Part shown: in pieces, positions 1-62,354 of the stretch
Position numbering within the stretch: the first letter of the stretch is position 1
Layout of the letters: the number at the start of each line of letters is the position of its first letter
Origin: Candidatus Saccharibacteria bacterium UBA6824
GTDB lineage: Bacteria > Patescibacteriota > Saccharimonadia > Saccharimonadales > UBA10212
Length of the DNA: 62,354 nucleotides
Direction: 5' to 3'
NCBI GenBank assembly: GCA_002452155.1
Contig: DKEK01000002.1
Location: forward strand, 1 to 62,354
The notes under the pieces: generated by a model
Told to the model about the DNA's origin: nothing
The model's input: only the letters and a program-made list of their open reading frames with translations
The model's database searches: none
Translations under genes and position numbers: made by a program

Positions 1-49
1 CTAGACCCTAGACCCTAGACCCTAAACCCTAAACCCTATACCCTATTGT
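1..49. repeat. Tandem heptamer repeat: CTAGACC x3, CTAAACC x2, CTATACC x1, plus a degenerate 7th unit CTATTGT. It runs off the 5' window edge and ends 1 nt before the rnhB ATG.
   Basis: Read directly. Positions 1-42 are six in-phase 7-mers that differ only at base 4 (G/A/T). The reverse complement of the middle units is TTTAGGG. Confidence 0.9.
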
Positions 50-50
50 T

Positions 51-605
51 ATGATTGGGATCGATGAGGTAGGCAGGGGCTGTTTGGCCGGCCCACTATT
101 AGTCGTGGCTGCCAGGCAGAAAAGTCCGTTGCCCGACGGGGTAAAGGATTCTAAATTACTGACGCGGACCCAGCGGGAAGATTTATTTGAAGATTTGATC
201 AAAGTCTGTGATTTTGGCGAAGGTTGGGTGCTGGCAGTTGAAATAGACAAGCGGGGTTTAAGCGGTGCCATGCGACTGGGTGTCGCCAGGGCGCTGCGAA
301 GCATTCTTGTCAGCCATCACGATAAGATAATTGTTGACGGGCCGGTGAATTATCTGCCAAAAATTTTTAGAAACTTTCAGTGTCTGATTGACGCCGATGC
401 GCTGGTGCCGCTAGTTTCGGCGGCCTCGATTTACGCCAAGGTCAGGCGCGACCGTTATATGATTGAACTGGCCAAAAAACATATAAACTACGGCTTCGAA
501 AACCACGTCGGCTACTACACGCCCCAGCATAGACTGGCGCTTCAGCGCCTGGGGCCTTTAGCGCGGGTCCACCGGCAGACTTTTCGGCCATTGAGGGTCA
601 CTTAG
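51..605 (+). CDS. rnhB: Ribonuclease HII
   Basis: N-terminal MIGIDEVGRGCLAGPL motif (the DEVGRG catalytic signature of RNase HII). The 184 aa size is typical. Confidence 0.9.
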   Translation: MIGIDEVGRGCLAGPLLVVAARQKSPLPDGVKDSKLLTRTQREDLFEDLIKVCDFGEGWVLAVEIDKRGLSGAMRLGVARALRSILVSHHDKIIVDGPVNYLPKIFRNFQCLIDADALVPLVSAASIYAKVRRDRYMIELAKKHINYGFENHVGYYTPQHRLALQRLGPLARVHRQTFRPLRVT

Positions 606-943
606 TGAAAACTACTACTATTGGCCAAAGCGCCGAAGCGGCTGTAGCCGAACACGTGGCCCAAAACGGCTATAAGATTCTAGAGCGCAACTGGAAAATT
701 AAAGTCTGCGAAATCGACATCGTGGCCAAAAAAGACGACGTTATTTATTTCGTCGAGGTAAAATACCGCGCCGGCGAGGGCCAGGGCAGCGGTTTTGAGT
801 ACATCGGGCCGAAAAAGAAACGCCAAATCGGTTTCGCTGCCCGCGTCTGGTGCCAAAACAATGACTGGGAGGGCGACTACCGCTTGCTGGGAGCCGAAGT
901 CTCGGGCCTCGGTTTTGAAAATATAAACATCACAGAACTATAA
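605..943 (+). CDS. yraN: YraN/UPF0102 family endonuclease-like protein
   Basis: 112 aa with ERNWK...CEIDIVAKKDD.IYFVEVKYR, a restriction-endonuclease-like core typical of YraN. GTG start overlaps the rnhB stop (TAGTG). The rnhB-yraN pairing is common. Confidence 0.8.
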   Translation: MKTTTIGQSAEAAVAEHVAQNGYKILERNWKIKVCEIDIVAKKDDVIYFVEVKYRAGEGQGSGFEYIGPKKKRQIGFAARVWCQNNDWEGDYRLLGAEVSGLGFENINITEL

Positions 944-1077
944 GAGTTGAGCTGCAGTGGCTATAAACGCCGGATTAACACCTTAAATTAATCCCCATTT
1001 TCAGTCATATGTCGGAATTTGGGTACGGATTTAGGGGCAGGGTGAAGTAGCCCCTAACTTTAGGTATAATAAATGCA

Positions 1078-2289
1078 ATGAGCTATCAACCAAGCGGGAC
1101 AATCCTTGAGAAGTATGCCAAAGTCCTGGTTAATTTTGCTCTGGGCGGCGGCACCGGCATCAAACCGGGCGATGTAGTATATTTGCAGTCGCCGCTTTCT
1201 GCCCTGCCGTTTTATAGGGCCCTACGCAAAACGATTTTGGACAGCGGCGGCCTGATGATCAGCGGCCTCAGCGATGATATGAACGGCGCGGCCAAGTATT
1301 TCTACGACCATGCCTCCCACGAGCAGCTGAGCGCATTCTTGTCTATGTACGCCAAAGGCCTGGTGGCCCAAGCTGACCACCGGATTGCCGTCATCGCCGA
1401 CCACGACGTCCATGAGCTAGACAAGGTCAATCCTAAGAAAATGATGCTAGCCCAAAAAAGCGCCAAGCCGATGATGGACTGGTTCAACAAAAAAGAAAAT
1501 AATGGCCTCTACACCTGGACGCTAGGGCTTTATGGTACGCCGTCAATGGCCAAAGAAGCCAGTCTATCAGAGGAAGATTACTGGCGGCAGATTATTAACG
1601 CCTGTTATTTAGACCAGCCCGACCCGATTGCCAGCTGGCGTAAAATCAGCCGGGAAGTCCAGCGGGTGGCTGGCAAATTAACCGCACTTAAGATAAAAGA
1701 CCTGCACGTAGTGGGCAAAGATGTCGATCTGCATATCACCGTTGGTGAAAAACGGCGTTGGCTTGGCGGCGGCGGCCGTAACATTCCCAGTTTTGAGGTT
1801 TTTACTTCGCCGGATTGGCGCGGCACGCAGGGTTGGATCCGCTTTAACCAGCCGCTTTATTACTACGGGCCTAAGGTCGAGGGTATCGAGCTGCATTTTG
1901 AAAAAGGCCGGGTCATCAAAGCATCGGCTGCTAAGAACGAGAAGTTGCTGCACGAAATGCTGGCTACCGATAAAGGTGCCGCCCAGATCGGTGAATTTTC
2001 ACTAACCGACAAGCGCTTATCGCGTATCACAAAATTTATGGCCGAAACATTGTTTGACGAAAATATGGGCGGCCCGTTTGGCAATACGCATCTTGCGGTT
2101 GGCAAATCTTATAACGATACCTACGCCGGCAGCACGGTTAATGTGCCTAAAAGCGTTTTTCGAAAACTGGGCTACAACGAATCGGCCATCCACGTCGACA
2201 TGATTTCGACAGCCGACCGCACGGTCACAGCTACTCTGCCAGGCGGCAGCCAAAAAGTCATCTATCGTAACGGCCAATTTACTATTTGA
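1078..2289 (+). CDS. M29 family aminopeptidase (AmpS/PepS/aminopeptidase T-like)
   Basis: 403 aa. N-terminus LEKYAKVLVNFALGGGTGIKPGDVV and C-terminal FGNTHLAVG / HVDMI motifs are characteristic of thermophilic-metalloprotease M29 aminopeptidases. Confidence 0.8.
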   Translation: MSYQPSGTILEKYAKVLVNFALGGGTGIKPGDVVYLQSPLSALPFYRALRKTILDSGGLMISGLSDDMNGAAKYFYDHASHEQLSAFLSMYAKGLVAQADHRIAVIADHDVHELDKVNPKKMMLAQKSAKPMMDWFNKKENNGLYTWTLGLYGTPSMAKEASLSEEDYWRQIINACYLDQPDPIASWRKISREVQRVAGKLTALKIKDLHVVGKDVDLHITVGEKRRWLGGGGRNIPSFEVFTSPDWRGTQGWIRFNQPLYYYGPKVEGIELHFEKGRVIKASAAKNEKLLHEMLATDKGAAQIGEFSLTDKRLSRITKFMAETLFDENMGGPFGNTHLAVGKSYNDTYAGSTVNVPKSVFRKLGYNESAIHVDMISTADRTVTATLPGGSQKVIYRNGQFTI

Positions 2290-2722
2290 TCTCAAAGCTA
2301 GTGCCGGCCCAGGCTTCCGGTTCATCTATACAGGGCACTAAATCCCGTCGCGGTGTGTTCGCCTTAAGGTTTTTGAGGCTCTGGGTTTTTTCCGGACTCA
2401 GCTCGTAACTTAGCGCAATCCGGTAAATACCGGGATAAAGTACCTCCTTGGTGTGGAGGCGGACTTGTTCAAATGTCGGTAGATGATTTATTCGCGCTAC
2501 TCTATATTCAGTTTCGCCCTTCTTGTCTAGTCTGGTTACTGTGGCGCCACCGATTTTTAAGCCTTTTTGATGAAGAGTCAGGCGGTGGCTGGGAGGGCCC
2601 ATTTTTCTACCGTCTATAACCAGACGGCCTTTATTCGCGTCCAATGTCAACCGATAGGTTTGCGGTTGGAAATTCTTATAAAGTCCAGTATCTTTCCTAG
2701 TCATTTCAACCCATTGTAGCAA
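2282..2722 (-). CDS. Orphan M1-aminopeptidase N-terminal beta-domain-like protein (fragment or stand-alone domain)
   Basis: 146 aa ending in RRDLVPCIDEPEAWAGTSFEIK, which resembles the conserved FPCFDEP..KA.F strand closing the N-domain of aminopeptidase N. There is no GAMEN or HEXXH catalytic domain. The space where it would lie is occupied by the convergent M29 gene (8 nt overlap). Confidence 0.5.
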   Translation of the reverse strand: MLQWVEMTRKDTGLYKNFQPQTYRLTLDANKGRLVIDGRKMGPPSHRLTLHQKGLKIGGATVTRLDKKGETEYRVARINHLPTFEQVRLHTKEVLYPGIYRIALSYELSPEKTQSLKNLKANTPRRDLVPCIDEPEAWAGTSFEIK

Positions 2723-2733
2723 TTCCGGGGGAC

Positions 2734-3363
2734 CTAAAGACTGCGATCGTATAGACTCTGGACGGCTTCAGTCAGCGTGGCCATATACTGCGGCTGCTCT
2801 TTTTTATTTTGTGGCGGGGCAATAGGTTCACCGAAAGCAACCCGGGCATGCCAACTATGTGAGCGGCTGAATGCACCGTCTACTCCGGAAATTGCTGCCG
2901 GGATTGTTGGTACTTGGGCATACATGGGATACCCCGCAAATGCCGGGTCAAACTTGCCCACTGTTACGCCGCGAGTCCTGGTCTTGCCGGGAAATACCCC
3001 CACTAAACGGCCGACTGCTAGTCTACCCTTAACCGCCTCGTAGGTCTCCCGGCCGTAGTCGTCGCGGTCTATAGGGATACTGTCCCATTTGCTAAACATC
3101 GGGCCGATTACCGGATATTCATATATCTCATTTCTGCCTAACATGCTGATGTGCCTTCCGGGGATAGCAACGGGCAGTAAAAAAATATCCAGCATGTCAC
3201 GGTGATTAGCTGCCACTAGAGCCGGACCCTCATTTGGGACATTTTCCTCGCCCGATATTCTAAGACCCAGTAACGCGCGGCTGAGAGCTTTAATAGCGTA
3301 GTATGAACCGGCATATAAAGGTCTATGCGACTCGATTTCTGAAAAAGGTTTTTCGGCACTCAT
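2734..3363 (-). CDS. plsC: 1-acyl-sn-glycerol-3-phosphate acyltransferase family protein
   Basis: AANHRDMLD (HX4D acyltransferase motif) and a downstream FPGKTRT-type block. 209 aa. Confidence 0.8.
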   Translation of the reverse strand: MSAEKPFSEIESHRPLYAGSYYAIKALSRALLGLRISGEENVPNEGPALVAANHRDMLDIFLLPVAIPGRHISMLGRNEIYEYPVIGPMFSKWDSIPIDRDDYGRETYEAVKGRLAVGRLVGVFPGKTRTRGVTVGKFDPAFAGYPMYAQVPTIPAAISGVDGAFSRSHSWHARVAFGEPIAPPQNKKEQPQYMATLTEAVQSLYDRSL

Positions 3364-3419
3364 TTATACATTTATAACACTATTACTAGCTAAAGTCTAG
3401 GTCTTGTGTGTTTATCTGC

Positions 3420-3448
3420 TTGGCTAAACCCGGGGACAATGCTACAAT
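3420..3448 (+). promoter_or_regulatory. Sigma70-type promoter for nusA (TTGGCT-N17-TACAAT)
   Basis: TTGGCT at 3420-3425, 17 nt spacer, TACAAT at 3443-3448, in the divergent plsC/nusA intergenic region. Confidence 0.55.
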
Positions 3449-3459
3449 GTGACGTAGAC

Positions 3460-3486
3460 ATCCGGCCGACGTGGTCGGATTTTTTA
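3460..3486 (+). terminator. Terminator-like hairpin plus T-tract in the nusA 5' leader (possible attenuator)
   Basis: ATCCGGCC-gacgt-GGTCGGAT (8 bp stem including one G-T pair, 5 nt loop) followed by TTTTT. It lies between the predicted -10 (3448) and the nusA ATG (3504). Confidence 0.45.
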
Positions 3487-3503
3487 ATGAAAGGTAACCA
3501 AAA

Positions 3504-4718
3504 ATGGAAATGGATTTTAAGCAACTGGCGATAGCCATTCGGACTATTGCCGAAGAAAAAAACCTGCCCGAAGACCAGGTGCAGGATATTGTCCAGCAGG
3601 CCCTGGCAGCCGCTTGGCGGCGTGATTACGGCGACCGTGAGCAAGAAGTCCGGGTGACGATGAATTTAAATACCGGCGAAGTTACGGCTTACGTCACTAA
3701 AGAAGTAGTCGACAAAGTGCAGGACGAGCATATGCAAATTAGCCTAGCGGCTGCCCAAGTTATCCGCAAGAACGCCAAAATCGGCGAAACGGTGGAGCTA
3801 GTCCAAAAGGTTGAGGATTTTGGCCGGGTGGCCGCCCAAACTGCCAAGCAAGTAATACTTCAGCGCTTGCGCGAGGCCGAGCGCGAAATTGTGTTGGCTG
3901 AATATGAGGATAAAATCGGCACCTTGGTTAATGGCATAATCAGCCGCGTCGAAGGCCGCGTAGTACGGGTCGAGCTTGGCCGCGCCCAAGGCATTATGCC
4001 CATTAGTGAACAGATTCAAGGCGAGCGTTATTACCCGGGCCAGCGACTTAAGTTTTTCCTTAAAAATGTCGAAAAAGAATACCGTGGCCCGCAGTTGATT
4101 GTCAGTCGCGGCGCCAAAGAATTTGTCGAGCAACTTTTCCGCGGCGAAGTACCGGAAATGAGCAGCGATGCCGTGGAAATTAAAGAAATTGCCCGCGAGG
4201 CCGGCGTCCGCAGTAAGATTGCTGTGGCCAGCAATGTCCAGGGCGTCGACCCGGTCGGTACCTTTGTCGGCGGTCACGGCACACGCATTAACGCCGTGCG
4301 CGATGAAATCGGCAGCCAGGAAATGATTGACATCGTGGTTTGGGATGAAACCCCAGCTACTTACGTAGCCAATGCCATGAAGCCAGCCAACGTTACCAAG
4401 GTTATTATTGGTAAGAGCGGCGGCAAGGCGACAGTTATCGTGCCGGAAGACCAGTTGAGTATTGCGATTGGCAAGGCCGGCCAAAATGTCCGCCTGGCCG
4501 GCAAGTTGACCGGCTATGAGCTGGACGTTGAGGGCGAAAAGGGAGCGGCTAAAGCCAAAAAAGAAGAAAAAGGGGAAGAAAAGGCTGAGGAAAAGGCAAA
4601 ACCGCCGGCGAAGGAAGAATCTGAATCCAAGCCGGTCGTCCAAAAATTGAAAAAGAAAACCGAACTGGAAGACTCGCTGCTGAAAGCCATCGAAGAACAC
4701 GGCACTGAAGATAGCTAA
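3504..4718 (+). CDS. nusA: Transcription termination/antitermination factor NusA, with a K/E-rich C-terminal tail
   Basis: N-terminal domain, S1 and two KH regions are recognisable (LIVSRGAKEFVEQLF, IAVASNVQGVDPVGTFVG, SIAIGKAGQNVRLAGKLTG). The last ~70 aa are low-complexity K/E/A. Confidence 0.95.
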   Translation: MEMDFKQLAIAIRTIAEEKNLPEDQVQDIVQQALAAAWRRDYGDREQEVRVTMNLNTGEVTAYVTKEVVDKVQDEHMQISLAAAQVIRKNAKIGETVELVQKVEDFGRVAAQTAKQVILQRLREAEREIVLAEYEDKIGTLVNGIISRVEGRVVRVELGRAQGIMPISEQIQGERYYPGQRLKFFLKNVEKEYRGPQLIVSRGAKEFVEQLFRGEVPEMSSDAVEIKEIAREAGVRSKIAVASNVQGVDPVGTFVGGHGTRINAVRDEIGSQEMIDIVVWDETPATYVANAMKPANVTKVIIGKSGGKATVIVPEDQLSIAIGKAGQNVRLAGKLTGYELDVEGEKGAAKAKKEEKGEEKAEEKAKPPAKEESESKPVVQKLKKKTELEDSLLKAIEEHGTEDS

Positions 4719-4726
4719 AAACTTTT

Positions 4727-4753
4727 TTGGCACTCTTGACATGAGAGTGCCAG
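4727..4753 (+). promoter_or_regulatory. CIRCE-like inverted repeat TTGGCACTC-N9-GAGTGCCAG upstream of clpC
   Basis: Perfect 8 bp arms TGGCACTC/GAGTGCCA separated by exactly 9 nt (ttgacatga). The spacer contains the -35 hexamer. The same palindrome occurs at 23789-23815 upstream of clpP. Confidence 0.6.
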
Positions 4754-4766
4754 CTTCTGTTATAAT
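4736..4766 (+). promoter_or_regulatory. clpC promoter: TTGACA, then extended -10 TGtTATAAT
   Basis: TTGACA at 4736-4741, TG at 4758-4759, TATAAT at 4761-4766 (19 nt spacer, compensated by the extended -10). Confidence 0.55.
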
Positions 4767-4859
4767 AAAAACAGCCGTTAGCCTTTAGCCACTAGCGCTT
4801 AGCTAGATGCTATGAGCTATCAGCTATGAACTAAAATTTTAAGGGGTTAAAATTTTTAT

Positions 4860-7355
4860 ATGATACCTAACAGTCCTGATTTTCAAGAATTCTTAAGCCG
4901 CCTAACCAACAACGCGCTTCACAGCTTGAAGCACGCTGACGCCATTGCCCGGGCCAGCGGCAGCGCTTACATCGGCACCGAGCACTTGCTGCTGGGTGTG
5001 CTGGCCCAAGAAGGTTCGATGGGTTCCAAGATATTAGAGGGCGCCGGAATTACCCTGGACCGGGCCCGTTTGGCGCTGAATTTGACACCTAAAACTCTAG
5101 TTATAAGCATGGGCGGCAAGGGACTATCCGAAACCGCCAAACTGACCTTAAAAATGGCTTGGGAGATCGCCCAGGACTTCAACCAGGACTACTGCGGCAC
5201 AGAGCACGTTTTATATAGTATCTTGAGCCAAAAAAACGCCCGGGCCACGACGCTGCTGCGCGATATGGCGGTTGATACCGACAAACTCTCCGGCGAGGTC
5301 GAGCAATTCTTAAACCGCCAGCAATACGAGGAAGAAGACCGGGCAGCCGGTGTCGCCGGCCGCCGCGGCCGTAGCGGCAAAAAATCGGCCCTGGAATTTT
5401 TTGGCACTGATATGACTGAACTGGCCCGCGAGGGCAAGCTGGACCCGGTTGTCGGCCGCGAAGCCCAGATCAAACGCGTTATCACCATCCTTAACCGCCG
5501 GACCAAAAATAACCCGGTGCTGATCGGCGAACCGGGTGTCGGCAAAACGGCGATTGTTGAGGGCATTGCCCAACGTATTGTCAGCGAGGAAGTGCCCGAT
5601 ACCCTGCTCGATAAGCGGATTGTGACGCTAGACCTGGCCGGCATGATCGCCGGTACCAAATACCGGGGCGAGTTTGAAGACCGGCTGAAAAAGGTTATTG
5701 CCGAACTGGAAAACGATAAAAGCACGATTATCTTTATCGACGAGCTGCATTTGATTGTCGGCGCCGGCGCGGCCGAAGGCAGCATGGATGCCGGCAACAT
5801 CTTAAAACCCAGCCTGGCGCGCGGTAAAATCCACATGATTGGCGCCACCACCACCGATGAATATACCCGATACGTCGAAAAAGACGCCGCCTTAGAGCGC
5901 CGCTTCCAGCCTATTTCGGTGCCCGAAACAACCACGGCTGAAACGCTGGCCATCTTAAAGGGCCTGCGCAAACACTACGAAGAATTTCACGGCGTCAAGG
6001 TTGATGATGAAGTACTGGCTGACACTGTAGGCTTTGCCCACCGCTATATTAACGACCGCTACATGCCCGATAAGGCCATCGATCTGCTGGACGAAACCGC
6101 CGCATATCTGCGGGTCAATAAAGGTAAGACGCCGCCGCAGATGCGCCAACTGCAAAAAGAACTCAAGCTGGTCAATACCCGGATTGAAGACGCCGTCGAA
6201 ACCGAAGACTATGAAAAGGCCGCCCAGCAAAAGCAAAAAGCCAGCCAATTGACCGACCAAATTAAGGAGCTTGAGGCCACCCACAAAACCGGCAAGCCTA
6301 TCACCATCAACGGTGACGACGTAGCCGAGACGGTGGCCCGTATGACAGGTGTGCCGGTAACCAAAGTCATCCGCAGTGAAGCCAAGTATTTAGTTAATTT
6401 GGAAAAGAACCTCAGTAAATACGTTGTCGGCCAGGACGAAGCAGTCGAAACAGTGTCGCGCGCCGTCCGAAGATCCCGCAGCGGCATCTCCAGCGAAAAG
6501 CGGCCTACCGGTTCGTTTATCTTCTTAGGGCCGACCGGCGTCGGTAAGACCGAGCTGGGGCGGGTACTGGCCCGCGAATTCTTCGGCAGCGACGAAGCCC
6601 TGGTCAAAATAGATATGAGCGAATTCGCCGAACACCACACGGTTGCCCGCCTGGTCGGTGCTCCGGCCGGCTACGTCGGCTATGACGACGGCGGCCAACT
6701 AACCGACAAGATCCGCCGCCAACCGTATAGTGTGGTCTTGTTTGATGAGATCGAAAAAGCCCACCCGGATGTCTTTAATATGCTGCTGCAAATCCTCGAA
6801 GACGGAGTGCTGTCCGATGCCAAGGGCCGGAAGATTGACTTCACTAACACGATTGTTATTATGACCAGCAACATTGGTGCCGAGAAGCTGCAAAAAGAAG
6901 GTGGCTTTGGCTTTTCGGCCACCGGTTCGGATGTCAATAATCTCGATGACCTGCACGACGCCAACAAAAGCAAGGTATTAGACGACCTCAAGAAGATGAT
7001 GCGGCCGGAACTGCTCAACCGTATAGATAAAGTAATTGTCTTTAGGGCGCTGACTAAAATCGACGCCCTTAAAATCCTTGATCTCCAGCTTGACGACCTG
7101 CGGGCCCGGCTGGTTAAAAAGGGCATTGGGCTCGAAGTTACCAAGGCTGCCAAGCAGTACCTGATGGAGCAAGGTTACGATGCCCATAACGGCGCCCGGC
7201 CAATGCGCCGCCTCCTACAGGAAACACTGGAAGACGCTATCGCCGGCGGCATGCTGGACGAAAGCTACCAAAAGGGTGACGTTGTTAATGTCAGTGCCAA
7301 AAAATCACCGAAAGATAAAGAACCCGAACTGACTTATTCGTCGGTTGCCGAATAA
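4860..7355 (+). CDS. clpC: ATP-dependent Clp protease ATP-binding subunit ClpC (class I Clp/Hsp100)
   Basis: 831 aa. Duplicated Clp_N repeats at the N-terminus, two AAA modules (GEPGVGKTA and GPTGVGKTE Walker A boxes) and a short middle domain typical of ClpC rather than ClpB. Confidence 0.93.
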
Positions 7356-7390
7356 TTTTCGCCGCTGCCCTTATTGATGCCCGGACCCAT

Positions 7391-7723
7391 TTAATCTTCT
7401 GATGCAAAACCAACCCTGATCGCATCAGTCTTAATCCCCTCTATTCTTTCGGCTGTAAGCCACTGAAAGATCTTTGGGACTGACTCTTCATACGGTGGGT
7501 CACACCCGGTTTGACTTAATATAAACTCACCTCGTCTGCCCGATCTTGAGAGAAAAAGCTGATAATCCAGATCCATAATGAAATTATCAGCAGCTTCCTC
7601 CCCGTATACTGCCCGTATGTAATCTGCGCCTAAAGGGCTGAATGAATACTCCGCTGGGCAGACAATTGGCGCTAAGATATCTGCCAGTCTCCTCTGATCC
7701 ATGCATAAATAATAACAGACCAA
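7391..7723 (-). CDS. Hypothetical protein (110 aa; start may be the internal Met at 7702)
   Basis: Open frame only; no motif recognised. First gene of the variable island. Confidence 0.4.
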   Translation of the reverse strand: MVCYYLCMDQRRLADILAPIVCPAEYSFSPLGADYIRAVYGEEAADNFIMDLDYQLFLSRSGRRGEFILSQTGCDPPYEESVPKIFQWLTAERIEGIKTDAIRVGFASED

Positions 7724-7798
7724 AGCCAGACTGTTTTACTACATCTGCTTCAGGCTCGCTCCGCATGCCCGAAATCCGGAGCGGAGTACAATGAGGCC

Positions 7799-8269
7799 AT
7801 GAAACCAGGCTTTTCAAAATATCTCTCACTTGAGCCCTATGAGTTTGATCAAGGCGACAATGGTTGGCGTGAGCTTGACGAGAAGGGAAAGTTTCTTGAG
7901 GCTGCGCAAATAATCGAACAGTATATAGAGGAAAATAAAGAAAAACTGGAGGAATACTACAAAGAAAACAGCGAGCTGGGTAGCGTTATGGTATTCCACG
8001 CTGGCCAGCTATATGCGACCGCTGGCCCTCAATATTATAAAAAAGCTATACCGTTCCTGAAAGATTCTTTTCGTGGCGAGGACGAAGGCTGGAATCTATA
8101 CGTAAAAGGGACAATAGCCTTCCTTACCCAAAACGCCGAGACACTGAACAAATGCCTAGACTCTTTAAGAGAGGATGACCCCAAGCACATTCGTGTAACA
8201 GTTCTGGACAGACTAAAGAGAGGTCTGGAACAGGGTATAACCTATCAGCGGGCATACGATAGTAAGTAA
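7799..8269 (+). CDS. Hypothetical helical (TPR-like?) protein, 156 aa
   Basis: ORF with GAGG 3 nt upstream of the ATG and TACAAT further upstream. Sequence is K/E-rich and looks helical. No catalytic motif recognised. Confidence 0.5.
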   Translation: MKPGFSKYLSLEPYEFDQGDNGWRELDEKGKFLEAAQIIEQYIEENKEKLEEYYKENSELGSVMVFHAGQLYATAGPQYYKKAIPFLKDSFRGEDEGWNLYVKGTIAFLTQNAETLNKCLDSLREDDPKHIRVTVLDRLKRGLEQGITYQRAYDSK

Positions 8270-8335
8270 TTCGGCTGGAGTCGTCAACCGCCTACCAAAT
8301 TCATCTGTTTTTCAGGAGGCCACAAAGTTCAAAAA

Positions 8336-9532
8336 CTAGGAGACTCCCGGGCTAGCTGCGACCAAGGGTATTAGCATCCTTAGCTCACCTATCCCTTCTT
8401 TTACATCCTTGGGGTCTATTGATTCCTTTGGGTGCCCAATTTTGTTGCGTGTTGATGTGACTTTTGGCTGCCCTTTTTCGTCAAGCTCGATCTTTAATTT
8501 TTTCTCCTTAAGCTTCTCTAAAATCCAGTCATTCAGTACTTTTTGCGGCTTACCTTTTTGCTCGTGTCCGTTGTCCCTGCAGATCACATTTTTCCCACAG
8601 CCTTCTTTTTGGCATACATAGGATCGACCAGTCATCGATAAACGAAGCTTTTCGTATAATTCTAGAAGATATGTCTGGCTAGGCGTGTTAAATATGAGGT
8701 GGTTGATTTCAGCATCAGATTTATATCCTAAAAGCGGGCTCTCTATTTTCTCTTCGACTTCTGTTGTGCCAGTTTCCTTGTTTCTTTTAATCTCATAAAT
8801 TTTCTGATCTCTTCCTAGCTCCACAAAATAAGGATCGTGGGTTGTGATTAGTATTTTCACACCATCTGCGATTAGCTTGGTCAGGGACTTGAATAATTCT
8901 TCCTTCCACTTAGGATGCAAGCAAAGTTCAGGTTCCTCTAAGATCAAAAGTGTGTTTATTGCTCCAGACTTTTTAACATTAGCCTCGGCGTAATAACGGA
9001 TGAGGGAGGCCAGAATCATCCTCTGGGCGCCAGTGCCAATTTTGCTTAGCTCAATTTCGTCGGTTTTAGTGGGGTATAAATCCTTGGCAAAAGGCTTGGC
9101 CAATTTTATGACTAAAGATTCATTTATGCTCTCGAGTTTTATGTCTAGTTCAGTGTCTTCTACGCCCGATTCTTTCAGAATTTTATTAACACCTTGGACG
9201 AGTTTAATCTTTTCACTTGCAAAATCAGTCCTAAGCTTATCCATCATAGAATTGTCGAAGATGGGCGACAGCAGTTCGGCAATAGCAACGTAAAAAGGAT
9301 CTGCTTTTGCGGAAATTTTTAACTCTTGGTCTGGCTGTATTCGGTCAGCTGGAATAAAAATTATACGGTAATCCGTGAGTTGCTTAATATCTCTTTGATT
9401 CTTGACGATGGAGTCGACAATACTGGTTTTACCGCTATTGTTTTCGCCTGCGAGAATCGTATAGTCGTCGAGTTCGATATCTATTGGGCTAGTTATACTG
9501 CTAGTGTCGTTCGGCTGAATTGTAATCTTCAT
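8336..9532 (-). CDS. ABC-type (AAA_15/21-like) ATPase with a C-terminal HEPN-like Rx4H module; PrrC-like architecture
   Basis: Start reassigned to the ATG at 9530-9532 (MKITIQ...), preceded by GGGAGGA. Walker A GENNSGKT (aa 29-36), signature-like GTGAQR (166-171), Walker B LLILEEPE (195-202), H-loop TTHD (230-233). The C-terminal ~135 aa carry a Cys/His cluster CQKEGCGKNVICRDNGH and RNKIGH (aa 362-367, nt 8432-8449). Hand counts of two 60-nt lines give 38-43% GC, against about 58% in an rpoB line. Confidence 0.7.
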   Translation of the reverse strand: MKITIQPNDTSSITSPIDIELDDYTILAGENNSGKTSIVDSIVKNQRDIKQLTDYRIIFIPADRIQPDQELKISAKADPFYVAIAELLSPIFDNSMMDKLRTDFASEKIKLVQGVNKILKESGVEDTELDIKLESINESLVIKLAKPFAKDLYPTKTDEIELSKIGTGAQRMILASLIRYYAEANVKKSGAINTLLILEEPELCLHPKWKEELFKSLTKLIADGVKILITTHDPYFVELGRDQKIYEIKRNKETGTTEVEEKIESPLLGYKSDAEINHLIFNTPSQTYLLELYEKLRLSMTGRSYVCQKEGCGKNVICRDNGHEQKGKPQKVLNDWILEKLKEKKLKIELDEKGQPKVTSTRNKIGHPKESIDPKDVKEGIGELRMLIPLVAASPGVS

Positions 9533-9615
9533 ACTCAAGTCCTCCCTCGAATTATACTCTTGGGAGGAAGAAGCGGACAGTTCTGCGCTACAATAAAACT
9601 TAACAGGAGGTGAGT

Positions 9616-9834
9616 ATGCCGAAGTGGCAATACATAGTGGAAGTAATAACGGCAAGTGAAAAGTGGGGCGAAAAAAGACAAGCCAAAGAGATTGAGAATT
9701 TTCAGCATAGACTAAACGAGATGGGACAAGAGGGGTGGGAGATGATCTCTTATGAGTCAGTGCCTCTTCTTGGAACATTCTCAAAGAATCTGAAAGGATA
9801 TGCCTACCTCTGTTTTTTCAAAAAGCAGCTCTAG
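9616..9834 (+). CDS. DUF4177-like small protein
   Basis: MPKWQYIVEV...LNEMGQEGWEMISYE matches the KWEYK...LN.LG.EGWELV pattern of DUF4177. AGGAGG lies 5 nt upstream of the ATG at 9616 (the ORF track starts at a GTG at 9610). Confidence 0.6.
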   Translation: MPKWQYIVEVITASEKWGEKRQAKEIENFQHRLNEMGQEGWEMISYESVPLLGTFSKNLKGYAYLCFFKKQL

Positions 9835-9920
9835 AAATCGTGGAGAGGGGCTTGTCCAGCCAGTAGTTTGACAGAACCACGGCTGGGGAAAGGGGGTAGG
9901 GTCCGTTTTGGAATTGAAAA

Positions 9921-9938
9921 GCGCCCCTTTCAGGGCGC
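9921..9938. terminator. Short GC hairpin between convergent genes (possible bidirectional terminator)
   Basis: GCGCCC-ctttca-GGGCGC, flanked by AAAA on the left. It lies between the DUF4177 stop (9834) and the stop of the 9980-10504 gene. Confidence 0.4.
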
Positions 9939-9979
9939 TGGGGCGGAAGTCCAACTCGCTCCCGCCCTTGAAGTTGCTG

Positions 9980-10504
9980 CTAGCCGCCGTATTCGGCCAC
10001 CAGTAGCCACTGCGGGTTCTCGAACGGGATGCCGTGCTGCTCGCAGAAGTTCTTGGCGGCAACCAGAGCACCATCGTCCAGTGTCGTTGCCGCCGGTTTC
10101 GGTTCAGCCCAGCTAGCGCCGCTGATCGTCGGCTTCACGGCCAGGATGATGCAGGGCTCGGAGGACTCGCCGGTCGATACGTCGATCACTCCGATCGGGC
10201 AGTTGTCGACGGTCTCCTGGCGGGCCTTCCAGAAGGCACTCATGGCCTCCTTGTTGGCCGAGTCTCCTTCGTACCACTCCTTCCATCCCTCGTTGCGGTC
10301 GGTGATGTGAGCGGACGGATCGGTGAGTCCGGCCAACGAAGTCACCCATTCTTCGAAATCGGGCTTTTCGCCGGCAGGATCGTCCTCATCGGTGTCTTCG
10401 TCGTCACCGCCCTCGCTTTCGACGACCGCCCAAGGCAAGTCGTCGAACTTCTCGTCGCTGAGGTGTATCCCGTATCCGAGATACGCCATAACCAAAATGC
10501 CCAT
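9980..10504 (-). CDS. Hypothetical acidic protein encoded by anomalously GC-rich DNA
   Basis: Start placed at the ATG at 10502-10504 (MGILVMAYLGYG...) with AAGGAG 5 nt upstream. Contains the acidic run ESEGGDDEDTDEDDPAGEKPDFEEW. Hand counts of two 60-nt lines give 62% and 67% GC. Long shadow ORFs on the opposite strand are typical of high-GC DNA. Confidence 0.6.
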   Translation of the reverse strand: MGILVMAYLGYGIHLSDEKFDDLPWAVVESEGGDDEDTDEDDPAGEKPDFEEWVTSLAGLTDPSAHITDRNEGWKEWYEGDSANKEAMSAFWKARQETVDNCPIGVIDVSTGESSEPCIILAVKPTISGASWAEPKPAATTLDDGALVAAKNFCEQHGIPFENPQWLLVAEYGG

Positions 10505-10584
10505 TGAGACTCCTTGGTCGAGGATACGATTAGCATACAATAATTAACCCCATAGCACAAGGGGGAAGGGGGAAGAGTCCGCTG

Positions 10585-11586
10585 GTGGCTTGGTATACTG
10601 GATTGATAGTGAGAGCAAGAACAGTCGTTAAAACATTTCTAACGGTTTGTCTGGTGGCCGTACCGGTGGTTGGCTTTTGGCAACGCAACGCTATTTATGA
10701 CGCGGTGCGCTTGCACGGCTACAACCCGCCGACGGCGGTAGTTGATTTGGCGACTCAGGATACTATGACCAGCCAAGGCCGCCACCTTTTTTACGTTAAC
10801 CATCCTCAGTTAGTCGGCGACAGCGCCACCTTCCGGGCCGACTGCACCATAACCGAGCAAACGATTGTGCTTGGCTGTTACCATCCCACCCAGCGGGGTA
10901 TCTTTGTCTATAGCGTCAGCGACCCCCGACTAGGCGGAGTGACTGAAGTAACGGCCGCCCACGAAATGCTGCACGCCGCCTACGATCGGCTAAGCTCTAG
11001 CGACAAAAAAGACGTCGACAAAATGCTGAACGATTATTACCAAAACGACCTGCACGACCAGCGCATCCTAGATACGATTGAGGCTTACAAAAAGACCGAG
11101 CCAAAAGACCTCGTAAACGAAATGCACTCGGTTTTTGGTACCGAAGTCGCCAACTTACCGGCTTCGCTGGAAGCTTATTACCAACGCTATTTTTCTAACC
11201 GCGCGACAGTCGTTGCCTTCTCGCAAAACTACGAGGGAGAGTTTACCAGCCGCAGCGCTAAAACCAGCCAATATGAGACCCAAATTAATTCTTTGAAGCA
11301 GAGGGTCCAATCAGAGGAAGCCAACCTGCGCAGCCAGTTAGCTAAAATTGAGGCCGATCGGGCCCGTTTGGATTCACTGCGCAGCTCCAACCAAATTGAG
11401 GCCTACAACGCCGGTGTCGCCAGTTATAACACCGAGATTGACGCTTACAACGCCGGCGTAGCCCAATATAAGAGCGACGTTGATAGGTATAACACCCTAG
11501 TCGAGCAATATAACGCCATTGCCGGTGAGCTCAAACAGCTATATGGCGCTATCGATACCCGCCTGCAAACGGAGTCTACCCGCTAA
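10585..11586 (+). CDS. Membrane-anchored putative zinc metalloprotease-like protein with a C-terminal YN-repeat coiled coil
   Basis: N-terminal hydrophobic helix (FLTVCLVAVPVVGFW), HExxH motif in TAAHEMLHAAYDRL, and a C-terminal repeat EAYNAGVASYNTEIDAYNAGVAQYKSDVDRYNTLVEQYNA. GTG start. Confidence 0.6.
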   Translation: MAWYTGLIVRARTVVKTFLTVCLVAVPVVGFWQRNAIYDAVRLHGYNPPTAVVDLATQDTMTSQGRHLFYVNHPQLVGDSATFRADCTITEQTIVLGCYHPTQRGIFVYSVSDPRLGGVTEVTAAHEMLHAAYDRLSSSDKKDVDKMLNDYYQNDLHDQRILDTIEAYKKTEPKDLVNEMHSVFGTEVANLPASLEAYYQRYFSNRATVVAFSQNYEGEFTSRSAKTSQYETQINSLKQRVQSEEANLRSQLAKIEADRARLDSLRSSNQIEAYNAGVASYNTEIDAYNAGVAQYKSDVDRYNTLVEQYNAIAGELKQLYGAIDTRLQTESTR

Positions 11587-14454
11587 CTAGTCGTTGCGGT
11601 GGCCGCCACCCTGGCCGCCGCTAGGGGTTCCACCGCCGGGTGTCACCGGCGCCGGTGCGCTGTAAACGATAGTCGCCGGGTCGCTGGTGGTATCATAGAG
11701 CACACTATCAATCACCTGGGCGGTCACGGTGTGGCTGCCGGCCGCTACCGTATAGCTGAAGCTGCGGCTGGCCGGTGAGTCCGTTAGGTCGTTATAGGTT
11801 TTAACCACCGCGCCGTCGACCGTAAAGTTGATAGTACCGGGAAATTGCGGGTAATTGCCGTCACTGAAGGCATGGCTGCCGGCAGAGGCGGTGGCCGTGA
11901 GGGTAAAAGTACCATCTTTATTATCGGTAGTGGTAAGAGTTATAGCCGGCTTGGCGTCGTCGCAGAGGTGGACGTCATCGGCCGTGCTGGTGCCGGCACT
12001 TGCTGCCCCGCTGCCAAAGAAGATATCGGCCGAGAACCGCTCGGCTGAGCTGTTGGCGCTGGTGGTCTGCTTGGCCAGGGGCGGCGTACAGTCGGTAGCC
12101 AGTTTATTACTGACTTTATCGGTATTCGTGCTGGTAGTAGGTGCATTTTTGGGTTTATACCATGATGGGAAGAGGTCGGTGCTGGGACTGGGCTCGACCG
12201 AACCGATACCGACGTGGCTGGTGACCACAAAAGCCGGCAGATGCTGGATGCCCGGCGGCTCTGTCCAGTTGACCGCCGGACCCGGGACGGTGTCCAGTGC
12301 GGCGTACATCATATTGCGCGTCAACGGGGCCGTCATGTATTCCATAAAGCCCGACAGGGCCCGCTCGCGGTTGTGGTAGCCGACCCAGCTGCCAACGGCG
12401 TACTGGGTGTTCCAGCCCATCATCAGACCGTCGAAACCATTGTTAGTGGTGCCGGTCTTGACGCCGCTGTTCCAGCCCTTATAGCGATGCCATTTGTAAA
12501 ACCCGGCCGGCAGGTAGCTGGCGTTCGGGTCGGAAGCCATGTTGTTGACAATGTAGGCTGTCTCGGCCTTGATAACTTGCTGGGGCTTGGGCTGCTTCCA
12601 CTCGTAAATGGTCTTATTGGCGGCGTCGTGGATTTTGAGGATATAGGTTTGAGGGATAGCTTGGCCCATGCGCCCGAGGGAGGCAAAGCCGTTAACATGT
12701 TGGTCTAGGTGAAAAAAGGCGCCGTCGCCAATGGCCGCCGCGCCATAACACTGGGTTTTTTGGGTCAGCGCCGTGTCGCCGTAGCAGTTGTAGGCACCCG
12801 GGGCGTTCATTAGGCTGTCGGCTAGATTAATCGTCTTGTCGACGCCGACAATCAGCATAGCCTTAACGGCCGGGATGTTGCGCGAGCCGCCCAGGGCATA
12901 ACGCAGGCTCAGTGGGCCGGGGTTGCGAAAATCATAATCCTGCAGGCAGTTACTGTTGCCTTTGGGCGGCGGCGAACCTTTGATAGTGCAGGGGTAGCCC
13001 GGTATCGGGCCCTGCTGGTCATAAAGTACCGAGCCGGCGCCGGCGGTGGTAGTATTTTCAATCAGCGAGGCGTAGTCATAGGGCTTGAAGCTGGAGCCGG
13101 GGGCGATTTTAACTTCATGGGCATAATTGAGCTGGCCGTGGTCGGGATTAGTGAAATCAACACCGCCAACTAGGGCCACCATTTGGCCGGTTTTGACGTC
13201 TTCCGTCACCAGAGCCTGCTCGTCGGCGCCGTAGCGCCGGACGTTAGACTGGTTGTCGGCCACAATTTTTTCGGCTTTATTTTGCAAATTCATATCAAGC
13301 GTGGTGATAACTTTCCAGCCGCCAATTTTAGTCGAGCCGCCACCGCCGGTTGGCACGAACTTATTGCGCAGTTCATCCTTGGCCGCCAGCACAAAATAAG
13401 GTGATTTAATACCTGCATATTTGGTCGTTTGGGGCTGGATCTCGGCCAGCACATCAACCTTTTTGGCGGCTTCTGATTGGGCTTTGGTGATTTTGTGCGA
13501 TTGCTCGAGTACATCCAAAATGTAATGCTGGCGGCCAGTCAGTGCCTGTTTGTCAAAATCGGGGCTGTAGGGCGAGTAAATCGCCGGGGATTTAGGAATA
13601 GAGGCCAAGAAAGCGGCCTCGGCCAGTGTCAAATCCTTAACCGGCTTGCGAAAATAGTCGGCCGTGGCAGTTTGGGCGCCGTAGTCAACGCTGCCGTAAG
13701 GCGCGGCGTTTAGGTAGCCGGTTAGAATCTCGTCCTTGGTGTATGTCCGCTCCAACTCGACGGCTAAGATGATTTCTTTAATTTTGCGGGCGATGCTGCG
13801 CTGGTTAGTCCAGTTTTCGTTGATCTTGACCAGCTGCTGGGTAATCGTCGAACCGCCCTGGGTACCATTTCTTTTGAAGACATCATTAAGAGCCGCCCGG
13901 CCAATGCCCTTAACGTCAAAGCCGCGGTGTTTGTAAAAATCACGGTCTTCTATGGATACGGTGGCGTCTTTGAGGTATTGGGACATGTCACTGCTGGCTA
14001 TCGGCACCCTTTTTATGGCGTCGTAATCCTGCCACAGCAACGTCTGGCCGGTGCGGTCGTAATAACTAATACTGCCGCCCAGTTTGCTGCCGGAAATATC
14101 TTTAATATTCGGCAAATCTTTGCGGAAAAAGGCAAAAACGCCAAGTGTCAGTATAAAAATGGCGACAATCGCCAGACCCAGAATTTTAAGGCCCATGATG
14201 GCGCCGTCGCGGCTAAGCCAATACTCGGCCCAATTGCGTGGATCCAGGTGCCACAAGACCCTTTTGAACCTGGATTTAGGCAAACCGCTCAGGCGGTGGA
14301 CTTTGCGCAGTGATTTGCCTTCTTTCATCGCTGTCCAGCGTTCGCCCAAGCTGCGATTGACCTTAAGCACCCGACCGCTGCGTGTTGTGACGTACTTGCC
14401 GGGACTGCGTCGCGCACGGCCACGGCTATACTTGCCCAAATCTTTTTTAGCCAT
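11587..14454 (-). CDS. Class A penicillin-binding protein (bifunctional glycosyltransferase/transpeptidase, PBP1A-like) with a long C-terminal extension
   Basis: 955 aa. GT51 motifs (SIEDRDFYKHRGFD, GGSTITQQLVK), transpeptidase SxxK (PGSSFKP) and KTGT (VKTGTT). The C-terminal ~200 aa is an Ig-like/G-rich tail. Its stop codon abuts the stop of the convergent 10585-11586 gene with 0 nt between them. Confidence 0.92.
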   Translation of the reverse strand: MAKKDLGKYSRGRARRSPGKYVTTRSGRVLKVNRSLGERWTAMKEGKSLRKVHRLSGLPKSRFKRVLWHLDPRNWAEYWLSRDGAIMGLKILGLAIVAIFILTLGVFAFFRKDLPNIKDISGSKLGGSISYYDRTGQTLLWQDYDAIKRVPIASSDMSQYLKDATVSIEDRDFYKHRGFDVKGIGRAALNDVFKRNGTQGGSTITQQLVKINENWTNQRSIARKIKEIILAVELERTYTKDEILTGYLNAAPYGSVDYGAQTATADYFRKPVKDLTLAEAAFLASIPKSPAIYSPYSPDFDKQALTGRQHYILDVLEQSHKITKAQSEAAKKVDVLAEIQPQTTKYAGIKSPYFVLAAKDELRNKFVPTGGGGSTKIGGWKVITTLDMNLQNKAEKIVADNQSNVRRYGADEQALVTEDVKTGQMVALVGGVDFTNPDHGQLNYAHEVKIAPGSSFKPYDYASLIENTTTAGAGSVLYDQQGPIPGYPCTIKGSPPPKGNSNCLQDYDFRNPGPLSLRYALGGSRNIPAVKAMLIVGVDKTINLADSLMNAPGAYNCYGDTALTQKTQCYGAAAIGDGAFFHLDQHVNGFASLGRMGQAIPQTYILKIHDAANKTIYEWKQPKPQQVIKAETAYIVNNMASDPNASYLPAGFYKWHRYKGWNSGVKTGTTNNGFDGLMMGWNTQYAVGSWVGYHNRERALSGFMEYMTAPLTRNMMYAALDTVPGPAVNWTEPPGIQHLPAFVVTSHVGIGSVEPSPSTDLFPSWYKPKNAPTTSTNTDKVSNKLATDCTPPLAKQTTSANSSAERFSADIFFGSGAASAGTSTADDVHLCDDAKPAITLTTTDNKDGTFTLTATASAGSHAFSDGNYPQFPGTINFTVDGAVVKTYNDLTDSPASRSFSYTVAAGSHTVTAQVIDSVLYDTTSDPATIVYSAPAPVTPGGGTPSGGQGGGHRND

Positions 14455-14545
14455 AAATTCTGCTCATCATTATACCAAACTATCGTTCGTCAAATACCCG
14501 TTAAGGTATACTATTATTAATGAAAATTATGCTGAGAACCGCCTG

Positions 14546-15790
14546 ATGAAACTAAACCAAGATTTGGTCTGGCGGGGCCTGATAAAAGATAATACCTTCG
14601 CTGATGCCTCTTGGCTGGATAAGCCGCAGACTTTTTACCATGGCGTAGACGCCAGTAGCGATAGTCTGACTATTGGCAACTTGGCGGCGCTGTTGCTGGC
14701 CCGGCGCTTAAGCGCTGCCGGCTGGAAAGCGGTACTGCTGGTCGGCGGCGCCACAAGCCTGATTGGCGACCCCGGCGGCAAAGTCGCCGAACGGAAGCTT
14801 AAAACCCCTGAAGAAGTTTCGCGCAACGTCGAGGCTATCAAAAAACAGGTGTCCCAGATCTTCGCCGGCGAGTCTTTCATTCCGGCCGACAACTATGACT
14901 GGTTTTCCGGCGTCAAATACCTCGATTTTTTGCGCGACATCGGCAAGCACTATTCCATGACCGAACTGATGCAGCGCGATTTTGTCACCGAGCGCATGGG
15001 TGAGGGCGGCAGCGGTATCAGCTACGCCGAATTCAGCTACTCGCTTATCCAAGGCTATGACTACTGGCAGTTGTACAAAAGACACAAGGTAGTGCTGCAA
15101 ATTGGTGGCTCTGACCAGTGGGGCAACATGCTTTCGGGCGTGGCGCTTGTCCGTAAAAAGGAAAGCGCCGAGGTTCACGCTCTTTCCATGGCCCTAGTCG
15201 TCAACCAAGAAACCGGCCAAAAGTTTGGCAAATCTGAAGAAGGTGCTATCTGGCTTGATCCCAAAAAGACCAGCCCGACCCAGTTTTACCAGTTCTGGAT
15301 CAATGTCGATGATGCCGACGTCGAAGATTATCTGAAGGTCTTCACATTCCTGCCCAAAGCGGAAATAGAGCGGGTTAGCGCAGAGCACAAAGCCAGTCCT
15401 GCAAAGCGTGCAGCCCAAAAGGCTCTGGCCGAAGAAGTGACGAAGATCGTCCACGGCGGCGACCAGAGCGACACTGCCGGCGGCGTGACAAAATACTTAA
15501 CAGGTCAAGCATCTTTGACTGAGGCAAACCATGAAGAGCTTGATGAAATTCGCAAAGAACTACCCTCGGCAAAAGTTGCCGCCGGCAGCTCGGTCATTGA
15601 CGCGCTTATGGAAACTGAACTGGCTGCTTCGAAGTCTGAGGCTCGGCGTTTGCTAGCTAGCGCCGCGGTCTATATCAACGGCCAAAGCACCGATCAAGAT
15701 AATTTCAAGGATGGTAATTTTCAAAACGGCCGCCTGCTACTGCGCCGCGGCAAAGCCCACAAAGACTCGGCTCTGATAGAATTAAAGTAA
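14546..15790 (+). CDS. tyrS: Tyrosine--tRNA ligase
   Basis: Start moved to the ATG at 14546 (MKLNQDLVWRGLI...). Aligns by eye along its whole length to Bacillus-type TyrRS (GGATSLIGDPGGK, LQIGGSDQWGN, KFGKS, C-terminal S4-like domain). The HIGH signature reads TIGN. Confidence 0.93.
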   Translation: MKLNQDLVWRGLIKDNTFADASWLDKPQTFYHGVDASSDSLTIGNLAALLLARRLSAAGWKAVLLVGGATSLIGDPGGKVAERKLKTPEEVSRNVEAIKKQVSQIFAGESFIPADNYDWFSGVKYLDFLRDIGKHYSMTELMQRDFVTERMGEGGSGISYAEFSYSLIQGYDYWQLYKRHKVVLQIGGSDQWGNMLSGVALVRKKESAEVHALSMALVVNQETGQKFGKSEEGAIWLDPKKTSPTQFYQFWINVDDADVEDYLKVFTFLPKAEIERVSAEHKASPAKRAAQKALAEEVTKIVHGGDQSDTAGGVTKYLTGQASLTEANHEELDEIRKELPSAKVAAGSSVIDALMETELAASKSEARRLLASAAVYINGQSTDQDNFKDGNFQNGRLLLRRGKAHKDSALIELK

Positions 15791-16557
15791 TGGTTAAAAC
15801 AAAAACCAAAAAAACGGTAAGGAAAGCCGACCATTACGACGACCCTAGGTATAACTATCAGGACTATTGGACGGGTCGTGAATACGAGCACGCGGCCGAA
15901 GAGATGGCTATTAAGCGTCTGCTGCGGGGTAAGAAATTTAAGCATGCGATTGATGTCGGCGGCGGCTACGGCCGTTTGAGTAAATTCCTAACTAAATATG
16001 CCGATAAGGTGACTCTAGCCGAGCCCAGCCAGCAGCAGCTGGATATGGCCAGGATTTATCTCAAAGGCGCAACCCAAGTTGACCACAAATTGCTCCAGGC
16101 AGCTGATCTGCAGATGCCAGCCGGCTCCGTTGACCTAGTATTAGTTGCACGCGTTCTGCATCATTTGCCCGACCCCGTGCCGGAATTTAGCGAAATCGCT
16201 CGTGTGCTTAAGCCTGGCGGCACTTTTTTGCTGGAATTCGCCAATGACGCCCACTTCTTAAACCGCCTGCGCTACGGTGTCCGGGGCAAAAAAGTGCCTA
16301 AAAAGCCGGTGGATATTAGCACTAAAGCTGACCCCAAGATTCCCTTCGTCAACCATCACCCCAAGACTATTATTAAACTGCTGCACGACGCCGGCTTTGA
16401 AGTCGAGGTGGCGCTTTCGGGCTCTAACCTGCGCTCGCCGACGCTCAAGCGAATATTTGGTAAAAACGTCCTACTAGGTGTTGAAAAGGTCCTACAGCCG
16501 ATGCTGGCGCCGCTGTATTTTGGCCCCAGCGTCTGGCTAAGACTCAGGAAGCGCTAA
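15790..16557 (+). CDS. Class I SAM-dependent methyltransferase
   Basis: Motif I IDVGGGYGRL and post-I/II blocks (LVLVARVLHHL, LKPGGTFLLE). ATG overlaps the tyrS stop (TAATG). Confidence 0.8.
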   Translation: MVKTKTKKTVRKADHYDDPRYNYQDYWTGREYEHAAEEMAIKRLLRGKKFKHAIDVGGGYGRLSKFLTKYADKVTLAEPSQQQLDMARIYLKGATQVDHKLLQAADLQMPAGSVDLVLVARVLHHLPDPVPEFSEIARVLKPGGTFLLEFANDAHFLNRLRYGVRGKKVPKKPVDISTKADPKIPFVNHHPKTIIKLLHDAGFEVEVALSGSNLRSPTLKRIFGKNVLLGVEKVLQPMLAPLYFGPSVWLRLRKR

Positions 16558-16849
16558 GAATGAGCGCGCTGTGACCGATATACTCTGCTGCGCGTTTTAC
16601 TTCTTTTCTGACAGATCGCTCATAGGAACTTTGTAAACGAAAATATTCTCGATACGTAGTACTTCCTAGCATGGTATTGCCTGTTTCGGCGACTTTTATA
16701 TTAACTTGTGCGCCCAAGAGTTCGCCGGTGTCCGGTGCTGGAGTCCCATCAGCGTAGGGTCCAATAAAAATCTCTTCTACTTCACCATAAAATGGCAAAT
16801 CAGTAGCGAAGGCTTCTTCTCTCGTAGGAAGATTTATTTCTCTCTTCAT
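16544..16849 (-). CDS. Hypothetical protein, 101 aa
   Basis: Open frame only. Its 3' end overlaps the convergent methyltransferase gene by 14 nt. Confidence 0.4.
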   Translation of the reverse strand: MKREINLPTREEAFATDLPFYGEVEEIFIGPYADGTPAPDTGELLGAQVNIKVAETGNTMLGSTTYREYFRLQSSYERSVRKEVKRAAEYIGHSALILSAS

Positions 16850-16877
16850 ACCATAATATTATCTCATTTTAGTCTGA

Positions 16878-18935
16878 TTGCAATCTATACTAATTAAAGT
16901 GAAGTTAAGCGACCAGATCAATGAACTTAAGGGCGTCGGGGACGAGCTGGCCAAGAAGCTGGCGGTGCTTGGCGTTAAGACAATTGGCGACTTGATTGAA
17001 AATTACCCGCGTCGCTATGAAGATTATTCGAATGTCGTGCCGCTTGAGAAAATCCGACCGGGGGCTGTAAGTCTTGAAGCAAAAATTGGCCAGATCAAAG
17101 GCCGCTATGTGCGCCGCGGCATGCATATCACCGAAGCCATAGCCAGCGATGAAACCGGCAGCGTGCGCCTGGTTTGGTTCAACCAGCCGTACCGCGGCGG
17201 CGCCATTAAACCCGGGCAAAGCTACTACATTTCCGGCGAGTACGCCCTGCGGCGTGGCCGTTTTAGCATTACCAACCCATCAGTCGAACTGGTCAGTGAC
17301 TTTCCGGTCAATACGGCGCGCATTATCCCCATATACCGCGAAACCAAAGGCCTAAAATCCTTCCAAATTAGAAAACTGGTCCGCGAAGCGGCCGATATTG
17401 TTAAAGATATGCCCGAACATTTGCCGGGTTGGCTGCTTAAGGAACAAAACCTGCTGGATTATAAAACGGCGGCTCTGCGAATGCATTTTCCGTCATCGGC
17501 GGAAGAGTTAGCCAAGGCCCAAAAACGTCTCGGCTTCGAGGAAGTTTTTCAGTTGAGCCTAGCCGCACTGCTAAACAAACAAGAACTGACGCGCGAGAAA
17601 GGGCTGGCTATCCCCTTCAACCAAAAACTGGCTAAGGACTTTGTAGCTAAGCTGCCGTTTAAGCTGACAAATGCCCAGCGCAAAGCTACTTGGCGCATCT
17701 ATCAAGACCTGGAAAAAACCCAGCCAATGAACCGGCTACTTGAGGGCGACGTTGGCTCGGGCAAGACGGTGGTGGCCGCCATGGCGGCTATGATGGCCAT
17801 GGAGCAAGGCTTCCAGACCGCGATGATGTCACCGACCGAGATTTTGGCCCGCCAGCATGCTGACACGCTCTATAAATTACTGGATAGCGTTGGTTACGCG
17901 GACCAGGTAGGGCTGCTGATTGGGGGCTTAAAGCCGCCACAAAAGCAGCAGACGCAACGCCGGATAAAATCGGGTGACATAAAGCTAATAGTCGGTACCC
18001 ACGCCTTAATCGCCGAAAAGGTTGATATGCATAGGCTGGGGCTGATTATTATTGACGAACAACACCGCTTTGGCGTTGACCAGCGCAAGAAACTGCAAGC
18101 CAAGGCCGGACACATGCCCCACGTTCTGCACATGAGTGCGACGCCAATCCCAAGGAGTATCGCACTGACCCTATATGGTGAACTTGATATTTCGATTCTT
18201 GATGAGCTGCCGCCCGGACGCAAAGCAATCGCCACTAAAATCTGCTCGCCGAATTCGCGGGCCCAGCTGAATGCCCAAATTGACAAGCAACTGGCGGCCG
18301 GGCGGCAAATGTTTATTGTCTGTCCGCTTATTTTAGATACCGATTTGAGCCGCGGGCTGTCGGCCGAAGAAGTATATGAGCGGGTCGCTAATATAGACTT
18401 CAAAAACCGCCGAGTGGGCCTGCTGCACGGCAAAATGAAATCGGCCGACAAAGACAAGGTCATGCAGGCCTTTTTGAACCACGAATACGATATCTTGGTC
18501 AGCACGACGGTTATAGAAGTCGGTGTAGACATACCCAACGCTACGATAATGCTGGTCGAAGGTGCCGAACGATTTGGCCTGGCCCAAATTCACCAGCTGC
18601 GCGGTCGGGTCGGCCGGAGCGCCCACCAAAGTTATGCTTTCTTGATGATGAGTGACTCACGAAGCCCCAGCCAGCGCCTGCGGGCGCTGGAAAATACTAC
18701 CGACGGCTTCAAGCTGGCAGAGCTCGACCTGCAGCTGCGCGGCCCGGGGGCTATTTATGGCACCACGCAGCACGGTGCCTTGGACCTGAGAGTCGCTAAA
18801 CTGACAGATACCAAACTTATAGCTACGGCCCGCAACGCTGCGCGAGAGTTCATCGACAAAAAAGAGAGCTTGAAAAAATACCCGCACCTGGCCGAAAAAG
18901 TGGCATCTTTGCGCGCCATAACCAACCTGAACTAG
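16878..18935 (+). CDS. recG: ATP-dependent DNA helicase RecG
   Basis: Wedge domain plus SF2 helicase motifs (GDVGSGKT, DEQHRFG, QLRGRVGR). The start is uncertain: TTG at 16878 or the in-frame GTG at 16899. Confidence 0.92.
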   Translation: MQSILIKVKLSDQINELKGVGDELAKKLAVLGVKTIGDLIENYPRRYEDYSNVVPLEKIRPGAVSLEAKIGQIKGRYVRRGMHITEAIASDETGSVRLVWFNQPYRGGAIKPGQSYYISGEYALRRGRFSITNPSVELVSDFPVNTARIIPIYRETKGLKSFQIRKLVREAADIVKDMPEHLPGWLLKEQNLLDYKTAALRMHFPSSAEELAKAQKRLGFEEVFQLSLAALLNKQELTREKGLAIPFNQKLAKDFVAKLPFKLTNAQRKATWRIYQDLEKTQPMNRLLEGDVGSGKTVVAAMAAMMAMEQGFQTAMMSPTEILARQHADTLYKLLDSVGYADQVGLLIGGLKPPQKQQTQRRIKSGDIKLIVGTHALIAEKVDMHRLGLIIIDEQHRFGVDQRKKLQAKAGHMPHVLHMSATPIPRSIALTLYGELDISILDELPPGRKAIATKICSPNSRAQLNAQIDKQLAAGRQMFIVCPLILDTDLSRGLSAEEVYERVANIDFKNRRVGLLHGKMKSADKDKVMQAFLNHEYDILVSTTVIEVGVDIPNATIMLVEGAERFGLAQIHQLRGRVGRSAHQSYAFLMMSDSRSPSQRLRALENTTDGFKLAELDLQLRGPGAIYGTTQHGALDLRVAKLTDTKLIATARNAAREFIDKKESLKKYPHLAEKVASLRAITNLN

Positions 18936-18944
18936 AATAGTAGG

Positions 18945-19475
18945 ATGAGGATTATTGCCGGAGACCTAAAAGGTCGGGAATTTAAGTCGCCGCGAGGCCG
19001 CACGACCCGCCCAATGAGTGAAAAGACCCGCGGCGCACTGTTCAATACGCTAGGAGATATTGAAGGGCTGAGTGTGCTTGACGGCTTTGCCGGCAGCGGC
19101 GCGCTGGTCTTTGAAGCTATCAGCCGTGGTGCGGTGAGCGCACTGGCAATCGAGCAGGATAAAGCTGCCCATAAAGCTATCTCTGAGAGTATCAAACAGC
19201 TTGGTTTAAAGCGCCAGCTGAAGAATCTGCGCGCCAACGTCAGTGGCTGGAGTAACAATAATGCAAGCAAGCAGTTCGACCTTCTTCTACTGGACCCACC
19301 TTATAACAACCTGGACCGCCGGCTGCTGCAAAAACTAGCTAGGCACGCAAAACCTGGCGGCTTGGTTGTGCTTTCCTGGCCCGGCAAAGAACCGGCACCG
19401 CCCTTTGGAGGCTTAGAACTAGTCACCGGTAAAAAACACGGCGACATCCAACTTGTCTTCTACCGCAAAACCTAA
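18945..19475 (+). CDS. rsmD: 16S rRNA (guanine966-N2)-methyltransferase RsmD
   Basis: MRIIAGDLKGREFKSPRGRTTRP, GSGALVFEAISRGA and the LLLDPPY motif. Confidence 0.88.
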   Translation: MRIIAGDLKGREFKSPRGRTTRPMSEKTRGALFNTLGDIEGLSVLDGFAGSGALVFEAISRGAVSALAIEQDKAAHKAISESIKQLGLKRQLKNLRANVSGWSNNNASKQFDLLLLDPPYNNLDRRLLQKLARHAKPGGLVVLSWPGKEPAPPFGGLELVTGKKHGDIQLVFYRKT

Positions 19476-19496
19476 AACGTAGTATTATCTATTGAA

Positions 19497-19970
19497 ATGA
19501 CGCAAAGATCTGCCGAGGAGTTGGCGCAGTTAGCCTCGTTGAGCGAATTAGTTCCAGGCCTAGGCTTTGAGTACAAGGTCCGGGCCGAAAAAGGCGGCTT
19601 TGGCGACTTTCCGGGGAGATTCCCCTTTGCCGTGCACGATGAGTGGCTAGTAGAGGCAAAGATAATAGGGGAAGTCGGCCTTGGCCACGAAGCGGCCTTT
19701 GATGTTTTTGCCGATGGAAGTAAAACCGAACTGTTAATGAACGGGGTTGGTGTAATACAGCCGCGGCCGAGCCGGGAGCATCCCGCTGTTCAGTCCTATG
19801 CGGCAGGGGTGGTGCATGAAGACCTAGCGACCATTATCGACCCGTTTACAATTAACTTTACGGCTAGAGACCAACAAGGCCCCGAAAAAGCTAGTAAATG
19901 CTTCCTTATACCTGGCCGGAACATACAACCGGGAACTCTTCGGATAATCGGAGTTACAGCTCGAGGATAG
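19497..19970 (+). CDS. Hypothetical protein, 157 aa
   Basis: Open frame only. It ends 5 nt from the 3' end of tRNA-Leu. Confidence 0.45.
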   Translation: MTQRSAEELAQLASLSELVPGLGFEYKVRAEKGGFGDFPGRFPFAVHDEWLVEAKIIGEVGLGHEAAFDVFADGSKTELLMNGVGVIQPRPSREHPAVQSYAAGVVHEDLATIIDPFTINFTARDQQGPEKASKCFLIPGRNIQPGTLRIIGVTARG

Positions 19971-19975
19971 CTACT

Positions 19976-20060
19976 TGGTGGGGATGAAAGGACTCGAACC
20001 TTCACGCCTTTCGGCACTAGTTCCTAAAACTAGCGTGTATACCAATTTCACCACATCCCC
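19976..20060 (-). tRNA. tRNA-Leu (anticodon UAG), class II with a long variable arm, CCA encoded
   Basis: The reverse complement folds by hand. Acceptor GGGGATG/CATCCCC, anticodon stem CTAGT/ACTAG, loop TTTAGGA, 13 nt variable arm, T-loop TTCGAGT, 3' ACCA. Confidence 0.9.
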
Positions 20061-20080
20061 GGCGAATCTATTGTAGCAAC

Positions 20081-20800
20081 CTAGGAAGATTCTTTGAGCT
20101 CTTGGTAGCGTAGGGCTGGCGCGGCGGCGTAGGCGACGGCCAGGGCGAATGAGATTATGCCGCCGACAATTGGGATGATGCCCGGCAGGGCCAACAGAAA
20201 GCTGAATAGCAGAATGCTATAAATTGGCCACGCATAACCCTTGGTCATATTCCAGCTTTGGCTAAGCGCGTCCATAATAGAGGTTTTGCGATCAACTAAA
20301 ATATACGGCGCTAAAAATAGCCGCCAGAGGAAAATCACACCCGGGATTATAAGTAGGACGAAACCGACTAGAAGTATTAGTACAGTTAACGCACCTAGGC
20401 CGAGCAGCTTGGCCCACAGCCAGTCCTGGGTTATTTCTCTCCAGATGGATCTAAAAGCCGGCCGTTCGCCCTGGGCGACCCTTAGGTTAAGCACGACCGC
20501 CAAAAGGTAGCTGAGGATGGCACCGAAGAACAGGATTACGGATAAAATTGCACTGGCGGTATGCACCGAAGAGTCGGAGCCAATATTTGGGCCGAGGAAA
20601 GATGAGCTAAAGGCGTGGCCCCAGTTCCAGCCGTGTTGCTGATTGTCGTCAATTAGCTGGATTACGCTGGCAATTACCAAAGCCGCCGGCAGGCCGTAAA
20701 CAAGCGCGTACACATTAAGATTTTTGCGCACCAGAGCGTAACTCTTACCAAATAAGTCTACGGCGCTGGTGAGACTTCTGGGCCTTTTTTCTTCAGCCAT
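20081..20800 (-). CDS. Multi-pass integral membrane protein, function unknown
   Basis: 239 aa with at least 5 long hydrophobic segments (for example ALVYGLPAALVIASVIQLI and LGALTVLILLVGFVLLIIPGVIFLW). Confidence 0.6.
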   Translation of the reverse strand: MAEEKRPRSLTSAVDLFGKSYALVRKNLNVYALVYGLPAALVIASVIQLIDDNQQHGWNWGHAFSSSFLGPNIGSDSSVHTASAILSVILFFGAILSYLLAVVLNLRVAQGERPAFRSIWREITQDWLWAKLLGLGALTVLILLVGFVLLIIPGVIFLWRLFLAPYILVDRKTSIMDALSQSWNMTKGYAWPIYSILLFSFLLALPGIIPIVGGIISFALAVAYAAAPALRYQELKESS

Positions 20801-20875
20801 TATTTTAAGACTCCATTACTACTGATGTAAATATCTCACGGTTACGCCCGCCTATCAAGTATAATAAACGGAGTT

Positions 20876-22159
20876 ATGGCACTGTCTACCCAACCATATA
20901 AAGGCGCGCGCGATTTTTATCCCGAAGATAAGCGCCTCCAAAAACACATATTTGACCAGATGCGCGAGGTCGTAGAGAGTTTTGGCTACCAGGAGTACGA
21001 CGCGCCGCTAATTGAGCCAGTCGATATATATTTGGCTAAAAGCGGCGAAGAAATCGTTAATGACCAGCTTTACAGCTTCGAGGATAAAGGCGGCCGCAAG
21101 GTCGCTATCCGGCCAGAAATGACACCCAGTGTCAGCCGTATGGTGGCCGCCCGCCGCCAAGAACTTGCCTATCCGCTGCGCTGGTACTCCATCCCAAATT
21201 TGTGGCGCTACGAGCGGCCACAGCGCGGTCGCTTGCGCGAACACTACCAGCTAAACGTTGACATTTTTGGCGTCAACGATATCAGCGCCGACCACGAAAT
21301 TATTTTGATCGCCGATTCCATCATGCGGGTATTTAAGGCGCCCACCGGCAGTTATACGATACGAATTAACAGCCGCAAGCTGGTGGACTTTTTCTTCCAA
21401 GACCAGTTAAAGCTTAGCGACGAGCAGTTTCATGAAGCTACCAAATTAATAGATCGCTGGCACAAGATAGATAAGGCCGATTTTGAGGCCCAAGCCAAAG
21501 AAGTTTTAAGTAGCGACAGCCACTACCAAAAGCTGCTGGAGCTGCTAGATTCAAAGGGACTCGATGAGCTGCCAACTGGATTAAAAAGCCACGCTTCGGT
21601 GGAAGAGCTGCGCAAGTTAATGAGCTTACTCAAAGAATCGGGAGTCGATAGTGCCGGCTTTGATTTTTCAGTCATCCGCGGCATGGACTATTACGACGAC
21701 ATTATTTTTGAAGTCTTTGATACCAGCCCCGAAAACAACCGATCGATGTTCGGCGGCGGCCGCTACGGGGGCTTGGTCGGTGACTTTGGCGTCGAACCAG
21801 TGCCGACAGTCGGTTTTGGCATGGGCGATGTTACACTGCAGATTTTTTTGGAACTACACAAACTTTTACCCGCGCTTGAGTCTGAGGTTGACGCGACTGT
21901 AATTTTGGTAGGCGATGTTTATGAGGCGGCCCAAAAGGTGCTCACGGAACTTCGCCAAAAAGGCTTAAATATATCTGTTGACGGCACCGACCGCAAGCTT
22001 GATGCCAAGATAAAAAACGCCGCTAAGGCCGGTGTTAAGTATGCTATCTTTGTCGGCGAGCAGGAGTTAAAGACCGGTAAGTTCAAGCTCAAAAACCTGC
22101 AATCCGGCGACGAAAGAGAGCTTCCGAGCAACGATTTAGTTACAGAAATTGGCCGGTAG
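20876..22159 (+). CDS. hisS: Histidine--tRNA ligase
   Basis: Class II motifs (KGARDFYPED, RPEMTPSVSRMV, RYERPQRGRLREHYQ, GGGRYGGLV) and a C-terminal anticodon-binding domain. Confidence 0.93.
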   Translation: MALSTQPYKGARDFYPEDKRLQKHIFDQMREVVESFGYQEYDAPLIEPVDIYLAKSGEEIVNDQLYSFEDKGGRKVAIRPEMTPSVSRMVAARRQELAYPLRWYSIPNLWRYERPQRGRLREHYQLNVDIFGVNDISADHEIILIADSIMRVFKAPTGSYTIRINSRKLVDFFFQDQLKLSDEQFHEATKLIDRWHKIDKADFEAQAKEVLSSDSHYQKLLELLDSKGLDELPTGLKSHASVEELRKLMSLLKESGVDSAGFDFSVIRGMDYYDDIIFEVFDTSPENNRSMFGGGRYGGLVGDFGVEPVPTVGFGMGDVTLQIFLELHKLLPALESEVDATVILVGDVYEAAQKVLTELRQKGLNISVDGTDRKLDAKIKNAAKAGVKYAIFVGEQELKTGKFKLKNLQSGDERELPSNDLVTEIGR

Positions 22160-22177
22160 CAATTATAATCTGGTGTC

Positions 22178-23458
22178 ATGCAGATAAGCCGAACTGATAA
22201 ATCGCCCTCGGAGGTAAGTCTTTTGATCCGGGCGGATGCCGCCGATCTGACGCCTATCAAAAACCACACTTTGGGCTATTTTGCTTCAAAAGTTAAGGTT
22301 CCGGGCTTTCGGGAGGGCACCGCGCCGGCGGCGTTAGTCGAAAAACACGTTGACCAGCGGGCCCTCGCTGACGAGTTTATCGAGCACGCACTTAACCGGC
22401 TTTATACTCAGGCTGTCGACCAGCAAAAACTACGTCCGGCCGGCAAGCCGGAAGTCACGATTAAGAAATTCGTACCCTTTACGGACCTGGAATTCGAAGT
22501 CGAGCTTCAGATAATCGGTCCTATCAAATTAGCCGACTATAAAAAGATAAAACTGGCCAGAAAATCCGCCGATGTCACGGTTGCCGAAGTCAATAGCGTC
22601 ATCAAATCCTTGCAACAACGGCTGGCAAGGCGCAAGCCGGTCGACCGCCCGGCTAAGGCCGGCGACGAACTGCTGATCGATTTTGATGGCAAAGATAAAG
22701 CCGGCAAGCCAGCCGCCGGCGCGGAGGGGAAGGATTATCCAATACTTCTGGGCAACAGCACGTTCATACCCGGCTTCGAAGATAATTTAATCGCCTCCAA
22801 GGCCGGAGACGAGAAGCAGTTTACGGTTAAATTTCCTAATGATTATGGCGTCCCCGATTTGCGTGGACAGCCGGTAACTTTCAAAGTCCAGATCACGAAG
22901 GTCAATGAGGTTATAGAGCCCAAAATCGATGACGCTTTCGCGGCTAAAGCCGGGCCGGTTAAAACTGTGGCCGAGCTCAAGGCCGATATCAAAAAACAGC
23001 TGAAAGCCGAAAAACAGAATTCGGCCGATCGGCAATATGAAAATGAACTAGTCAAAAAAATTGTTGATAAATCTGGCGTCGAAGTCCCGCCGGGGCTGGT
23101 TGACGAGCAAATTATGCAGGCCGAAGAAAATGAGAAGCGGGATCTGGTAACCCGCGGCCAAAGCTGGCAAGAGCACCTGAAAGCAGAATCTATTACCGAG
23201 CAGCAGCACCGGGAGCGCCAGCGGCCGGATACGGAGTTCCGGGTCAAGGCCAGCCTGATTTTGAGCGAGATAGCCGAGCGCGAAGACATTACAATTACAC
23301 CGGAAGAACTGGAAATAAGAATTCAAATCTTGAAGGGCCAGTACCAGGACCCGCAGATGCAGGCCGAACTGGATAAACCGGAAAACCAGCGCGGCATTGC
23401 CGCCCAGCTAATGACCGAAAAAACAGTCGCTAAACTGGTAGAATATGCTGGGAGTTAG
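22178..23458 (+). CDS. tig: Trigger factor
   Basis: N-terminal ribosome-binding GFREGTAP (GFRxGxxP) signature, a central FKBP-like region and a C-terminal helical domain. Lies upstream of clpP, as in many bacteria. Confidence 0.9.
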   Translation: MQISRTDKSPSEVSLLIRADAADLTPIKNHTLGYFASKVKVPGFREGTAPAALVEKHVDQRALADEFIEHALNRLYTQAVDQQKLRPAGKPEVTIKKFVPFTDLEFEVELQIIGPIKLADYKKIKLARKSADVTVAEVNSVIKSLQQRLARRKPVDRPAKAGDELLIDFDGKDKAGKPAAGAEGKDYPILLGNSTFIPGFEDNLIASKAGDEKQFTVKFPNDYGVPDLRGQPVTFKVQITKVNEVIEPKIDDAFAAKAGPVKTVAELKADIKKQLKAEKQNSADRQYENELVKKIVDKSGVEVPPGLVDEQIMQAEENEKRDLVTRGQSWQEHLKAESITEQQHRERQRPDTEFRVKASLILSEIAEREDITITPEELEIRIQILKGQYQDPQMQAELDKPENQRGIAAQLMTEKTVAKLVEYAGS

Positions 23459-23460
23459 AA

Positions 23461-23805
23461 ATGATACCCAAAGAAACAATGATTAGCGATCTTTCGGCTC
23501 GAGTACGTGTTGAACCGGATGAAGATTATTTTTTTGAAGCTGATTTTATCGGCACATTTCAGGAGGGCGATGGAGCCTGGTTTGTTGGAATTAAAAGAGC
23601 GCTCGCGCAGCGGGTTGAAGCTGGAGACGCTTCAGCGCTAGATGAGTGCTACCAGCTGGTGGCAACTGAGGGCGGGGTGAGAATCTACGATGTAGAAGCT
23701 GACGAACTATGGTTGGTGGGGCAAGGAACAAAGCGCATTAGTAGCCGCCGGCTCTACGAAAAGCCAACGGCAGAAGCAGCTGCCGCAGTTGGCACTCTGC
23801 CTTGA
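23461..23805 (+). CDS. Hypothetical protein, 114 aa, inserted between tig and clpP
   Basis: Open frame starting 2 nt after the tig stop. No recognised motif. Its last codons overlap the clpP operator/promoter. Confidence 0.45.
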   Translation: MIPKETMISDLSARVRVEPDEDYFFEADFIGTFQEGDGAWFVGIKRALAQRVEAGDASALDECYQLVATEGGVRIYDVEADELWLVGQGTKRISSRRLYEKPTAEAAAAVGTLP

Positions 23806-23831
23806 CGAGTGCCAATTTGGTGCGATATAAT
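23789..23831 (+). promoter_or_regulatory. CIRCE-like palindrome TTGGCACTC-N9-GAGTGCCAA overlapping the clpP promoter (TTGACG-N18-TATAAT)
   Basis: Perfect 9 bp arms at 23789-23797 and 23807-23815. TTGACG at 23802-23807 spans the spacer and the right arm. TATAAT at 23826-23831 lies only 8 nt before the clpP ATG. Confidence 0.6.
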
Positions 23832-23839
23832 TTAGGCAC

Positions 23840-24439
23840 ATGAGTAAACCCAGTTCTTCTATTTTGATACCAACGGTCATCGAGCAAGAGGGGCGTTTTG
23901 AGCGGGCCTACGATATTTATAGCCGCCTGCTGCGCGACCGGATTATATTTTTAGGCGACAGTGTCGACCAGCATACGGCTAATTTGATCGTTGCCCAGAT
24001 GTTATTTTTAGAAAACCAAGATCAAAACAAGGATATTGTCTTCTATATAAATAGTCCCGGCGGCAGTGTTTATGACGCCTTTGCCGTCTATGACACCATG
24101 CAGTACGTGAAGTGCGACATCCAAACAGTGGGCGTGGGTGTCCAGGCCAGCGCGGCCGCCTTTTTACTGAGTTCCGGGGCCAAAGGCAAGCGGATGCTGC
24201 TGCCCCACGCTACGGTTATGATCCACCAGCCGTCGGCCGGCACCAAAGGCAGAGTTAGCGATATGGAGATTGACCTGCGCGAGGGGCTGCGTATGAAGAG
24301 GCTGCTAAACGAGATTATGGCCAAAAATGCCGGCCAATCTGTCAAAAAAATTGAGGCCGACATGGAGCGCGACCTGTGGATGAGCGCCGACGAAGCCAAA
24401 AAATACGGTCTGGTCGATAAAGTCATAAACCGCCGCTAG
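23840..24439 (+). CDS. clpP: ATP-dependent Clp protease proteolytic subunit
   Basis: [25 protein letters not shown], the catalytic Ser context (QASAAAFLL region), IHQP and the catalytic Asp context. Confidence 0.95.
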
Positions 24440-24457
24440 AATATTGCCCAAAAAGGC

Positions 24458-24486
24458 TTGATTTGGAGTCAAAAGTTCTGTATTAT
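24458..24486 (+). promoter_or_regulatory. rpoB promoter TTGATT-N17-TATTAT
   Basis: TTGATT at 24458-24463 and TATTAT at 24481-24486, leaving a leader of about 110 nt before the TTG start of rpoB. Confidence 0.5.
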
Positions 24487-24602
24487 GGTATCTAAGAAGT
24501 AGTGTACTTTGGCGTTGCTGTGTATTTATTACGATATTTGACGCCTGACGTAGTGGGCTTCGCACGCGGCAAACAATAAGAATTAGGTAGGGAGCATAGC
24601 TT

Positions 24603-27600
24603 TTGACGGCCAAAAAAGCAGCAGGTGTTCTATCTGGACGCCAGTACTTTACACAACTCGATGACATTTTAAGCCCGCCAAACCTGGTGGACCATCAAAA
24701 CTCTTCGTTTGAATGGTTTGTTAAGGAGGGTCTGGGCGAATTGCTTGAGGAAGTTAGTCCGATTGAGGATTACACCGGTACCAAGCTGTCTTTGCGTTTC
24801 AAAAAATACCATTTTGAACCGCCCAAGATGGCCGAAGCGCAGGCCCGGGAGAACAATGTCAGCTTTGAGGCGCCACTTAAGGCCGTCATCGAACTGACCA
24901 ACAAAATCACGGGGGAAGTAAAGGAACAAGAAATTTATCTTGGCGATTACCCATGGATGACGTCCAGGGGTACTTTTGTAATTAACGGCGCCGAGCGGGT
25001 GGTGGTCAGCCAGTTGATTCGCTCTAGCGGAGTATTTTTCACTGCCGAGCCGCACAGCGGCCGCAACTTGTATGGTGCCAAAGTTATTCCGGTCCGCGGG
25101 GCTTGGCTGGAATTTGAAACAGCCGCCGCCGGCGTACTCTACGTCAAAATCGACCGCAAACGTAAAATCCCGGTCACCACTTTGCTTCGGGCGCTGGGCC
25201 TCAGCCAGGAACAGATTAAGGATGCTTTCAAACACGTCGACCAGGGTGAGACGAATTACATTGACAATACCTTAGAGAAAGACCCAGCCAAAGGTACAAG
25301 CGAGGCTTTAATTGAAGTTTACCGCCGTTTACGCCCAGGAGATCTGGCGACGGTTGATAACGCCCGTTCCCTGATTGAAAATATGCTTTATAACTTCAAG
25401 CGCTTTGATTTTGGCAAAGTTGGCCGCTACAAGATTAACAAGCGCCTGGACCTAAAGGCGCCTAATGACAATAAAAACCGGGTGATGCGGATCGAGGACT
25501 TAACGGCCATTATCAGCGAAATCATCCGGCTAAATAACACCCAGGATCCGGCTGACGAGATTGACTCGCTGGCCAACCGCCGAGTCAAATTGGTCGGCGA
25601 GCTGGTCCAGCGCCAATTCCGGATCGGATTGCTGCGCATGGAAAGAAACGCCAAGGACCGCATGAGTATGTCCGAAATCGAGACGGTTACACCGGCCCAA
25701 CTGATAAATGCCCGTCCGGTGGTAGCGGCCGTACGCGAATTCTTTGCCAGCTCTCAGCTGTCACAGTTCATGGACCAAATTAACCCGTTATCCGAACTGG
25801 CCCACAAGCGACGCCTCAGCTCCATGGGCCCCGGAGGCTTATCGCGCGAACGGGCCGGTTTTGAAGTCCGCGATGCCCATGCCACCCACTACGGCCGTAT
25901 CTGCCCAGTAGAAACACCTGAAGGCGCCAACATCGGCCTAGTGCTTAACCTGGCCAGCTACGCCCGGATTAATGAGTACGGTTTTATTGAAACTCCCTAC
26001 CGCAAAGTCATTAACGCTGTCACGCCCAAAGAAGCGCCCGGTCACATTGCCGCCGTCAACCTGGAGGACGACAAGGGGAAAGTTATTGTTAAAGCCCGGG
26101 CTGTCATTACACCCGCAGCTGCTAAGCGCCTGGCGGCCGTCAAAAGCCGCGCCACTTGGCCGGTTAAGGCTAAAGTTACCAACCAAATCGTTTATCTAGA
26201 CGCTGCCGAGGAGGAAAATGCCGTTATCGCCGGCGCCGGCGTGCCCTTTGACAGCAATGGCTATTTTATAGAAAACCGTATTAGCGTTCGTAACCGCCTG
26301 GAGCCGGGTGAAGTTGATGCCGGTGAAGTTACGCACATGGACTCCAGCCGCAGCCAATCAATTGGTTCTAGCGCCGGTCTAATCCCATTTGTTGAGAAAA
26401 ACTATGTGCTGCGGTCTTTAATGGGCTCTAACCAGCAACGCCAAGCCGTGCCACTGATTAAACCGGAAAGTCCGATTGTCGGCACCGGCATGGAATCGAT
26501 CGTGGCCGCCAACACCGGCCAATTGACCAACGCTGAGGCTGATGGCCAAGTTCTCAAAGCTACCGCCGATGAAGTCGTCGTTAAATACAAGACCGGCAAA
26601 AAAGTTACATATAATCCGGTGCATTTTATGCGCAGCAACGAAGGCAGTTCAATCAACCAGGTGGTGGTAGTTAACAGCGGTGATCGTGTCAAAACCGGCC
26701 AACCCTTAATCGAGGGCATGAGCATCGCCGACGGCGAACTGGCGCTGGGCAAGGACCTGCTAGTGGCATTTATGCCCTGGGCGGGCTACAACTTTGAGGA
26801 CGCTATCATAATCTCGCGGGCACTGGTTGAAGACGATACTTTAACCTCTATTCATATTGTGGACTACATGACCGAAGTCCGGGAGACCAAGCTAGGCCCG
26901 GAAATTGTGACCGGCGACATTCCCAACGTTTCCGAGGAGTCGCTGCGTCACCTAGACGAAGACGGCATTGTGCGGATTGGCGCCGAAGTCCATCCGGGCG
27001 ATATTTTAGTCGGCAAAATCACGCCCAAGGGCGAGCAAGAGCTATCTAGTGAAGAGCGTCTGCTGCGGGCCATCTTTGGTGAAAAGGCCAAAGAAGTCCG
27101 TGATACGTCGCAGCGTATGAGCACCGGCCGGCACGGCAAAGTGGTGGGCGTTAAGATATTTTCCCGGGCTTCCGGCCACGAACTCAAAGCCGGCGTGATT
27201 ATGCAGATCCAAGTCTTTGTGGCCCAAATACGCAAAATTAGCGTCGGCGACAAACTGGGCGGCCGCCATGGCAACAAGGGGGTTATTGCCCGTATTTTGC
27301 CGGTCGAAGATATGCCGTTTAACGAAGACGGCACGCCAATTGATATTGTGCTGAACCCGCTGGGCGTGCCCAGCCGAATGAACATCGGCCAGCTGTTTGA
27401 AACCCACCTTGGTATGGCGGCCCGCTCCCTGGGTATTAAAGTCGCCAGCCCAGCCTTCAACGGCGTACCGATTAGTAAAATCCAGGAGTTGCTCAAACAA
27501 AGCGGTCTGGCGGCCGACGGTAAGCAGCAGCTATATGACGGCCGCAGCGGCGAAGCCTTTTCCGAGAGAACGACTGTCGGCAGCATGTACATCATTAAGC

Positions 27601-28142
27601 TCAACCACATGGTGTCGGACAAAATCCACGCCCGCAGCACCGGGCCCTACACCATGGTTACTCAACAGCCATTGGGCGGCAAAGCCCAAAATGGCGGCCA
27701 GCGCTTTGGCGAAATGGAAGTCTGGGCGCTGGAAGCCTATGGCGCGGCCCACACTTTGCAGGAAATGCTAACAATTAAATCCGACGACGTTTACGGCCGA
27801 GCGAAGGCCTATGAGTCAATCATCAAGGGCACGACCATCCAAGGGCCAAAAGTACCCGAAAGCTTTAATGTCCTGGTTAAAGAACTTCAAGGTCTGGGAC
27901 TGAAAGTCGACCTGCTGACCGCCGACAACAAAATAATCGACGCCGAAGAGATCTTGGCCCGCAATATTAAAGATGAAGCAAAGCACTCGCCAACCGTTAC
28001 GGCTACCGGCCAGAGCCTGCAGGACGCCGACGCCCTGGAAATACCGGTAGCTGATGAGCTGGCGCTAGGCGAAGGCGGTGTCGAGATCGAAAATGAGGTC
28101 GATATGATTTCAATAACTGATGATGCTAAGAAGGAGGGCTAG
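24603..28142 (+). CDS. rpoB: DNA-directed RNA polymerase subunit beta
   Basis: 1179 aa with conserved blocks throughout (SQLSQFMDQINPL, GPGGLSRERAGFEVRD, NMGSNQQRQAVP, GDKLGGRHGNKGV, GGQRFGEMEVWALEAYGAA). TTG start with GGTAGGGAG upstream. Confidence 0.97.
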   Translation: MTAKKAAGVLSGRQYFTQLDDILSPPNLVDHQNSSFEWFVKEGLGELLEEVSPIEDYTGTKLSLRFKKYHFEPPKMAEAQARENNVSFEAPLKAVIELTNKITGEVKEQEIYLGDYPWMTSRGTFVINGAERVVVSQLIRSSGVFFTAEPHSGRNLYGAKVIPVRGAWLEFETAAAGVLYVKIDRKRKIPVTTLLRALGLSQEQIKDAFKHVDQGETNYIDNTLEKDPAKGTSEALIEVYRRLRPGDLATVDNARSLIENMLYNFKRFDFGKVGRYKINKRLDLKAPNDNKNRVMRIEDLTAIISEIIRLNNTQDPADEIDSLANRRVKLVGELVQRQFRIGLLRMERNAKDRMSMSEIETVTPAQLINARPVVAAVREFFASSQLSQFMDQINPLSELAHKRRLSSMGPGGLSRERAGFEVRDAHATHYGRICPVETPEGANIGLVLNLASYARINEYGFIETPYRKVINAVTPKEAPGHIAAVNLEDDKGKVIVKARAVITPAAAKRLAAVKSRATWPVKAKVTNQIVYLDAAEEENAVIAGAGVPFDSNGYFIENRISVRNRLEPGEVDAGEVTHMDSSRSQSIGSSAGLIPFVEKNYVLRSLMGSNQQRQAVPLIKPESPIVGTGMESIVAANTGQLTNAEADGQVLKATADEVVVKYKTGKKVTYNPVHFMRSNEGSSINQVVVVNSGDRVKTGQPLIEGMSIADGELALGKDLLVAFMPWAGYNFEDAIIISRALVEDDTLTSIHIVDYMTEVRETKLGPEIVTGDIPNVSEESLRHLDEDGIVRIGAEVHPGDILVGKITPKGEQELSSEERLLRAIFGEKAKEVRDTSQRMSTGRHGKVVGVKIFSRASGHELKAGVIMQIQVFVAQIRKISVGDKLGGRHGNKGVIARILPVEDMPFNEDGTPIDIVLNPLGVPSRMNIGQLFETHLGMAARSLGIKVASPAFNGVPISKIQELLKQSGLAADGKQQLYDGRSGEAFSERTTVGSMYIIKLNHMVSDKIHARSTGPYTMVTQQPLGGKAQNGGQRFGEMEVWALEAYGAAHTLQEMLTIKSDDVYGRAKAYESIIKGTTIQGPKVPESFNVLVKELQGLGLKVDLLTADNKIIDAEEILARNIKDEAKHSPTVTATGQSLQDADALEIPVADELALGEGGVEIENEVDMISITDDAKKEG

Positions 28143-28143
28143 C

Positions 28144-31100
28144 ATGCGCCATTACACGCCCGGAACCAACATTGCCGATTTTGATGCCGTGCGTCTGGCC
28201 ATCGCTAGTCCCGATGATATTTCGGAATGGAGTTACGGCGAAGTCACTAAGCCCGAAACTATTAACTACCGCACCCAAAAACCAGAACGTGACGGGCTGT
28301 TTTGCGAACGGATTTTTGGTCCGGTTAAAGACATTAATCCGCATGATGCTAAATATAAAGGTGTCCGCAGCCGCGAAGCGGCGGTGGATAAAAACGGCGA
28401 GCTGGTAACACGCAGTATTGTACGGCGCGAGCGCATGGGTCATATCAGCCTGGCCTGCCCGGTGGCGCATATCTGGTTTTTGCGGGGCACGCCTAGTGCC
28501 ATTGGTCTGCTACTTGGTATCACCGTTAAGAACCTGGAGCGCATCGCCTATTTTGCCAGCTACGTTATCAAGAGCGCCGACCAGGACAAGCTGGACAAGA
28601 TTATGGCCGATAAAGAAGCCCAATTTAGCGCCGCCCAAGCGGCCATTAAAAGCCGCTACGAGGCTGACGCCAAGAAAGAAGGCGGCGACGTTAAAGCTCT
28701 CAGCGAGGCTTATAACAAAGAGTTAGAAGAACTGACCACTGAGCACGAAGCTTATAAAACTCAATTTTCAGCCCTGGGTAAGTTAAACCTGCTGTCGGAG
28801 ACCGATTATCGTAACTTACCGGACGAGCTGCAGTCGTTGATCAAAGTAGGTATGGGCGGCGCATCCCTTAAGGAGCTGCTTGATGAAGTTGACCTTCAAA
28901 AACTAATCCGGAGCTTAAGCAAAGAGGCCGACGAAGCTAAAGGCCAGCGCAAGAAAAAAATCATGAAGCGCCTGCGGCTACTGGAAAGCATGCAGCGTGC
29001 CGGTATCAAACCATCCAGCATGTGTGTTTCGGTGCTACCCGTCATTCCACCGGACTTACGGCCGATGGTCCAGCTGACTGGCGGGCGTTTTGCCACCTCG
29101 GACCTCAACGACCTTTATCGCCGCGTTATCAACCGCAATAACCGTTTAAAAAAGTTAATGGACCTGAACGCACCGGAAGTAATAAGGCGAAACGAGCAGC
29201 GTATGCTCCAAGAAGCCGTCGATGCCCTGATTGATAATAACAATGCCCGGTCCGGCCGGGCCGTAGCCGCCACCGGCCAGCGTCGCCGTCTAAAGTCACT
29301 GTCCGACATGCTCAAAGGCAAACAAGGGCGCTTTCGCCAGAACTTGCTGGGCAAGCGGGTTGATTATTCCGGTCGGTCGGTAATTGTTGCCGGTCCGGAG
29401 TTAAAGATGCACCAGTGCGGCTTGCCCAAAACGATGGCCCTGGAGCTATTCAAGCCATTCGTTATCGGCCGGCTTATAGACCAGGAGCTAGCCCACAACA
29501 TCCGAAGCGCTACCCGGATGCTGGAAACCAGCGACGGGGCTGTCTGGGACGCCCTGGATGAAGTCATTAAAGAAAAATATGTACTGCTTAACCGGGCCCC
29601 AAGTCTACACCGCCTGTCTATCCAGGCCTTCCAGCCGGTATTAATTGAGGGTAAAGCCATTCAGCTGCACCCACTGGTTTGCAAAGGTTTTAATGCCGAC
29701 TTTGATGGCGACCAAATGGCTGTGCACCTGCCGCTTGGCGCTGCCGCCCAGGCCGAAGCCCGCGAAATTATGGCTAGCAATAAAAATCTACTCAAGCCGG
29801 CTGATGGCTCGCCAATCCTGCACGTCGAACAAGACATCGTCCTCGGCTGCTACTACCTGACCTATCAGCGCCCCGGTACCGAGGAAGAAAAGCCCCGTAC
29901 TTTTAGTAGCCTAGACGAGGCTCATTTAGCCCACGACGAAGGTGCCATTGCCCTACAAAGCAAAATAGTGGTGCCTTTCCGCGGCGAACTACGCGGCACC
30001 ACCCTTGGCCGCCTGTTATTTAATGAGATATTCCCCGAAGACTTTCCTTACCAAAACAAAGCTATGACCAACAAGCAGTTGCACAACGTCATGACCATGA
30101 CCTACCAGCGCTACGGCCAAGACGCCACAGCCATTATCGCCGATGACCTGAAAGATCTTGGTTTCCGCTACGCCACCTACTCCGGCCTGTCTATAGGCAT
30201 GGACGATTTTTCCGACCTGACCAAATTACCGGGAATTGTCGATGAGGGCGAAAAAAGGGCCACCGAAATATCCAAGCAATACGCGTCGGGCTTCATTACC
30301 GACGACGAACGTTACCGTCTGACCGTCGATACCTGGACTGATGTCGACACCCAAGTAGAAGAAGCTCTGGCCGAGCAGTTCGCCACCGAAGATAATACTA
30401 TGTCGATTGCGGTCGCCTCCGGTGCCCGCGGTAATATCTCGCAGATGAAAAAATCTGTCGGCATGCTGGGCATGTTTGCCGATGCTACCGGCCGGGCCAT
30501 TGAGCTGCCGGTTCGCAGCAACTACAAATACGGGCTTACGCCGCTGGAATACTTTACGGCTACACGCGGTACCCGAAAATCATTGATTGACATCGCCCTA
30601 CGGACAGCTGATTCGGGCTACTTAACCCGCCGCTTGGTTGATGTTGCCCAGGATGTATTTACGGTTGAGTACGATATTGAGGATCCGGGCTTTAGCGTTT
30701 ACCGCAGCGACTCGGAAGCCATAAGCGTTGGCCTTGGCGCCCGCTTGGCCGGCCGTTTCGCCGCCGAAAATATCAAGCGCTACGTCAAGGCTGGCCAGTT
30801 AATCACACCTGAAATTGCTAAAAAGATTGAAGAAGATGAATCCATCACCGAGCTTAAAATTATGAGCGTACTATCTTGCACCTCGGTCCGCGGCGTCAGC
30901 CAAAAATCTTATGGTATCGATCTGGCCACCGGCGAGCTGGTAGCCAACGACTATCCGATTGGGGTTATCGCGGCCCAAAGTATTGGCGAGCCCGGCACCC
31001 AGCTGTCGCTTGATTCCAAACACCGCGCCGGCGCTGTTACAGCTAACGACGATGTTACTCAGGGTTTGACCCGCGTGGAAGAGCTTTTGGAGGTCCGTAC

Positions 31101-31968
31101 GCCCAAAGGTCAAGCTTATCTAACCGACATCACCGGGACGGTCAACGCCTGGGAAGAGGGCGACCAATACATTGTCCAAGTAACCGCCAAAAAACAAAAG
31201 CCGGTCGAAATATCTATCGGCGATCGGCAAACAAAGGTCAAAACCGGCGACGAAGTTAACATTGGCGACATCGTAGCTGCCAGTGAAGACGCCAGCGACC
31301 CCCTAGCCGCCACCATGGTAGGCAAAGTCAGCTTAAGTAAAGGTCAAATTACCATTACCCCAACCTCTAAGAGCATTGTCCGTTACGAGGTACCGGGCTT
31401 TAAGCAGCTACTAGTCAAAGATGGCGACCTGGTGGAAGCCGGCCAGCGCCTAACCAACGGTTCGTTAAACTTGCACGAACTGATGCGCCTGCAGGGCGTT
31501 GAAGCTACCCAGCGCTACATAATGAACGAAATCCTGTATATTTTTGCCAGCCAAGGCCAAACGATTGCCGACAAACATCTTGAAGTCATTGTCCGCCAAA
31601 TGTTTAGCCGCGTCCAAATAGAAGATTCCGGCGATAGCGAGTTCATTACCGGCGATATTGTCAGCAAACTGGCGGTTGCCTCGGCCAACGAAAAACTGGC
31701 TACCAAAAAGAAGAAGCTAATTAAGTCCAACCAGCTGCTGCTGGGCATCACTAAGGCGTCACTGTCGACCGACTCGTTCTTGTCGGCTGCTTCGTTCCAA
31801 GACACCACTCGCGTACTAATTGCCGCCGCCACCAGTGGCAAAGTCGATAACCTCTATGGCTTGAAAGAGAACGTCATCTTGGGCCGTCTGATACCAGTAG
31901 GTACCGGTGCTCGCCGTCTACAGAACGAGGAAGAACCCGAGGAGGCGGCAGTTGCCTCCAAGGGGTAA
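28144..31968 (+). CDS. rpoC: DNA-directed RNA polymerase subunit beta'
   Basis: Start taken as the ATG at 28144, 1 nt after the rpoB stop. Contains NADFDGDQM (catalytic Asp triad), [13 protein letters not shown] and GEPGTQL. Confidence 0.97.
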
Positions 31969-31988
31969 ATTTGCTAGGATTGTAAGCT

Positions 31989-32399
31989 ATGCCGACCGTT
32001 AATCAACTCATACGCAAGCCGCGCAAAATGCCGGGCACTAAAACTAAGTCGCCGGCTCTGCAGCGTGTGGTTAATAATCTGCAGACCAAAAGCTACGATA
32101 AACCGGCGCCGTTTAAACGCGGTGTCTGTATCCGCGTGACTACCAAAACTCCCAAAAAGCCTAACTCGGCGCTGCGTAAAGTTGCCCGCGTGCGTTTGAC
32201 TAACGGCCACGAAGTCTGGGCCTACATTGGCGGCGAAGGCCACAACCTTCAAGAACACGCTGTGGTTTTAGTGCGTGGCGGTCGCGTGAAAGACCTTCCG
32301 GGTGTGCGTTATCACATTGTCCGCGGCAATCTGGACCTTCAGGGCGTACAGGACCGCAAACAGGGCCGGAGTAAATACGGCAGCAAAAGGCCCAAATAA
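31989..32399 (+). CDS. rpsL: 30S ribosomal protein S12
   Basis: [10 protein letters not shown]...[16 protein letters not shown]. Confidence 0.97.
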
Positions 32400-32878
32400 T
32401 GCCTCGTAAGACTACAAAATCGTTAGTTCGCGATGTGGAGCCCGACCGGCTATATAACAACCCCCAGATTACCAAGGTTATTAACCGTGTAATGCTTAAC
32501 GGTAAAAAACAGCTGGCCGAGCGGTTGGTGTACGGCGGCATGCAAAAAGCTGCTGATAAACTGAAAGTCCAAAACCCGCTGGAAGTCTTCGAACAAGCTA
32601 TGAAAAACGTCCAGCCTTATATGGAAACCCGCTCGCGCCGGGTTGGTGGCGCTAATTATCAAATCCCTTTTGAAGTTAAGGGACAGCGTCAGCAGCACTT
32701 AACTATCATGTGGTTTGTGAGTGCCGCCCGTGACCGCAAAGGTATGAGCATGGAAGATCGCATAGCCCAGGAGCTGATGGATGCCTATAACAACACCGGG
32801 GCGGCTGTCAAGAAAAAAGAAGACGTCCATAAAATGGCCGAGGCTAACCGAGCCTTCGCCCACTTTGCTAGGTCGTAA
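32399..32878 (+). CDS. rpsG: 30S ribosomal protein S7
   Basis: PDRLYNNPQITKVINRVMLNGKKQLAE...RRVGGANYQIPFEV. Confidence 0.97.
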   Translation: MPRKTTKSLVRDVEPDRLYNNPQITKVINRVMLNGKKQLAERLVYGGMQKAADKLKVQNPLEVFEQAMKNVQPYMETRSRRVGGANYQIPFEVKGQRQQHLTIMWFVSAARDRKGMSMEDRIAQELMDAYNNTGAAVKKKEDVHKMAEANRAFAHFARS

Positions 32879-32879
32879 A

Positions 32880-33167
32880 ATGCCGCCTCTTACTAAAGCT
32901 CCAGGGAGCTACTACTCAGAAATAGGAACAACGGAGTTTGATAGTTTATTCGATCGCGCCCAGTCAGGTGAATTCGATCCGTGGGCTGCTGTGGCAGAGG
33001 ATAGACCCAAGTACGTCGTTTGGTCCATAAGAGGGGAGCTACCGCAGGTAGCATTATTGGCACTCCAGGAAGAAATTGGCCAGAGCATAACTGCGCAGCA
33101 GACGGAAGCTTTGAAAGTATCGAAGAATATAAGAATGCTTGGAAGTACGTCAATTTTAAATACTTGA
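32880..33167 (+). CDS. Orphan ORF-A (95 aa), first of three ORFs inserted between rpsG and fusA
   Basis: ATG 1 nt after the rpsG TAA. The part of the 128-aa track ORF that overlaps rpsG was discarded. No recognised motif. GC is lower than in the flanking genes. Confidence 0.5.
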   Translation: MPPLTKAPGSYYSEIGTTEFDSLFDRAQSGEFDPWAAVAEDRPKYVVWSIRGELPQVALLALQEEIGQSITAQQTEALKVSKNIRMLGSTSILNT

Positions 33168-33206
33168 ATTTAATAATTATGATAGATAGGAAACACAATT
33201 TAGATT

Positions 33207-33530
33207 ATGTCTGGCCCAGAAACTGAAGTCCATTCTACGGTCGAAACAGGCTCCGGCTGCTCTTTGAACTCCCCGGAACATGAAGAGGGCGGAGCATTTT
33301 ATCGGATTTTGGTCAGAGAACGGGAAGAGCTGGAAGGGGATTTCGTTATCCTGTACGAAAAGGGTCTTGCTCGCAATATTCATAGTGAGCCTATCGGTGA
33401 GGGTCGCTCGCGCGCCGATATTGATGCGGCCTTTTCAGGGTGCCCCTGTCATGATCCCGCAAATGCCGGCCGACAACTAGGCAAGGCCGGCTGCTGGGCG
33501 ATAAAGGAACTAAACGAGGTGAAAGAATAG
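33207..33530 (+). CDS. Orphan ORF-B (107 aa), Cys-containing (GCPCH)
   Basis: Open frame after a 39 nt AT-rich gap. No recognised motif. Confidence 0.5.
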   Translation: MSGPETEVHSTVETGSGCSLNSPEHEEGGAFYRILVREREELEGDFVILYEKGLARNIHSEPIGEGRSRADIDAAFSGCPCHDPANAGRQLGKAGCWAIKELNEVKE

Positions 33531-33532
33531 CC

Positions 33533-33955
33533 ATGACCGAAAGCGCCCGAACTAACGTCACACCGTGCAGGAATTGCCGCTATTTAACCGAGCCGGTTGT
33601 CGCGCACTCCGAAGAACTCGGCGAAATAAAGGCAACCTTGGCCCCAGACGGCTCAATTGTTGTCCATCGTCCTAGTGACTGCGGAACAGGCCACTTCCAA
33701 AAGCTGGAAGGCGGCGCGATCAAGCTGGAAAGCGGTGTGATCGAAAACCAATCTAAGACTGCGGCCAAAGATATAAAACAATGCACAGGGTCATTTACTG
33801 AGACCGTCCCCGTGCCTAGAAAATGGCTGGGGTGGCTGGGGATAAAGGAGGAGGTGGAAGTCGTACATTGTGGCTCGCTTTACGATGGAGACATCATCCA
33901 AATAGTAGAAAGAGAATTACTTCACCCGGCGAGGATTGAAGAGCAGGGAGTATAA
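33533..33955 (+). CDS. Orphan ORF-C (140 aa), Cys/His-rich (CRNC...DCGTGH...QCTG...HCGS)
   Basis: ATG 2 nt after the ORF-B stop. Its stop abuts the fusA GTG directly (0 nt gap). A CxxC plus three further Cys suggests metal binding. Confidence 0.55.
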   Translation: MTESARTNVTPCRNCRYLTEPVVAHSEELGEIKATLAPDGSIVVHRPSDCGTGHFQKLEGGAIKLESGVIENQSKTAAKDIKQCTGSFTETVPVPRKWLGWLGIKEEVEVVHCGSLYDGDIIQIVERELLHPARIEEQGV

Positions 33956-36043
<2,088 letters not shown>

Positions 36044-36087
36044 ATTACGATTGACCATACTTCTTTTCGCAAGCTAGACTAGCTTAA

Positions 36088-37614
36088 ATGGTTAAAAACA
36101 TTGCCCAAAAAGCAATCGAGCAGTTAATTCGAAAGCCGAAGCTATTTCGGTCGCCGGTGCTAGCTTTGCGGTCGGTTGTATCTAAAAGCGGAAAAGGTGT
36201 TTACGCCAGTTCAGATCGCTTATTTAAAGGCGCGGTTTTTGGTCGTGACTCACTAGTGGTAGCGGAAGATCTCATGACCCTTCGGCCATTACTGGCAAGA
36301 AAAATTTTGCTGACGCTAGCCAGCTTACAGGGGCTCAAGCACCGAAGTGCCAACGAAGAAGAACCGGGAAAAATTATTCACGAATACCGCACCAATGTGG
36401 TTGACGATAAGCCGCTGCAGGGAGTGCCGCTGCAAATCTTTAACGATTTGAGCAAAAGATGGGGCGGCAGCGACACGGAGCTTATCTACTACGGTTCAGT
36501 AGATTCAACGCCTCACTTTATCAAGGCACTTTGTGAATACCTCAGTTTTTATGGTCCGAGAATCCTGGGGCGCAAAATTACTCTCCAAGATAGATCAACT
36601 GCAACTATGTATGATGTGCTAGCTGACGCGCTGAATTGGCTGGAGTCAAAACTCGGTCATTCTAAGAGCGGGCTGCTTGAATACCATGCCCATACCGATG
36701 AGAGTCTTGAAAATCAAGCATGGAAAGATTCAAAAGAATTCTATGTTCATGAAAATGGCCGATTTGTTAACCATTCAAGACCGGTGGGCTCAGTCGAAGT
36801 GCAGGGCTTGGCCTACGATGCTCTAATAGCAGCCGCTGAGTATTTTCCCCCTCGATCCGAAAAACTGAACCGGACAGCCCACAGACTTCGCGACCGGACT
36901 ATTGAATTGACCTGGCAGCCCGAACGTAAATACTTCGCCCTTGGCATCGACTACACTCAACAGGGCGAGCTACGCGTTATTAAAACTACGACCGCTAATC
37001 CTGCCTCACTACTCAATTCTGATTTTTTTGACCACCTATCTCAGGAGAAAAAAAGAAAATATATCAGTGCGATTGTGCGAAATATCATGGGCACCGAGTT
37101 TTTGACCGATGCCGGAGTGCGAAGCCGTGCCTTAAGCGAGGCCAACCTTATTCCATTCTGGGATTATCACGGGTCTTATGTAAGTTGGCCCAAGGAGACT
37201 TTCGACATTGCCAAAGGTCTACGCCGTCACGGCTTTCCTGAGTTGGCAAAACAATTGGAAAACCGCTTGCTTAACGTGGTTCGCAAAAGCCGGGGCTATC
37301 CGGAATTTTTATACGTCGATCCTCGTGGTCGAGTACTGGGCGCTTCATCTGGTGCACACCGCCATACCCATTCACTACAGATAAGGAGCAGTAACGTGCC
37401 CGAAAGCATACAGGCCTGGACGGTCTCGGCGGTTGTCGCTATATTGGCTAATCGAAGACCAGGGCTTAGAATAGGTAAGAACAAGCAAGAATCCTGGCAG
37501 GAGGAGTTAGAAAAAGAAGTGTTAACTCACATCCCGCATGTATCCTCCTTAAAATCCCGAACCTTAAACGCTCGCTATCCTGATTACCCCTACGAATTGA
37601 GAGGCAAGCAATGA
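36088..37614 (+). CDS. Amylo-alpha-1,6-glucosidase / glycogen-debranching-enzyme-like (GDE_C family, (alpha/alpha)6 barrel) protein
   Basis: Family-typical blocks: FGRDSL, EEPGKIIHEYR, YYGSVDSTPHFI, ENQAWKDS, VEVQGLAYDAL. Confidence 0.7.
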   Translation: MVKNIAQKAIEQLIRKPKLFRSPVLALRSVVSKSGKGVYASSDRLFKGAVFGRDSLVVAEDLMTLRPLLARKILLTLASLQGLKHRSANEEEPGKIIHEYRTNVVDDKPLQGVPLQIFNDLSKRWGGSDTELIYYGSVDSTPHFIKALCEYLSFYGPRILGRKITLQDRSTATMYDVLADALNWLESKLGHSKSGLLEYHAHTDESLENQAWKDSKEFYVHENGRFVNHSRPVGSVEVQGLAYDALIAAAEYFPPRSEKLNRTAHRLRDRTIELTWQPERKYFALGIDYTQQGELRVIKTTTANPASLLNSDFFDHLSQEKKRKYISAIVRNIMGTEFLTDAGVRSRALSEANLIPFWDYHGSYVSWPKETFDIAKGLRRHGFPELAKQLENRLLNVVRKSRGYPEFLYVDPRGRVLGASSGAHRHTHSLQIRSSNVPESIQAWTVSAVVAILANRRPGLRIGKNKQESWQEELEKEVLTHIPHVSSLKSRTLNARYPDYPYELRGKQ

Positions 37615-37666
37615 TTCACACAAAACCCGGGGTTGCATCATACAACTTGTTACCTAGAACGACCGT

Positions 37667-38725
37667 ATGGAGCGTCGGATGAAGATTGCGATTGTCGCGC
37701 CGCCATACTATACCATTCCGCCCAAAAAATACGGGGGTACGGAACGTGTAATTCACGGCTTAATCAAAGGCTTGAAAGAGCTAGACCACGAGCCGCTGTT
37801 GCTAGGCCCTGGTGACTCAAAAGTGGATTGCGAACTCATTCCTATAGTTAATAAGGCGTTAAATTTCCCGAAGAAAGACTCGGCAGCTTTTCGTAAATCG
37901 GTGTCTACGGCTCTAAAAAAGACAGGTATTGAGCTTAAAAAAATAGCCACCGCAGTAGACATTATTCATTCCCACGGTTTTGACATGAAGTCATTCGCGA
38001 AGCTACCCAACGTCACAACCCTGCATGGCCACATAGGGTTCGATGACCTTAGTTATTACCGCCAAAGGAAAACACTGCCTTTCATCAGCATATCTAAAAA
38101 TCAGCAAGCCGCCTATCCCTATCTGAACTACGTTGGCGTAGTTTATAATGGCTTGGATCCGAGCGAGTTTCCGGTAGTTACTATGCCAAGAGACTACCTC
38201 TGTTTTATAGGCCGATTTGATTTAGATAAATCACCACACCTGGCTATTGAGCTGGCCCTTAAGCTAGGAATGAAGATCAAGCTTGCCGGCAAGATTGATC
38301 TTGATGGCGCCAGCTATTTCAAAGACCAAATCCAACCGTTTTTAGACCACCCGCTGGTCGAATATTTAGGTGAAATTGGCTTTGCCCAAAAGATAGATTT
38401 AATCGGTAAGGCCAAATGTAATCTACACCCCCTCCTTGGCAGGCGCGAGCCCTTTGGTCTAACCGTAATCGAAGCCGGTTACTGCGGAACACCCACCATG
38501 GCCATGAACCGGGCCTCTATGCCGGAGATTATTCGCGATGGCCGTACGGGCATACTGGTTGAAGACTTTATAGAGGGCTACAGCCAGATTGAGGCTTGCT
38601 TCAAAATGGACAGAAAGTACATTGCCCGGCGTACCCGCCGTCATTTTAACTATCAAAGAATGGCCGAAGATTACGAGAAAGCCTACAAAAAAGTCCTCGG
38701 CGAGTTCGGCGAAACATCGAAGTAG
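37667..38725 (+). CDS. GT4 (GT-B fold, group 1) glycosyltransferase
   Basis: MKIAIVAPPYYTIPPKKYGGTERVI N-terminus and the C-terminal EPFGLTVIEAGYCGTPTMAMNRASMPEIIRDGRTGILV (E-x7-E region). The start is either 37667 or the Met at 37679. Confidence 0.8.
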   Translation: MERRMKIAIVAPPYYTIPPKKYGGTERVIHGLIKGLKELDHEPLLLGPGDSKVDCELIPIVNKALNFPKKDSAAFRKSVSTALKKTGIELKKIATAVDIIHSHGFDMKSFAKLPNVTTLHGHIGFDDLSYYRQRKTLPFISISKNQQAAYPYLNYVGVVYNGLDPSEFPVVTMPRDYLCFIGRFDLDKSPHLAIELALKLGMKIKLAGKIDLDGASYFKDQIQPFLDHPLVEYLGEIGFAQKIDLIGKAKCNLHPLLGRREPFGLTVIEAGYCGTPTMAMNRASMPEIIRDGRTGILVEDFIEGYSQIEACFKMDRKYIARRTRRHFNYQRMAEDYEKAYKKVLGEFGETSK

Positions 38726-38747
38726 ATTACAAACCCGAGTAGAGGCT

Positions 38748-38776
38748 TTACAAAACCAGCCTATTTACTCTATAAT
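38748..38776 (+). promoter_or_regulatory. tuf promoter TTACAA-N17-TATAAT
   Basis: TTACAA at 38748-38753 and TATAAT at 38771-38776, about 80 nt upstream of the tuf ATG. AGGAGA SD at 38846-38851, 7 nt before the ATG. Confidence 0.55.
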
Positions 38777-38858
38777 ACCCCAAGTAATCGCATGAGGTGG
38801 CTATTGCTACCTGCGCTAAAATTATCAGTTAATACTAGGTTAGTAGGAGAATAAATTA

Positions 38859-40040
38859 ATGGCAGACTTTGATCGTAGCAAGCCGCATGTAAACGTCGGC
38901 ACAATGGGTCATGTTGACCACGGTAAAACTACACTTACGGCGGCTATTACGGCTGTTCTAGCCAAAAAACTGCCGAGTGATATCAACAAGCCTGTGACCT
39001 ATGACCAGATCGATAATGCGCCCGAAGAAAAAGCCCGCGGTATTACCATTGCTACTTCCCACCAGGAGTACGAGAGTGAAAAGCGCCATTACGCCCATGT
39101 CGATATGCCCGGCCACGCCGACTACATCAAGAATATGATTACCGGTGCCGCCCAGATAGACGGTGCTATTTTAGTAGTCTCGGCCGCCGATGGTCCTATG
39201 CCCCAAACCCGTGAGCACGTTCTGTTGGCTAAGCAGGTTGGTGTGCCGTCTATCTTAGTCTTTTTGAATAAAATGGACCTGGCCGACCCGGAACTAGTCG
39301 AACTAGTCGAAGAAGATGTCCGTGATCTTTTGGCCAAGTACGAATTCGACCGCGAAGCGCCGATTATCAAAGGTTCGGCCACCAAGGCACTGGAAGGTGA
39401 TGCTGCCAATGAAGACGCCATTTTAGAGCTGGTCAAAGCCATGGATGACTACATTCCAGAACCAAAACGCGACCTGGACAAGCCGTTCATGATGGCTATT
39501 GAAGATGTTTTCTCGATTAAGGGACGCGGCACGGTTGCCACCGGACGTGTCGAGACTGGAGTAGTTAAGGTCAACGAAGAAGTCGAAATCGTCGGTATCC
39601 GCCCCACCAAAAAGACAGTGGTTACTGGTGTTGAGATGTTCAAGAAAAACCTCGACCAGGGTCAAGCCGGCGATAATGTTGGCATTTTGCTGCGTGGTGT
39701 TGAACGCGATGACATTGAACGCGGCCAAGTCCTGGCCAAGCCCGGTACTATCACTCCCCATACTGAATTTGACAGCGAAGTTTATATCCTCACCAAAGAG
39801 GAAGGCGGCCGACACACACCATTCTTCAAAGGCTACAAACCGCAGTTTTATTTCCGAACTACAGACGTGACCGGCGAAGTCGAACTGCCGGCCGACAAAG
39901 AAATGGTCATGCCCGGTGACACGGTGACTTTCAAAGTAAAGTTGCAATCACCCATCGCTATGGAGCAAGGTCTGCGCTTCGCTATCCGCGAAGGTGGCCG
40001 CACCGTGGGCGCCGGCGTCGTCACCAAAGTTGTAAAATAA
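38859..40040 (+). CDS. tuf: Elongation factor Tu
   Basis: [36 protein letters not shown] and the C-terminal beta-barrels. Confidence 0.98.
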
Positions 40041-40048
40041 GAGAGATT

Positions 40049-40267
40049 ATGAAAGCACAACAACCGGATCATTTTCCCACTACAGGTGGAGAGACTCAAG
40101 GTAGTGGGTCATCCGATGAAGTTGAAGAAATTAGCACTGGTGAACGAGAGGGCGAAGAGTTGCGACGACCTTCTCGGCAATATAGAGAATTACAAGCTAC
40201 TCGATCCCGGCATGAATCTTCTGATAAAGTAAAGGAATTACCTCCCGCCCCAAGCGAGATAGAGTAA
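40049..40267 (+). CDS. Small acidic, low-complexity ORF (72 aa) between tuf and rpsJ
   Basis: ATG 8 nt after the tuf stop. E/S/G/R-rich and likely disordered. Coding status is uncertain. Confidence 0.35.
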   Translation: MKAQQPDHFPTTGGETQGSGSSDEVEEISTGEREGEELRRPSRQYRELQATRSRHESSDKVKELPPAPSEIE

Positions 40268-40273
40268 AAAGAG

Positions 40274-40618
40274 ATGGCAGAAGCTAAGAAAACAACCAAG
40301 ACAGAGCCGGAGATAAAGCAGCGGATTCGCATTCGCTTAAAGGCTTATGATCATAAAGTTATTGACCAATCTGCCAAGCAGATTGTTGAAACGGCTCTAC
40401 GAACTGGTGCCAACATTGCCGGGCCCATACCGCTGCCTACCAGAAAAAGCACTTACACCGTCGTCAAGAGCCCTCACGTCTATAAAAAGGGCCGCGAGCA
40501 GTTCGAAATGCGCGTCCACAAACGACTTATAGATATCAGCGACCCGACCCCCAAGACCATAGATTCGCTCATGAATCTCAGTCTTCCGGCTGGCTGTGAC
40601 GCCGAAATCAAGATGTAA
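40274..40618 (+). CDS. rpsJ: 30S ribosomal protein S10
   Basis: [24 protein letters not shown]...[24 protein letters not shown]. Confidence 0.96.
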
Positions 40619-40902
40619 TGAAAGATAAGATTGAACAGTCCGCTAATCAACAGCCGGATTATCCTGAATTAGAAAGAGATAGTCGCCTTCGTCTTATTTT
40701 GGAAAATCCTTTAGAGTATGACCGCCAAATGTCTGAGCAAATGAGAGCTCTTGAGAGCAAAAGTAAATTAAGTCGATGGCTTATCTTGAGAAAGAATGTT
40801 GAGTTACGAGATTATATCGAGTATAGAGAAGCGCAACAAAGTGTACGAGACGCACAGGAGAGTGCGTATAAAAATGAAGGGAGAGATATAGTTCTCTTCT
40901 AA
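40618..40902 (+). CDS. Orphan ORF (94 aa) translationally coupled to rpsJ
   Basis: ATG overlaps the rpsJ stop (TAATG). AT-rich, predicted helical and charged. No recognised motif. Confidence 0.45.
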
Positions 40903-40903
40903 C

Positions 40904-41290
40904 ATGGATAAGTACACAATCTTGCGGTTTAAGGACGTGCCGCCGCAGCATTTTGGCGGCGACCCGTCGGCAGTTGATGTACGCTTTTACCGGGACCAGC
41001 TAGGCATGGCCGGCGGCGGTATGACGATTATAAAAATTGGACCTGGCATAACTACACCGGCCCACACCCACAGAAACCAAGAAGAGGTCTACCTGGTGAT
41101 TGACAGCGAAGTGACCATTAAGCTCGAAGACAAACTAGTTAGACTTAAACCCTACGATGCCGTGCGTGTGCCTAAAGAGGTTAAACGGGCTCTGCGCAAT
41201 ATGGGGAAAGGTCCGGCCACTACCATCGCGTTTGGTACGCCAAACACCGGCCCAGGCGACGCTAACCCCATTGACAATTTCTGGGACTAA
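40904..41290 (+). CDS. Cupin-domain protein
   Basis: GITTPAHTHRNQEEVYLVIDSEV...LKPYDAVRVPKEV matches the two-motif cupin_2 pattern G(x)5HxH(x)3,4E and P(x)xxxxxN-like. ATG 1 nt after the preceding stop. Confidence 0.7.
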   Translation: MDKYTILRFKDVPPQHFGGDPSAVDVRFYRDQLGMAGGGMTIIKIGPGITTPAHTHRNQEEVYLVIDSEVTIKLEDKLVRLKPYDAVRVPKEVKRALRNMGKGPATTIAFGTPNTGPGDANPIDNFWD

Positions 41291-41310
41291 CTTGTGTTTT
41301 TTACAGCGGA

Positions 41311-41340
41311 TTGACTCTTGTCAATCTTTTATGGTAATCT
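41311..41340 (+). promoter_or_regulatory. Candidate internal promoter for rplC and the downstream S10/spc genes (TTGACT-N18-TAATCT), overlapped by the palindrome ATTGAC-tctt-GTCAAT
   Basis: Lies in the 183 nt non-coding gap between the cupin gene and rplC. TTGACT at 41311-41316 and TAATCT at 41335-41340. The 6 bp inverted repeat spans 41310-41325. Confidence 0.35.
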
Positions 41341-41473
41341 GTTACGGATACGGCTTTCGGAGCTGGGTATTGATTTGGTTTGCGAGCTAAAATCAGAGCC
41401 CCCGAACGAGTATTTTTATCTCATATGAAGCTAGTATTAACCATCAATAACTACCACGAAGGGCCAGGCTTAA

Positions 41474-42085
41474 GTGAAGGCACTAATCACGCGAAAATTA
41501 GGTATGACCAGCATCTTGGACGAAAAAGGTGCAGCTGTGCCTGTGACCCTGCTTTCCGCCAGCCCCAATGTAGTTACCCAACTTAAGTCCGAAGAAACAG
41601 ATGGCTACCGCGGCGTCCAACTTGGTTTCGAAACCACCAAGAAACCGTCCAAGCCCCAAACCGGCCACTTTAAGGCCTCTAAGGCCACACCGAAAATTAT
41701 CCGCGAGTTCCGTGTCACAGATGAAGACATAGATTTGAGCGTCGGCGACCACTTGGCCGCCGACGCTTTTTCAGTTGGAGACGTGGTAAAAGCCACCGGC
41801 CTCAGCAAAGGTAAAGGTTTTGCCGGCACCATTAAGCGCCACAACTTCCACCTCGGTCGCAAAACCCATGGCGGCCGCAGTTACCGCCGTCCGGGTTCTA
41901 TCGGTTCGATGTACCCACAGCGTATTTTCCCCGGCAAGAAAATGGCCGGCCAGATGGGCCACCAGAAAGTTACGACCAAGAACCTGCGCGTGGCTATTAT
42001 TGACACAGATCTCGGCGTTATCGGCTTAAGAGGCGCAGTACCGGGTCCCAAAAAGGGCCTGGTTTTAATTAGGGGAACTAAATAA
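41474..42085 (+). CDS. rplC: 50S ribosomal protein L3
   Basis: KALITRKLGMTSILDEKGAAVPVTLL...KGKGFAGTIKRHNF. GTG start. Confidence 0.96.
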   Translation: MKALITRKLGMTSILDEKGAAVPVTLLSASPNVVTQLKSEETDGYRGVQLGFETTKKPSKPQTGHFKASKATPKIIREFRVTDEDIDLSVGDHLAADAFSVGDVVKATGLSKGKGFAGTIKRHNFHLGRKTHGGRSYRRPGSIGSMYPQRIFPGKKMAGQMGHQKVTTKNLRVAIIDTDLGVIGLRGAVPGPKKGLVLIRGTK

Positions 42086-42726
42086 TGGCTGTGGTTACTT
42101 ATACTAAGGCTGGCGCTAAGGCCGCTAACCCCGCCAAGTTAGACAAGGCTGTCTTTGGCGTTAAGGTTGAAAATCATGAACTGCTGAAGGAAGCCTATTT
42201 GGCTTATCTGGCTAATGGTCGCAGTAATTACGCCAAAACTCTAAAACGCGGTGAAGTCCGCGGTGGCGGCATCAAGCCCTGGCGCCAAAAAGGCACCGGC
42301 CGGGCTCGCTTCGGCTCGAGCCGTAACCCGATCTGGACCGGCGGCGGCGTAGCCTTTGGCCCGACAGGTAACGAAAATTATAGCCGCCGGCTGAGCACAT
42401 CTTCCAAGCGAACAGCCCTTCGGCAGGCACTGAGCCTAGCTGCAGACGCCGATAAGCTGAAAGTTATCGAAACCTTTGCCTGCCCTGAAGGAAAGGTCAA
42501 ACCGACTATTGCGCTTTTGGATAAAATCGGTGCTGGCGGCACGGTCTTAATTGTAGTATCGCAAAAGCACGGCCTAGACGAACGAGCTACCAGAAATCTG
42601 CCGAATGTTAAAGTCGCCCAAGCTAAATACCTAAATGTTTTCGACATCATGAATGCTGACAATATCATTATCAGTCGTAAGTCTTTAGACATAGTCCACG
42701 AGTGGCTAGGAGACAAGAATGTCTAA
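42085..42726 (+). CDS. rplD: 50S ribosomal protein L4
   Basis: [35 protein letters not shown]. Confidence 0.96.
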
Positions 42727-43048
42727 AATTCTGACCCTAAAACCCCGTTTAAGCGAAAAAGCCTACGGTCTTAGCGAACAAGGCAACGTTTATGTATTTG
42801 ACGTACCAACCACTGTCAACAGGCACACTATCGGCGACGCCGTAGCCACTCAATACGATGTCGGGGTGGTATCCGTAAAAATTGCCAGTACAGCCCGCAA
42901 GCCCATCAAGTCCTACAAAAAACGGGGCCGTAACATTACCAGTTCGCGGGCGGGCGTACGCAAGGCTTACGTAACATTGAAAGAGGGCGACAAACTGCCG
43001 GTTTTCGCCAGTTCTGACAGCGGCAAGTCCGATAAGGAGTCTAGCTAA
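42719..43048 (+). CDS. rplW: 50S ribosomal protein L23
   Basis: Position between rplD and rplB, and LKPRLSEKAY...YVFDV...KAYVTLKEG. Confidence 0.93.
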   Translation: MSKILTLKPRLSEKAYGLSEQGNVYVFDVPTTVNRHTIGDAVATQYDVGVVSVKIASTARKPIKSYKKRGRNITSSRAGVRKAYVTLKEGDKLPVFASSDSGKSDKESS

Positions 43049-43884
43049 TGCCAGTAAGGGAATATAAACCAACCAGCCCGGCCCGGCGTGGTATGAGCAC
43101 ACAGGATTTTGACGGTATTACGACCAAAAAACCGCTGAAAAGCTTGACGCTCATCAAGAAAGGCCCGGTGGCCCGTAATAACCAGGGGCGAATCACTACC
43201 CGCCACCGCGGCGGCGGTGTTCGCCGTTATTACCGCCTGCTTAACTTCAAGTTGGCGCCCGGTACAACGGCTACCATCGAGCAGATAGAATACGACCCCA
43301 ACCGCAGCGCCAGGATTGCTAGAATCAAAGACCAGGACGGCGCAAGTCACTATATTTTGGCCGCCAAAGGCATGAAGCCCGGCAAAAAGTTGGTTGTCGA
43401 GGAAGAAGCGGCCATCGAGCGAGGTAATCGGTTACCGCTAAAAAATATCCCTAATGGCACGGTTATCCACGCCGTTGAGCTGCAGCCGGGCCGCGGCGCC
43501 CAACTGGCCCGCACAGCCGGCGCTAGTGCTCATCTAGTCGCCAAAGAAGGCACCTGGGCCCAAGTCCGATTGCCTAGCGGCGAGGTGCGCTTGATAAGCA
43601 TTGAAGCTATGGCCTCTATCGGACCGGTCGGCAACGAGCAACACCAGAACGTTAAGATCGGCAGTGCCGGCCGAAAGCGCAAAATGGGTATCCGTCCCAG
43701 CGTCCGTGGCGTGGTCATGGCGGCCGCCGACCACCCGCATGGTGGTGGTGACGGCGGCCGGCACCGGATGGCCCGGCCGCCGACAACCCCTTGGGGACAG
43801 AAAACCCTGGGCTATAAGACCCGTCGTCGTAAGACCAGCAATAAGTTTATTGTCAGAACCAGACACCAGGGAAAGAGGAGATAA
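43048..43884 (+). CDS. rplB: 50S ribosomal protein L2
   Basis: RHRGGGVRRYYRLLNFK...MAAADHPHGGGDG. Confidence 0.97.
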   Translation: MPVREYKPTSPARRGMSTQDFDGITTKKPLKSLTLIKKGPVARNNQGRITTRHRGGGVRRYYRLLNFKLAPGTTATIEQIEYDPNRSARIARIKDQDGASHYILAAKGMKPGKKLVVEEEAAIERGNRLPLKNIPNGTVIHAVELQPGRGAQLARTAGASAHLVAKEGTWAQVRLPSGEVRLISIEAMASIGPVGNEQHQNVKIGSAGRKRKMGIRPSVRGVVMAAADHPHGGGDGGRHRMARPPTTPWGQKTLGYKTRRRKTSNKFIVRTRHQGKRR

Positions 43885-43888
43885 GTAG

Positions 43889-44227
43889 ATGAGCAGATCG
43901 CTTAAAAAAGGACCATATATCGACCCTAAATTGGCCAAGAAAGTTGCCGCCCTGGGGCCAGAAGACCGCACCGTCATCAAGACTTGGGCTAGGGCCTGCA
44001 GCATTGCGCCGGAGTTTGTCGGCCGGACGATCGCCGTCCATAACGGTAAAGTCCATGTACCGGTCTTCATTACTGAAAATATGGTTGGCCACAAGCTTGG
44101 TGAATTTTCGCCGACCCGTAAGTTCCGGGGCCACGGCGGCAAATTAGCCAAGAGTCAGGGGACAAACATATCAGATAAAGTCTCTACTAACGTCCAAACC
44201 AAAGTGACTGACGAGGCTAAGGAGTAG
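43889..44227 (+). CDS. rpsS: 30S ribosomal protein S19 (with a C-terminal extension of about 20 aa)
   Basis: [15 protein letters not shown]...[35 protein letters not shown]. Confidence 0.96.
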
Positions 44228-44229
44228 TT

Positions 44230-44610
44230 ATGGCAGTCAAGGCAGTTTATAACGGTGTTAGAATGAGCCCGCGTAAAGTCGACGTGGTAGCGGCGCTAGT
44301 GCGGGGCCGCACAGTTGCCGACGCCGTCACAATCTTAGACCACACTCCGCGCCGGGCGGCGCAAGCTGTTAAAAAAGCAGTAGTCAGTGCCGGCGCCAAC
44401 GCCGAGCACAACCATAACTACAAGCCGGACACGCTGTATATATCTGAAATTAGTATCACGCCGGGGGTGCGCTACAAGCGTTACCGGGCGGCAGCTCGCG
44501 GCCGGGCCTTAAAGTTCCAGCGGGCCACAAGCCAGATAAGAGTGCTGGTCGATGGCGATAAGCGTGTGGTTAAAAAAACAGCTGCGGCAGCCGACGGGGA
44601 GTCCAAATAA
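44230..44610 (+). CDS. rplV: 50S ribosomal protein L22
   Basis: VRMSPRKVDVVAALVRGRTVADAVTILDHTPRRAA. Confidence 0.95.
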   Translation: MAVKAVYNGVRMSPRKVDVVAALVRGRTVADAVTILDHTPRRAAQAVKKAVVSAGANAEHNHNYKPDTLYISEISITPGVRYKRYRAAARGRALKFQRATSQIRVLVDGDKRVVKKTAAAADGESK

Positions 44611-45242
44611 TGGGACAGAAAGTTAACCCAATTAGCATGCGGCTACAGGTCAATAAAGATTGGCGCTCTAAATGGTTCGCTAATAAAAAGGAATACACCG
44701 AATATCTTAAGCAAGACCTGGCGGTTCGCCGTCTGATAATTAGCAAGCTTGGCTCGCGGGCGGCTATTTCTAAAGTCGATATTGAGCGCTCACCCAATTT
44801 AGTGACCGTAACCATCCAGACGGCCAAGGCCGGCGTGGTTATTGGCCGCGGCGGTGCCGGTGCCACCGAGCTTAAGAGCGAGATTGAAAAGCTATATGGC
44901 GTGCCGGTGCGGGTCAATATCGAAGAAATTAAGCGCCCCGAGCTCCAGGCTAAACTGGTAGCCGAAAATATAGCCCATCAGCTGGAACGCCGGATTGCCT
45001 TTAGGCGGGCCATGAAGTCCTCGGCTGCCGCTACCATGCGGGCTGGCGCCAAAGGCGTAAGAATTGAGCTCGCCGGCCGTCTGGGTGGCAATGAAATGTC
45101 GCGCCGCGAAAAAGAAGTCCAGGGCAGTGTACCGCTACATACCATCCGGGCTGATATTGATTTTGCCAGTGCCCGCGCCCAGTATCCGGGAGCTGGTATT
45201 ATCGGTGTTAAAGTCTGGGTTTATAGGGGGGAGAGCCAATAA
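44610..45242 (+). CDS. rpsC: 30S ribosomal protein S3
   Basis: MGQKVNPISMRLQVNKDWRSKWFA...GRLGGNEMSRRE. Confidence 0.97.
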   Translation: MGQKVNPISMRLQVNKDWRSKWFANKKEYTEYLKQDLAVRRLIISKLGSRAAISKVDIERSPNLVTVTIQTAKAGVVIGRGGAGATELKSEIEKLYGVPVRVNIEEIKRPELQAKLVAENIAHQLERRIAFRRAMKSSAAATMRAGAKGVRIELAGRLGGNEMSRREKEVQGSVPLHTIRADIDFASARAQYPGAGIIGVKVWVYRGESQ

Positions 45243-45658
45243 TGTTAATGCCCTCTAGAACCAAATACCGCAAAGTCCGCAAAGGTAAAGTGCACGGCGG
45301 CAGCGCCACTAGTCTGAACGAACTGGCCTATGGCCGCTACGGTTTGGTCTCTAAGCAAACCGAGCGCATTAGTAGCCGCCAGATCGAGGCCGCCCGCCAG
45401 GCGATGACCCGCTATGTCAAACGCGGCGGTCAGATTTGGATCCGCATATTCCCGCATACACCTGTCAGCCAGAAGCCGCTGGGCGCAAAAATGGGTAGCG
45501 GTAAAGGTAACCCTGAATTTTTTGTAGCTAAAGTTAAACCCGGCACCATAATGTTCGAAATGGACGGCGTGCCCGAAGAAACTGCCCGCGAAGCCATGCG
45601 CCTAGCCGGACACAAGCTGCCGGTGCGGACATTATTTATGGTCAAAGAGGAGCTATGA
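45242..45658 (+). CDS. rplP: 50S ribosomal protein L16
   Basis: MLMPSRTKYRKVRKGK...RIFPHTPVSQKPLGAKMGSGKGNPE. Confidence 0.97.
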   Translation: MLMPSRTKYRKVRKGKVHGGSATSLNELAYGRYGLVSKQTERISSRQIEAARQAMTRYVKRGGQIWIRIFPHTPVSQKPLGAKMGSGKGNPEFFVAKVKPGTIMFEMDGVPEETAREAMRLAGHKLPVRTLFMVKEEL

Positions 45659-45861
45659 TAGTGAAAATTGTTGATATTCGGAAGAAAAGTACCAATGACT
45701 TGGCTGTCCAAAGCACGCAGCTGCGCGAAGAAATTAGCGAAATGCGCCGCCGGCTTTACAGCGGTGAAGTTACCAATGTCCGGGCTATCCGGGCCAAGCG
45801 TCGGGACCTGGCACGGGTTATGACAGTTTTAGGCGAACAGCTAAGCAAGGAGAGCATCTAA
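45655..45861 (+). CDS. rpmC: 50S ribosomal protein L29
   Basis: Position and the LREEISEMRRRLYSGEVTNVRAIRAKRRDLARV pattern. Confidence 0.9.
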   Translation: MIVKIVDIRKKSTNDLAVQSTQLREEISEMRRRLYSGEVTNVRAIRAKRRDLARVMTVLGEQLSKESI

Positions 45862-46289
45862 TGGCCCGACAACTTACCGGGAAAGTAGCCAGTGACAAGA
45901 ACGACAAGACGATTGTCATTAGCGTTGCCAGCCGAAAAACCCACCCTATCTACAAAAAGCAGTACACGCGCAACACCAAGTTTATGGCCCATGATGAGCA
46001 GAACGAGGCCAAAACCGGCGACTTGGTAATAATCCGGGAAACTCGCCCGCTGTCGGCCAAAAAACGATTTATCTTAGAGCGAATTTTAGAAAAAGCCCAC
46101 GCCGGATTTGTGGAAACTGACGCCACTGCCGATGTTCCGGAGGAACCCAAAGAAAAGCAGCCGGTAAACGTTGAGAGGCCTGTAGTGGCTGCCGAAGCGA
46201 CCGAAGCCGCACTCAATGAAGATAAGCCCAAAAAGGCCGCCAAATCTAAAAAAGCAGCCGAAGCAACAGATAAGGAAAGCCAAGAATGA
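45861..46289 (+). CDS. rpsQ: 30S ribosomal protein S17 with a K/A/E-rich C-terminal extension of about 60 aa
   Basis: [16 protein letters not shown]...[43 protein letters not shown], then a low-complexity tail. Confidence 0.93.
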
Positions 46290-46657
46290 TCCAGCAAGAA
46301 TCACGCCTAATAGCAGCCGATAACAGCGGTGCCCGCCAGCTGCTTTGTATCCGTGTACTTGGCGGTTCGGGCCGGCGCTACGCCGGCGTTGGCGACGTCA
46401 TTGTGGCCAGCGTTAAAACGGCCAACCCGGCCGGGGCTGTTAAGCGAAAAAGCATCGTTAAAGCGGTCGTTGTCCGGACCAAAAAACCGATTCGGCGGGC
46501 CGACGGCTCGACCGTAGCTTTTGACGATAACGCCGCCGTTGTGCTGGGAGAAGATAATAAAACACCCCGCGGCACCCGTATCTTTGGGCCCGTCCCCCGC
46601 GAGCTGCGCGAAAAGGGTTATGGCCGTATCATTTCGCTGGCACCGGAGGTCCTGTAA
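46286..46657 (+). CDS. rplN: 50S ribosomal protein L14
   Basis: [28 protein letters not shown]. Confidence 0.97.
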
Positions 46658-46989
46658 TGCAAAAGACTATTTATAAAATCAGTCTCAAGAAGGGCGACAC
46701 CGTAATGGTCCGAAGCGGTAAATACAGAGGCCATAGCGGCAAGGTTTTGGCCGTACACCCAGCGCTTAACAAAGTCACCGTTGACGGGGTTAATATAGTT
46801 AAGAAGCATCAAAAACCCACGAGGGCCAACCCAACGGGCGGCATTATCGAGTTGACCAAGCCAATCTGGGTCGGCAAGGTTGGTATTTTGGACTCCGGTG
46901 CTAAAAAGCCATCAAGAATTGGCTATAAAGTCGGTAAGGACGGCGCTAAGACGCGCGTCCTTAAGTCCAGTGGCAAGGAGATCAAGTAA
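46657..46989 (+). CDS. rplX: 50S ribosomal protein L24
   Basis: LKKGDTVMVRSGKYRGHSGKVLAV (KOW motif). Confidence 0.94.
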   Translation: MQKTIYKISLKKGDTVMVRSGKYRGHSGKVLAVHPALNKVTVDGVNIVKKHQKPTRANPTGGIIELTKPIWVGKVGILDSGAKKPSRIGYKVGKDGAKTRVLKSSGKEIK

Positions 46990-47582
46990 TGGTCCAGGCA
47001 ACGGCCGCGAAGACTAAATCCGATACATACACGCCCCGGCTGAAGAAGCTATATGTCGATGAAATCGCCAAACAGCTCAAAGACGAGCTAAACTTGTCTA
47101 ATATTCATGATGCGCCGCGACTGGAAAAGATTGTCATTAACGTTGGCCTGGGCCGCGCCAAAGACGATAAGCGTCTGCTGGAAGTAGCCGAAAACACTCT
47201 CATCAAGATTACCGGCCAAAAACCCGTCCAGACAGTCGCCAAGCAATCTATCGCCAGCTTTAAGCTACGCGAAGGGAGTAAAATCGGGCTCAAAGTCACG
47301 CTAAGGGACAGCCGGATGTATGAATTTGCCGACCGTTTCATTAATCTGGTACTGCCGCGGCTGCGTGACTTCCATGGTGTCAGCGCCCAGTCCTTTGATA
47401 AGCAGGGTAATTATTCAATCGGCCTCGGTGACCAATCGGTGTTTCCGGAGCTGAGCTATGAAGAGACTGCCACCCCACACGGTCTTCAGGTAGTGTTAGC
47501 TGTTAAATCTAAAAGCCCTCACCACGCCCGGGCACTTCTAGAAAAGTTTGGCGTGCCGTTTGAAAAAGAAGGAGTTAGGTAA
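46989..47582 (+). CDS. rplE: 50S ribosomal protein L5
   Basis: [13 protein letters not shown]...[27 protein letters not shown]. Confidence 0.96.
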
Positions 47583-47851
47583 TGGCTAAAAAATCAATGT
47601 TAGCCCGCGATGTTAAGCGCGATAAGATGATTGAGAAATATGCAGACAGGCGGGCCGAGCTTAAGGCCGCCGGCGACTTGGAGGGCTTGGCAATGTTGCC
47701 CAAAAACAGTAGTCCGAGCCGGCAGAAAAACCGCTGCGCCGAAACCGGCCGGCCGCGCGGCTACATGCGTCAGTTTGGCTTGTCGCGGATTGCTTTTCGC
47801 GAACACGCCAGCCGGGGTGAAATCCCTGGCGTAACTAAGAGTAGCTGGTAA
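47582..47851 (+). CDS. rpsN: 30S ribosomal protein S14 (long, Cys-poor form)
   Basis: [13 protein letters not shown]...[24 protein letters not shown]...GVTKSSW. 89 aa, no CxxC pairs. Confidence 0.95.
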
Positions 47852-47859
47852 GGAGCAGT

Positions 47860-48255
47860 ATGGTATCCACAGACCCCATCGCCGACATGTTGAGCCGCAT
47901 CCGTAACGCTATCGCGGTTGGCAAGCCGGAAATTAGCCTGCCTCATTCTGCCCAAAAAGAGAGGGTGGCAACTATTTTAGTTAAAAACGGCTTCCTACAT
48001 TCCGTAAAATCAGCCGAGGAAGACGGCTGGAAGGTTTTAAATATTGCCATTAACACTTCTGATACCAGCCCGGCGATTACAGAAATTAACCGCTTAAGCC
48101 GGCCTGGACGCCGTGAATACGTCAAGGCTAAAGAGATACCAGTGCTCAAGCGCGGCCGTGGCATCGTTGTTGTTTCAACCAGCAAGGGTGTGATGAGCGG
48201 AGAAGAAGCCCGGCACCAGAAGCTCGGCGGCGAATTAATCTGCCAGGTGTATTAG
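47860..48255 (+). CDS. rpsH: 30S ribosomal protein S8
   Basis: DPIADMLSRIRNA...GIVVVSTSKGVMSGEEARHQKLGGELICQVY. Confidence 0.96.
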   Translation: MVSTDPIADMLSRIRNAIAVGKPEISLPHSAQKERVATILVKNGFLHSVKSAEEDGWKVLNIAINTSDTSPAITEINRLSRPGRREYVKAKEIPVLKRGRGIVVVSTSKGVMSGEEARHQKLGGELICQVY

Positions 48256-48264
48256 GGGATAATC

Positions 48265-48807
48265 ATGAGTCGAATAGGCAAAGTACCCATTGAGCTACCG
48301 AACGGCGTAAGCGTCGCCATTGACCGTGGTAGCATTAACGTTAGCGGGCCTAAGGGCTCGCTAAGCCAATTTACGATGCCGGGGATTAAAGTCACCACAG
48401 AGGGCGGCCAGGTGGTGGTTGGGCGGGAGAACGACGAGCGGCAGAACCGCTCTAAGCACGGTTTGATGCGGACCCTAATTAGCAACATGGTCACCGGCGT
48501 CAGCCAGGGCTTTGAACGCAAACTGGAAATCAATGGTGTCGGTTACCGGGTCGCCCAAGCCGGACCCGACCTGAAGTTCAATCTTGGATTTTCCCACGAT
48601 GTGGTGTATAAAGTACCAGCTGGTATCACGGTGGGAATAGAACAAAACATCATTTCGCTCAGCGGCATTGATAAACAGCAAGTCGGCCAGGTAGCCGCCG
48701 AAATCAGAGCCCTTAAAAAGCCGGAACCCTATAAGGGCAAAGGTATAAAGTACGTCGAAGAGCGGATTATCCGCAAGAGCGGAAAAAGCGGTAAGGAAAT
48801 AGCCTAA
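48265..48807 (+). CDS. rplF: 50S ribosomal protein L6
   Basis: MSRIGKVPIELPNGVSV...EPYKGKGIKY. Confidence 0.96.
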   Translation: MSRIGKVPIELPNGVSVAIDRGSINVSGPKGSLSQFTMPGIKVTTEGGQVVVGRENDERQNRSKHGLMRTLISNMVTGVSQGFERKLEINGVGYRVAQAGPDLKFNLGFSHDVVYKVPAGITVGIEQNIISLSGIDKQQVGQVAAEIRALKKPEPYKGKGIKYVEERIIRKSGKSGKEIA

Positions 48808-48811
48808 AATT

Positions 48812-49165
48812 ATGGACAGATTAAGCCACAAATATCAAACGGCCAGCCGGCGGGCGGGCCGCGTTAGGACGAAAATTAGCGGCACGCTTGAGCGCCCCCG
48901 ACTTAGCGTACACGTCAGCAATTTACACATCAGCGCCCAGATAGTGGATGACAGTAGTGGCAAAACCCTGTCTTATGCTACGACTGTCGGTAAAAATTTG
49001 GAAGGCAATATGACCGCCAAAGCCGCGGTTATCGGCGAAGAGATTGCTAAAAAGGCCGTTAAGGCCAAGGTGAGGAAGGTAGTTTTTGATAGAGGCGCTA
49101 AGAATTATCACGGCCGGGTAAAAACCTTAGCCGAGGCTGCCCGGGCCAACGGACTGGAGTTTTAA
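48812..49165 (+). CDS. rplR: 50S ribosomal protein L18
   Basis: RPRLSVHVSNLHISAQIVDD...VVFDRGAKNYHGRVKTLAEAARANGLEF. Confidence 0.95.
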   Translation: MDRLSHKYQTASRRAGRVRTKISGTLERPRLSVHVSNLHISAQIVDDSSGKTLSYATTVGKNLEGNMTAKAAVIGEEIAKKAVKAKVRKVVFDRGAKNYHGRVKTLAEAARANGLEF

Positions 49166-49711
49166 ATGGCTGACACCAGACATCGTAATATTCAAGTTGA
49201 AGCCAAGGAATTTGACGAGCGGGTGGTTTTTATCAACCGGGTAGCCCGCGTTGTTAAAGGCGGCCGTCGCTTCCGTTTTCAGGCCCTGGTTATTCTGGGC
49301 GACCATAAAGGCCGGGTTGGTGCCGGTGTTAGCAAGGGAGCTGACGTTACAGCAGCTATTACCAAAGCCACGGAAGTGGCCAAGAAAAACCTTATAAACC
49401 TGCCAATTTACAATGGCACGCTGGCCCACGACGTCGAAGCCAAAACCAGCGGTGCCCGTATCTTAATACTGCCGGCGGCACCGGGCACCGGCTTGATCGC
49501 CGGAGGTGTGGTGCGCACAGTTTTGGAGGTCGCCGGCTACGAAAACGCTTTGTCTAAGTCACATGGGTCGTCTAACCGTCTCAATATGACCTACGCCACC
49601 TTGGAGGCGCTAAAAGGCCTGGAACCCTCTGCCAAGTGGGTAACAAGGGCTAAGCGGCCCCAGACCAAGGCTAAAGCTCCGGCCAAAGCCAAAGCCGAGG
49701 CAAAGCAGTGA
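49166..49711 (+). CDS. rpsE: 30S ribosomal protein S5 (with a K/A-rich C-terminal tail)
   Basis: VVFINRVARVVKGGRRFRFQALVILGD..GRVGAGVSKG. Confidence 0.96.
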   Translation: MADTRHRNIQVEAKEFDERVVFINRVARVVKGGRRFRFQALVILGDHKGRVGAGVSKGADVTAAITKATEVAKKNLINLPIYNGTLAHDVEAKTSGARILILPAAPGTGLIAGGVVRTVLEVAGYENALSKSHGSSNRLNMTYATLEALKGLEPSAKWVTRAKRPQTKAKAPAKAKAEAKQ

Positions 49712-50175
49712 AATATAATGAGCTTACGCTTCACAAACAGACTAAAGCCACCCGCCCCGGCCGAGGCATAAGTGCCGGTAGGGGCAAAACCGCCGGCCGC
49801 GGTACAAAGGGCCAGGGTTCGAGAAAGAGTGGCGGTGTTAGGCCTGGTTTTGAAGGCGGTCAAATGCCGCTTTACATGAAGTTGCCCAAACTTAGGGGCT
49901 TCAAGAGCCACCGCCGGCAATCCGAAATTGTCTATACCGGCCAGTTAGACCAAGTTAAAAAGGCGACCGTTGACACTGCCAGCCTAACGGAAGCCGGTTT
50001 AATTTCCAGCCCCTACGTTTCGGTCAAAGTTCTGCTGAAGGGCGAGATTAGCGCCAAGAAAGATGTCAAGCTCCAGTCGGCCAGCCAAGCCGCTAAAGCT
50101 GCGATTTCTAAAGCCGGCGGAAACTTTACGCGGGTTGATAGGTTGGGTCGAACAGCTAAAAAAACAGAGGAATAG
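49708..50175 (+). CDS. rplO: 50S ribosomal protein L15 (follows rpsE directly; no rpmD/L30 between them)
   Basis: RPGRGISAGRGKTAGRGTKGQGSR. Its start overlaps the rpsE stop by 4 nt. Confidence 0.95.
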   Translation: MKYNELTLHKQTKATRPGRGISAGRGKTAGRGTKGQGSRKSGGVRPGFEGGQMPLYMKLPKLRGFKSHRRQSEIVYTGQLDQVKKATVDTASLTEAGLISSPYVSVKVLLKGEISAKKDVKLQSASQAAKAAISKAGGNFTRVDRLGRTAKKTEE

Positions 50176-50227
50176 TGTGCCCATGGGCCTTTGCTATACT
50201 ATTTGTAAGTTAGGGGCGTAAGAAGAG

Positions 50228-51757
50228 GTGAACTGGGGCTTAATTTTAAAATCACTTGGCCACAGCGAGATGCGTAAGCGCATTTTAGCCGTCCTTGGCA
50301 TGCTGCTGGTCTTTCGCATTCTAGCTCATATTCCCGTCCCCTTGAGCGACCCCCATACCCTGCGCCAGGTTTTAGAGAATTTATACACCCAGACTAACTC
50401 ATCTCAGCTTCTGGGCTTTTTGAATGTTCTTTCGGGCGGAGCGCTGGCTAACTTCTCGATCATGCTCGTTGGTCTTGGTCCCTACATTAACGCCAGTATT
50501 ATCATGCAACTGTTGACTAAGGCCATCCCCAAGTTTGAAGCGCTCAATAAAGAAGGCGAGTTTGGCCGCAAAAAAATCAACCAATATACCCGGATGCTGA
50601 CTTTCCCTCTGGCCATTGTCCAGTCCATCGGCCTCATATATCTAATCCGCCAGGAAGCCCAAAGTATCGGCGGCCTGGGCGATATCACGGCCCACACATC
50701 ACCCATCCAGTGGGCACTGATGATTGCCGCCCTAACCGGTGGTTCGATGATACTTATGTGGCTGGGCGAGCTTATTACCGAGCGCTCAATCGGTAATGGT
50801 ATTTCACTGCTTATTACTGTCGGCATCGTTAGCCGCCTGCCAAGCCTTATCTCAGAGCTGGCGCACAGCACAACTTACGTGGTCGGTAGTAGCGCCCGCG
50901 ACAAGTGGACAATCTTGCACCACGCTTTTTCGAGGCACGGTGTAATTATAGTGTCGATGGTGGCGGCGGCCACACTTTTTGTCACCTGGGCAGTCGTTAA
51001 ATTAAACGAAGCCTCGCGTAAGCTAACGGTTAATTACGCCAAACGGGTTCAGGGAAATCGCACTTACGGCGGCGTTACAACTACATTGCCGGTAAAGCTT
51101 ATCACCGCCGGCGTTATACCAATTATCTTTGCAGTGGCCTTTTTATCGGTACCCAGTTTTGGCGGACAACTTATGACCCACGGACAAGGGATAGCCATGG
51201 TGCCGCACACTTTCTGGGAAGGGGTTGGTGTCCATCTGTCCCAATGGTTCCAAAACCCCAGCGCCGCGACTTTTGCCGCCGGCGGCTGGCGGCCCTGGAT
51301 TTATCCCGTCACCTACTTCCTGCTGGTATTTATCTTTACCTATTTCTATACCAGCGTTACCTTTAATTCCAAAGAAATAGCCGAAAACCTGCAAAAGCAA
51401 GGTGGTTTCATTGCTGACGTGCGCTCCGGTAAGCAGACAGAAAAGTATTTGAGCAAAACAGTTAACCGGCTAACCTTATTCGGCGCCATCGCCCTTGGTA
51501 TCTTGGCGGTCCTGCCGATAGTCGCCCAAGTGTATTTAAGTCAAAGTATCGCCATTGGCGGTACCAGCATCCTTATCTTAGTATCTGTTTCGCTGGAAAC
51601 CTTACGTCAAATTGAATCGCGGGCGATGATGATAACCTACGACCAGTACGAACAACCAGATTACTTCTATGAGCCGGGGCCAGCCGGCACGGCCGCCATG
51701 GGTGCCCGGCGCCTGCGGTTCTTACCGCGGCCGGGGTCCCGTAAAAAGCCTAAATAA
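50228..51757 (+). CDS. secY: Preprotein translocase subunit SecY (long form, 509 aa)
   Basis: SEMRKRILAVLGMLLVFRILAHIPVP, GPYINASIIMQLL and GGFIADVRSGKQTEKYL blocks. GTG start. There is an internal insertion and a basic, GC-rich C-terminal tail relative to typical SecY of about 440 aa. Confidence 0.93.
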   Translation: MNWGLILKSLGHSEMRKRILAVLGMLLVFRILAHIPVPLSDPHTLRQVLENLYTQTNSSQLLGFLNVLSGGALANFSIMLVGLGPYINASIIMQLLTKAIPKFEALNKEGEFGRKKINQYTRMLTFPLAIVQSIGLIYLIRQEAQSIGGLGDITAHTSPIQWALMIAALTGGSMILMWLGELITERSIGNGISLLITVGIVSRLPSLISELAHSTTYVVGSSARDKWTILHHAFSRHGVIIVSMVAAATLFVTWAVVKLNEASRKLTVNYAKRVQGNRTYGGVTTTLPVKLITAGVIPIIFAVAFLSVPSFGGQLMTHGQGIAMVPHTFWEGVGVHLSQWFQNPSAATFAAGGWRPWIYPVTYFLLVFIFTYFYTSVTFNSKEIAENLQKQGGFIADVRSGKQTEKYLSKTVNRLTLFGAIALGILAVLPIVAQVYLSQSIAIGGTSILILVSVSLETLRQIESRAMMITYDQYEQPDYFYEPGPAGTAAMGARRLRFLPRPGSRKKPK

Positions 51758-51766
51758 TACCTCTTT

Positions 51767-51838
51767 ACCCAGCACCTAGGTCCGAGATCATCCACCTCTG
51801 GTGGATATTTGCGAAGCACTCGGCTCTAGGTGCTGGGT
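51767..51838. repeat. 72 nt palindromic element (copy 1) in the secY-infA spacer
   Basis: 13 bp perfect arms ACCCAGCACCTAG / CTAGGTGCTGGGT, inner CCGAG/CTCGG pairing, and an apical hairpin ATCCACC-tct-GGTGGAT. Related by eye to 58117-58184. Confidence 0.8.
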
Positions 51839-51867
51839 TGACAACAGATAGGCCTCTCTGTTAATAT
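51838..51867 (+). promoter_or_regulatory. infA promoter TTGACA-N18-TAATAT
   Basis: TTGACA at 51838-51843 (its first base is shared with the palindrome arm) and TAATAT at 51862-51867. Confidence 0.5.
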
Positions 51868-51882
51868 ACTCAGGTTATATTT

Positions 51883-52104
51883 ATGGCTCGTGAAAAAGAG
51901 GTAATCGAACTGGTCGGCAGCGTCGTAGAGGCTTTGCCGGGAACCCAGTTTCGGGTAGAACTCGAAAACGGCCATGTAATTATAGCTCATGTCGCCGGCC
52001 GGATGCGGAAGAACTATATCCGCTTAGTCCCGGGCGACCGCGTCAAGGTTGAATTGACACCTTACGATCTGACGAAGGGTCGGATAACCTACCGCGAGAA
52101 TTAG
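51883..52104 (+). CDS. infA: Translation initiation factor IF-1
   Basis: [65 protein letters not shown]. Confidence 0.97.
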
Positions 52105-52154
52105 TATCAATTTAAGGCAGTGTGTCACCACGCTAAAAAGGAGTGATGATCCGC

Positions 52155-52271
52155 ATGAAAGTGCGTGCTAGCGTCAAGAAAATTAGTCCCGATGATAAGA
52201 TAGTGCGGCGCAAGGGCCGGGTCTACGTCATCAATAAAAACAAGCCTAAGCACAAACAGAGGCAGGGTTAG
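52155..52271 (+). CDS. rpmJ: 50S ribosomal protein L36, Cys-less (zinc-independent type)
   Basis: Not in the ORF track (38 aa). Hand translation gives [38 protein letters not shown]. The usual CxxC...C...H ligands read S, D, N, H. Confidence 0.9.
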
Positions 52272-52273
52272 CT

Positions 52274-52660
52274 ATGGCTCGCTTAGCCGGCGTTAATATT
52301 CCCGATAATAAGCAGGTCCACGTGGCGCTGACTTATATTTATGGCATTGGCCCAAACGCCAGCGCCGATATCGTTTCAACCGCCAAAGTCGAACCGACCG
52401 TTCGGGTGAAGGACTTAACCGACGCTGAACTGTCGCGCCTGCAGGAAATTATCACCAATAACTACACTGTCGAGGGAGAGCTCCAGCGAGTGGTAACCGG
52501 TAATATAAAGCGTCTCAAGGACATCAAGGCTTACCGTGGCCTGCGCCACCTGGCAAACTTACCGTCCCATGGCCAGCGGACCCGCACCAACGCCCGCACC
52601 AGGCGCGGTAAGAAAGTAACGGTTGGCGGCACGGCTAAGAAGGTAGCGACTAAGACTTAG
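52274..52660 (+). CDS. rpsM: 30S ribosomal protein S13
   Basis: MARLAGVNIPDNKQVHVALTYIYGIG. Confidence 0.97.
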   Translation: MARLAGVNIPDNKQVHVALTYIYGIGPNASADIVSTAKVEPTVRVKDLTDAELSRLQEIITNNYTVEGELQRVVTGNIKRLKDIKAYRGLRHLANLPSHGQRTRTNARTRRGKKVTVGGTAKKVATKT

Positions 52661-52665
52661 TGGTT

Positions 52666-53124
52666 ATGGCAGAAAAAACACTAACCAAGCCAGTTGAAGA
52701 CGAAGTAGTAGCCGCTGGTGCGGAGGAGGCAGAGCCCAAAAAGGCTAAACCAGTCAAAAAGAAGAAAAATCGCCGCAGCCTTAGCCACGGCCATGTTCAT
52801 GTTCTGGCGACTTTCAATAATACCATCGTTACCGTGACGGATGAGAAAGGCAATGTTATCGCCAGTTCCAGCGCCGGCAGCGCCGGCTTCCGGGGCTCTA
52901 AAAAAGGCACTGCCTACGCCGCCCAAGTGGCGGCCGAAAAGGCCATTGAAACCGCCAAAACCTTTGGCCTGAGCAAAGCCGATGTCTTCGTCAAGGGCAT
53001 AGGTCTCGGCCGTGACGCAGCCGTTAGGACCTTGGTCGCCCAGAGAATCGAAGTCGATACCATCAAAGATATTACCGGTACCCCCCATGGCGGAGTTAGA
53101 CCCCGAAAGGCCAAGAGGAACTAA
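52666..53124 (+). CDS. rpsK: 30S ribosomal protein S11 with an N-terminal extension of about 30 aa
   Basis: HVHVLATFNNTIVTVTDEKGNVIASSSAGSAGFRGSKKGTAYAAQ. ATG at 52666 is preferred over the GTG at 52660 that overlaps the rpsM stop. Confidence 0.94.
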   Translation: MAEKTLTKPVEDEVVAAGAEEAEPKKAKPVKKKKNRRSLSHGHVHVLATFNNTIVTVTDEKGNVIASSSAGSAGFRGSKKGTAYAAQVAAEKAIETAKTFGLSKADVFVKGIGLGRDAAVRTLVAQRIEVDTIKDITGTPHGGVRPRKAKRN

Positions 53125-53127
53125 TCT

Positions 53128-53748
53128 ATGGCCAGGGATTTACAGTCAATTGTTAAGCGCTCCCGGCGGGAGGGCTATGCCCTTCACCCCAAAGCCCATA
53201 AAGCACTGGTTAAACGCAGCGGTCCTCCGGGCCAGCAGGGGACAGATATGCGCCGGCGCCCAAAAACTAGCCAATATTCCCTGCAGCTGCGCGAAAAGCA
53301 GAAAGTTAAGCGGCTTTACGGTCTACTGGAGCGCCAATTCGCCAAGATGATGAACGAAGCCAGCCGTACCAGAGGTCAATCGGGTGTAACATTGCTACAA
53401 TTTCTAGAAAGGCGCTTAGATAACACTATCTACCGCTCCGGCTTTGCGCCATCGCGTCCGGCCGGCCGCCAATTAGCCACCCATGGCCACTTTACACTCA
53501 ACGGCCGCCGGACCGACATTCCTTCCATCAGGGTTGCAGTTGGCGACGTTATCGAGCTGCGCGACCACGGCAAAAACACCGAGTATTTCAAACAGATTGA
53601 TGTAACCAGCCCGGCGCCAGCCGCCATACCGGCGTGGCTGAAGGTCGACCGTAAGGAATTTCAAGTTACCGTTACCGGCCTGCCGACGCGTGATGACGCG
53701 GAGCCGGATATTAAAGAACAGTTAATCGTCGAGTATTACTCACGCTAG
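53128..53748 (+). CDS. rpsD: 30S ribosomal protein S4
   Basis: YSLQLREKQKVKRLYGLLERQF...LERRLDNTIYRSGFA (S4 domain). Confidence 0.96.
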   Translation: MARDLQSIVKRSRREGYALHPKAHKALVKRSGPPGQQGTDMRRRPKTSQYSLQLREKQKVKRLYGLLERQFAKMMNEASRTRGQSGVTLLQFLERRLDNTIYRSGFAPSRPAGRQLATHGHFTLNGRRTDIPSIRVAVGDVIELRDHGKNTEYFKQIDVTSPAPAAIPAWLKVDRKEFQVTVTGLPTRDDAEPDIKEQLIVEYYSR

Positions 53749-53772
53749 GGATGCGACGAGGAAGGCAAGTTA

Positions 53773-54726
53773 ATGAGCAACAAATTAATCCACACACCGA
53801 CACTGGCCGCAATTACAGACCATAGTCCTACCAGTGCAACCTTCGTAATCGAGCCGCTGCACACCGGCTACGGGATGACGCTAGGTAATAGCCTGCGCCG
53901 GGTGCTACTCTCCAGCATTTCCGGGGCGGCTGTCACCGGTTTTAGGATCGAAGGAGTCAGCCACGAATTTACGACTCTCCCAGGCGTTAAGGAAGATGCT
54001 ATAACCATCATGCTGAACTTAAAAGGCATCCGTTTTAAGGTTTTTAGCGACGAACCACAGATCATTCGTCTTTCCAAAAAGGGCAAAGGCGTGGTTAAGG
54101 CCAAGGACTTGCAGCTGAACGCTGATACCGAGGTAGTCAACAAGGACCACGTAATCGCCACTATCGACGACGCTAAGAGTGCGATTGAAGCCGAGCTACT
54201 GGTTGAAACTGGCCGCGGCTACCGTGCCCTGGACGAACAGGCGACCGATAAAAAGACAACCGATATGATCATGCTTGACGCCCTATTTACGCCGGTTTTA
54301 CGTGTCCGCTACAAAGTTGAAAACACCCGTGTCGGCCAGATCACAGACCTCGATAAGCTACTAATCAGCATTGACACCGATGGGTCAATTACCCCTCGCG
54401 AAGCCTTTGAGGAAGCTGCAGCCATTTTAGTGAACCAATACACTGCGCTGGCCGGACAAACCAAGGTAGAGGCCGGCGCCTCGTTGGCCGCTGGCGAAAC
54501 TTCTACTGAAGGCGGCGGCGATGAAGCTGACGAACCGGCCGAACTGATGACATCAATCGAGGACCTCAACCTCAGCGCCCGTACCACCAACGCGCTGGTT
54601 AATAACGATATCCAGACCATTAAGGATCTCGTCAGCCTCAGCGAAGCCGAACTGCGCGACCTCAAAGGTTTTGGCAACAAAGCTTTAGACGAAGTCAAAG
54701 ATAAAATGGCCGAATTGGAGCTGTAA
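53773..54726 (+). CDS. rpoA: DNA-directed RNA polymerase subunit alpha
   Basis: EPLHTGYGMTLGNSLRRVLLSSI, and a C-terminal domain with LNLSARTTNALVNNDIQTIKDLV. Confidence 0.96.
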   Translation: MSNKLIHTPTLAAITDHSPTSATFVIEPLHTGYGMTLGNSLRRVLLSSISGAAVTGFRIEGVSHEFTTLPGVKEDAITIMLNLKGIRFKVFSDEPQIIRLSKKGKGVVKAKDLQLNADTEVVNKDHVIATIDDAKSAIEAELLVETGRGYRALDEQATDKKTTDMIMLDALFTPVLRVRYKVENTRVGQITDLDKLLISIDTDGSITPREAFEEAAAILVNQYTALAGQTKVEAGASLAAGETSTEGGGDEADEPAELMTSIEDLNLSARTTNALVNNDIQTIKDLVSLSEAELRDLKGFGNKALDEVKDKMAELEL

Positions 54727-54731
54727 GCAAA

Positions 54732-55283
54732 ATGCACCGCCACGGATACAGGGGAACCAAATTCGGACGCGAGCGCGACGCTCGCCGCGCCCTGCTCAAG
54801 TCTTTGGCGGACTCGCTTATTTTGCGTGAATCGATCGAGACAACTCTGCCAAAAGCCAAAGAGGTTGCGAGCTATACTGAGAAGTTGGTTACAAAAGCCA
54901 AAAAAGGCGGCCTGCACAACCGGCGCCAGGTTATCACGGCTCTAAACACGCTCGAAGCTGCCCATAAGCTTGTCGATGAGTTATCGCCGAAGCTCGCCGG
55001 CCGCAACAGCGGCTATTTCCGGGTTGTGCGAACGACCACCCGCCGCGGTGATAATGCCCAGATGGCTAAAGTTAGCTTCGTTGATGATCTAGCGGCCAAA
55101 AAGACGTCAAAACAAGCGGCTGAAACGCCAAAGTTAGGCAAGAAAGGTCAGCAAAAAGCCGATAAGCCGGCAACCGCCTCTAAAGCCGCCGAAGCTGTCC
55201 GGGACGACGCTGTGAAGAAGATCAGTGCTAAAACCAGCTCTACCCAAGCGGCCCGACGTACCGGCAGGAGGGGTGATAGATAA
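54732..55283 (+). CDS. rplQ: 50S ribosomal protein L17 with a K/A-rich C-terminal extension
   Basis: MHRHGYRGTKFGRERDARRALLKSLA...GYFRVVRTTTRRGDNAQMAKV, then about 60 aa of low complexity. Confidence 0.94.
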   Translation: MHRHGYRGTKFGRERDARRALLKSLADSLILRESIETTLPKAKEVASYTEKLVTKAKKGGLHNRRQVITALNTLEAAHKLVDELSPKLAGRNSGYFRVVRTTTRRGDNAQMAKVSFVDDLAAKKTSKQAAETPKLGKKGQQKADKPATASKAAEAVRDDAVKKISAKTSSTQAARRTGRRGDR

Positions 55284-55729
55284 TGAAAACCTACAGCGCT
55301 AAGCCGACCGACGTTAGCCGCAGCTGGCATATCCTCGACGCTTCCAAGACGCCTGTCGGGCGTCTTTCGACCGTGGCGGCGAGCCTACTGCTCGGCAAGG
55401 GCAAACCAAGCTTCACACACCACATAGATGTTGGTGACTACGTGATTGTCATCAATGCCGGCTCGTTGGTTGTCACGGGTAATAAAGTCGCGAATAAGAC
55501 TTATTATCGCCACAGTGGCTTCCCTGGCGGCCTCTATAAGCGCACTTTGCGTCAAACGATGGAAATCGACCCGGCCCGAGTCATTGAACACTCTATCCGG
55601 GGTATGCTACCGGTAAACAAACTGCGCAAAGCCCGCCTGGCCCGCCTAAAGGTTTACCGCGATGACCAGCATAACCATAGCGCCCAGAACCCGGTGCCAC
55701 TGCATATTAAGCAAAAGGGGAGCAAATAA
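55283..55729 (+). CDS. rplM: 50S ribosomal protein L13
   Basis: MKTYSAKPTDVSRSWHILDA...YYRHSGFPGGL. Confidence 0.96.
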   Translation: MKTYSAKPTDVSRSWHILDASKTPVGRLSTVAASLLLGKGKPSFTHHIDVGDYVIVINAGSLVVTGNKVANKTYYRHSGFPGGLYKRTLRQTMEIDPARVIEHSIRGMLPVNKLRKARLARLKVYRDDQHNHSAQNPVPLHIKQKGSK

Positions 55730-56127
55730 TGGCAGGCACTTATTTCTACGCCCTGGGCCGCCGTAAAAGCGCTACGGCACGTGTGCGTTTAATGGGCGGC
55801 AAGGGTTCATTTATTATCAATGATAAGCCATCCGTCGAGTATTTTGCGGCTAGCAAATACCTCCAGCACGAACTAATTAAGCCATTTACGGTGCTAGAAA
55901 TAGACCCTGACAAATATATTGTTAGCGTCAAAGTTAGGGGCGGTGGCCACGCCAGCCAAGTGGACGCCATCCGCCTCGGCGTATCCAAAGCTCTAGTCGA
56001 GCTAAACGAGGATTACCGGGGCACACTCAAGCGCGCCGAGCTACTGGGGCGCGACCCGCGCGAGAAAGAGCGCAAAAAGTTCGGACTCAAGGGTGCTCGC
56101 AAACAACGCCAGTTCACCAAGCGCTAG
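55729..56127 (+). CDS. rpsI: 30S ribosomal protein S9
   Basis: GRRKSATARVRL...GGGHASQVDAIRLGVSKAL...RDPREKERKKFGLKGARKQRQFTKR. Confidence 0.96.
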   Translation: MAGTYFYALGRRKSATARVRLMGGKGSFIINDKPSVEYFAASKYLQHELIKPFTVLEIDPDKYIVSVKVRGGGHASQVDAIRLGVSKALVELNEDYRGTLKRAELLGRDPREKERKKFGLKGARKQRQFTKR

Positions 56128-56153
56128 TAAAAGTTAGGATATAATTAATCCAA

Positions 56154-57182
56154 ATGGCGAAAGACGTAATTCTTACGGGACTTAGGGCGAATTCGGAGTT
56201 CCACTTAGGGAACTATTTGGGAGCTATCTTGCCTATGGTTGAACTTCAAAAAAAACACGCCGGTCAGTATCAACTAAATATGTTCATTCCGGACCTGCAC
56301 AGCTTCACTACGCCGATTGACCACGGGAAATTGTATGAGCAAACACACCAGAACCTCAAGGTTTTTGTGGCTGCCGGACTGGATATTGACCAACCGGACA
56401 CCTTTATTTACCGCCAAAGCTACATACCGGCCCACTCAGAGATGACCTGGATCCTGGATTGCTTTACCTACTTTGGTGAGCTGTCTAGGATGACCGAGTT
56501 CAAAGACAAAAGCGAAAAACAGGCCAATGTTAGCGCCGGACTTTTCAATTACCCCGTCTTGATGGCAGCCGATATCCTTCTTTATGGCGCTAAATGGGTA
56601 CCGGTGGGGGATGACCAACGGCAGCATGTAGAATTCACTCGCGACTTAGCCATACGAATGAATAACAAATTCGGTGACTTGTTCGTTGTCCCTGAAGATA
56701 ATACCAAGCAAGCGGAGTTCACCGGCCGTGCAGAACCGGTGCGCATTAGGTCTTTACGTAACCCAGAAAAGAAGATGAGCAAAAGTATTGACGACCCGGC
56801 AGGCACCATAATGCTCAGCGACAGTCCCGAAGAAGCCGCTAAGAAAGTTATGGAAGCCACGACTGACTCTGAGGCTAGCATTCGTTTCGACTTTGAAAAA
56901 CAACCAGGCGTTAGTAACTTATTGCAAATACTGGCCTTACTTGGCGGTAAGCCGCAAGAAGAAATTAACAAGCAGTGGGTTGGTAAAACCAACTACGGCG
57001 AGCTGAAGTCCGCCGTAGCCGAAGCGGTAAAGAATTTCCTCGCAGACTTGCAGGCCAAACTGGCTAAGGTTGACGAAGCCAGGCTAATGAAAAAAATAGA
57101 AGCTGACGAAAAAGCCATGCAAAAAGTAGCCAACACTACTCTGCTCAAAGTTCAAAAAGCGGTGGGCCTAAGACCGGCCTGA
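56154..57182 (+). CDS. trpS: Tryptophan--tRNA ligase
   Basis: Class Ic layout: FHLGNYLGAI (HIGH-type), GDDQRQHVEFTRD, KMSKS. 342 aa. Confidence 0.92.
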   Translation: MAKDVILTGLRANSEFHLGNYLGAILPMVELQKKHAGQYQLNMFIPDLHSFTTPIDHGKLYEQTHQNLKVFVAAGLDIDQPDTFIYRQSYIPAHSEMTWILDCFTYFGELSRMTEFKDKSEKQANVSAGLFNYPVLMAADILLYGAKWVPVGDDQRQHVEFTRDLAIRMNNKFGDLFVVPEDNTKQAEFTGRAEPVRIRSLRNPEKKMSKSIDDPAGTIMLSDSPEEAAKKVMEATTDSEASIRFDFEKQPGVSNLLQILALLGGKPQEEINKQWVGKTNYGELKSAVAEAVKNFLADLQAKLAKVDEARLMKKIEADEKAMQKVANTTLLKVQKAVGLRPA

Positions 57183-57184
57183 TT

Positions 57185-57469
57185 ATGTCCAACGAACATC
57201 AGTCTTTTTTTCGCGAAAATTCAGGCGCACCCGACAGACAAACTATCTTTGTGGGTCGGCTTGTTATGATGCACCAAGCAATGACCGACCCTCATACACC
57301 AACAATAGACACTAACAACGAAAAGCTTAGTGATGAGAGAAAAAAAGTTACGGCTCAAGCAATTACTGAAGTCTTGGTAACCTTTGACTTGATGTGGCCG
57401 GAATGGAGAAAATTTGATACTGGTCTTGCGCAGAGAGTGGGTGAAATTATAGGCGGGGATGAAAACTAA
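57185..57469 (+). CDS. Hypothetical protein, 94 aa
   Basis: Open frame starting 2 nt after the trpS stop and overlapping the next gene by 11 nt. No recognised motif. Confidence 0.4.
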   Translation: MSNEHQSFFRENSGAPDRQTIFVGRLVMMHQAMTDPHTPTIDTNNEKLSDERKKVTAQAITEVLVTFDLMWPEWRKFDTGLAQRVGEIIGGDEN

Positions 57470-58412
57470 ACCCCGGGAGTTTAAAACAGAACCGGAGGAT
57501 ACCGGTACTAGAGCCGATATTTTTTTGGCTCAAAATTACCCGGAGTTTACGCGCTCGTCGCTAGAGCGACTTTTTGATGATGGTTATGTAACTATTAGCA
57601 AAAGAGCCATAAAGCCCAGCCATAAGCTAATAGCCGGGGAAAAGGTGTCTGTGGACGAGAAAGTCTTGCGTAAAAAACCGCCGGCTATTAAACTACCGGT
57701 CATTTATGAAGACGAAGACGTTATTGTTATGGACAAACCGCCTGGTGTGCTGACGCACGCTAAGGGTGCGCTCAATCTTGAAGCTACCGTAGCCAGTTAC
57801 ATTAAAGATAAAATCACTGACCCGAAGTTAGGCGGAAATCGGGCGGGCATCATCCATCGCCTAGACAGGGCTACAAGCGGCGTGATAATTACAGCCAAGA
57901 ACGAAACAGCCCAAAGATGGTTGCAAAAACAATTCTCTACCCGAAAGGCTAACAAAACCTATCTAGCAATAGTGGAGGGGGTACCGGCGCAGCTGGAGGC
58001 GATCATTGACGCACCGGTTGAGCGCAACCCAAAAAGACCTCAGACTTTTAGGGTCGGGGGCGCCGGTAAACCGGCACAAACAAGATACAGGGTATTAAAA
58101 AAACTTAACAGGCCTGCCCCGCACCAAAACCTGAGCGGAGCAGTCGGTAATCGGATTGCGAAGCGTCAAGTTCTTGGTGCGGGGTCAAGCAACCTATACT
58201 CGCTACTTGAGCTAAACCCGCGAACTGGCCGGACGCACCAGCTTAGAGTGCATCTAAAATACATAGGGCATCCGATTGTTGGCGACAATGTTTATGGGCA
58301 TGGCGATGACAATATGTACCTTCACGCTAAGTCACTTGAAATTACGCTGCCCGGCGGCCAGAGAAAAAAATTTGAAGCCCGGATGCCAAAAATATTTAAG
58401 GAAATCAAATAG
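57459..58412 (+). CDS. rluD: RluA-family 23S rRNA pseudouridine synthase (RluD-like) carrying an in-frame insertion of about 27 aa
   Basis: S4-like N-terminus, catalytic HRLDRATSGVII, TGRTHQLRVH and HPIVGDNVYG. The extra segment NRPAPHQNLSGAVGNRIAKRQVLGAGSSNL sits between the conserved YRV and LLEL...TGRTHQ blocks. Confidence 0.9.
   Translation: MKTKPREFKTEPEDTGTRADIFLAQNYPEFTRSSLERLFDDGYVTISKRAIKPSHKLIAGEKVSVDEKVLRKKPPAIKLPVIYEDEDVIVMDKPPGVLTHAKGALNLEATVASYIKDKITDPKLGGNRAGIIHRLDRATSGVIITAKNETAQRWLQKQFSTRKANKTYLAIVEGVPAQLEAIIDAPVERNPKRPQTFRVGGAGKPAQTRYRVLKKLNRPAPHQNLSGAVGNRIAKRQVLGAGSSNLYSLLELNPRTGRTHQLRVHLKYIGHPIVGDNVYGHGDDNMYLHAKSLEITLPGGQRKKFEARMPKIFKEIK
58117..58184. repeat. 68 nt palindromic element (copy 2) embedded in frame in the pseudouridine synthase CDS
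   Basis: 11 bp perfect arms CCCCGCACCAA / TTGGTGCGGGG. Shares CCCnGCACC arms and the internal GGAT..TTGCGAAGC block with the element at 51767-51838. Confidence 0.7.
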
Positions 58413-59290
58413 TGAGAAGTCTGCTGCTCCACGAGATTACCCGCCTGCAAGTCGAAGCTTTCGTCAACATGCCGTCGCATGGCCTTTTGATAACCGGCGA
58501 CGTCGGCACCGGGAAAGCCCACTTAGCAAAGACTCTGGCTGCTGTGCTGCTGGGCCTACAAAAAGACCAGCGGTTGCAAAATTACCCATACTTCACCCAC
58601 TTAAAGCGGCCCGAAGGGAAGCAGGATATTCCAATAGATTCTGTGCGCCAACTGAATAAGCTGCTGAAGCTTAAGACTCCCGGCACCCAAGTTGTCAGAC
58701 GGGTCATTCTTATAGAAAACGCCCAGGATCTAAACGAAGAATCTAGCAGCGCCCTGCTAAAAATGCTGGAAGAGCCGGCGACTGACTGTGTTTTTATACT
58801 CACCGCCACTTCGGCGCGCGCCTTACTACCCACAATCAGTTCTAGAACTCAGCAACTGCATATACGCCCAATAAGCCTGCCGCAGTCACTAAAATTTCTG
58901 GAAGGTACTTACGGCCGGCCCGACATTGAAAGTGCATGGCGCTTGAGCCAGGGCGGCGTAGGCCTAATGCTAGCTATCTTACATGATGATAAAAACCACC
59001 CGCTTAAAGCCGCCATTGACCAAGCCAAGGATTATCTGCGCAAGGATAACTACCAACGAGCATTGATGGCCGATTCACTGAGCCGTGACAAAAAGCAGCT
59101 AGGGCTTTTGCTGGAGGCCTTGGTCAAGCTGCTAGGGGCGCTTCAGTATTCCGGGCTCAAGAGCGGGAAGGGATCAAACCAAAAGAAACTGCTCACTAGC
59201 CGCAAGCTAGTTCATAAGCTTCAAAAAGCCCTGGAGGCCAACGCCTCGCCCAAGCTTATAGCGCTGGAACTATCCCTTTACTTGCTATAA
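58412..59290 (+). CDS. holB: DNA polymerase III subunit delta'
   Basis: HGLLITGDVGTGKAHLAKTLAAVLLG, SSSALLKMLEEP and SRTQQLHIRP motifs. GTG start overlapping the previous stop. Confidence 0.85.
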   Translation: MRSLLLHEITRLQVEAFVNMPSHGLLITGDVGTGKAHLAKTLAAVLLGLQKDQRLQNYPYFTHLKRPEGKQDIPIDSVRQLNKLLKLKTPGTQVVRRVILIENAQDLNEESSSALLKMLEEPATDCVFILTATSARALLPTISSRTQQLHIRPISLPQSLKFLEGTYGRPDIESAWRLSQGGVGLMLAILHDDKNHPLKAAIDQAKDYLRKDNYQRALMADSLSRDKKQLGLLLEALVKLLGALQYSGLKSGKGSNQKKLLTSRKLVHKLQKALEANASPKLIALELSLYLL

Positions 59291-59292
59291 TA

Positions 59293-59952
59293 ATGACGAT
59301 GTACGCAATTATATTGCTTCTGGTTTTTGGTTTCCTGGTCTTTAGGCATGGCCATAGGTTGTCCCAGCAAATGTCTATAGCCCCAAGACGCTTGGGTAAC
59401 CGTCTTGCTAAGCTTTGGGAAATTGTCCACCATGACATGCGTGAAAACCGCTTTTTACGAGCCGAGAAAGCGCTGCTCACCATCCTTAAAATCGACGAAA
59501 AGAACGCCGCGGCTTATAACCGGTTGGGGATTTTATACGCCAAACAGCGCGAATACCGCGACGCCATTGACTGTTTTGAGATAGCCAGCAGTATAGAACC
59601 CAGTGCTTCGAGCCTGCACAACCTGGGACTCATCTACTACGAAACAGAGAATTACCAAAAGGCCGCCACAGCTTTTGAACAGGCCCTCAAACAAGAAGAT
59701 AACCTGGCTGCTCGCCATGTTGCCTACGCCAAGGTTTTAGAGAAGCTCGGAAATGACAAGTTGATGCTGCAGCAACTGGAAAAAGCTGCTGAATTAGAAC
59801 CGAACGTTGAAACCTATACTCTACTGGCGAGCTCCTACGAGTCGCGTGGCATGAGCGATGAGGCTACGGCGGTCAGAAAAAAATTGAATAGGCGAAACAT
59901 TACTTCCGGCAAAGCCAAAAAGATCTTGCGCCCCCGTCGGGTTGTTATCTAA
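59293..59952 (+). CDS. Membrane-anchored TPR-repeat protein
   Basis: N-terminal helix MYAIILLLVFGFLVF, then three TPR-like units (AAAYNRLGILYAKQREYRDAIDCFE, LHNLGLIYYETENYQKAATAFEQAL and others). Confidence 0.7.
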   Translation: MTMYAIILLLVFGFLVFRHGHRLSQQMSIAPRRLGNRLAKLWEIVHHDMRENRFLRAEKALLTILKIDEKNAAAYNRLGILYAKQREYRDAIDCFEIASSIEPSASSLHNLGLIYYETENYQKAATAFEQALKQEDNLAARHVAYAKVLEKLGNDKLMLQQLEKAAELEPNVETYTLLASSYESRGMSDEATAVRKKLNRRNITSGKAKKILRPRRVVI

Positions 59953-60105
59953 AAAACCCCAAAGCCGGCTATGGTCGCTAAGTTGTAAATATTGCATCAG
60001 GTATGGTACAATTTGAATAATCGGTCGACACTAGTACGTACGCTATTTTAAAAAGGTGCTACTAAGCTGCCGGACTTTACTCCTAGAGTTTAGAAAGGAC
60101 GCCCC

Positions 60106-60642
60106 ATGAAGCGCAGAATACAACTATTCGCCTCAATTAACGCAGTCGAGGCAGTTAATAGAGCGCTTAGCAAACACACATTTCACTTAAGAAAACCTCG
60201 TCCCCAGGTCTTAGACCACGAGGATACCGATTCCGAAAAACTTATCGATATTACGGCGGGGGCTCACGATATGCTAATTACAGCAACTACAGTTTTTCCG
60301 TTTGTACTTTTTCCAGACACGATTAACATCGATAGACAGAAACTAACAATTATTCATAGATCGTTTTTCCGCGTAGCAGACGTAATAAGTGTCCAGATTG
60401 ATGATATCCAGAATGTAGAGTCAAGTGTCGGTCCATTTTTTGGATCAATTCGATTAACTTCAAGATACTTTATTAACAATTTTCAATCTATTAAATTCTT
60501 ACAAAGAGGTGATGTTGTAAAAATTCAAAGATTACTTCAGGGCTACATGATAGCCCACCATAGAAAGATTGACTGCTCTACTATCGACAAGGCTCAATTA
60601 ATTATTTTATTGAATGATCTTGGCCAAGGATCGTCAAATTAA
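60106..60642 (+). CDS. Hypothetical protein, 178 aa, AT-rich; possible bacterial PH (bPH_2/YdbT-like) fold
   Basis: Open frame with its own upstream TTGTAA-N18-(TGg)TACAAT promoter at 59985-60014. The segment INIDRQKLTIIHRSFFRVADVISVQIDDIQNVESSVGPFFGSIRLTS resembles the bPH_2 pattern. Hand counts of two 60-nt lines give 42% and 30% GC. Confidence 0.5.
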   Translation: MKRRIQLFASINAVEAVNRALSKHTFHLRKPRPQVLDHEDTDSEKLIDITAGAHDMLITATTVFPFVLFPDTINIDRQKLTIIHRSFFRVADVISVQIDDIQNVESSVGPFFGSIRLTSRYFINNFQSIKFLQRGDVVKIQRLLQGYMIAHHRKIDCSTIDKAQLIILLNDLGQGSSN

Positions 60643-60749
60643 CTTCGTATTATTAGAGACTGAGAACAATACGGCTGTGATGCATGGGAAGGCGGGGATC
60701 TTGACGGGTTGTTATCTGACCCCTGTTTTGCTAAACTTTTTAAGGCTAG

Positions 60750-60825
60750 GCCGACGTAGCTCAGTGGCCAGAGCGGCTGTTTTGTAAACAGCGGGTCAGC
60801 GGTTCGACTCCGCTCGTCGGCTCCA
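60750..60825 (+). tRNA. tRNA-Thr (anticodon UGU), CCA encoded
   Basis: Hand fold. Acceptor GCCGACG/CGTCGGC, D-arm GCTC-AGTGGCCA-GAGC, anticodon stem GCTGT/ACAGC, loop TTTGTAA, T-loop TTCGACT. Confidence 0.9.
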
Positions 60826-60826
60826 T

Positions 60827-60912
60827 GCAGGGGTAGTGAAGCGGTCAAACACGGCAGACTGTAAATCTGCTGGCATTCGCCTTCGGGGGTTCGAATCCCT
60901 CCCCCTGCACCA
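60827..60912 (+). tRNA. tRNA-Tyr (anticodon GUA), class II long variable arm, CCA encoded
   Basis: Hand fold. Acceptor GCAGGGG/CCCCTGC, anticodon stem GCAGA/TCTGC, loop CTGTAAA, 14 nt variable arm, T-loop TTCGAAT. Separated from tRNA-Thr by 1 nt. Confidence 0.9.
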
Positions 60913-60916
60913 AAAT

Positions 60917-61960
60917 ATGGAAGATATTGATAAATTTATGCAGCTTGTCGAGAGTTCCCAACGGATCTTGATAACTTCGCATATTTCGCCGGACCCGGAT
61001 GCCATATCATCAGTTCTGCTGCTTGGAACGACACTGGGACAAAATTATCCAAATAAACAGATAGGTATGGCGCTGGAAGAAGAACCACAGGGCTTAGACT
61101 TCTTGAGCGGTTACAAGGATATAAAGTTTGGCCTATTGGCCGAAAAAGTGTCAGGGTTTAAGCCCGATCTTTTTATCATGCTTGACGCCGTTAATTACGA
61201 GCGCTGCAGTCGCACCGGCGGTGAACAGGTTAGGCAATATTTGACGGACAATAAAGTAAAGACTGCCATTATTGACCACCACGAGCCGGCGGGGAAAGAT
61301 GATACCCATGTATACATCCATCAGGGTAGTATCGCCACCGCCCAGGACGTCTACGAGGTACTTTATGACCATTTAGGGCTACAAAAACCAGAGGGGTATG
61401 GCGAGGCTACAATGCTGGGAATTTATTCGGATAGCGGCGGTTTTACCTATGCCAATCCCCGGCACGCGGCAACCTTTAAGATAGTTAACGACCTAATAGA
61501 TCAGGGCGTCAATCTAGAGGCCCTAAAAGTTCGCCTCAATCAATATGATGAGTCGCAGATTAAGGCGCTGGCAGAATTTGCTAAAAACTTTGGTAGCGGC
61601 GGTGACTACTCCTATAGCTATCTATCCGATGAGTTTGTTGGCAAGTGGCAGGCAAGCGGCAACTCAATGGCCAGTTTAAATACAATTGCCGGGCTTTTTG
61701 TAAACGACTTTATCCGTAATATTGGCGATCGCAAATGGGGGTTTTTGGTCTACTTAAACCCGCTGGCAGGGGAGGATATGTACTCCGTATCTTTCCGCTC
61801 GCAGTCTGACATTAAAGACGTTTCGCAAATTGCCAATAAATTAGGGGGTGGCGGACATAAACCAGCGGCCGGTGCCAAAATTCAGGCCAGTAGCATAGAC
61901 GAAGCTATCCAAAAGGTCCAACAGGCTATAAAGAATACTGGCAGGGGTGGAGGGATTTGA
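60917..61960 (+). CDS. nrnA: DHH/DHHA1 phosphoesterase (NrnA-like oligoribonuclease/pAp phosphatase)
   Basis: Start moved to the ATG at 60917 (MEDIDKF...), because the longer track ORF reads through the two tRNA genes. Motifs SHISPDPDAISS, DHH (IIDHHEP) and GGGGH. Confidence 0.85.
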   Translation: MEDIDKFMQLVESSQRILITSHISPDPDAISSVLLLGTTLGQNYPNKQIGMALEEEPQGLDFLSGYKDIKFGLLAEKVSGFKPDLFIMLDAVNYERCSRTGGEQVRQYLTDNKVKTAIIDHHEPAGKDDTHVYIHQGSIATAQDVYEVLYDHLGLQKPEGYGEATMLGIYSDSGGFTYANPRHAATFKIVNDLIDQGVNLEALKVRLNQYDESQIKALAEFAKNFGSGGDYSYSYLSDEFVGKWQASGNSMASLNTIAGLFVNDFIRNIGDRKWGFLVYLNPLAGEDMYSVSFRSQSDIKDVSQIANKLGGGGHKPAAGAKIQASSIDEAIQKVQQAIKNTGRGGGI

Positions 61961-62015
61961 ACCCCCGACTTTCGGTTTTGGAGACCGACGCTCTAGCCAG
62001 CTGAGCTACACCCCT
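61939..62015 (-). tRNA. tRNA-Trp (anticodon CCA), CCA end encoded
   Basis: The reverse complement folds. Acceptor AGGGGTG/CACCCCT, anticodon stem TCGGT/ACCGA, loop CTCCAAA, T-loop TTCAAAT. Its 3' 22 nt overlap the last codons of nrnA on the opposite strand. Confidence 0.9.
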
Positions 62016-62053
62016 TCGTAGAACCATCTAATTATAGCGGAATTTCTTGGGGA

Positions 62054-62257
62054 TTAGCGCCGGACCGGAACTACGTTGCGGCCGAGATTCTTTCTGGTTT
62101 CGACTTGTTTAGCGTTGACCCGTTTGACCGGGCAGTATTTTCTTAGCTCAGCCTTGTCGGGCATACTCATCGTATTTTTGGTTGTGTAATAATGGCGCTG
62201 GCCGCATGCCTCGCAGACTAGACCTATAATTTTTCGCTTATCACCTTTTTTAGCCAT
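62054..62257 (-). CDS. rpmG: 50S ribosomal protein L33 (with a C-terminal extension)
   Basis: MAKKGDKRKIIGLVCEACGQRHYYTTKNTMSMPDKAELRKYCP matches the L33 pattern. The tRNA-Trp/rpmG neighbourhood is typical. Confidence 0.85.
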   Translation of the reverse strand: MAKKGDKRKIIGLVCEACGQRHYYTTKNTMSMPDKAELRKYCPVKRVNAKQVETRKNLGRNVVPVRR

Positions 62258-62300
62258 ATCCGGTCGATTTTAACAGATTACAGATGAGAATTCAATACTT

Positions 62301-62354
62301 TGGAGCCGAGAACGGGATTTGAACCCGTGACCCCCTCCTTACCATGGAGGTGCT
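62301..62354 (-). tRNA. tRNA-Thr (anticodon GGU), 3' portion only; truncated by the window edge
   Basis: The reverse complement gives ...CCTCC-ATGGTAA-GGAGG-GGGTC-ACGGG-TTCAAAT-CCCGT-TCTCGGC-T-CCA. Confidence 0.75.

Follow-up and report, generated by a model that had tools for sequence, protein, structure and literature searches.

The gene of interest occupies positions 8336..9532, on the minus strand, of a 62,354-nt stretch of DNA from Candidatus Saccharibacteria bacterium UBA6824. The whole of this stretch is referred to here as the window. Reading of the ORF, its translation and the homologues agree on 398 codons plus a stop, with an ATG start at 9532 and a Shine-Dalgarno sequence (GGGAGG, 9541..9546, minus strand) 8 nt 5' of it. 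The start position (MKITI...) is common to the homologues in the alignment. The product is a 398-aa protein in which an ABC ATPase is fused to a C-terminal HEPN-like domain. It is present on ten public contigs, four of which were read, and each of these carries the identical intact 398-aa sequence. A 186-aa gene lies upstream and ends in a terminator-like hairpin followed by a T-run (9920..9939, minus strand; 8 pairs, 6 of them GC). The hairpin keeps the transcript of the 186-aa gene apart from the gene of interest, and the gene on the 3' side is in convergent orientation. Thus the monocistronic arrangement given in a preliminary description of this DNA is correct. The sequence also bears out the 398-aa ORF reported there and the placement of the motifs GENNSGKT, GTGAQR, LLILEEPE, TTHD and RNKIGH. 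The absence of a restriction-modification (R-M) partner from the window, likewise claimed, was confirmed by BLAST with the proteins encoded next to homologues, methylases included; this search of the 62 kb returned neither an R-M gene nor a recombinase, DUF2130 or DUF2779. R-M-type Pfam domains are absent among the neighbours of the gene, and no immunity or antitoxin partner was identifiable.

The gene is a single-gene accessory insertion. It lies within 3.2 kb of lineage-specific sequence between ClpC and orf333 (7356..10584, unstranded), as delimited by synteny, tblastn and the GC profile. The inserted ORFs encode 110, 156, 398 (the gene of interest), 74 (DUF4177) and 186 aa. The 156-aa ORF beside the gene is convergent to it and the 74-aa DUF4177 ORF is divergent. 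No tblastn match to any of the five was obtained in three related Saccharimonadales genomes (L148-L150), and in L150 the orf333 orthologue directly follows ClpC with no insertion. The GC content of the gene is 0.413 compared with a mean of 0.513 (sd 0.042) for 70 ORFs of the window, which is 10 points lower (z = -2.4). The low-GC portion of the insertion spans approximately 7390-9800. A deficit of 15 points had been suggested from hand counts; the gene is indeed below the average GC of the window's genes, but a gap of about 15 is reached only against the immediate flanks. The region is also not the only island-like one, as had been proposed, because short ORFs at 60106-60642 and 40618-40902 have even lower GC. 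A mobile element was considered for the insertion and rejected, as convincing flanking repeats and an integrase are lacking and approximately 10 kb separate it from the nearest tRNA gene.

The N-terminal 262 amino acids (8747..9532, minus strand) form an entire ABC ATPase, of the OLD/AriA/PtuA lineage, that is intact from the Walker A motif to the H-loop. Both AAA_15 (4e-23, 83 bits) and AAA_21 (1e-15, 59 bits) of Pfam match above their cut-offs, in keeping with the compact ABC/AAA_21-type NTPase first described. The best PADLOC matches are Old (6e-30), AriA (3e-24), NsnB, GajA (3e-16) and PtuA (e-12), and P2 old is also matched by tblastn. When the full model was searched with Foldseek only ATPases were matched, with PtuA at the top followed by Rad50, SMC and retron Eco8 ATPases. 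The motifs, all on the minus strand, are strictly conserved across 66 sequences. They comprise the Walker A motif GENNSGKT (aa 29-36, 9425..9448; G29, N31, G34 and K35 invariant), an ABC signature-like GTGAQR (aa 166-171, 9020..9037; G166, G168 and R171 invariant), the Walker B and D-loop LLILEEPE (aa 195-202, 8927..8950; E199, E200, P201 and E202 invariant) and the H-loop TTHD (aa 230-233, 8834..8845; T230, T231, H232 and D233 invariant). Glu199 occupies the site that is Asp in other ABC ATPases, and the longer form of the family reads DEPE. AAA_13 has no match at E <= 1 in the protein, and the 66 homologues show the same pattern. No Toprim, DUF4435 or HNH domain occurs in the protein or its neighbours. 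The PHROGs and PADLOC models reach the ATPase part only, and none spans the C-terminal domain.

The C-terminal 136 amino acids (aa 263-398; 8339..8746, minus strand) are, judging from alignments and the AF2 model, a divergent HEPN-type helical domain with an invariant R-[H/N]-x3-H motif. The domain was delimited by the AF2 model, Pfam matches of homologues and hhalign. It is modelled at a pLDDT of 88.3 (82.7 for the full protein, pTM 0.82) as an all-helical C-terminus with helices at 273-281, 286-301, 329-342, 357-366 and 374-393. A variable insert (302-356) separates two helix pairs, and the helix at 357-366 terminates in RNKIGH (R362...H367; 8432..8449, minus strand), the predicted catalytic Rx4H at the end of helix 3. 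In the HEPN fold two helical hairpins make up a four-helix core, helices 2 and 3 being separated by a variable insert. Helix 3 ends in the Rx4-6H motif, which extends into the loop preceding helix 4 and whose R is followed by a polar residue, N, D or H (PMC3710099). The predicted structure agrees with this canonical helix order and motif position. Chance alone would place an Rx4H string in a protein of such length; the motif is significant because R362 and H367 are invariant in 66 of 66 homologues, at a mean column identity of 38%. Residue 363, after the R, is H in 47 and N in 13 (60/66). A broader alignment of 50 domain sequences shows an invariant H and a nearly invariant R, and the Rx4-6H with its polar residue is found in this set as well as in the family. 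A second conserved motif, SDAEINH (S-x-S-E-I-N-Y in the family; 8699..8719, minus strand), was recognised in the alignment on the first helix of the domain. E275 is conserved in 64, N277 in 61 and E291 in 53 of the 66.

Relatives of the protein link this domain to curated HEPN families. In full-length Pfam scans HEPN_RiboL-PSP is matched by 16/66 members and HEPN_MAE_28990 by 3/66; with the C-terminus alone the counts are 10/36 and 5/36. For two relatives, P0041 and P0007, the PF18735 scores of 32.1 and 29.6 bits, over profile positions 97-185 of 191, exceed the gathering cut-off (GA) of 28.4, and both also match PF18737 (4e-5). The C-termini of their subclade and of the subclade of the window were aligned by hhalign at a probability of 99.8% (E 3.6e-28) with the motifs in register. 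The protein alone has no significant match to any HEPN profile, and none of 50 long-form proteins matches one at E <= 0.01. When the C-terminal model was compared with PDB and BFVD by Foldseek, the best E values were approximately 0.4-1 and Csm6 appeared at E = 8; the method has difficulty with small helical bundles that contain inserts. PDB sequence-profile searches with three alignments (A2, the broad A5 and A6 of the RHDIAH subclade) returned no HEPN structure. Their weak matches to TIPE, cullin, secretagogin, RASSF5 and 'Dandelion-hepn' (E = 2.2) were judged to be chance. The helical C-terminus with a HEPN-like Rx4H that had been proposed is supported by the invariance of R362 and H367 among homologues, a survey that had been suggested as a check, and by the profile matches of relatives.

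In total 67 full-length homologues were collected, with E-values down to 1e-140, and a profile of the C-terminal domain reached 791 representative clusters at 50% identity. A homologue search started from a 113-aa piece of the C-terminus yielded no candidates. The compact form of 350-400 aa is almost confined to CPR/DPANN genomes. A long form of 420-560 aa, also an ATPase fusion, occurs in ordinary bacteria, on plasmids of Klebsiella and lactobacilli, and on viral contigs. The architecture of ABC ATPase and HEPN-like domain was found on five IMG/VR contigs. The plasmid long forms of Klebsiella (WP_064155835.1, on pA2508-emrE), L. helveticus (on pLH1) and Weissella are flanked by IS elements and are annotated simply as 'AAA family ATPase'. 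Plasmid copies also adjoin toxin-antitoxin (TA) genes. The protein had been presented as an undescribed stand-alone variant of a CPR-like episymbiont. It does stand alone, but the description was too narrow given the ordinary bacteria, the plasmids and the viral contigs that carry the longer form.

The genomic context was surveyed at 84 unique loci of the family. Methylases are neighbours at many of them (N6_N4 in 17, C5 in 6), restriction genes at fewer (Type ISP/Eco57I in 2, GmrSD in 2), and integrases or recombinases lie near 11. These associations with R-M and mobile genes fit a role in defence. Many loci lie between housekeeping genes such as SecDF, TyrRS and ribosomal proteins. A DUF2130 gene is found directly upstream on the same strand, with a gap of -29 to +28 nt, at 11 of the 59 loci with enough upstream sequence (approximately 19%). 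These cases are spread over several subclades, including that of the window (L068). DUF2779 is directly downstream at 5 of 58 loci. DUF2130 belongs to the PD-(D/E)XK superfamily (PMC3424549), and in the roughly one fifth of relatives that carry it upstream it is probably a second effector or sensor; the window has none. Both partners are missing from 24 of the 30 well-flanked loci and from all three plasmid copies, which indicates that the fused protein is maintained alone. The stand-alone state claimed for the gene thus describes most homologous loci as well as the window. The small ORFs next to the gene were considered as conserved partners, but none recurs across the 84 loci.

The protein was initially called PrrC-like. 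PrrC and RloC each consist of one polypeptide with an essential R and H, a latent tRNase through which the cell kills itself when phage infects (PMC3710099). The likeness holds at the level of class only, in the order of an N-terminal ABC NTPase and a C-terminal HEPN-class R/H domain, and in the size of approximately 400 aa that is shared with PrrC. PrrC and RloC belong to AAA_13 (PF13166) and, once activated by phage, cleave the anticodon loop of a tRNA. The PrrC gene lies inside a type Ic hsdMSR restriction-modification locus, which also keeps it silent. In RloC, of approximately 800 aa, the ATPase is interrupted by a long coiled-coil that bears a zinc hook. The protein described here differs from both in its AAA_15/AAA_21 ATPase, which has no AAA_13 match, and in its nearest HEPN profiles, which are RiboL-PSP and MAE_28990. 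Unlike PrrC it lies outside any type Ic hsd locus, and unlike RloC it is a compact 398-aa protein whose modelled head has no Rad50-like coiled coil or zinc hook. Membership in the PrrC family is therefore not upheld, and by sequence the protein appears to be a functional analogue of PrrC from outside that family.

The closest relatives of the ATPase by profile are P2 Old, Gabija GajA and the retron Eco8 effector. As in P2 Old and GajA, a single gene encodes a sensor ATPase with a fused nuclease, which is putative here. However, the nuclease of P2 Old, GajA and retron Eco8 is a metal-dependent Toprim, whereas the domain described here is all-helical and HEPN-like with an Rx4H, from which metal-independent cleavage is predicted. 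Its ATPase of 262 aa is also much shorter than those of these OLD-family proteins. PARIS (AriA/AriB), Septu (PtuA/PtuB) and HEC-02 (ABC ATPase and NERD) have an ATPase of the same lineage, and their logic of an ATPase sensor that releases a nuclease is comparable. These systems encode the nuclease separately and need both genes; the protein described here carries its putative nuclease as a fused domain, and at most loci a partner gene is absent. The DUF2130 gene beside some relatives parallels the NERD partner of HEC-02. Neither the Toprim of the OLD family (fused in Old and GajA, adjacent as AriB) nor the HNH of PtuB is a feature of the protein. P2 Old reportedly aborts infection and cleaves tRNA, and PARIS likewise cleaves tRNA.

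Of the curated families, HEPN_RiboL-PSP (PF18735) and HEPN_MAE_28990 (PF18737) are the only ones reached by the C-terminal domain, in both cases via relatives. The R-[N/H]-x3-H motif is common to these families and to the one described here. However, the SxSEINY helix and the ATPase fusion are not described for either in the 2013 HEPN survey (PMC3710099). Stand-alone genes with an Rx4-6H domain also include ApeA, HepS, HEC-08 and AbiF/AbiD, which follow an abortive-infection logic, often with tRNA cleavage. Their N-terminal sensors are different and none is reported with an OLD-type ABC ATPase. The effectors that accompany ABC ATPases in proven defence systems include Toprim, HNH, NERD, PIN and HEPN domains. 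In the accessible literature to 2026, the Krishnan et al. 2020 classification being outside this scope, HEPN is the partner only in PrrC and RloC.

We consider it moderately probable that the gene encodes a self-contained, nucleotide-gated toxic ribonuclease directed against phages or other invading DNA. It would then be a credible candidate for a new variant among the anti-phage suicide systems in which an ATPase works with a nuclease. The heads of ABC proteins associate and separate as ATP is bound and hydrolysed, and HEPN RNases, which cut without metal and leave 2',3'-cyclic phosphate ends, generally require two Rx4H motifs face to face. These two properties lead to the proposal of an oligomer that is switched by a trigger and contains the active RNase. 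An infection trigger sensed by the ATPase would change the oligomeric state, and two C-terminal domains would then form an active metal-independent RNase. This RNase may cut host RNA, most probably tRNA or another RNA of translation to judge from the related systems. Translation would stop and the infection would be aborted. The overall working would be akin to that of PrrC, RloC, P2 Old and PARIS, with a different pairing of ATPase and nuclease.

Several other readings have to be weighed against a self-contained ribonuclease. The protein could be mainly the sensor or regulator ATPase of a multi-gene DUF2130/DUF2779 nuclease system, with a C-terminal domain that binds a partner or ligand, so that the copy in the window is an effector-less orphan and perhaps inert. 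The recurrence of DUF2130 upstream in several subclades and of DUF2779 downstream, the nuclease superfamily of the former, the proven ATPase-nuclease pairs of Septu, PARIS and HEC-02, and the failure of fold searches in PDB and BFVD to confirm a HEPN all speak for it. We regard it as unlikely, since most well-flanked loci and every plasmid copy have neither partner, the invariant R and H with a HEPN-typical polar residue are hard to explain for a docking domain, and the identical intact copies on public contigs argue against decay. A true orthologue of PrrC or RloC, that is an anticodon nuclease silenced by type I R-M which has lost its R-M partner, is scarcely credible. It would account for the PrrC-like size and domain order, and one relative (L001) does lie between DUF2130 and an N6_Mtase+Methylase_S gene, but the Pfam families of both domains point elsewhere, the model has no RloC-type insert, and an hsdM-hsdS-gene-hsdR layout occurs neither in the window nor at any of the 84 family loci.

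The lineage-specific insertion with its four small unannotated ORFs raises the question of a selfish addiction module, similar to toxin-antitoxin, that stabilises the island and has no anti-phage function. The antidote would be the 156-aa, 74-aa (DUF4177) or 110-aa ORF. HEPN domains are common as TA toxins (PMC3710099), and the plasmid copies adjoin TA genes and IS elements. We think this quite improbable given that no small neighbour is shared among family members and that flanking repeats and an integrase are absent. An RNA antitoxin of a type III TA system was also rejected, as there is no Rfam match and no relevant tandem repeat. Very improbable, finally, is a housekeeping ATPase of Patescibacteria, associated with RNA processing or the ribosome and with no role in conflict. 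The near restriction of the compact form to CPR/DPANN genomes and the copies placed between core genes would suit such a protein. Its patchy distribution, the absence from the syntenic site in three close relatives, the deviant GC, the association with methylases and recombinases, and the occurrence on plasmids and viral contigs all argue against it.

A wider reading of the self-contained ribonuclease is put forward tentatively. The gene may belong to a large unnamed class of single-gene anti-phage systems that combine an OLD-type ABC ATPase with a divergent HEPN RNase. The miniaturised 350-400-aa form of this class would be that of CPR and DPANN almost exclusively, and some members would have recruited DUF2130 and DUF2779 into a dual operon that targets RNA and DNA. 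If the interpretation is correct, the family is a third ABC-HEPN lineage beside PrrC and RloC, and the gene is the first concrete candidate for an abortive-infection effector of ultra-small episymbionts. Few designs are commoner among bacterial defences than an ABC ATPase combined with a nuclease, as seen in Old, Gabija, PARIS, Septu, Lamassu, PrrC and RloC. To these the family would add a HEPN RNase acquired by the OLD/AriA branch, within one small polypeptide. Such a polypeptide should be easy to express, mutate and solve, and the relatives on plasmids of Klebsiella and lactic acid bacteria could be tested at once with available phages. The immune repertoires of Saccharibacteria and other CPR are poorly known, and the gene provides a specific candidate effector. 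The suicide of an infected episymbiont also touches the host-bound population.

The C-terminal domain also has a Cys/His cluster, placed in the variable insert that joins helix 2 to helix 3 (C307-x4-C312-x5-C318-x4-H323; 8564..8614, minus strand). The cluster had been noted before and is present, but the spacing between the second and third Cys is x5 and not x6. As a family-defining zinc site it was rejected, since it is conserved solely in the subclade of the window. P0001, P0002 and P0004 carry Cys clusters at the corresponding site and P0047-P0050 a CxxC; other members have none. The region is modelled with short strands at a pLDDT of 71-79, and the cluster probably forms a small Zn knuckle.

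The 398-codon gene at 8336-9532 (-) encodes an intact ABC ATPase joined in one protein to a domain whose HEPN-type R/H site is invariant. It begins with ATG, preceded at a spacing of 8 nt by GGGAGG. A longer, TTG-initiated ORF of 482 aa from the mechanical listing was rejected as the gene because all homologues begin at the MKITI position. When checked in the sequence, the motifs named in the preliminary description all lie at the residues and nucleotides assigned to them. The exception is the Cys/His cluster, whose second spacing had been given as x6 and is x5 (C307-x4-C312-x5-C318-x4-H323). The gene is monocistronic, as had been proposed. A strong hairpin with a T-run (9939-9920) ends the upstream 186-aa gene, a 74-aa DUF4177 gene is divergent and a 156-aa gene convergent; orientation and terminator indicate no co-transcription with neighbours.

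Residues 1-240 match Pfam AAA_15 (4e-23) and AAA_21 (1e-15), and the Pfam scan gave no AAA_13 match in the protein. The best PADLOC models (Old, AriA, NsnB, PD-T4-4_A, GajA, PtuA) always cover the ATPase part only, and NCBIfam gives weak matches to PtuA and MADS3. An AlphaFold model built with 66 homologues as input is confident (pLDDT 82.7, pTM 0.82); among PDB structures it best matches PtuA, Rad50, SMC heads and retron-associated ATPases. Four motifs are invariant in all 66 aligned sequences: Walker A G29, N31, G34 and K35, the signature-like G166-x-G168-x2-R171, E199-E200-P201-E202 with L205-H206-P207, and T230-T231-H232-D233. Matches, model and motifs together indicate an ABC ATPase of the OLD/AriA/PtuA lineage that is intact and, at 262 aa, unusually short. 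The Walker B acidic position (8927-8950, aa 195-202) is an invariant Glu (EEPE) in this compact family (354-409 aa) and the usual Asp (DEPE) in a long form (420-645 aa) with the same C-terminal domain.

Chance alone would produce an R-x4-H string; the telling point is the invariance of R362 and H367 across homologues. Both are present in 66/66 sequences, in C-termini that average 26% column identity. H or N follows R362 in 60 of the 66, and E275, N277 and E291 are conserved in 64, 61 and 53. Five helices (273-281, 286-301, 329-342, 357-366, 374-393) appear in the domain model (pLDDT 88.3). A variable insert after the second holds the Cys cluster and helix 329-342, and RNKIGH spans the junction between the fourth helix and the loop that follows it. 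HEPN domains consist of two helical hairpins, and a variable insert separates core helices 2 and 3; helix 3 ends with the Rx4-6H motif, in which a polar residue follows the R, and an acidic residue is often present upstream (2013 survey, PMC3710099). The modelled layout is exactly that of the survey.

Profile evidence comes from relatives. HEPN_RiboL-PSP (PF18735) was matched by 16/66 family members and HEPN_MAE_28990 by 3/66 in full-length scans (10/36 and 5/36 with C-termini only). Two members exceed the PF18735 gathering threshold of 28.4 bits (32.1 and 29.6 bits, E 1e-7 and 8e-7), with the motif-bearing half covered. In hhalign, the subclade of the target aligns with the PF18735-passing subclade over 107 columns with motifs in register (probability 99.8%, E 3.6e-28). 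The target protein itself reached neither HEPN profile, Foldseek with the domain model found no significant match in PDB or BFVD, three profile searches of PDB sequences were negative, and 0/50 long-form relatives matched HEPN profiles. The proposed HEPN-like Rx4H module is upheld by invariant motif, topology and relatives' matches, and not by a profile or fold-library match of its own. We regard the domain as probably HEPN-class, though divergent, and its R/H site as a probable RNase site. The Cys cluster, probably a small zinc knuckle, was rejected as a family feature; it is confined to near relatives of the target (proteins P0001, P0002 and P0004, with CxxC in P0047-50).

The label PrrC-like does not hold as family membership, since the AAA_13-type ATPase of PrrC and RloC, the R-M locus around PrrC and the coiled coil of RloC are all absent. 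The predicted ATPase belongs to the OLD/AriA-type lineage, yet the protein lacks the Toprim or HNH nucleases of that lineage. As an analogy the comparison is apt, and the gene may work like PrrC. ABC heads associate when nucleotide is bound and separate when it is hydrolysed, and HEPN nucleases work with paired Rx4H sites. On this basis the ATPase would, on sensing infection, control whether two C-terminal domains pair or become exposed. A metal-independent RNase would thereby be set free and translation would stop. By analogy, tRNA is the most likely guess for the RNA target. Analogues are the ABC-HEPN anticodon nucleases PrrC and RloC, PARIS, and P2 Old, whose nuclease opens in a tetramer-to-dimer change and which cleaves tRNA. 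Recent overviews list PrrC and RloC as the sole cases of HEPN as ABC-ATPase partner. The 2013 survey (PMC3710099) mentions no OLD-type fusion; a 2020 ABC ATPase classification, outside this comparison, may mention one. The family is of interest as large, unnamed, compact and directly testable.

Full-length homologues number 67 (354-409 aa; best 58% identity). A survey of one genome per species places related genes almost exclusively in Patescibacteria/CPR (Saccharibacteria, Paceibacterota, Minisyncoccia, Nomura-, Staskawicz-, Azam- and Harrisonbacteria) and in one Woesearchaeota archaeon. On the chromosome of this DPANN archaeon (L027) the compact member lies at 7956-9113, and a related 494-aa ATPase without the C-terminal domain follows ~1.5 kb downstream (10646-12130). 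In a Candidatus Azambacteria locus (L034:7848-8527) the gene is broken into a pair of overlapping ORFs, of 124 and 110 aa, and is probably a pseudogene. In L005 (GC 0.26) table-11 ORFs fragment genes called whole by the source, such as the 401-aa TyrRS, which suggests that the lineage reads UGA as sense; its family gene is intact under table 11.

A profile built from just the C-terminal domain, searched exhaustively, found 791 representative proteins at E <= 1e-3. Of the best 150, 50 are long-form proteins (420-645 aa); every one is an AAA_21/AAA_15 ATPase and shares the C-terminal consensus SxxEINYxAF ... YHNELYGYL ... IRNxIHHPEN. Full-length long-form genes are carried, each solitary and annotated only 'AAA family ATPase' or 'ATP-binding protein', by three plasmids: L. 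helveticus pLH1, a Weissella plasmid and the Klebsiella quasipneumoniae IncFIB plasmid pA2508-emrE (L145, 83459-84922; 487 aa, 'AAA family ATPase'). The last has an ISNCY transposase gene on either side and a TIR-domain gene at a distance of 2 kb, with a GNAT/DUF1778 toxin-antitoxin pair nearby; the region resembles a small defence cargo. The architecture is also found on five IMG/VR viral contigs. None of the PADLOC and PHROG models covers the C-terminal domain.

The exact target protein occurs on ten public contigs, with the same context in the four compared. By its ClpC, the source organism falls within Saccharimonadales. In three Saccharimonadales relatives (ClpC identity 96, 91 and 87%) the interval from ClpC to orf333/PBP is variable, and tblastn of the target and four surrounding small ORFs found no match in these intervals. 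The gene therefore sits in a 3.2-kb lineage-specific insertion (7356-10584), which has neither flanking repeats nor an integrase. In one relative the orf333 orthologue directly follows ClpC, leaving this hotspot empty; the others (among L148, L149 and L150) carry differing sets of small unannotated ORFs, and RadA adjoins the PBP gene. The conserved orf333 (10585-11586, +), whose orthologues adjoin ClpC in related genomes, has only a weak AAA_13 match (2e-4, residues 173-310). Target GC is 0.413, whereas 70 window ORFs average 0.513 (sd 0.042; z = -2.4); it is lower, as first described, by 10 points and not about 15. Nor is the region the only one of low GC: short ORFs at 60106-60642 and 40618-40902 have still lower GC (0.37-0.39) and may be further small foreign insertions.

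Among 84 unique family loci, neighbours include N6_N4 DNA methylases (17, some fused to LexA/S24), C5 methylases (6), Type ISP/Eco57I enzymes (2), GmrSD (2), tyrosine integrases (6) and serine recombinases (5). Single loci have EcoO109I with a methylase, an EcoRI methylase with GmrSD-HNH, and an N6_Mtase-S fusion. DUF2130, of the PD-(D/E)XK superfamily (PMC3424549), immediately precedes the family gene in the same orientation at 11/59 assessable loci, and DUF2779 immediately follows it at 5/58; of 30 well-flanked loci, 24 lack both. None of these recurrent neighbours is present in the 62-kb window, in agreement with the reported lack of an R-M partner. Solitary, accessory and horizontally mobile, the gene keeps company typical of defence genes.

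Fusions of a LexA DNA-binding domain, Peptidase_S24 and N6_N4 methyltransferase, an unusual SOS-repressor-methylase architecture, adjoin several family genes (for example at L116:825-2216, -). The ~495-aa DUF2779 protein, with a weak RNase_H_2 match, lies immediately downstream of the family gene in L011, L015, L032, L033 and L112 and upstream in L082. It sometimes forms a three-gene operon with DUF2130 and the family gene, and at two loci a 1400-1600-aa SF1 helicase is encoded upstream.

Follow-up and report, generated by a model that had tools for sequence, protein, structure and literature searches.

The gene string rpsL-rpsG-fusA is a textbook case of frozen gene order, and the question raised by the locus described here is why three small open reading frames (ORFs) are found between rpsG and fusA, what they encode and whether they are peculiar to this genome. 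The window, meaning the whole stretch of 62,354 nucleotides analysed, is placed in Saccharimonadales (TM7), and its str locus is that of a soil Saccharibacterium. The ribosomes of these ultra-small host-dependent bacteria are already known as unusual. No description of rpsG-fusA ORFs in Saccharibacteria or the CPR was found in the literature.

Layout of the locus and coding signal

The gene order is rpsG, ORF-A (95 aa), ORF-B (107 aa), ORF-C (140 aa) and fusA, with intergenic distances of 1 (rpsG/A), 39 (A/B), 2 (B/C) and 0 nt (C/fusA). The features are the following:

31989..32399, + strand: rpsL, ribosomal protein S12 (136 aa), PF00164
32399..32878, + strand: rpsG, ribosomal protein S7 (159 aa), PF00177, the upstream boundary of the slot
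32880..33167, + strand: ORF-A (95 aa), ATG at 32880, 1 nt past the rpsG stop
33155-33183: weak sigma-70-like site (TTTAAA, 17 nt spacer, TATGAT), 9 of 12 positions matching
33168..33206, + strand: A-B gap of 39 nt, AT-rich, where GC drops to 0.44
33207..33530, + strand: ORF-B (107 aa)
33533..33955, + strand: ORF-C (140 aa), ATG 2 nt past the ORF-B stop
33701..33742, + strand: tandem 21-nt duplication within ORF-C (repeat search, 86% identity)
33956..36043, + strand: fusA, EF-G (695 aa, GTG start), PF00009, PF03764 and PF00679, the downstream boundary of the slot

The rpsG stop is a TAA at 32876-32878, GAGGTGA lies 10 nt upstream of the ORF-C ATG, and the fusA GTG at 33956 adjoins the ORF-C stop. 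The sizes of the three ORFs and the operon-style junctions given in the first-pass annotation were borne out at every coordinate. Its statement that neither promoter nor terminator is obvious held for the terminator, no terminator-like site being present on the + strand within 32880-33955, and has to be qualified for the promoter by the one weak site at 33155-33183. The EF-G of relatives aligns from residue 1, and a slot ORF acting as an in-frame N-terminal extension of EF-G, or fused to it, is not the explanation. The same locus was recovered in 16 contigs of soil and permafrost origin, assembled independently (JGI, ENA and Logan; different samples), and the 10 of them compared with the window were 99.5-100% identical to it. 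Since it recurs in this way, the locus is not an assembly artefact.

For each of A, B and C the annotated frame was the best of the six by coding score. The scores themselves (-0.13 for A, 0.01 (0.013) for B and 0.03 for C) fall in the lowest 1-4% of true genes, which score 0.27 +/- 0.13, the wrong frames being at -0.50. The three ORFs between rpsG and fusA are real. None of them had a match in Pfam or NCBIfam (both at E <= 1) or in PADLOC, and PHROGs gave nothing meaningful (best E-values 0.013 and 0.27, the families concerned having no known function), so that the earlier failure to recognise a family extends to every curated family searched. A sequence search of the PDB returned nothing for ORF-B or for the ORF-C family profile and, for ORF-A, only E-values of 0.29-0.62, while tblastn of the three against 80 related loci gave no match at 1e-3. 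A word-indexed homolog search returned only self-matches for A, B and C, in the case of ORF-A against 5.8 billion proteins; the same search missed P0003, a protein 55% identical to ORF-C, and is therefore no proof that A and B are orphans. The term orphan, initially applied to all three, can be kept for ORF-A and ORF-B insofar as the word-indexed search gave them no reliable relatives, and has to be dropped for ORF-C, which has five.

Occupation of the rpsG-fusA interval in Saccharimonadales

The S7 of the window is 80-94% identical to that of 80 Saccharimonadales genomes, and the locus was compared across these relatives. The assumption that rpsG and fusA are normally adjacent fails in this lineage: the gap is filled with one to four co-directional ORFs in 70 of 75 related loci and measures only 5-34 bp in the other five. 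The synteny comparison proposed in the first-pass annotation shows a slot that is nearly always occupied, by contents that are mostly dissimilar. The window is the expanded state of an order-wide slot and not a unique insertion. Slot proteins are used below as an operational class, namely the products of co-directional, gap-filling ORFs that are coupled to rpsG at its stop and to fusA at its start; A, B and C belong to it, being coupled and co-directional, small, acidic, soluble and without a Pfam family.

The boundaries of the slot are respected in most genomes. The first ORF begins between -25 and +15 nt from the rpsG stop in 59 of the 70 occupied loci (median 3 nt after it), and in 54 of them the end of the last ORF is no more than 30 nt away from the fusA start on either side; the rpoB-rpoC junction, taken as control, was tight. 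The mean open fraction of the spacers was 0.87 on the + strand compared with 0.61 on the - strand and 0.46 in shuffles, and + strand openness reached p <= 0.05 in 56 of 63 spacers. At the rpsL-rpsG junction, 29 of 79 relatives have a gap of 112-335 bp, with a coupled small ORF in most of these. In the window genome the rpsL stop overlaps the rpsG start, and this second slot is therefore empty. Transcription of the ORFs together with rpsG and fusA, as first proposed, was corroborated in one relative (L073), where metatranscriptome contigs run without mismatch from rpsG into a slot ORF and from a slot ORF into fusA. A search for RNA-seq runs of the window organism gave none.

ORF-C belongs to a small family

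ORF-C has a pI of 5.4 (5.36), five cysteines (C12, C15, C50, C84 and C113) and no TM-like segment. A phmmer search against 1.84 billion representatives retrieved five relatives at 34-55% identity (P0003, P0004, P0005, P0006 and P0007), the closest being P0003 (55% identity, E 3e-34, residues 2-133) and the remaining four having E-values of 9e-6 to 9e-4. Pairwise z-scores within the family are 17.5-66. The relatives originate from soil and forest metagenomes, and the full-length ones measure 117-132 aa. On the contigs inspected, those of all relatives but P0005, the genes of P0003, P0004, P0006 and P0007 begin 1-6 nt past the S7 gene and precede the next gene, and they stand alone in the slot with neither A nor B beside them. 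Every full-length relative has C15, C50, C84 and C113, and all but one have C12; an alignment of the five full-length members shows four columns made up entirely of cysteine, and the whole family of six is invariant at C84 and C113.

Compared with its homolog in L091, ORF-C has a pN of 0.26 and a pS of 0.74, and the family keeps its position in genomes that share no more than 81-92% identity in S7. The two copies of the 21-nt duplication encode KLEGGAI and KLESGVI, and every relative has a 7-residue gap at this point; since one copy is absent from the relatives, the repeat arose by a recent in-frame expansion. AF2 modelled ORF-C with moderate confidence (pLDDT 66.8) as a mixed alpha/beta protein, and Foldseek found no fold match for this model in the PDB or BFVD (best E-values 1.1 and 0.2). 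An HMM of the family run against all slot ORFs recovered ORF-C alone, and a metagenome scan with a two-sequence ORF-C alignment gave 200 pattern matches and no confirmed relative. Judged from these sequences, the family to which ORF-C belongs is small, has neither a name nor a Pfam model and is located directly after rpsG. ORF-C is probably a bona fide gene under purifying selection, and its family would be tied to the post-rpsG position.

ORF-B and ORF-A

ORF-B is soluble, has a pI of 4.9 (4.88) and no TM-like segment, and contains four cysteines (C18, C79, C81 and C96, with 79 and 81 forming the CPC) besides four histidines. The motifs reported earlier were found as described, GCPCH in ORF-B and CRNC, DCGTGH, QCTG and HCGS in ORF-C. 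A comparison of ORF-B with the ORF-C family by hhalign showed no similarity (probability 0.1%), and the single-sequence AF2 model of ORF-B was uninformative (pLDDT 40). A pairwise link to the slot protein of L004 was weak (z 5.3-6.0); since an HMM built from L004, L030 and L058 did not recover ORF-B, this link is unreliable even at z = 6, and the kinship was rejected. ORF-B may be regarded as a second, lineage-specific four-cysteine slot protein.

ORF-A has a pI of 4.6 (4.64), no cysteine and no TM segment, and falls in the cysteine-free subclass of slot ORFs (30 of 90). Its coding score of -0.13 is reached by 14% of wrong frames, no relative was found among the slot proteins (best z 3.4), and it is called as a gene in 7 of 10 contigs, a 95-aa call being absent from L082, L085 and L090. 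Among the three ORFs, the evidence for a functional gene is weakest for ORF-A, which is perhaps a young slot ORF, acidic and free of cysteine, whose function is uncertain.

Composition of the slot proteins

The slot proteins share a chemistry more than a sequence. Cysteine makes up 2.1% of their residues against a background of 0.53%, and at least four cysteines are present in 41 of 90 slot ORFs, where 0.9% would be expected. As 30 of the 90 have none, the slot does not hold one uniform family. Within subfamilies, 26 of 37 cysteine columns are invariant (70%) compared with 121 of 608 others (20%), and the usual pattern is one N-terminal CxxC or Cx3C and two separate cysteines 8-40 residues apart. 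ORF-C qualifies for this four-cysteine subclass; ORF-B has four cysteines and ORF-A none. Their median pI is 4.9, compared with 4.4 for the rpsL-rpsG slot, and a TM-like segment occurs in only 1 of 114 slot proteins. At E <= 0.01, 83 of 86 slot proteins had no Pfam match and the other three had one marginal match each; no paralogs were found outside the slots. The metal-binding look that had been attributed to ORF-B and ORF-C is plausible, since the cysteines behave as constrained residues, and on these sequence patterns the four-cysteine slot proteins are probably zinc-binding.

Divergence and turnover

In the ORF-C family and in the other homologous slot pairs pN is far below pS. The comparison of substitution rates suggested at the outset thus gave the same answer for every homologous pair, and since dS is saturated in all of them the dN/dS values are rough. 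In the same genome pairs, the dN of slot proteins is 4-8 times that of S7. Grouped at z >= 6, slot proteins form 17 small families and 70 singletons, with no homology shown among the four-cysteine subfamilies.

Replacement is seen between near neighbours. L001, whose S7 is 94% identical to that of the window, holds an unrelated cysteine-free ORF, L091 (S7 92%) holds a homolog of C only, and the slot of L044 is empty. The subfamilies are scattered over the S7+EF-G tree, a larger cargo is found in L071 (3.9 kb), L046 and L077, and the contents have been lost independently in five lineages with the operon retained. At the nucleotide level there is no similarity between the spacers of different genomes, except for the identical L016 and L020 and two matches of 37-64 nt among L012, L022 and L041.

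Proposed explanation and its alternatives

Taken together, these results make it fairly likely that the interval is a fast-turnover slot of small, co-expressed, probably zinc-binding accessory proteins, of which A, B and C are this genome's contents. The slot would hold between one and four acidic, soluble proteins of small size (about 60-160 aa), transcribed with the str operon and coupled in translation to the stop of rpsG and the start of fusA. About half of them, ORF-C and ORF-B included, would carry four conserved cysteines holding a structural metal ion, most likely zinc, the other residues of the small fold being free to drift; the contents would diverge quickly and also be gained, lost and replaced. 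As to their role, we infer from gene position an association with translation: the products may be accessory binding proteins that the cell can dispense with and that are synthesised in step with S12, S7 and EF-G. They could escort or modulate the elongation machinery or the basic ribosomal proteins, or buffer them against antagonists. They are predicted to be neither enzymes, nor ribosomal proteins, nor mobile-element genes. Hypervariability and five independent losses, on the other hand, argue against a conserved interaction with the conserved S7 or EF-G.

A bolder version, to which we would give only limited credence, extends this to two positions of the str operon, after rpsL and after rpsG, at which small proteins are continually made, swapped and discarded, the acidic four-cysteine products being a hitherto unrecognised class of fast-evolving translation partners or protectors in episymbiotic bacteria and the cysteine-free ORFs, such as ORF-A, being nascent. 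Translational coupling would here bring expression to ribosomal-protein levels, and the products might serve as escorts of S12 and S7 or as decoys against translation toxins of host, competitor or phage origin.

Most slot ORFs are unlike one another, A, B and C score low as coding sequence, both boundaries are tightly coupled, five lineages have lost the contents and kept the operon, and the word-indexed search gave no relatives for A and B. All this would also be expected of a translated spacer or gene nursery, in which the gap must only stay open for coupling and for protection from polarity into fusA, and the peptides are by-products, some of them newborn genes; ORF-A and perhaps ORF-B would be such by-products. 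This explanation is nevertheless unlikely, as it does not account for the fourfold enrichment of cysteine and the conservation of 70% of cysteine columns against 20% of others, for a pN far below pS in every homologous pair, for an ORF-C family kept in place across S7 identities of 81-92%, or for the consistent acidity of the proteins. Moreover, the junctions of 5-34 bp work in five lineages, so that a long spacer is not needed for coupling.

The four conserved cysteines, the adjacency and coupling of the genes to fusA and rpsG, the second slot after rpsL, and the fast divergence and turnover could alternatively point to factors protecting EF-G or the ribosome. Four-cysteine proteins would in that case bind EF-G or S7/S12 against inhibitors or toxins of hosts, competitors or phages, in the manner of FusB, and an arms race would generate the variability. 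The Actinobacteria on which Saccharibacteria live make many inhibitors of translation, and this ecology would suit such a role. We consider it rather improbable: no similarity to FusB/FBP or to any entry of Pfam, the PDB or BFVD was found, and a protein binding such conserved targets should itself retain a conserved interface.

The first-pass annotation had also raised a selfish cassette, and a horizontally acquired one (mobile element, toxin-antitoxin, phage or defence gene) that profits from a highly expressed operon would agree with contents that differ between close relatives, subfamilies scattered over the S7+EF-G tree and the larger cargo of L071 (3.9 kb), L046 and L077. It is very unlikely given what the locus looks like, with no direct or inverted border repeats or target duplications (only short repeats at chance level), no integrase or transposase in the 1.08 kb, no plasmid-type families, zero PADLOC matches, nothing meaningful in PHROGs and a GC content like that of the flanks, in addition to spacers without nucleotide similarity between genomes and slot genes that are all co-directional and coupled. 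Finally, a non-coding regulatory RNA (an S7-binding leader or an attenuator upstream of fusA, the ORFs being incidental), although RNA elements have been put forward for the rpsG-fusA interval of other lineages (PMC2965389), is scarcely credible where there is no Rfam match at E <= 1 in 31900-34200, no + strand terminator-like site within 32880-33955 and no nucleotide conservation among spacers, where 56 of 63 spacers have a + strand far more open than chance would predict and where constraint acts at the protein level.

Significance and comparison with known systems

An order of ultra-small, host-dependent bacteria thus keeps one or two hypervariable mini-gene positions within a frozen string. 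Products that act on the translation machinery would count as accessory factors of translation specific to this lineage; if they do not act on it, the slot would be a natural experiment in the origin and testing of proteins under very high, coupled expression. Being compact and easy to amplify, it also offers a marker for strain-level diversity among Saccharibacteria, and a defined set of about 100 small four-cysteine proteins for structural and binding studies.

Bacterial pangenomes have hotspots of gene turnover between conserved core genes. The slot resembles them in its conserved flanks, with S7 and EF-G at 80-94% identity, the unrelated contents of close relatives and repeated gain and loss. 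It differs in lying inside an essential operon, in holding one to four tiny co-directional ORFs coupled to both neighbours, in the absence of mobility genes and repeats, and in a cargo whose chemistry (acidic, four cysteines) recurs. Ribosomal proteins, for their part, are basic, conserved and recognised by profiles, whereas slot proteins are acidic and hypervariable, and A, B and C match no ribosomal model in Pfam or NCBIfam.

FusB and FusC bind EF-G, confer fusidic-acid resistance and have a four-cysteine zinc-binding domain, FusB being a protein of about 213 aa with two domains; it is not known to be encoded in the str operon. Four cysteines and a link to EF-G are common to both systems, the link of the slot consisting only of gene adjacency and coupling. 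FusB/FBP are also two-domain proteins of about 210 aa, compared with 95-140 aa for A, B and C, and no similarity in sequence or fold was found between them. Small zinc-finger micro-proteins of archaea and bacteria and rubredoxin-like zinc ribbons carry two CxxC/CPxCG knuckles. Like the slot proteins, zinc micro-proteins are cytoplasmic, shorter than 150 aa and have four cysteines as their chief conserved residues. ORF-C, on the other hand, has a single CxxC (C12, C15) followed by C50, C84 and C113, ORF-B has C18, the CPC and C96, and neither matches a profile.

A precedent in position is that of the RNA attenuators or leaders proposed upstream of fusA in streptococci and Pelagibacter, which are non-coding and of roughly 100-200 nt (PMC2965389); they occupy the same rpsG-fusA interval, which is filled here with translated-looking ORFs and has no Rfam match. 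The closest counterparts remain the relatives of ORF-C itself, which share with it the cysteines and the place after rpsG, and to which the ORF-C of the window adds a 7-residue tandem repeat and the neighbours A and B.

Layout and integrity of the interval between rpsG and fusA

The str-operon genes of the window around the three small ORFs are arranged as follows.

31989-32399, + strand: rpsL, its stop overlapping the rpsG start
32399-32878, + strand: rpsG, stop TAA
32880-33167, + strand: ORF-A, 95 aa, ATG 1 nt past the rpsG stop
33168-33206, + strand: A-B gap, 39 nt, AT-rich
33207-33530, + strand: ORF-B, 107 aa
33533-33955, + strand: ORF-C, 140 aa, ATG 2 nt past the ORF-B stop
33956-36043, + strand: fusA, GTG abutting the ORF-C stop

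The first-pass coordinates from rpsG to fusA were matched exactly on re-check, and the Cys motifs quoted there were found in the ORFs. No + strand terminator-like site lies within the 1.08 kb between rpsG and fusA, and the sole + strand promoter-like site there is a weak one at 33155-33183 (9/12 positions). A sigma-70-like consensus scan of positions 31800-36300 gave 14 sites (3.7 +/- 2.0 in shuffles); five such sites are on the - strand at 33232-33053, which covers parts of ORF-A, the A-B gap and the ORF-B start. Sixteen contigs of soil and permafrost samples, from independent assemblies (JGI, ENA, Logan), contain the locus, so it is not an assembly artefact. The 10 contigs compared were 99.5-100% identical to the window and, being near-clonal, offer no polymorphism for a within-population selection test.

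A lineage-wide slot between rpsG and fusA

The S7 search gave 80 Saccharimonadales (TM7) genomes at 80-94% identity, sampled as the 80 best matches (at least 80% identity), and the rpsG-fusA gap was measured in 75 of them. A tight junction (5-34 bp) was found in only 5/75 loci; most gaps were of 200-700 bp, and six exceeded 1 kb (L012, L046, L047, L050, L077 and L071, the last of 3.9 kb). By tiling, 70 of the 75 loci hold 1-4 co-directional ORFs, the first starting at a median of 3 nt past the rpsG stop (-25 to +15 nt in 59/70) and the last, in 54/70, ending no more than 30 nt to either side of the fusA start. On average 87% of the gap is open on the + strand, compared with 61% on the - strand and 46% in shuffles, with p <= 0.05 in 56 of 63 gaps. 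The control junction rpoB-rpoC is tight in the same loci. This slot is positionally conserved, embedded in the operon and translationally coupled. Most junctions hold coding-like gaps, so the normal adjacency of rpsG and fusA assumed at first does not apply to this order; the window, having three ORFs, stands toward the expanded extreme of a feature spread across the lineage.

Some slots carry larger genes: L071:6478-10373 has four ORFs, among them ones for proteins of 369 aa and 539 aa, and in L046:640-2492 and L077:6478-7760 proteins of 255-283 aa precede small ones, the L046 slot also containing two tandem 4-Cys paralogs (33% identity). The L046 contig (DATIJU010000023.1) is titled 'Bacillota bacterium', but its S7 and EF-G are 83% and 82% identical to those of the window and its slot is built alike, so the label on the contig or bin is probably wrong. 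The 633-bp slot regions of L016 and L020 (spacers 6475-7107) are 100% identical, as are their rpsL-rpsG slot ORFs; deposited as representatives of different species, the two may be one organism binned twice.

A second slot was observed between rpsL and rpsG, where a gap of 112-335 bp is present in 29/79 loci and of 2-10 nt in the remainder; in the window the two genes overlap, so that no such ORF is present. Most large gaps hold a coupled ORF of ~60-100 aa starting at the S12 stop (for example L004, L012, L016, L057, L080 and L093:506-814), and its own stop, often 8-11 nt inside the S7 gene, would be made by the Arg-Lys codons conserved in S7. The products of this second slot (median pI 4.4, several with four Cys) are of the same kind as those of the rpsG-fusA slot.

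Properties of the slot proteins

The slots contain small acidic soluble proteins, about half with four constrained Cys. At least four Cys, usually exactly four or five, were counted in 41/90 rpsG-fusA slot ORFs (binomial expectation 0.9%) and none in 30/90, the Cys frequency being 2.1% compared with 0.53% in the long ORFs of the same loci. A pI below 6 was calculated for 82% of slot proteins and for 26% of the genes of the window, which is rich in ribosomal proteins, and a TM-like segment was seen in only 1/114. At E <= 0.01, 83/86 slot proteins had no Pfam match and the other three one marginal match each (best, a PKD-like domain, E 1e-4); no paralogs were found outside both slots in the locus DNA examined. 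By BLASTP the proteins are largely dissimilar to each other, and a Smith-Waterman z-score screen gave 34 pairs at z >= 6 versus 2 in the reversed-sequence control, these weak links defining 17 small families and 70 singletons. In the seven Cys-containing families (z >= 8), 26/37 Cys columns are invariant compared with 121/608 for other residues, and the invariant Cys number four in 6/7. Such conservation is the signature of a putative structural metal site or of paired disulfides.

Relatives and selection of the three ORFs

Pfam, NCBIfam and PADLOC gave no match for ORF-A, ORF-B or ORF-C, in agreement with the initial view that they belong to no recognised family. The best PHROGs hits (E 0.013 and 0.27) were families of unknown function, and PDB sequence searches drew a blank for ORF-B and for the family profile of ORF-C, with ORF-A reaching only E 0.29-0.62. 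In a word-indexed search of 5.8 billion proteins each ORF matched only itself. Exhaustive phmmer with ORF-C, however, found five relatives from soil and forest metagenomes, P0003 (55% identity, E 3e-34) and P0004-P0007 (34-40%, E 9e-6 to 9e-4), so ORF-C is not the orphan it was first taken for. As the indexed search had missed P0003 despite its identity and exact 7-residue words in common with ORF-C, the orphan status of ORF-A and ORF-B is provisional.

On the contigs inspected for four of the five relatives (P0003, P0004, P0006, P0007), the gene lies 1-6 nt past the S7 gene and ahead of the next gene, with no A- or B-like ORF beside it. The conserved Cys are C15, C50, C84 and C113. Codon comparison places the ORF-C family under purifying selection: between ORF-C and its L091 homolog, pN is 0.26 and pS 0.74 (S7 of the same pair, 92% identical, has pN 0.055), the dN/dS of ~0.09 being merely indicative because synonymous sites are saturated, as dS is in every slot-gene pair compared. 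The pattern recurs in other homologous slot pairs, whose dN is 4-8x that of S7. An in-frame 21-nt tandem duplication in ORF-C (33701-33742, KLEGGAI / KLESGVI) lacks one copy in all five relatives and is therefore recent, within a fast-evolving gene. From the six-sequence alignment, AlphaFold2 predicted a mixed alpha/beta structure at moderate confidence (pLDDT 66.8), which matched no fold in PDB or BFVD.

ORF-B has four Cys and four His, and its single-sequence structure model was unusable. Kinship with ORF-C was ruled out, the two being unrelated on comparison. Its only link, to the L004 slot protein (pairwise z = 5.3-6.0), was dropped since an HMM of L004/L030/L058 fails to recover it, and ORF-B is treated as without a reliable relative. 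ORF-A has no Cys, no relative in the indexed search and the lowest coding score (-0.13; ORF-B 0.013, ORF-C 0.028; true genes 0.27 +/- 0.13, wrong frames -0.50); its frame scores best of six and it starts close past rpsG like first slot ORFs elsewhere.

Turnover of slot contents

Divergence and turnover in the slot are fast. The window clusters with L001, L002 and L044 in a rough neighbour-joining tree of S7 and EF-G. The L001 slot has a Cys-free 80-88-aa ORF unrelated to those of the window and in a family with L007, that of L002 a different Cys-free ORF in a family with L048 and L052, and that of L044 is empty, while L091 (S7 92%) holds the ORF-C homolog alone. At the measured rate ratio an L001 ortholog (S7 94%) should be ~60% identical to the window ORFs; as none such is present, replacement, gain and loss are real, atop fast divergence. 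In most other pairs (S7 80-85%) orthologs are expected to be ~30% identical, so undetected similarity there does not establish that the genes arose separately. Independent losses are suggested by the dispersal of the five empty junctions over the tree. The loci show no mechanism of exchange; recombination via the highly conserved flanks may account for it.

Expression

No RNA run with the window sequence was found. For L073 (CP025011), soil metatranscriptome contigs free of mismatches to the locus bridge rpsG and the slot ORF (6280-6505, 6411-6661) as well as the slot ORF and fusA (6580-6929). These contigs support co-transcription with rpsG and fusA, as first proposed for the window, at the level of the class, with the caveat that DNA can be present in metatranscriptomes.

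Other departures from ribosomal gene order

In the window fusA is not adjoined by tuf (start 38859); two sugar-related genes (36088-38725) intervene, for a 508-aa MGH1-like glycoside hydrolase (weak Pfam match) and a 352-aa GT1/GT4 glycosyltransferase. The hydrolase is common to only 7/80 relatives (51-75% identity), those listed being L001, L002, L008, L014, L024 and L044, where its distance from the start of fusA is 2.1-2.7 kb (a further 0.5 kb in L014). A 128-aa cupin-domain protein (40904-41290; PF07883, E 3e-10) between rpsJ (S10, 40274-40618) and the point where the L3-L4-L23-L2 string begins is another break in normally conserved order. The S17 gene (45861-46289) encodes 142 aa, of which only residues 7-72 form the Pfam domain, leaving a C-terminal extension of ~70 residues.

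Interpretation

The Cys-containing slot proteins, cytoplasmic and signal-less and for that reason expected to use zinc, would bind this metal. Slot proteins would be made in step with S12, S7 and EF-G and act as dispensable accessory binding proteins rather than enzymes. Putative roles that fit their chemistry and position are those of acidic escorts for S12 and S7, both very basic, and of FusB-like protectors of, or decoys for, the elongation machinery. In the main competing view, all that matters is that the gap is translated, its peptides being by-products or genes just born. The conserved Cys, the low pN relative to pS and the five lineages in which a 5-34 bp junction suffices weaken this view; for ORF-A it is quite possible. 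The selfish cassette first proposed is not supported: no mobile, defence or phage signature was found at the slot, no border repeats point to a mobile element, and GC (0.44-0.56) is similar to that of the flanks. RNA signatures were likewise not found, Rfam having no match in the ORF region.

Literature searches gave no account of ORFs at the rpsG-fusA junction in Saccharibacteria or CPR, the sole published features found for this interval being proposed RNA attenuators in streptococci and Pelagibacter (PMC2965389). The nearest concept is the gene-turnover hotspot between conserved core genes, from which the slot differs in lying within an operon that is essential and in its coupled mini-genes, whose chemistry recurs.

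Follow-up and report, generated by a model that had tools for sequence, protein, structure and literature searches.

We consider it very likely, at roughly 85%, that nucleotides 58113-58184 of the window (the whole 62,354-nucleotide stretch of DNA that was analysed) belong to a family of repeats that form hairpins, are mobile but non-autonomous and are dispersed in Saccharibacteria (Saccharimonadales), and that this recent and polymorphic copy would be translated as a neutral in-frame loop of an RluD-type pseudouridine synthase. The preliminary description had suggested an in-frame palindromic insertion resembling the Rickettsia palindromic elements (RPEs), and this reading gained substance: there are many copies in unrelated contexts, insertions in four other protein families and an exact 72-nucleotide indel between strains. 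The gene and the parts of the element are:

57459-58412, plus strand: coding sequence of an RluD-type 23S rRNA pseudouridine synthase, 317 amino acids, host of the insertion (open reading frame list, PF00849, structure match).
58104-58112, plus strand: putative left target flank CTTAACAGG, codons L N R (flank comparison; a similar 9-mer stands upstream of many copies).
58113-58184, plus strand: 72-nucleotide palindromic repeat element (the core), 24 codons, predicted peptide PAPHQNLSGAVGNRIAKRQVLGAG, residues 219-242 (empty sites, covariance model).
58117-58127, plus strand: 5' arm of the outer stem, CCCCGCACCAA (reverse complement of the 3' arm, fold, covariation).
58130-58137, plus strand: conserved inner box CCTGAGCG, 5' side of the inner stem, with an internal TGA that closes one sense frame (alignment).
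58140-58159, plus strand: apical stem-loop GCAGTCGGTAATCGGATTGC, the variant common to all in-frame intragenic copies, predicted peptide AVGNRI (fold, copy comparison).
58162-58170, plus strand: conserved inner box AGCGTCAAG, 3' side of the inner stem (orthologue comparison).
58174-58184, plus strand: 3' arm of the outer stem, TTGGTGCGGGG (reverse complement of the 5' arm, fold, covariation).
58185-58193, plus strand: putative right target flank TCAAGCAAC, codons S S N, which together with the left flank makes a short imperfect palindrome.

The host gene has all features expected of an RluD/RluA pseudouridine synthase: the 317-amino-acid open reading frame matches PF00849, its translation contains the catalytic HRLDRATSG motif (PseudoU_synth_2 domain, HRLD..TSG), its orthologues are annotated as 23S rRNA pseudouridine1911/1915/1917 synthase and the protein matches the solved structures of E. 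coli RluD (1v9f/7bl5) with E = 2.8e-37. The core lies between codons 218 and 219, at a beta-hairpin turn just upstream of the conserved TGRTHQLRVH motif. When aligned to the E. coli structure, chain residues 217-221 stand opposite query residues 215-247 (3 versus 31 residues, thus about 28 extra), consistent with the earlier placement of the insert between two blocks that are close together in E. coli RluD. The size of the insert needed correction: the segment had been given as 68 nucleotides with an extra peptide of about 27 amino acids, while the empty-site comparison defines a unit of 72 nucleotides and 24 amino acids, the peptide quoted before having taken in residues N, R, S, S, N and L, which belong to the native flanks. 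Peptides predicted for the RluD insert of the window are LNRPAPHQNLSGAVGNR, IAK and QVLGAGSSNLYSLLELNPR, and the predicted family peptide is APHQNLSGAVGNR. In the AlphaFold model, pLDDT falls below 50 at residues 219-243 only, between the strands 207-217 and 246-255, and at the beta-hairpin tip the inserted residues make a disordered loop, as would suit the surface loop for which the preliminary description had proposed to look. This hairpin turn is hypervariable among RluD orthologues, with inserts of many lengths.

The boundaries of the core were set by two empty sites. The RluD orthologue of L025 reads AAC AGG/TCA AGC AAT where the window reads AAC AGG, 72 nucleotides, TCA AGC AAC (the slash marks the insertion point). 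In a permafrost run (X5), a 600-nucleotide contig that shares about 97% identity with the flanks passes from position 58110 straight on to 58183, so that exactly 72 nucleotides are absent; another RluD contig of the same run keeps the element. Contigs identical to the window were found in three independent runs (X1 to X3). Runs X1 to X7 sampled soil and permafrost, and the runs listed for this locus include no RNA run. The window copy is evolutionarily recent and polymorphic in the population, the polymorphism being read from assembled contigs and the 72-nucleotide difference standing for either an insertion or a precise excision. Whether the insertion is strain-specific had been raised as a question; both the 97% identical strain and most RluD orthologues lack it.

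Apart from the window, L001 and L002 carry the insert in RluD, and L003, L023, L024, L082 and L083 have decayed or rearranged inserts at the same site, the remnants of L023 and L024 still being in frame. In a neighbour-joining tree of RluD, the insert-bearers are scattered among empty orthologues. With the copies in ApbE (L059) and Sua5 (L028) the window copy shares 94% identity, but with the RluD-site copies of L001 and L002 only 61-64%, which argues for repeated insertion at this position; in addition, the site CTTAACAGG/TCAAGCAA looks like a short palindrome in which the core is found repeatedly elsewhere. Both observations point to the RluD loop as an insertion hot spot at which lineages were struck independently. 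One ancient RluD insertion with vertical inheritance, considered as the sole explanation, was rejected because of these identities and the empty site in the near-identical strain.

The palindrome itself is as described earlier: the arms at 58117-58127 and 58174-58184 are perfect 11-bp reverse complements of each other, which a repeat finder extends to 16 nucleotides at 88%. An 82-nucleotide stretch folds with -44.1 kcal/mol compared to -26 +/- 2.9 kcal/mol for shuffled sequences (z = -6.28; none of 200 shuffles was as good). Hammerhead, twister, pistol, group II domain V, K-turn, attC and SRP-like motifs were compared by eye and none fits the conserved boxes.

Further copies were gathered with the exact pattern CCAANNCCTGAGCG-N18-36-AGCNTCAAGNNNTTGG. 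It has 20 matches in 19 GTDB genome stretches, all from Saccharibacteria, with up to five per genome on different contigs, and it occurs in 56 further metagenome stretches, all of Saccharibacteria-type; no match was found among viral contigs, and a phage vector was rejected on this ground. A covariance model (R1) recognises 72 copies at 49-102 bits, with 93.4 bits for the window core. Conservation of the copies is inflated by the exact 24-base pattern that was used to collect them, and the box CCTGAGCG is invariant in the alignment partly because this pattern demanded it. Among 65 distinct copies, 97.3% of the structure cells are paired and 11 pairs are altered at both positions, for example U:A to C:G at columns 31/61, a result reached by 0 of 500 shuffles. 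The two outcomes that had been named as fatal to the idea, namely a loop shared by all orthologues without palindromic DNA and a lack of further copies, were thus both not observed. The high conservation across distant genomes could reflect a host function instead of selfish spread.

The unit measures 72-73 nucleotides across the family. Most copies are intergenic; of those sampled, only about 10% lie inside genes. Contigs that match the window genome in depth carry a further copy with unrelated flanks (23 versus 23.7, 7.09 versus 6.56 and 5.3 versus 6.07), and in the syntenic loci L005, L014 and L015 the element occupies different intergenic gaps. An exact target-site duplication could not be derived from filled and empty intergenic sites of these three loci, as the spacers are too diverged to align.

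There is a second hairpin in the window:

51762-51841, plus strand: 80-nucleotide hairpin between secY and infA (fold z = -6.4; outside the core family).

The preliminary description had seen a resemblance between the RluD insert and the palindrome at 51767-51838. The resemblance is weak: the arms and TTGCGAAGC are common to both in the alignment, but leave-one-out nhmmer with the core family does not recover this hairpin (E = 16) and the core covariance model gives it just 19 bits on the plus and 17 bits on the minus strand, in comparison to 49-102 bits for true members. As it has its own relative in L056 (8390-8470, E = 4e-12), we treat it as separate, and the idea that both hairpins of the window belong to a single family was dropped. 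At best, judged from these alignments, it is possibly a distant sister subfamily of the core. Syntenic L002 has just 48 nucleotides between secY and infA.

The behaviour of the core inside genes is uniform. In the same orientation and frame (xAPHQNLSGAVGNRIxExQVFGAG), it is found within open reading frames for ApbE (twice), RNase HII, Sua5/YrdC and 5-formyl-THF cyclo-ligase, and in every one of these interrupted genes the Pfam match spans both sides of the insert; the in-frame insertions into several unrelated genes thus share a conserved element peptide. Sense frame 0 (CYT GCC CCG CAC CAA ...) has no stop in 58 of 62 copies, while frame 1 is open in none. As the unit consists of 24 codons and frame 0 is nearly free of stops, an insertion in this phase neither shifts nor ends the reading frame, and these two properties would allow the host gene to survive. 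The preserved frame of the window RluD had been recognised before: 24 codons are added and the 317-amino-acid open reading frame is intact. The copies of L001 and L002 differ, with indels of +2 and +1 nucleotides that together restore the frame, and box AGCGTCAAG is consequently read in a different frame (GCG AAG CGT CAA GTT in the window, TCG AGC GTC AAG AGT in L002): between these RluD copies, conservation of the element is at the nucleotide and not at the peptide level. The insert is probably translated, as judged from the conservation of frame and of the absence of stop codons; it would be read through as a disordered surface loop of 24 residues that leaves the catalytic core intact, and RluD activity is likely to be unaffected.

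How the core chooses its sites is partly visible in the flanks. At least 13 of 62 copies have flanks of the type CTTAACAAG/.../TYAAGYA and position -1 is a G in 48 of 62. Target duplication at the RluD junction is restricted to an ambiguity of G or GG (1-2 nucleotides); some other copies are bordered by long duplications (20-45 nucleotides) of gene starts or tRNA parts, with irregular geometry. The core sits centrally in a short palindrome (ATACTTAAC AAG/TTAAGTAT) and at the stem/loop boundaries of tRNA arms: copies within tRNA-like sequences lie at the boundary of T-stem and T-loop or in the D-loop. Interrupted functional tRNA genes were considered and rejected, as in silico removal of the element adds no tRNA in L013 or L017, and an intact tRNA adjoins in L017 and L076; the tRNA-like pieces are therefore partial duplicates. 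One further site in the window lacks the core:

15493-15512, plus strand: solo short palindrome ATACTTAACAGGTCAAGCAT inside tyrS, with 16 nucleotides (CTTAACAGGTCAAGCA) in common with the core-less RluD site.

This tyrS palindrome has 1 mismatch (at up to 3 mismatches, 0.05 occurrences per window are expected by chance) and, from its sequence, may be an unoccupied target. No transposase-type recurrent neighbour was present when all open reading frames of 100 amino acids or more from 75 loci were clustered: the recurrent families are housekeeping ones, for example alaS, ftsA and dnaJ. We infer a target preference and mobilisation in trans, which would be carried out by an enzyme acting on the hairpin.

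A more specific version is that the core inserts specifically at hairpin centres or stem-loop boundaries, namely into a mini-palindrome of about 26 nucleotides (ATACTTAAC-NNG-TTAAGTAT) and into tRNA T-arms and D-arms, so that Saccharibacteria would harbour nested structure-targeting palindromes. We offer this as a tentative idea with the odds somewhat against it. Survival in essential genes would then be explained by the stop-free 24-codon cassette or by duplication of the gene end alongside the insertion. The mini-palindrome itself is also found within core arms (L024). That insertion points lie in hairpin loops in general was rejected: 63% do so in comparison to 54% of controls, which is not significant, and reconstructed sites fold no better. 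If true, this version would mean that mobilisation is hairpin-directed, that it leaves no conventional target duplication and that it operates in genomes of about 1 Mb with few known mobile elements; the RluD loop would be a repeatedly hit landing pad.

Could the hairpin instead be a cis-acting RNA or DNA structure that regulates rluD or its operon, via stability, processing, pausing or attenuation, with the repeats serving the host, for example as protein binding sites? Both strands fold very stably, compensatory changes maintain the structure and the sense strand has many G-U pairs (at columns 33/59, 63 of 65 copies have one). Copies from distantly related genomes are also highly similar (median identity 85%, reaching 94% for copies in different genes), when orthologous genes are 65-78% identical, and several lie 4-40 nucleotides from gene ends in operons, some at recurrent positions (alaS in 10 loci, dnaJ in 6). 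However, a regulator of rluD would hardly be missing from a strain that is about 97% identical and from most RluD orthologues, nor be expected in both orientations relative to the flanking genes and in different gaps of syntenic loci. Within the coding sequences of five unrelated enzymes the element is always in the stop-free frame, indicating constraint from translation rather than from regulation. Rfam 15 finds only tRNAs in the window at the gathering score and the best sub-threshold matches for 58060-58240 have E of 1.6 or more (listed to E 10), thus the element matches no Rfam family. We regard a regulatory role as improbable.

Still less probable is an intervening sequence of 72 nucleotides that is excised from the transcript, with an RluD protein that would lack the 24 residues. 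That pseudouridine synthase genes can contain hairpin-type introns is illustrated by the pre-mRNA introns of archaeal Cbf5, and excision would account for copies within tRNA-like sequences, where an insert is otherwise destructive; these sequences are partial duplicates, however. Moreover, all independent intragenic copies agree in orientation and in their stop-free frame, the frame is restored by the compensating +2 and +1 indels in L001/L002 and even the decayed remnants of L023/L024 stay in frame; a frame kept in all intragenic copies would be unneeded if the RNA were spliced. There is also no match to a ribozyme or intron family. An ordinary lineage-specific, peptide-selected insertion with an incidental palindrome would fit the hypervariable hairpin turn with its many insert lengths, but is hardly credible given the same nucleotides conserved in different reading frames and dozens of copies outside genes, and neither is an assembly chimera, given the identical contigs in three independent runs and the exact 72-nucleotide indel.

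A dispersed and translated mobile repeat has its closest parallel in the RPEs (Ogata et al. 2000 Science 290:347; 2002 Genome Res 12:808; summarised in PMC10969869). Both are dispersed palindromes in unrelated contexts, they belong to small-genome, host-dependent bacteria and they are found intergenically as well as in frame in housekeeping genes; both insert a conserved, surface-exposed and fold-compatible peptide, and their presence differs between related genomes. The Saccharibacteria family differs from RPEs in phylum (Saccharibacteria/CPR), and no sequence relationship was noticed, RPEs being known here by description. It also differs in its recurrent flank motif (CTTAACAAG/TYAAG) and its association with fragments of tRNA T- and D-arms; to our knowledge, RPEs have no such features. 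The core is shorter, with 72-73 nucleotides instead of about 100-150 bp, and only about 10% of its sampled copies are intragenic, in contrast to nearly half for some RPE families (PMC10969869). Its length argues against membership in the Rickettsia RPE families proper.

With MITEs (intragenic ERIC, large BOX, Coxiella QMITE1 and Anabaena MITEs; PMC10969869) the core shares the small size, non-autonomy, structure and terminal inverted repeats, the latter in the form of 11-16-nucleotide arms conserved with compensatory changes, as well as variable copy number and occasional in-frame fusion with host open reading frames. However, it is one long hairpin rather than terminal repeats around an unrelated interior, no clear target-site duplication was found, and neither a parent IS nor a cognate transposase was seen among the neighbours in the 75 loci. 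REP/REPIN-RAYT systems (PMC3733652) resemble the core as hairpin repeats that are mostly extragenic, near gene ends and conserved within a lineage. Many core copies even contain the tetranucleotide GTAG (GGAGTAGTC), and REP tags are GTAG or CGTC. In the core, however, this GTAG is internal, base-paired and covarying (GCAG in the window copy), while in REPs it is the unpaired end tag of a palindrome of 20-40 nucleotides; furthermore, the 72-nucleotide core enters open reading frames and REPs are extragenic by definition. No RAYT gene was seen in the 75 fetched loci. Finally, some insertion sequences target palindromes: IS1397 and ISKpn1 insert in loops of E. coli palindromic units and IS110-family elements in REPs. 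The location of the core, in the middle of a short palindrome and where stem meets loop in tRNA arms, is reminiscent of these, but they are autonomous and have transposases, whereas here guest and target alike are very small non-coding palindromes and insertion points showed no significant preference for hairpin loops.

Genomes of CPR/Patescibacteria are tiny, gene-dense and thought to be poor in mobile DNA. A repeat that lies in frame in RluD, with a near-identical strain that lacks just these 72 bases, means that this lineage has protein-invading repeats like Rickettsia. A phenomenon of the RPE type, known mainly from Rickettsia, is thereby extended to an unrelated lineage with reduced genomes; in agreement with the preliminary description, a full-text literature search found no account of such repeats in Saccharibacteria or CPR. 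On the practical side, the element accounts for odd extra loops in Saccharibacteria proteins and probably causes contigs of MAGs to break or to be mis-assembled, its exact presence/absence indel of 72 nucleotides can serve as a strain-level marker, and the covariance model together with the target motif provides a defined substrate for seeking the mobilising enzyme. More generally, the data suggest that in-frame tolerance is a route for selfish repeats to persist where intergenic space is scarce.

The palindrome lies within an open reading frame encoding a pseudouridine synthase of the RluA/RluD family, whose relatives are from Candidatus Saccharibacteria / Saccharimonadales (source name: 23S rRNA pseudouridine1911/1915/1917 synthase):

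57459-58412, forward strand: host ORF, 317 amino acids, PF00849, with the hairpin inside
58117-58127: 5' arm CCCCGCACCAA, a perfect inverted match to the 3' arm
58174-58184: 3' arm TTGGTGCGGGG, a perfect inverted match to the 5' arm

A repeat finder lengthens the arms to 16 nt at 88% identity. The fold of an 82-nt stretch has -44.1 kcal/mol (-26 +/- 2.9 in dinucleotide shuffles; z = -6.3) and the opposite strand folds equally well. The window DNA at the insert reads AAA CTT AAC AGG CCT GCC CCG CAC CAA AAC CTG AGC GGA GCA GTC GGT AAT CGG ATT GCG AAG CGT CAA GTT CTT GGT GCG GGG TCA AGC AAC. Residues 14-215 and 247-282 of the window RluD align with residues 15-217 and 221-256 of the solved E. coli RluD chain, with 31 residues at the insert site versus three in E. 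coli. Arms, fold and alignment thus agree with the preliminary description, which had placed a palindromic element with perfect arms inside an RluD-type gene.

The insert site is hypervariable among 24 RluD orthologues: most have LNKSSN, while the window protein has LNR-PAPHQNLSGAVGNRIAKRQVLGAG-SSN. An orthologue with an empty site (locus L025) reads AAC AGG|TCA AGC AAT where the window has AAC AGG|72 nt|TCA AGC AAC, which places the unit at 58113-58184, with 72 nt or 24 codons (residues 219-242) rather than the 68 nt and about 27 amino acids initially proposed. In an AlphaFold model of the window RluD (mean pLDDT 80.7), values below 50 are found only at 219-243 and 280-282; because the long low-confidence stretch 219-243 covers the insert and lies between strands 207-217 and 246-255, the insert is modelled as disordered, protruding from a beta-hairpin tip shortly before TGRTHQLRVH, in line with the surface loop that had been considered.

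This 72-73-nt element (the core) belongs to a dispersed family. A palindrome is also present at this site in two RluD orthologues with about 63% protein identity (L001, and L002 from GCA_002177075.1), and the boxes common to all three yielded the search pattern CCAANNCCTGAGCG-N18-36-AGCNTCAAGNNNTTGG. Among 185,579 species-representative genomes, this exact pattern had 20 matches in 19 stretches, all from Saccharibacteria/Saccharimonadales MAGs; several genomes have multiple copies on different contigs (ASO77, n=5; RIFCSPHIGHO2_12_FULL_47_16b, n=3; NC_groundwater_137, n=3), and the flanks are unrelated. Metagenomes added 56 stretches with the same pattern, viral contigs none. A covariance model, as had been suggested, was trained on 22 copies and scored 72 copies at 49-102 bits (window copy: 93.4 bits). 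Standard pairs make up 97.3% of the pair cells in the 65 distinct sequences, and both sides vary in 11 of the 22 pairs; none of 500 shuffles reached any of these measures, and slid controls were about 40% paired. No Rfam family matched the core.

Core copies are mainly intergenic and occur in both orientations, frequently with a gene end 4-40 nt away. Intragenic copies were identified by analysis of spanning ORFs and Pfam:

ApbE: L059 and L048
RNase HII: L070
Sua5/YrdC: L028, identical to L051
5-formyl-THF cyclo-ligase: L035

All of these share one orientation and frame, with the peptide xAPHQNLSGAVGNRIxExQVFGAG, and in each interrupted gene the Pfam match spans both sides of the core; with a frame so uniform, the inserts are probably translated rather than spliced out. 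Sense frame 0 is free of stops in 58 of 62 distinct exact-pattern copies (about one third is expected for random 72-mers), and the TGA of CCTGAGCG closes sense frame 1 in every copy. In the window, the codons of the box AGCGTCAAG spell K-R-Q-V; in L001/L002 they spell S-V-K-S, and the frame is restored there by +2 nt within the apical stem together with a bulge of +1 nt on the 3' arm. What is conserved is the DNA or RNA, under a probable constraint from translation.

The element is mobile now or was so recently. In three syntenic loci (L005, L014, L015) it occupies different intergenic gaps. A 600-nt contig of a permafrost-metagenome run (X5) matches 57995-58110 and 58183-58500 (13 differences over 434 nt, about 97% identity) and joins the two parts directly; precisely 72 nt are missing, and the junction has a GG ambiguity. 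The element is kept in another RluD contig of this run. Judged from these assembled contigs, near-identical strains differ in the insertion, whose strain specificity had been raised as a question. Each of three soil runs with window sequence has another contig with a core copy in different flanks (...GTCTAACAAGGC|...) at the same depth as the window (23 vs 23.7, 7.09 vs 6.56 and 5.3 vs 6.07); thus, the source genome of the window has at least one further copy outside it. Identity of the window copy is 94% with the copies within the ApbE (L059) and Sua5 (L028) genes of other organisms and only 61-64% with the L001/L002 copies at the identical RluD position, and insert-bearing RluDs are interspersed with empty ones in a neighbour-joining tree. 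Together, these data indicate that the RluD site is one hot spot with repeated gain, and loss or decay. Degenerate or rearranged inserts are present at the same site in L003, L023, L024, L082 and L083.

Flanks of 62 copies have G at -1 (48/62), T at +1 (35/62) and C at -4 (33/62). At least 13 copies have a common longer context, (GAA)ATACTTAACAAG|core|T[CT]AAG[CT]A[AT]TT, and this context also forms an inverted repeat. This short palindrome also occurs solo, with 18 regex matches in the fetched loci (11 by a stricter exact pattern), including the RluD sites of L082 and L083 (EILDLLSIS, ILNELSIS), and once in the window:

15493-15512: solo short palindrome ATACTTAACAGGTCAAGCAT, inside the tyrS ORF (14084-15790)

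It has 16 nt in common with the core-removed RluD site, and presumably adds no residues relative to E. coli TyrRS. Such length-neutral spread into coding DNA might involve gene conversion or an uptake-signal-like process. The roughly 26-nt mini-palindrome (ATACTTRAC-NNG-TYAAGTAT) is a dispersed repeat in its own right, for example at L018 5434, L051 8073 and 9301, and L077 6398. At L024 659-733 (RluD of P0003), the outer arms of the core (CCCCACC...GATGGGG) enclose a mini-palindrome AAAAATACTTAACTAGTCAAGTATTTTT that replaces the core centre, so core and mini-palindrome are nested in reciprocal order. Since a generic test for insertion points being junctions in a hairpin loop was not significant, we infer, rather than conclude, sequence- or structure-specific targeting by the core. 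No transposase was found among the neighbours of the core.

Further copies lie in tRNA fragments, at gene starts and between heptamer repeats:

L017 6168-6370; L076 (reverse strand) ~1493-1760; L039 1100-1250; L033 825-1000; L013 1070-1200: tRNA-embedded
L020 4560-4920 (dnaJ); L021 2738-2977 (mutM/fpg); L021 1440-1620 (HAD-like gene): gene starts
L004 650-900 and 1750-1900; L010 3700-3880; L014 1380-1540; L047; L053: heptamer-flanked

In L017, L033, L039, L076 and one run contig (X9), the core lies in sense orientation between T-stem and T-loop of tRNA 3' fragments, at a junction (ACRGG|TTCAAAT) similar to that of RluD (ACAGG|TCAAGC); in L013 and L076 it is antisense in the D-loop of a tRNA 5' fragment. 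The tRNA pieces are partial duplicates: an intact tRNA adjoins the fragment in L017 and L076 (Val-GAC, Thr-GGT), and the 3.4-kb contig of L039 showed no intact tRNA-Thr. At gene starts, a stretch of 20-45 nt with RBS, ATG and the first 6-8 codons is present in duplicate, once on each side of the core; sometimes the whole unit is repeated in tandem (109 and 115 nt). An intact gene remains, together with one or two pseudo-starts whose reading runs on into the element. The same layout at dnaJ is shared by four genomes, with L054, L060 and L068 as further dnaJ loci. In L015, the intergenic gap directly before alaS contains the element, roughly 12-15 nt from the start codon; alaS is its neighbour in 10 independent loci (L005/L015/L014 and seven further), which means either a hot spot or vertical retention of an old copy. 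Runs of heptamers (AATTGAT/AATTGAA, GGTAAAT) on both sides of the element in some genomes suggest slippage or a larger composite repeat.

The window has a further hairpin, as strong as the core:

51762-51841: 80-nt hairpin between secY and infA, fold z = -6.4

It had been noted for its resemblance to the RluD palindrome (as 51767-51838), and the two do have the arms CCC-GCACC/GGTGC-GGG and the block TTGCGAAGC in common. It is not a member of the core family: nhmmer found no significant match, and the scores of the core covariance model, 19 bits on one strand and 17 on the other, come entirely from the arms. The hairpin has its own relative on another Saccharibacteria contig (L056 8390-8470, E = 4e-12), which has these arms and block too and a compensatory change in the apical stem; in the syntenic L002, secY and infA are just 48 nt apart and the hairpin is missing. 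We regard it as a second repeat family, possibly a sister of the core. A repeat finder identified other inverted repeats at 16219-16298, 13638-13724 and 3605-3755 (arms 12-16 nt, spacers 54-123 nt), none of which scored with the core model.

The likeness to Rickettsia palindromic elements that had been proposed is supported by a multicopy family, the exact 72-nt skip and four further protein families entered in one frame: the core enters protein genes in frame, as is described for the Rickettsia elements in the passage of PMC10969869 that cites Ogata 2000 and 2002. The preliminary description knew of no such case in CPR genomes, and literature searches found no description of such repeats in Saccharibacteria or CPR. 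The window element, a hairpin-forming, stop-free 24-codon cassette that would insert at a preferred motif and may be tolerated in a surface loop of RluD, thus represents a new family within a known class of elements; to our knowledge, no member of this class had been described from the phylum.
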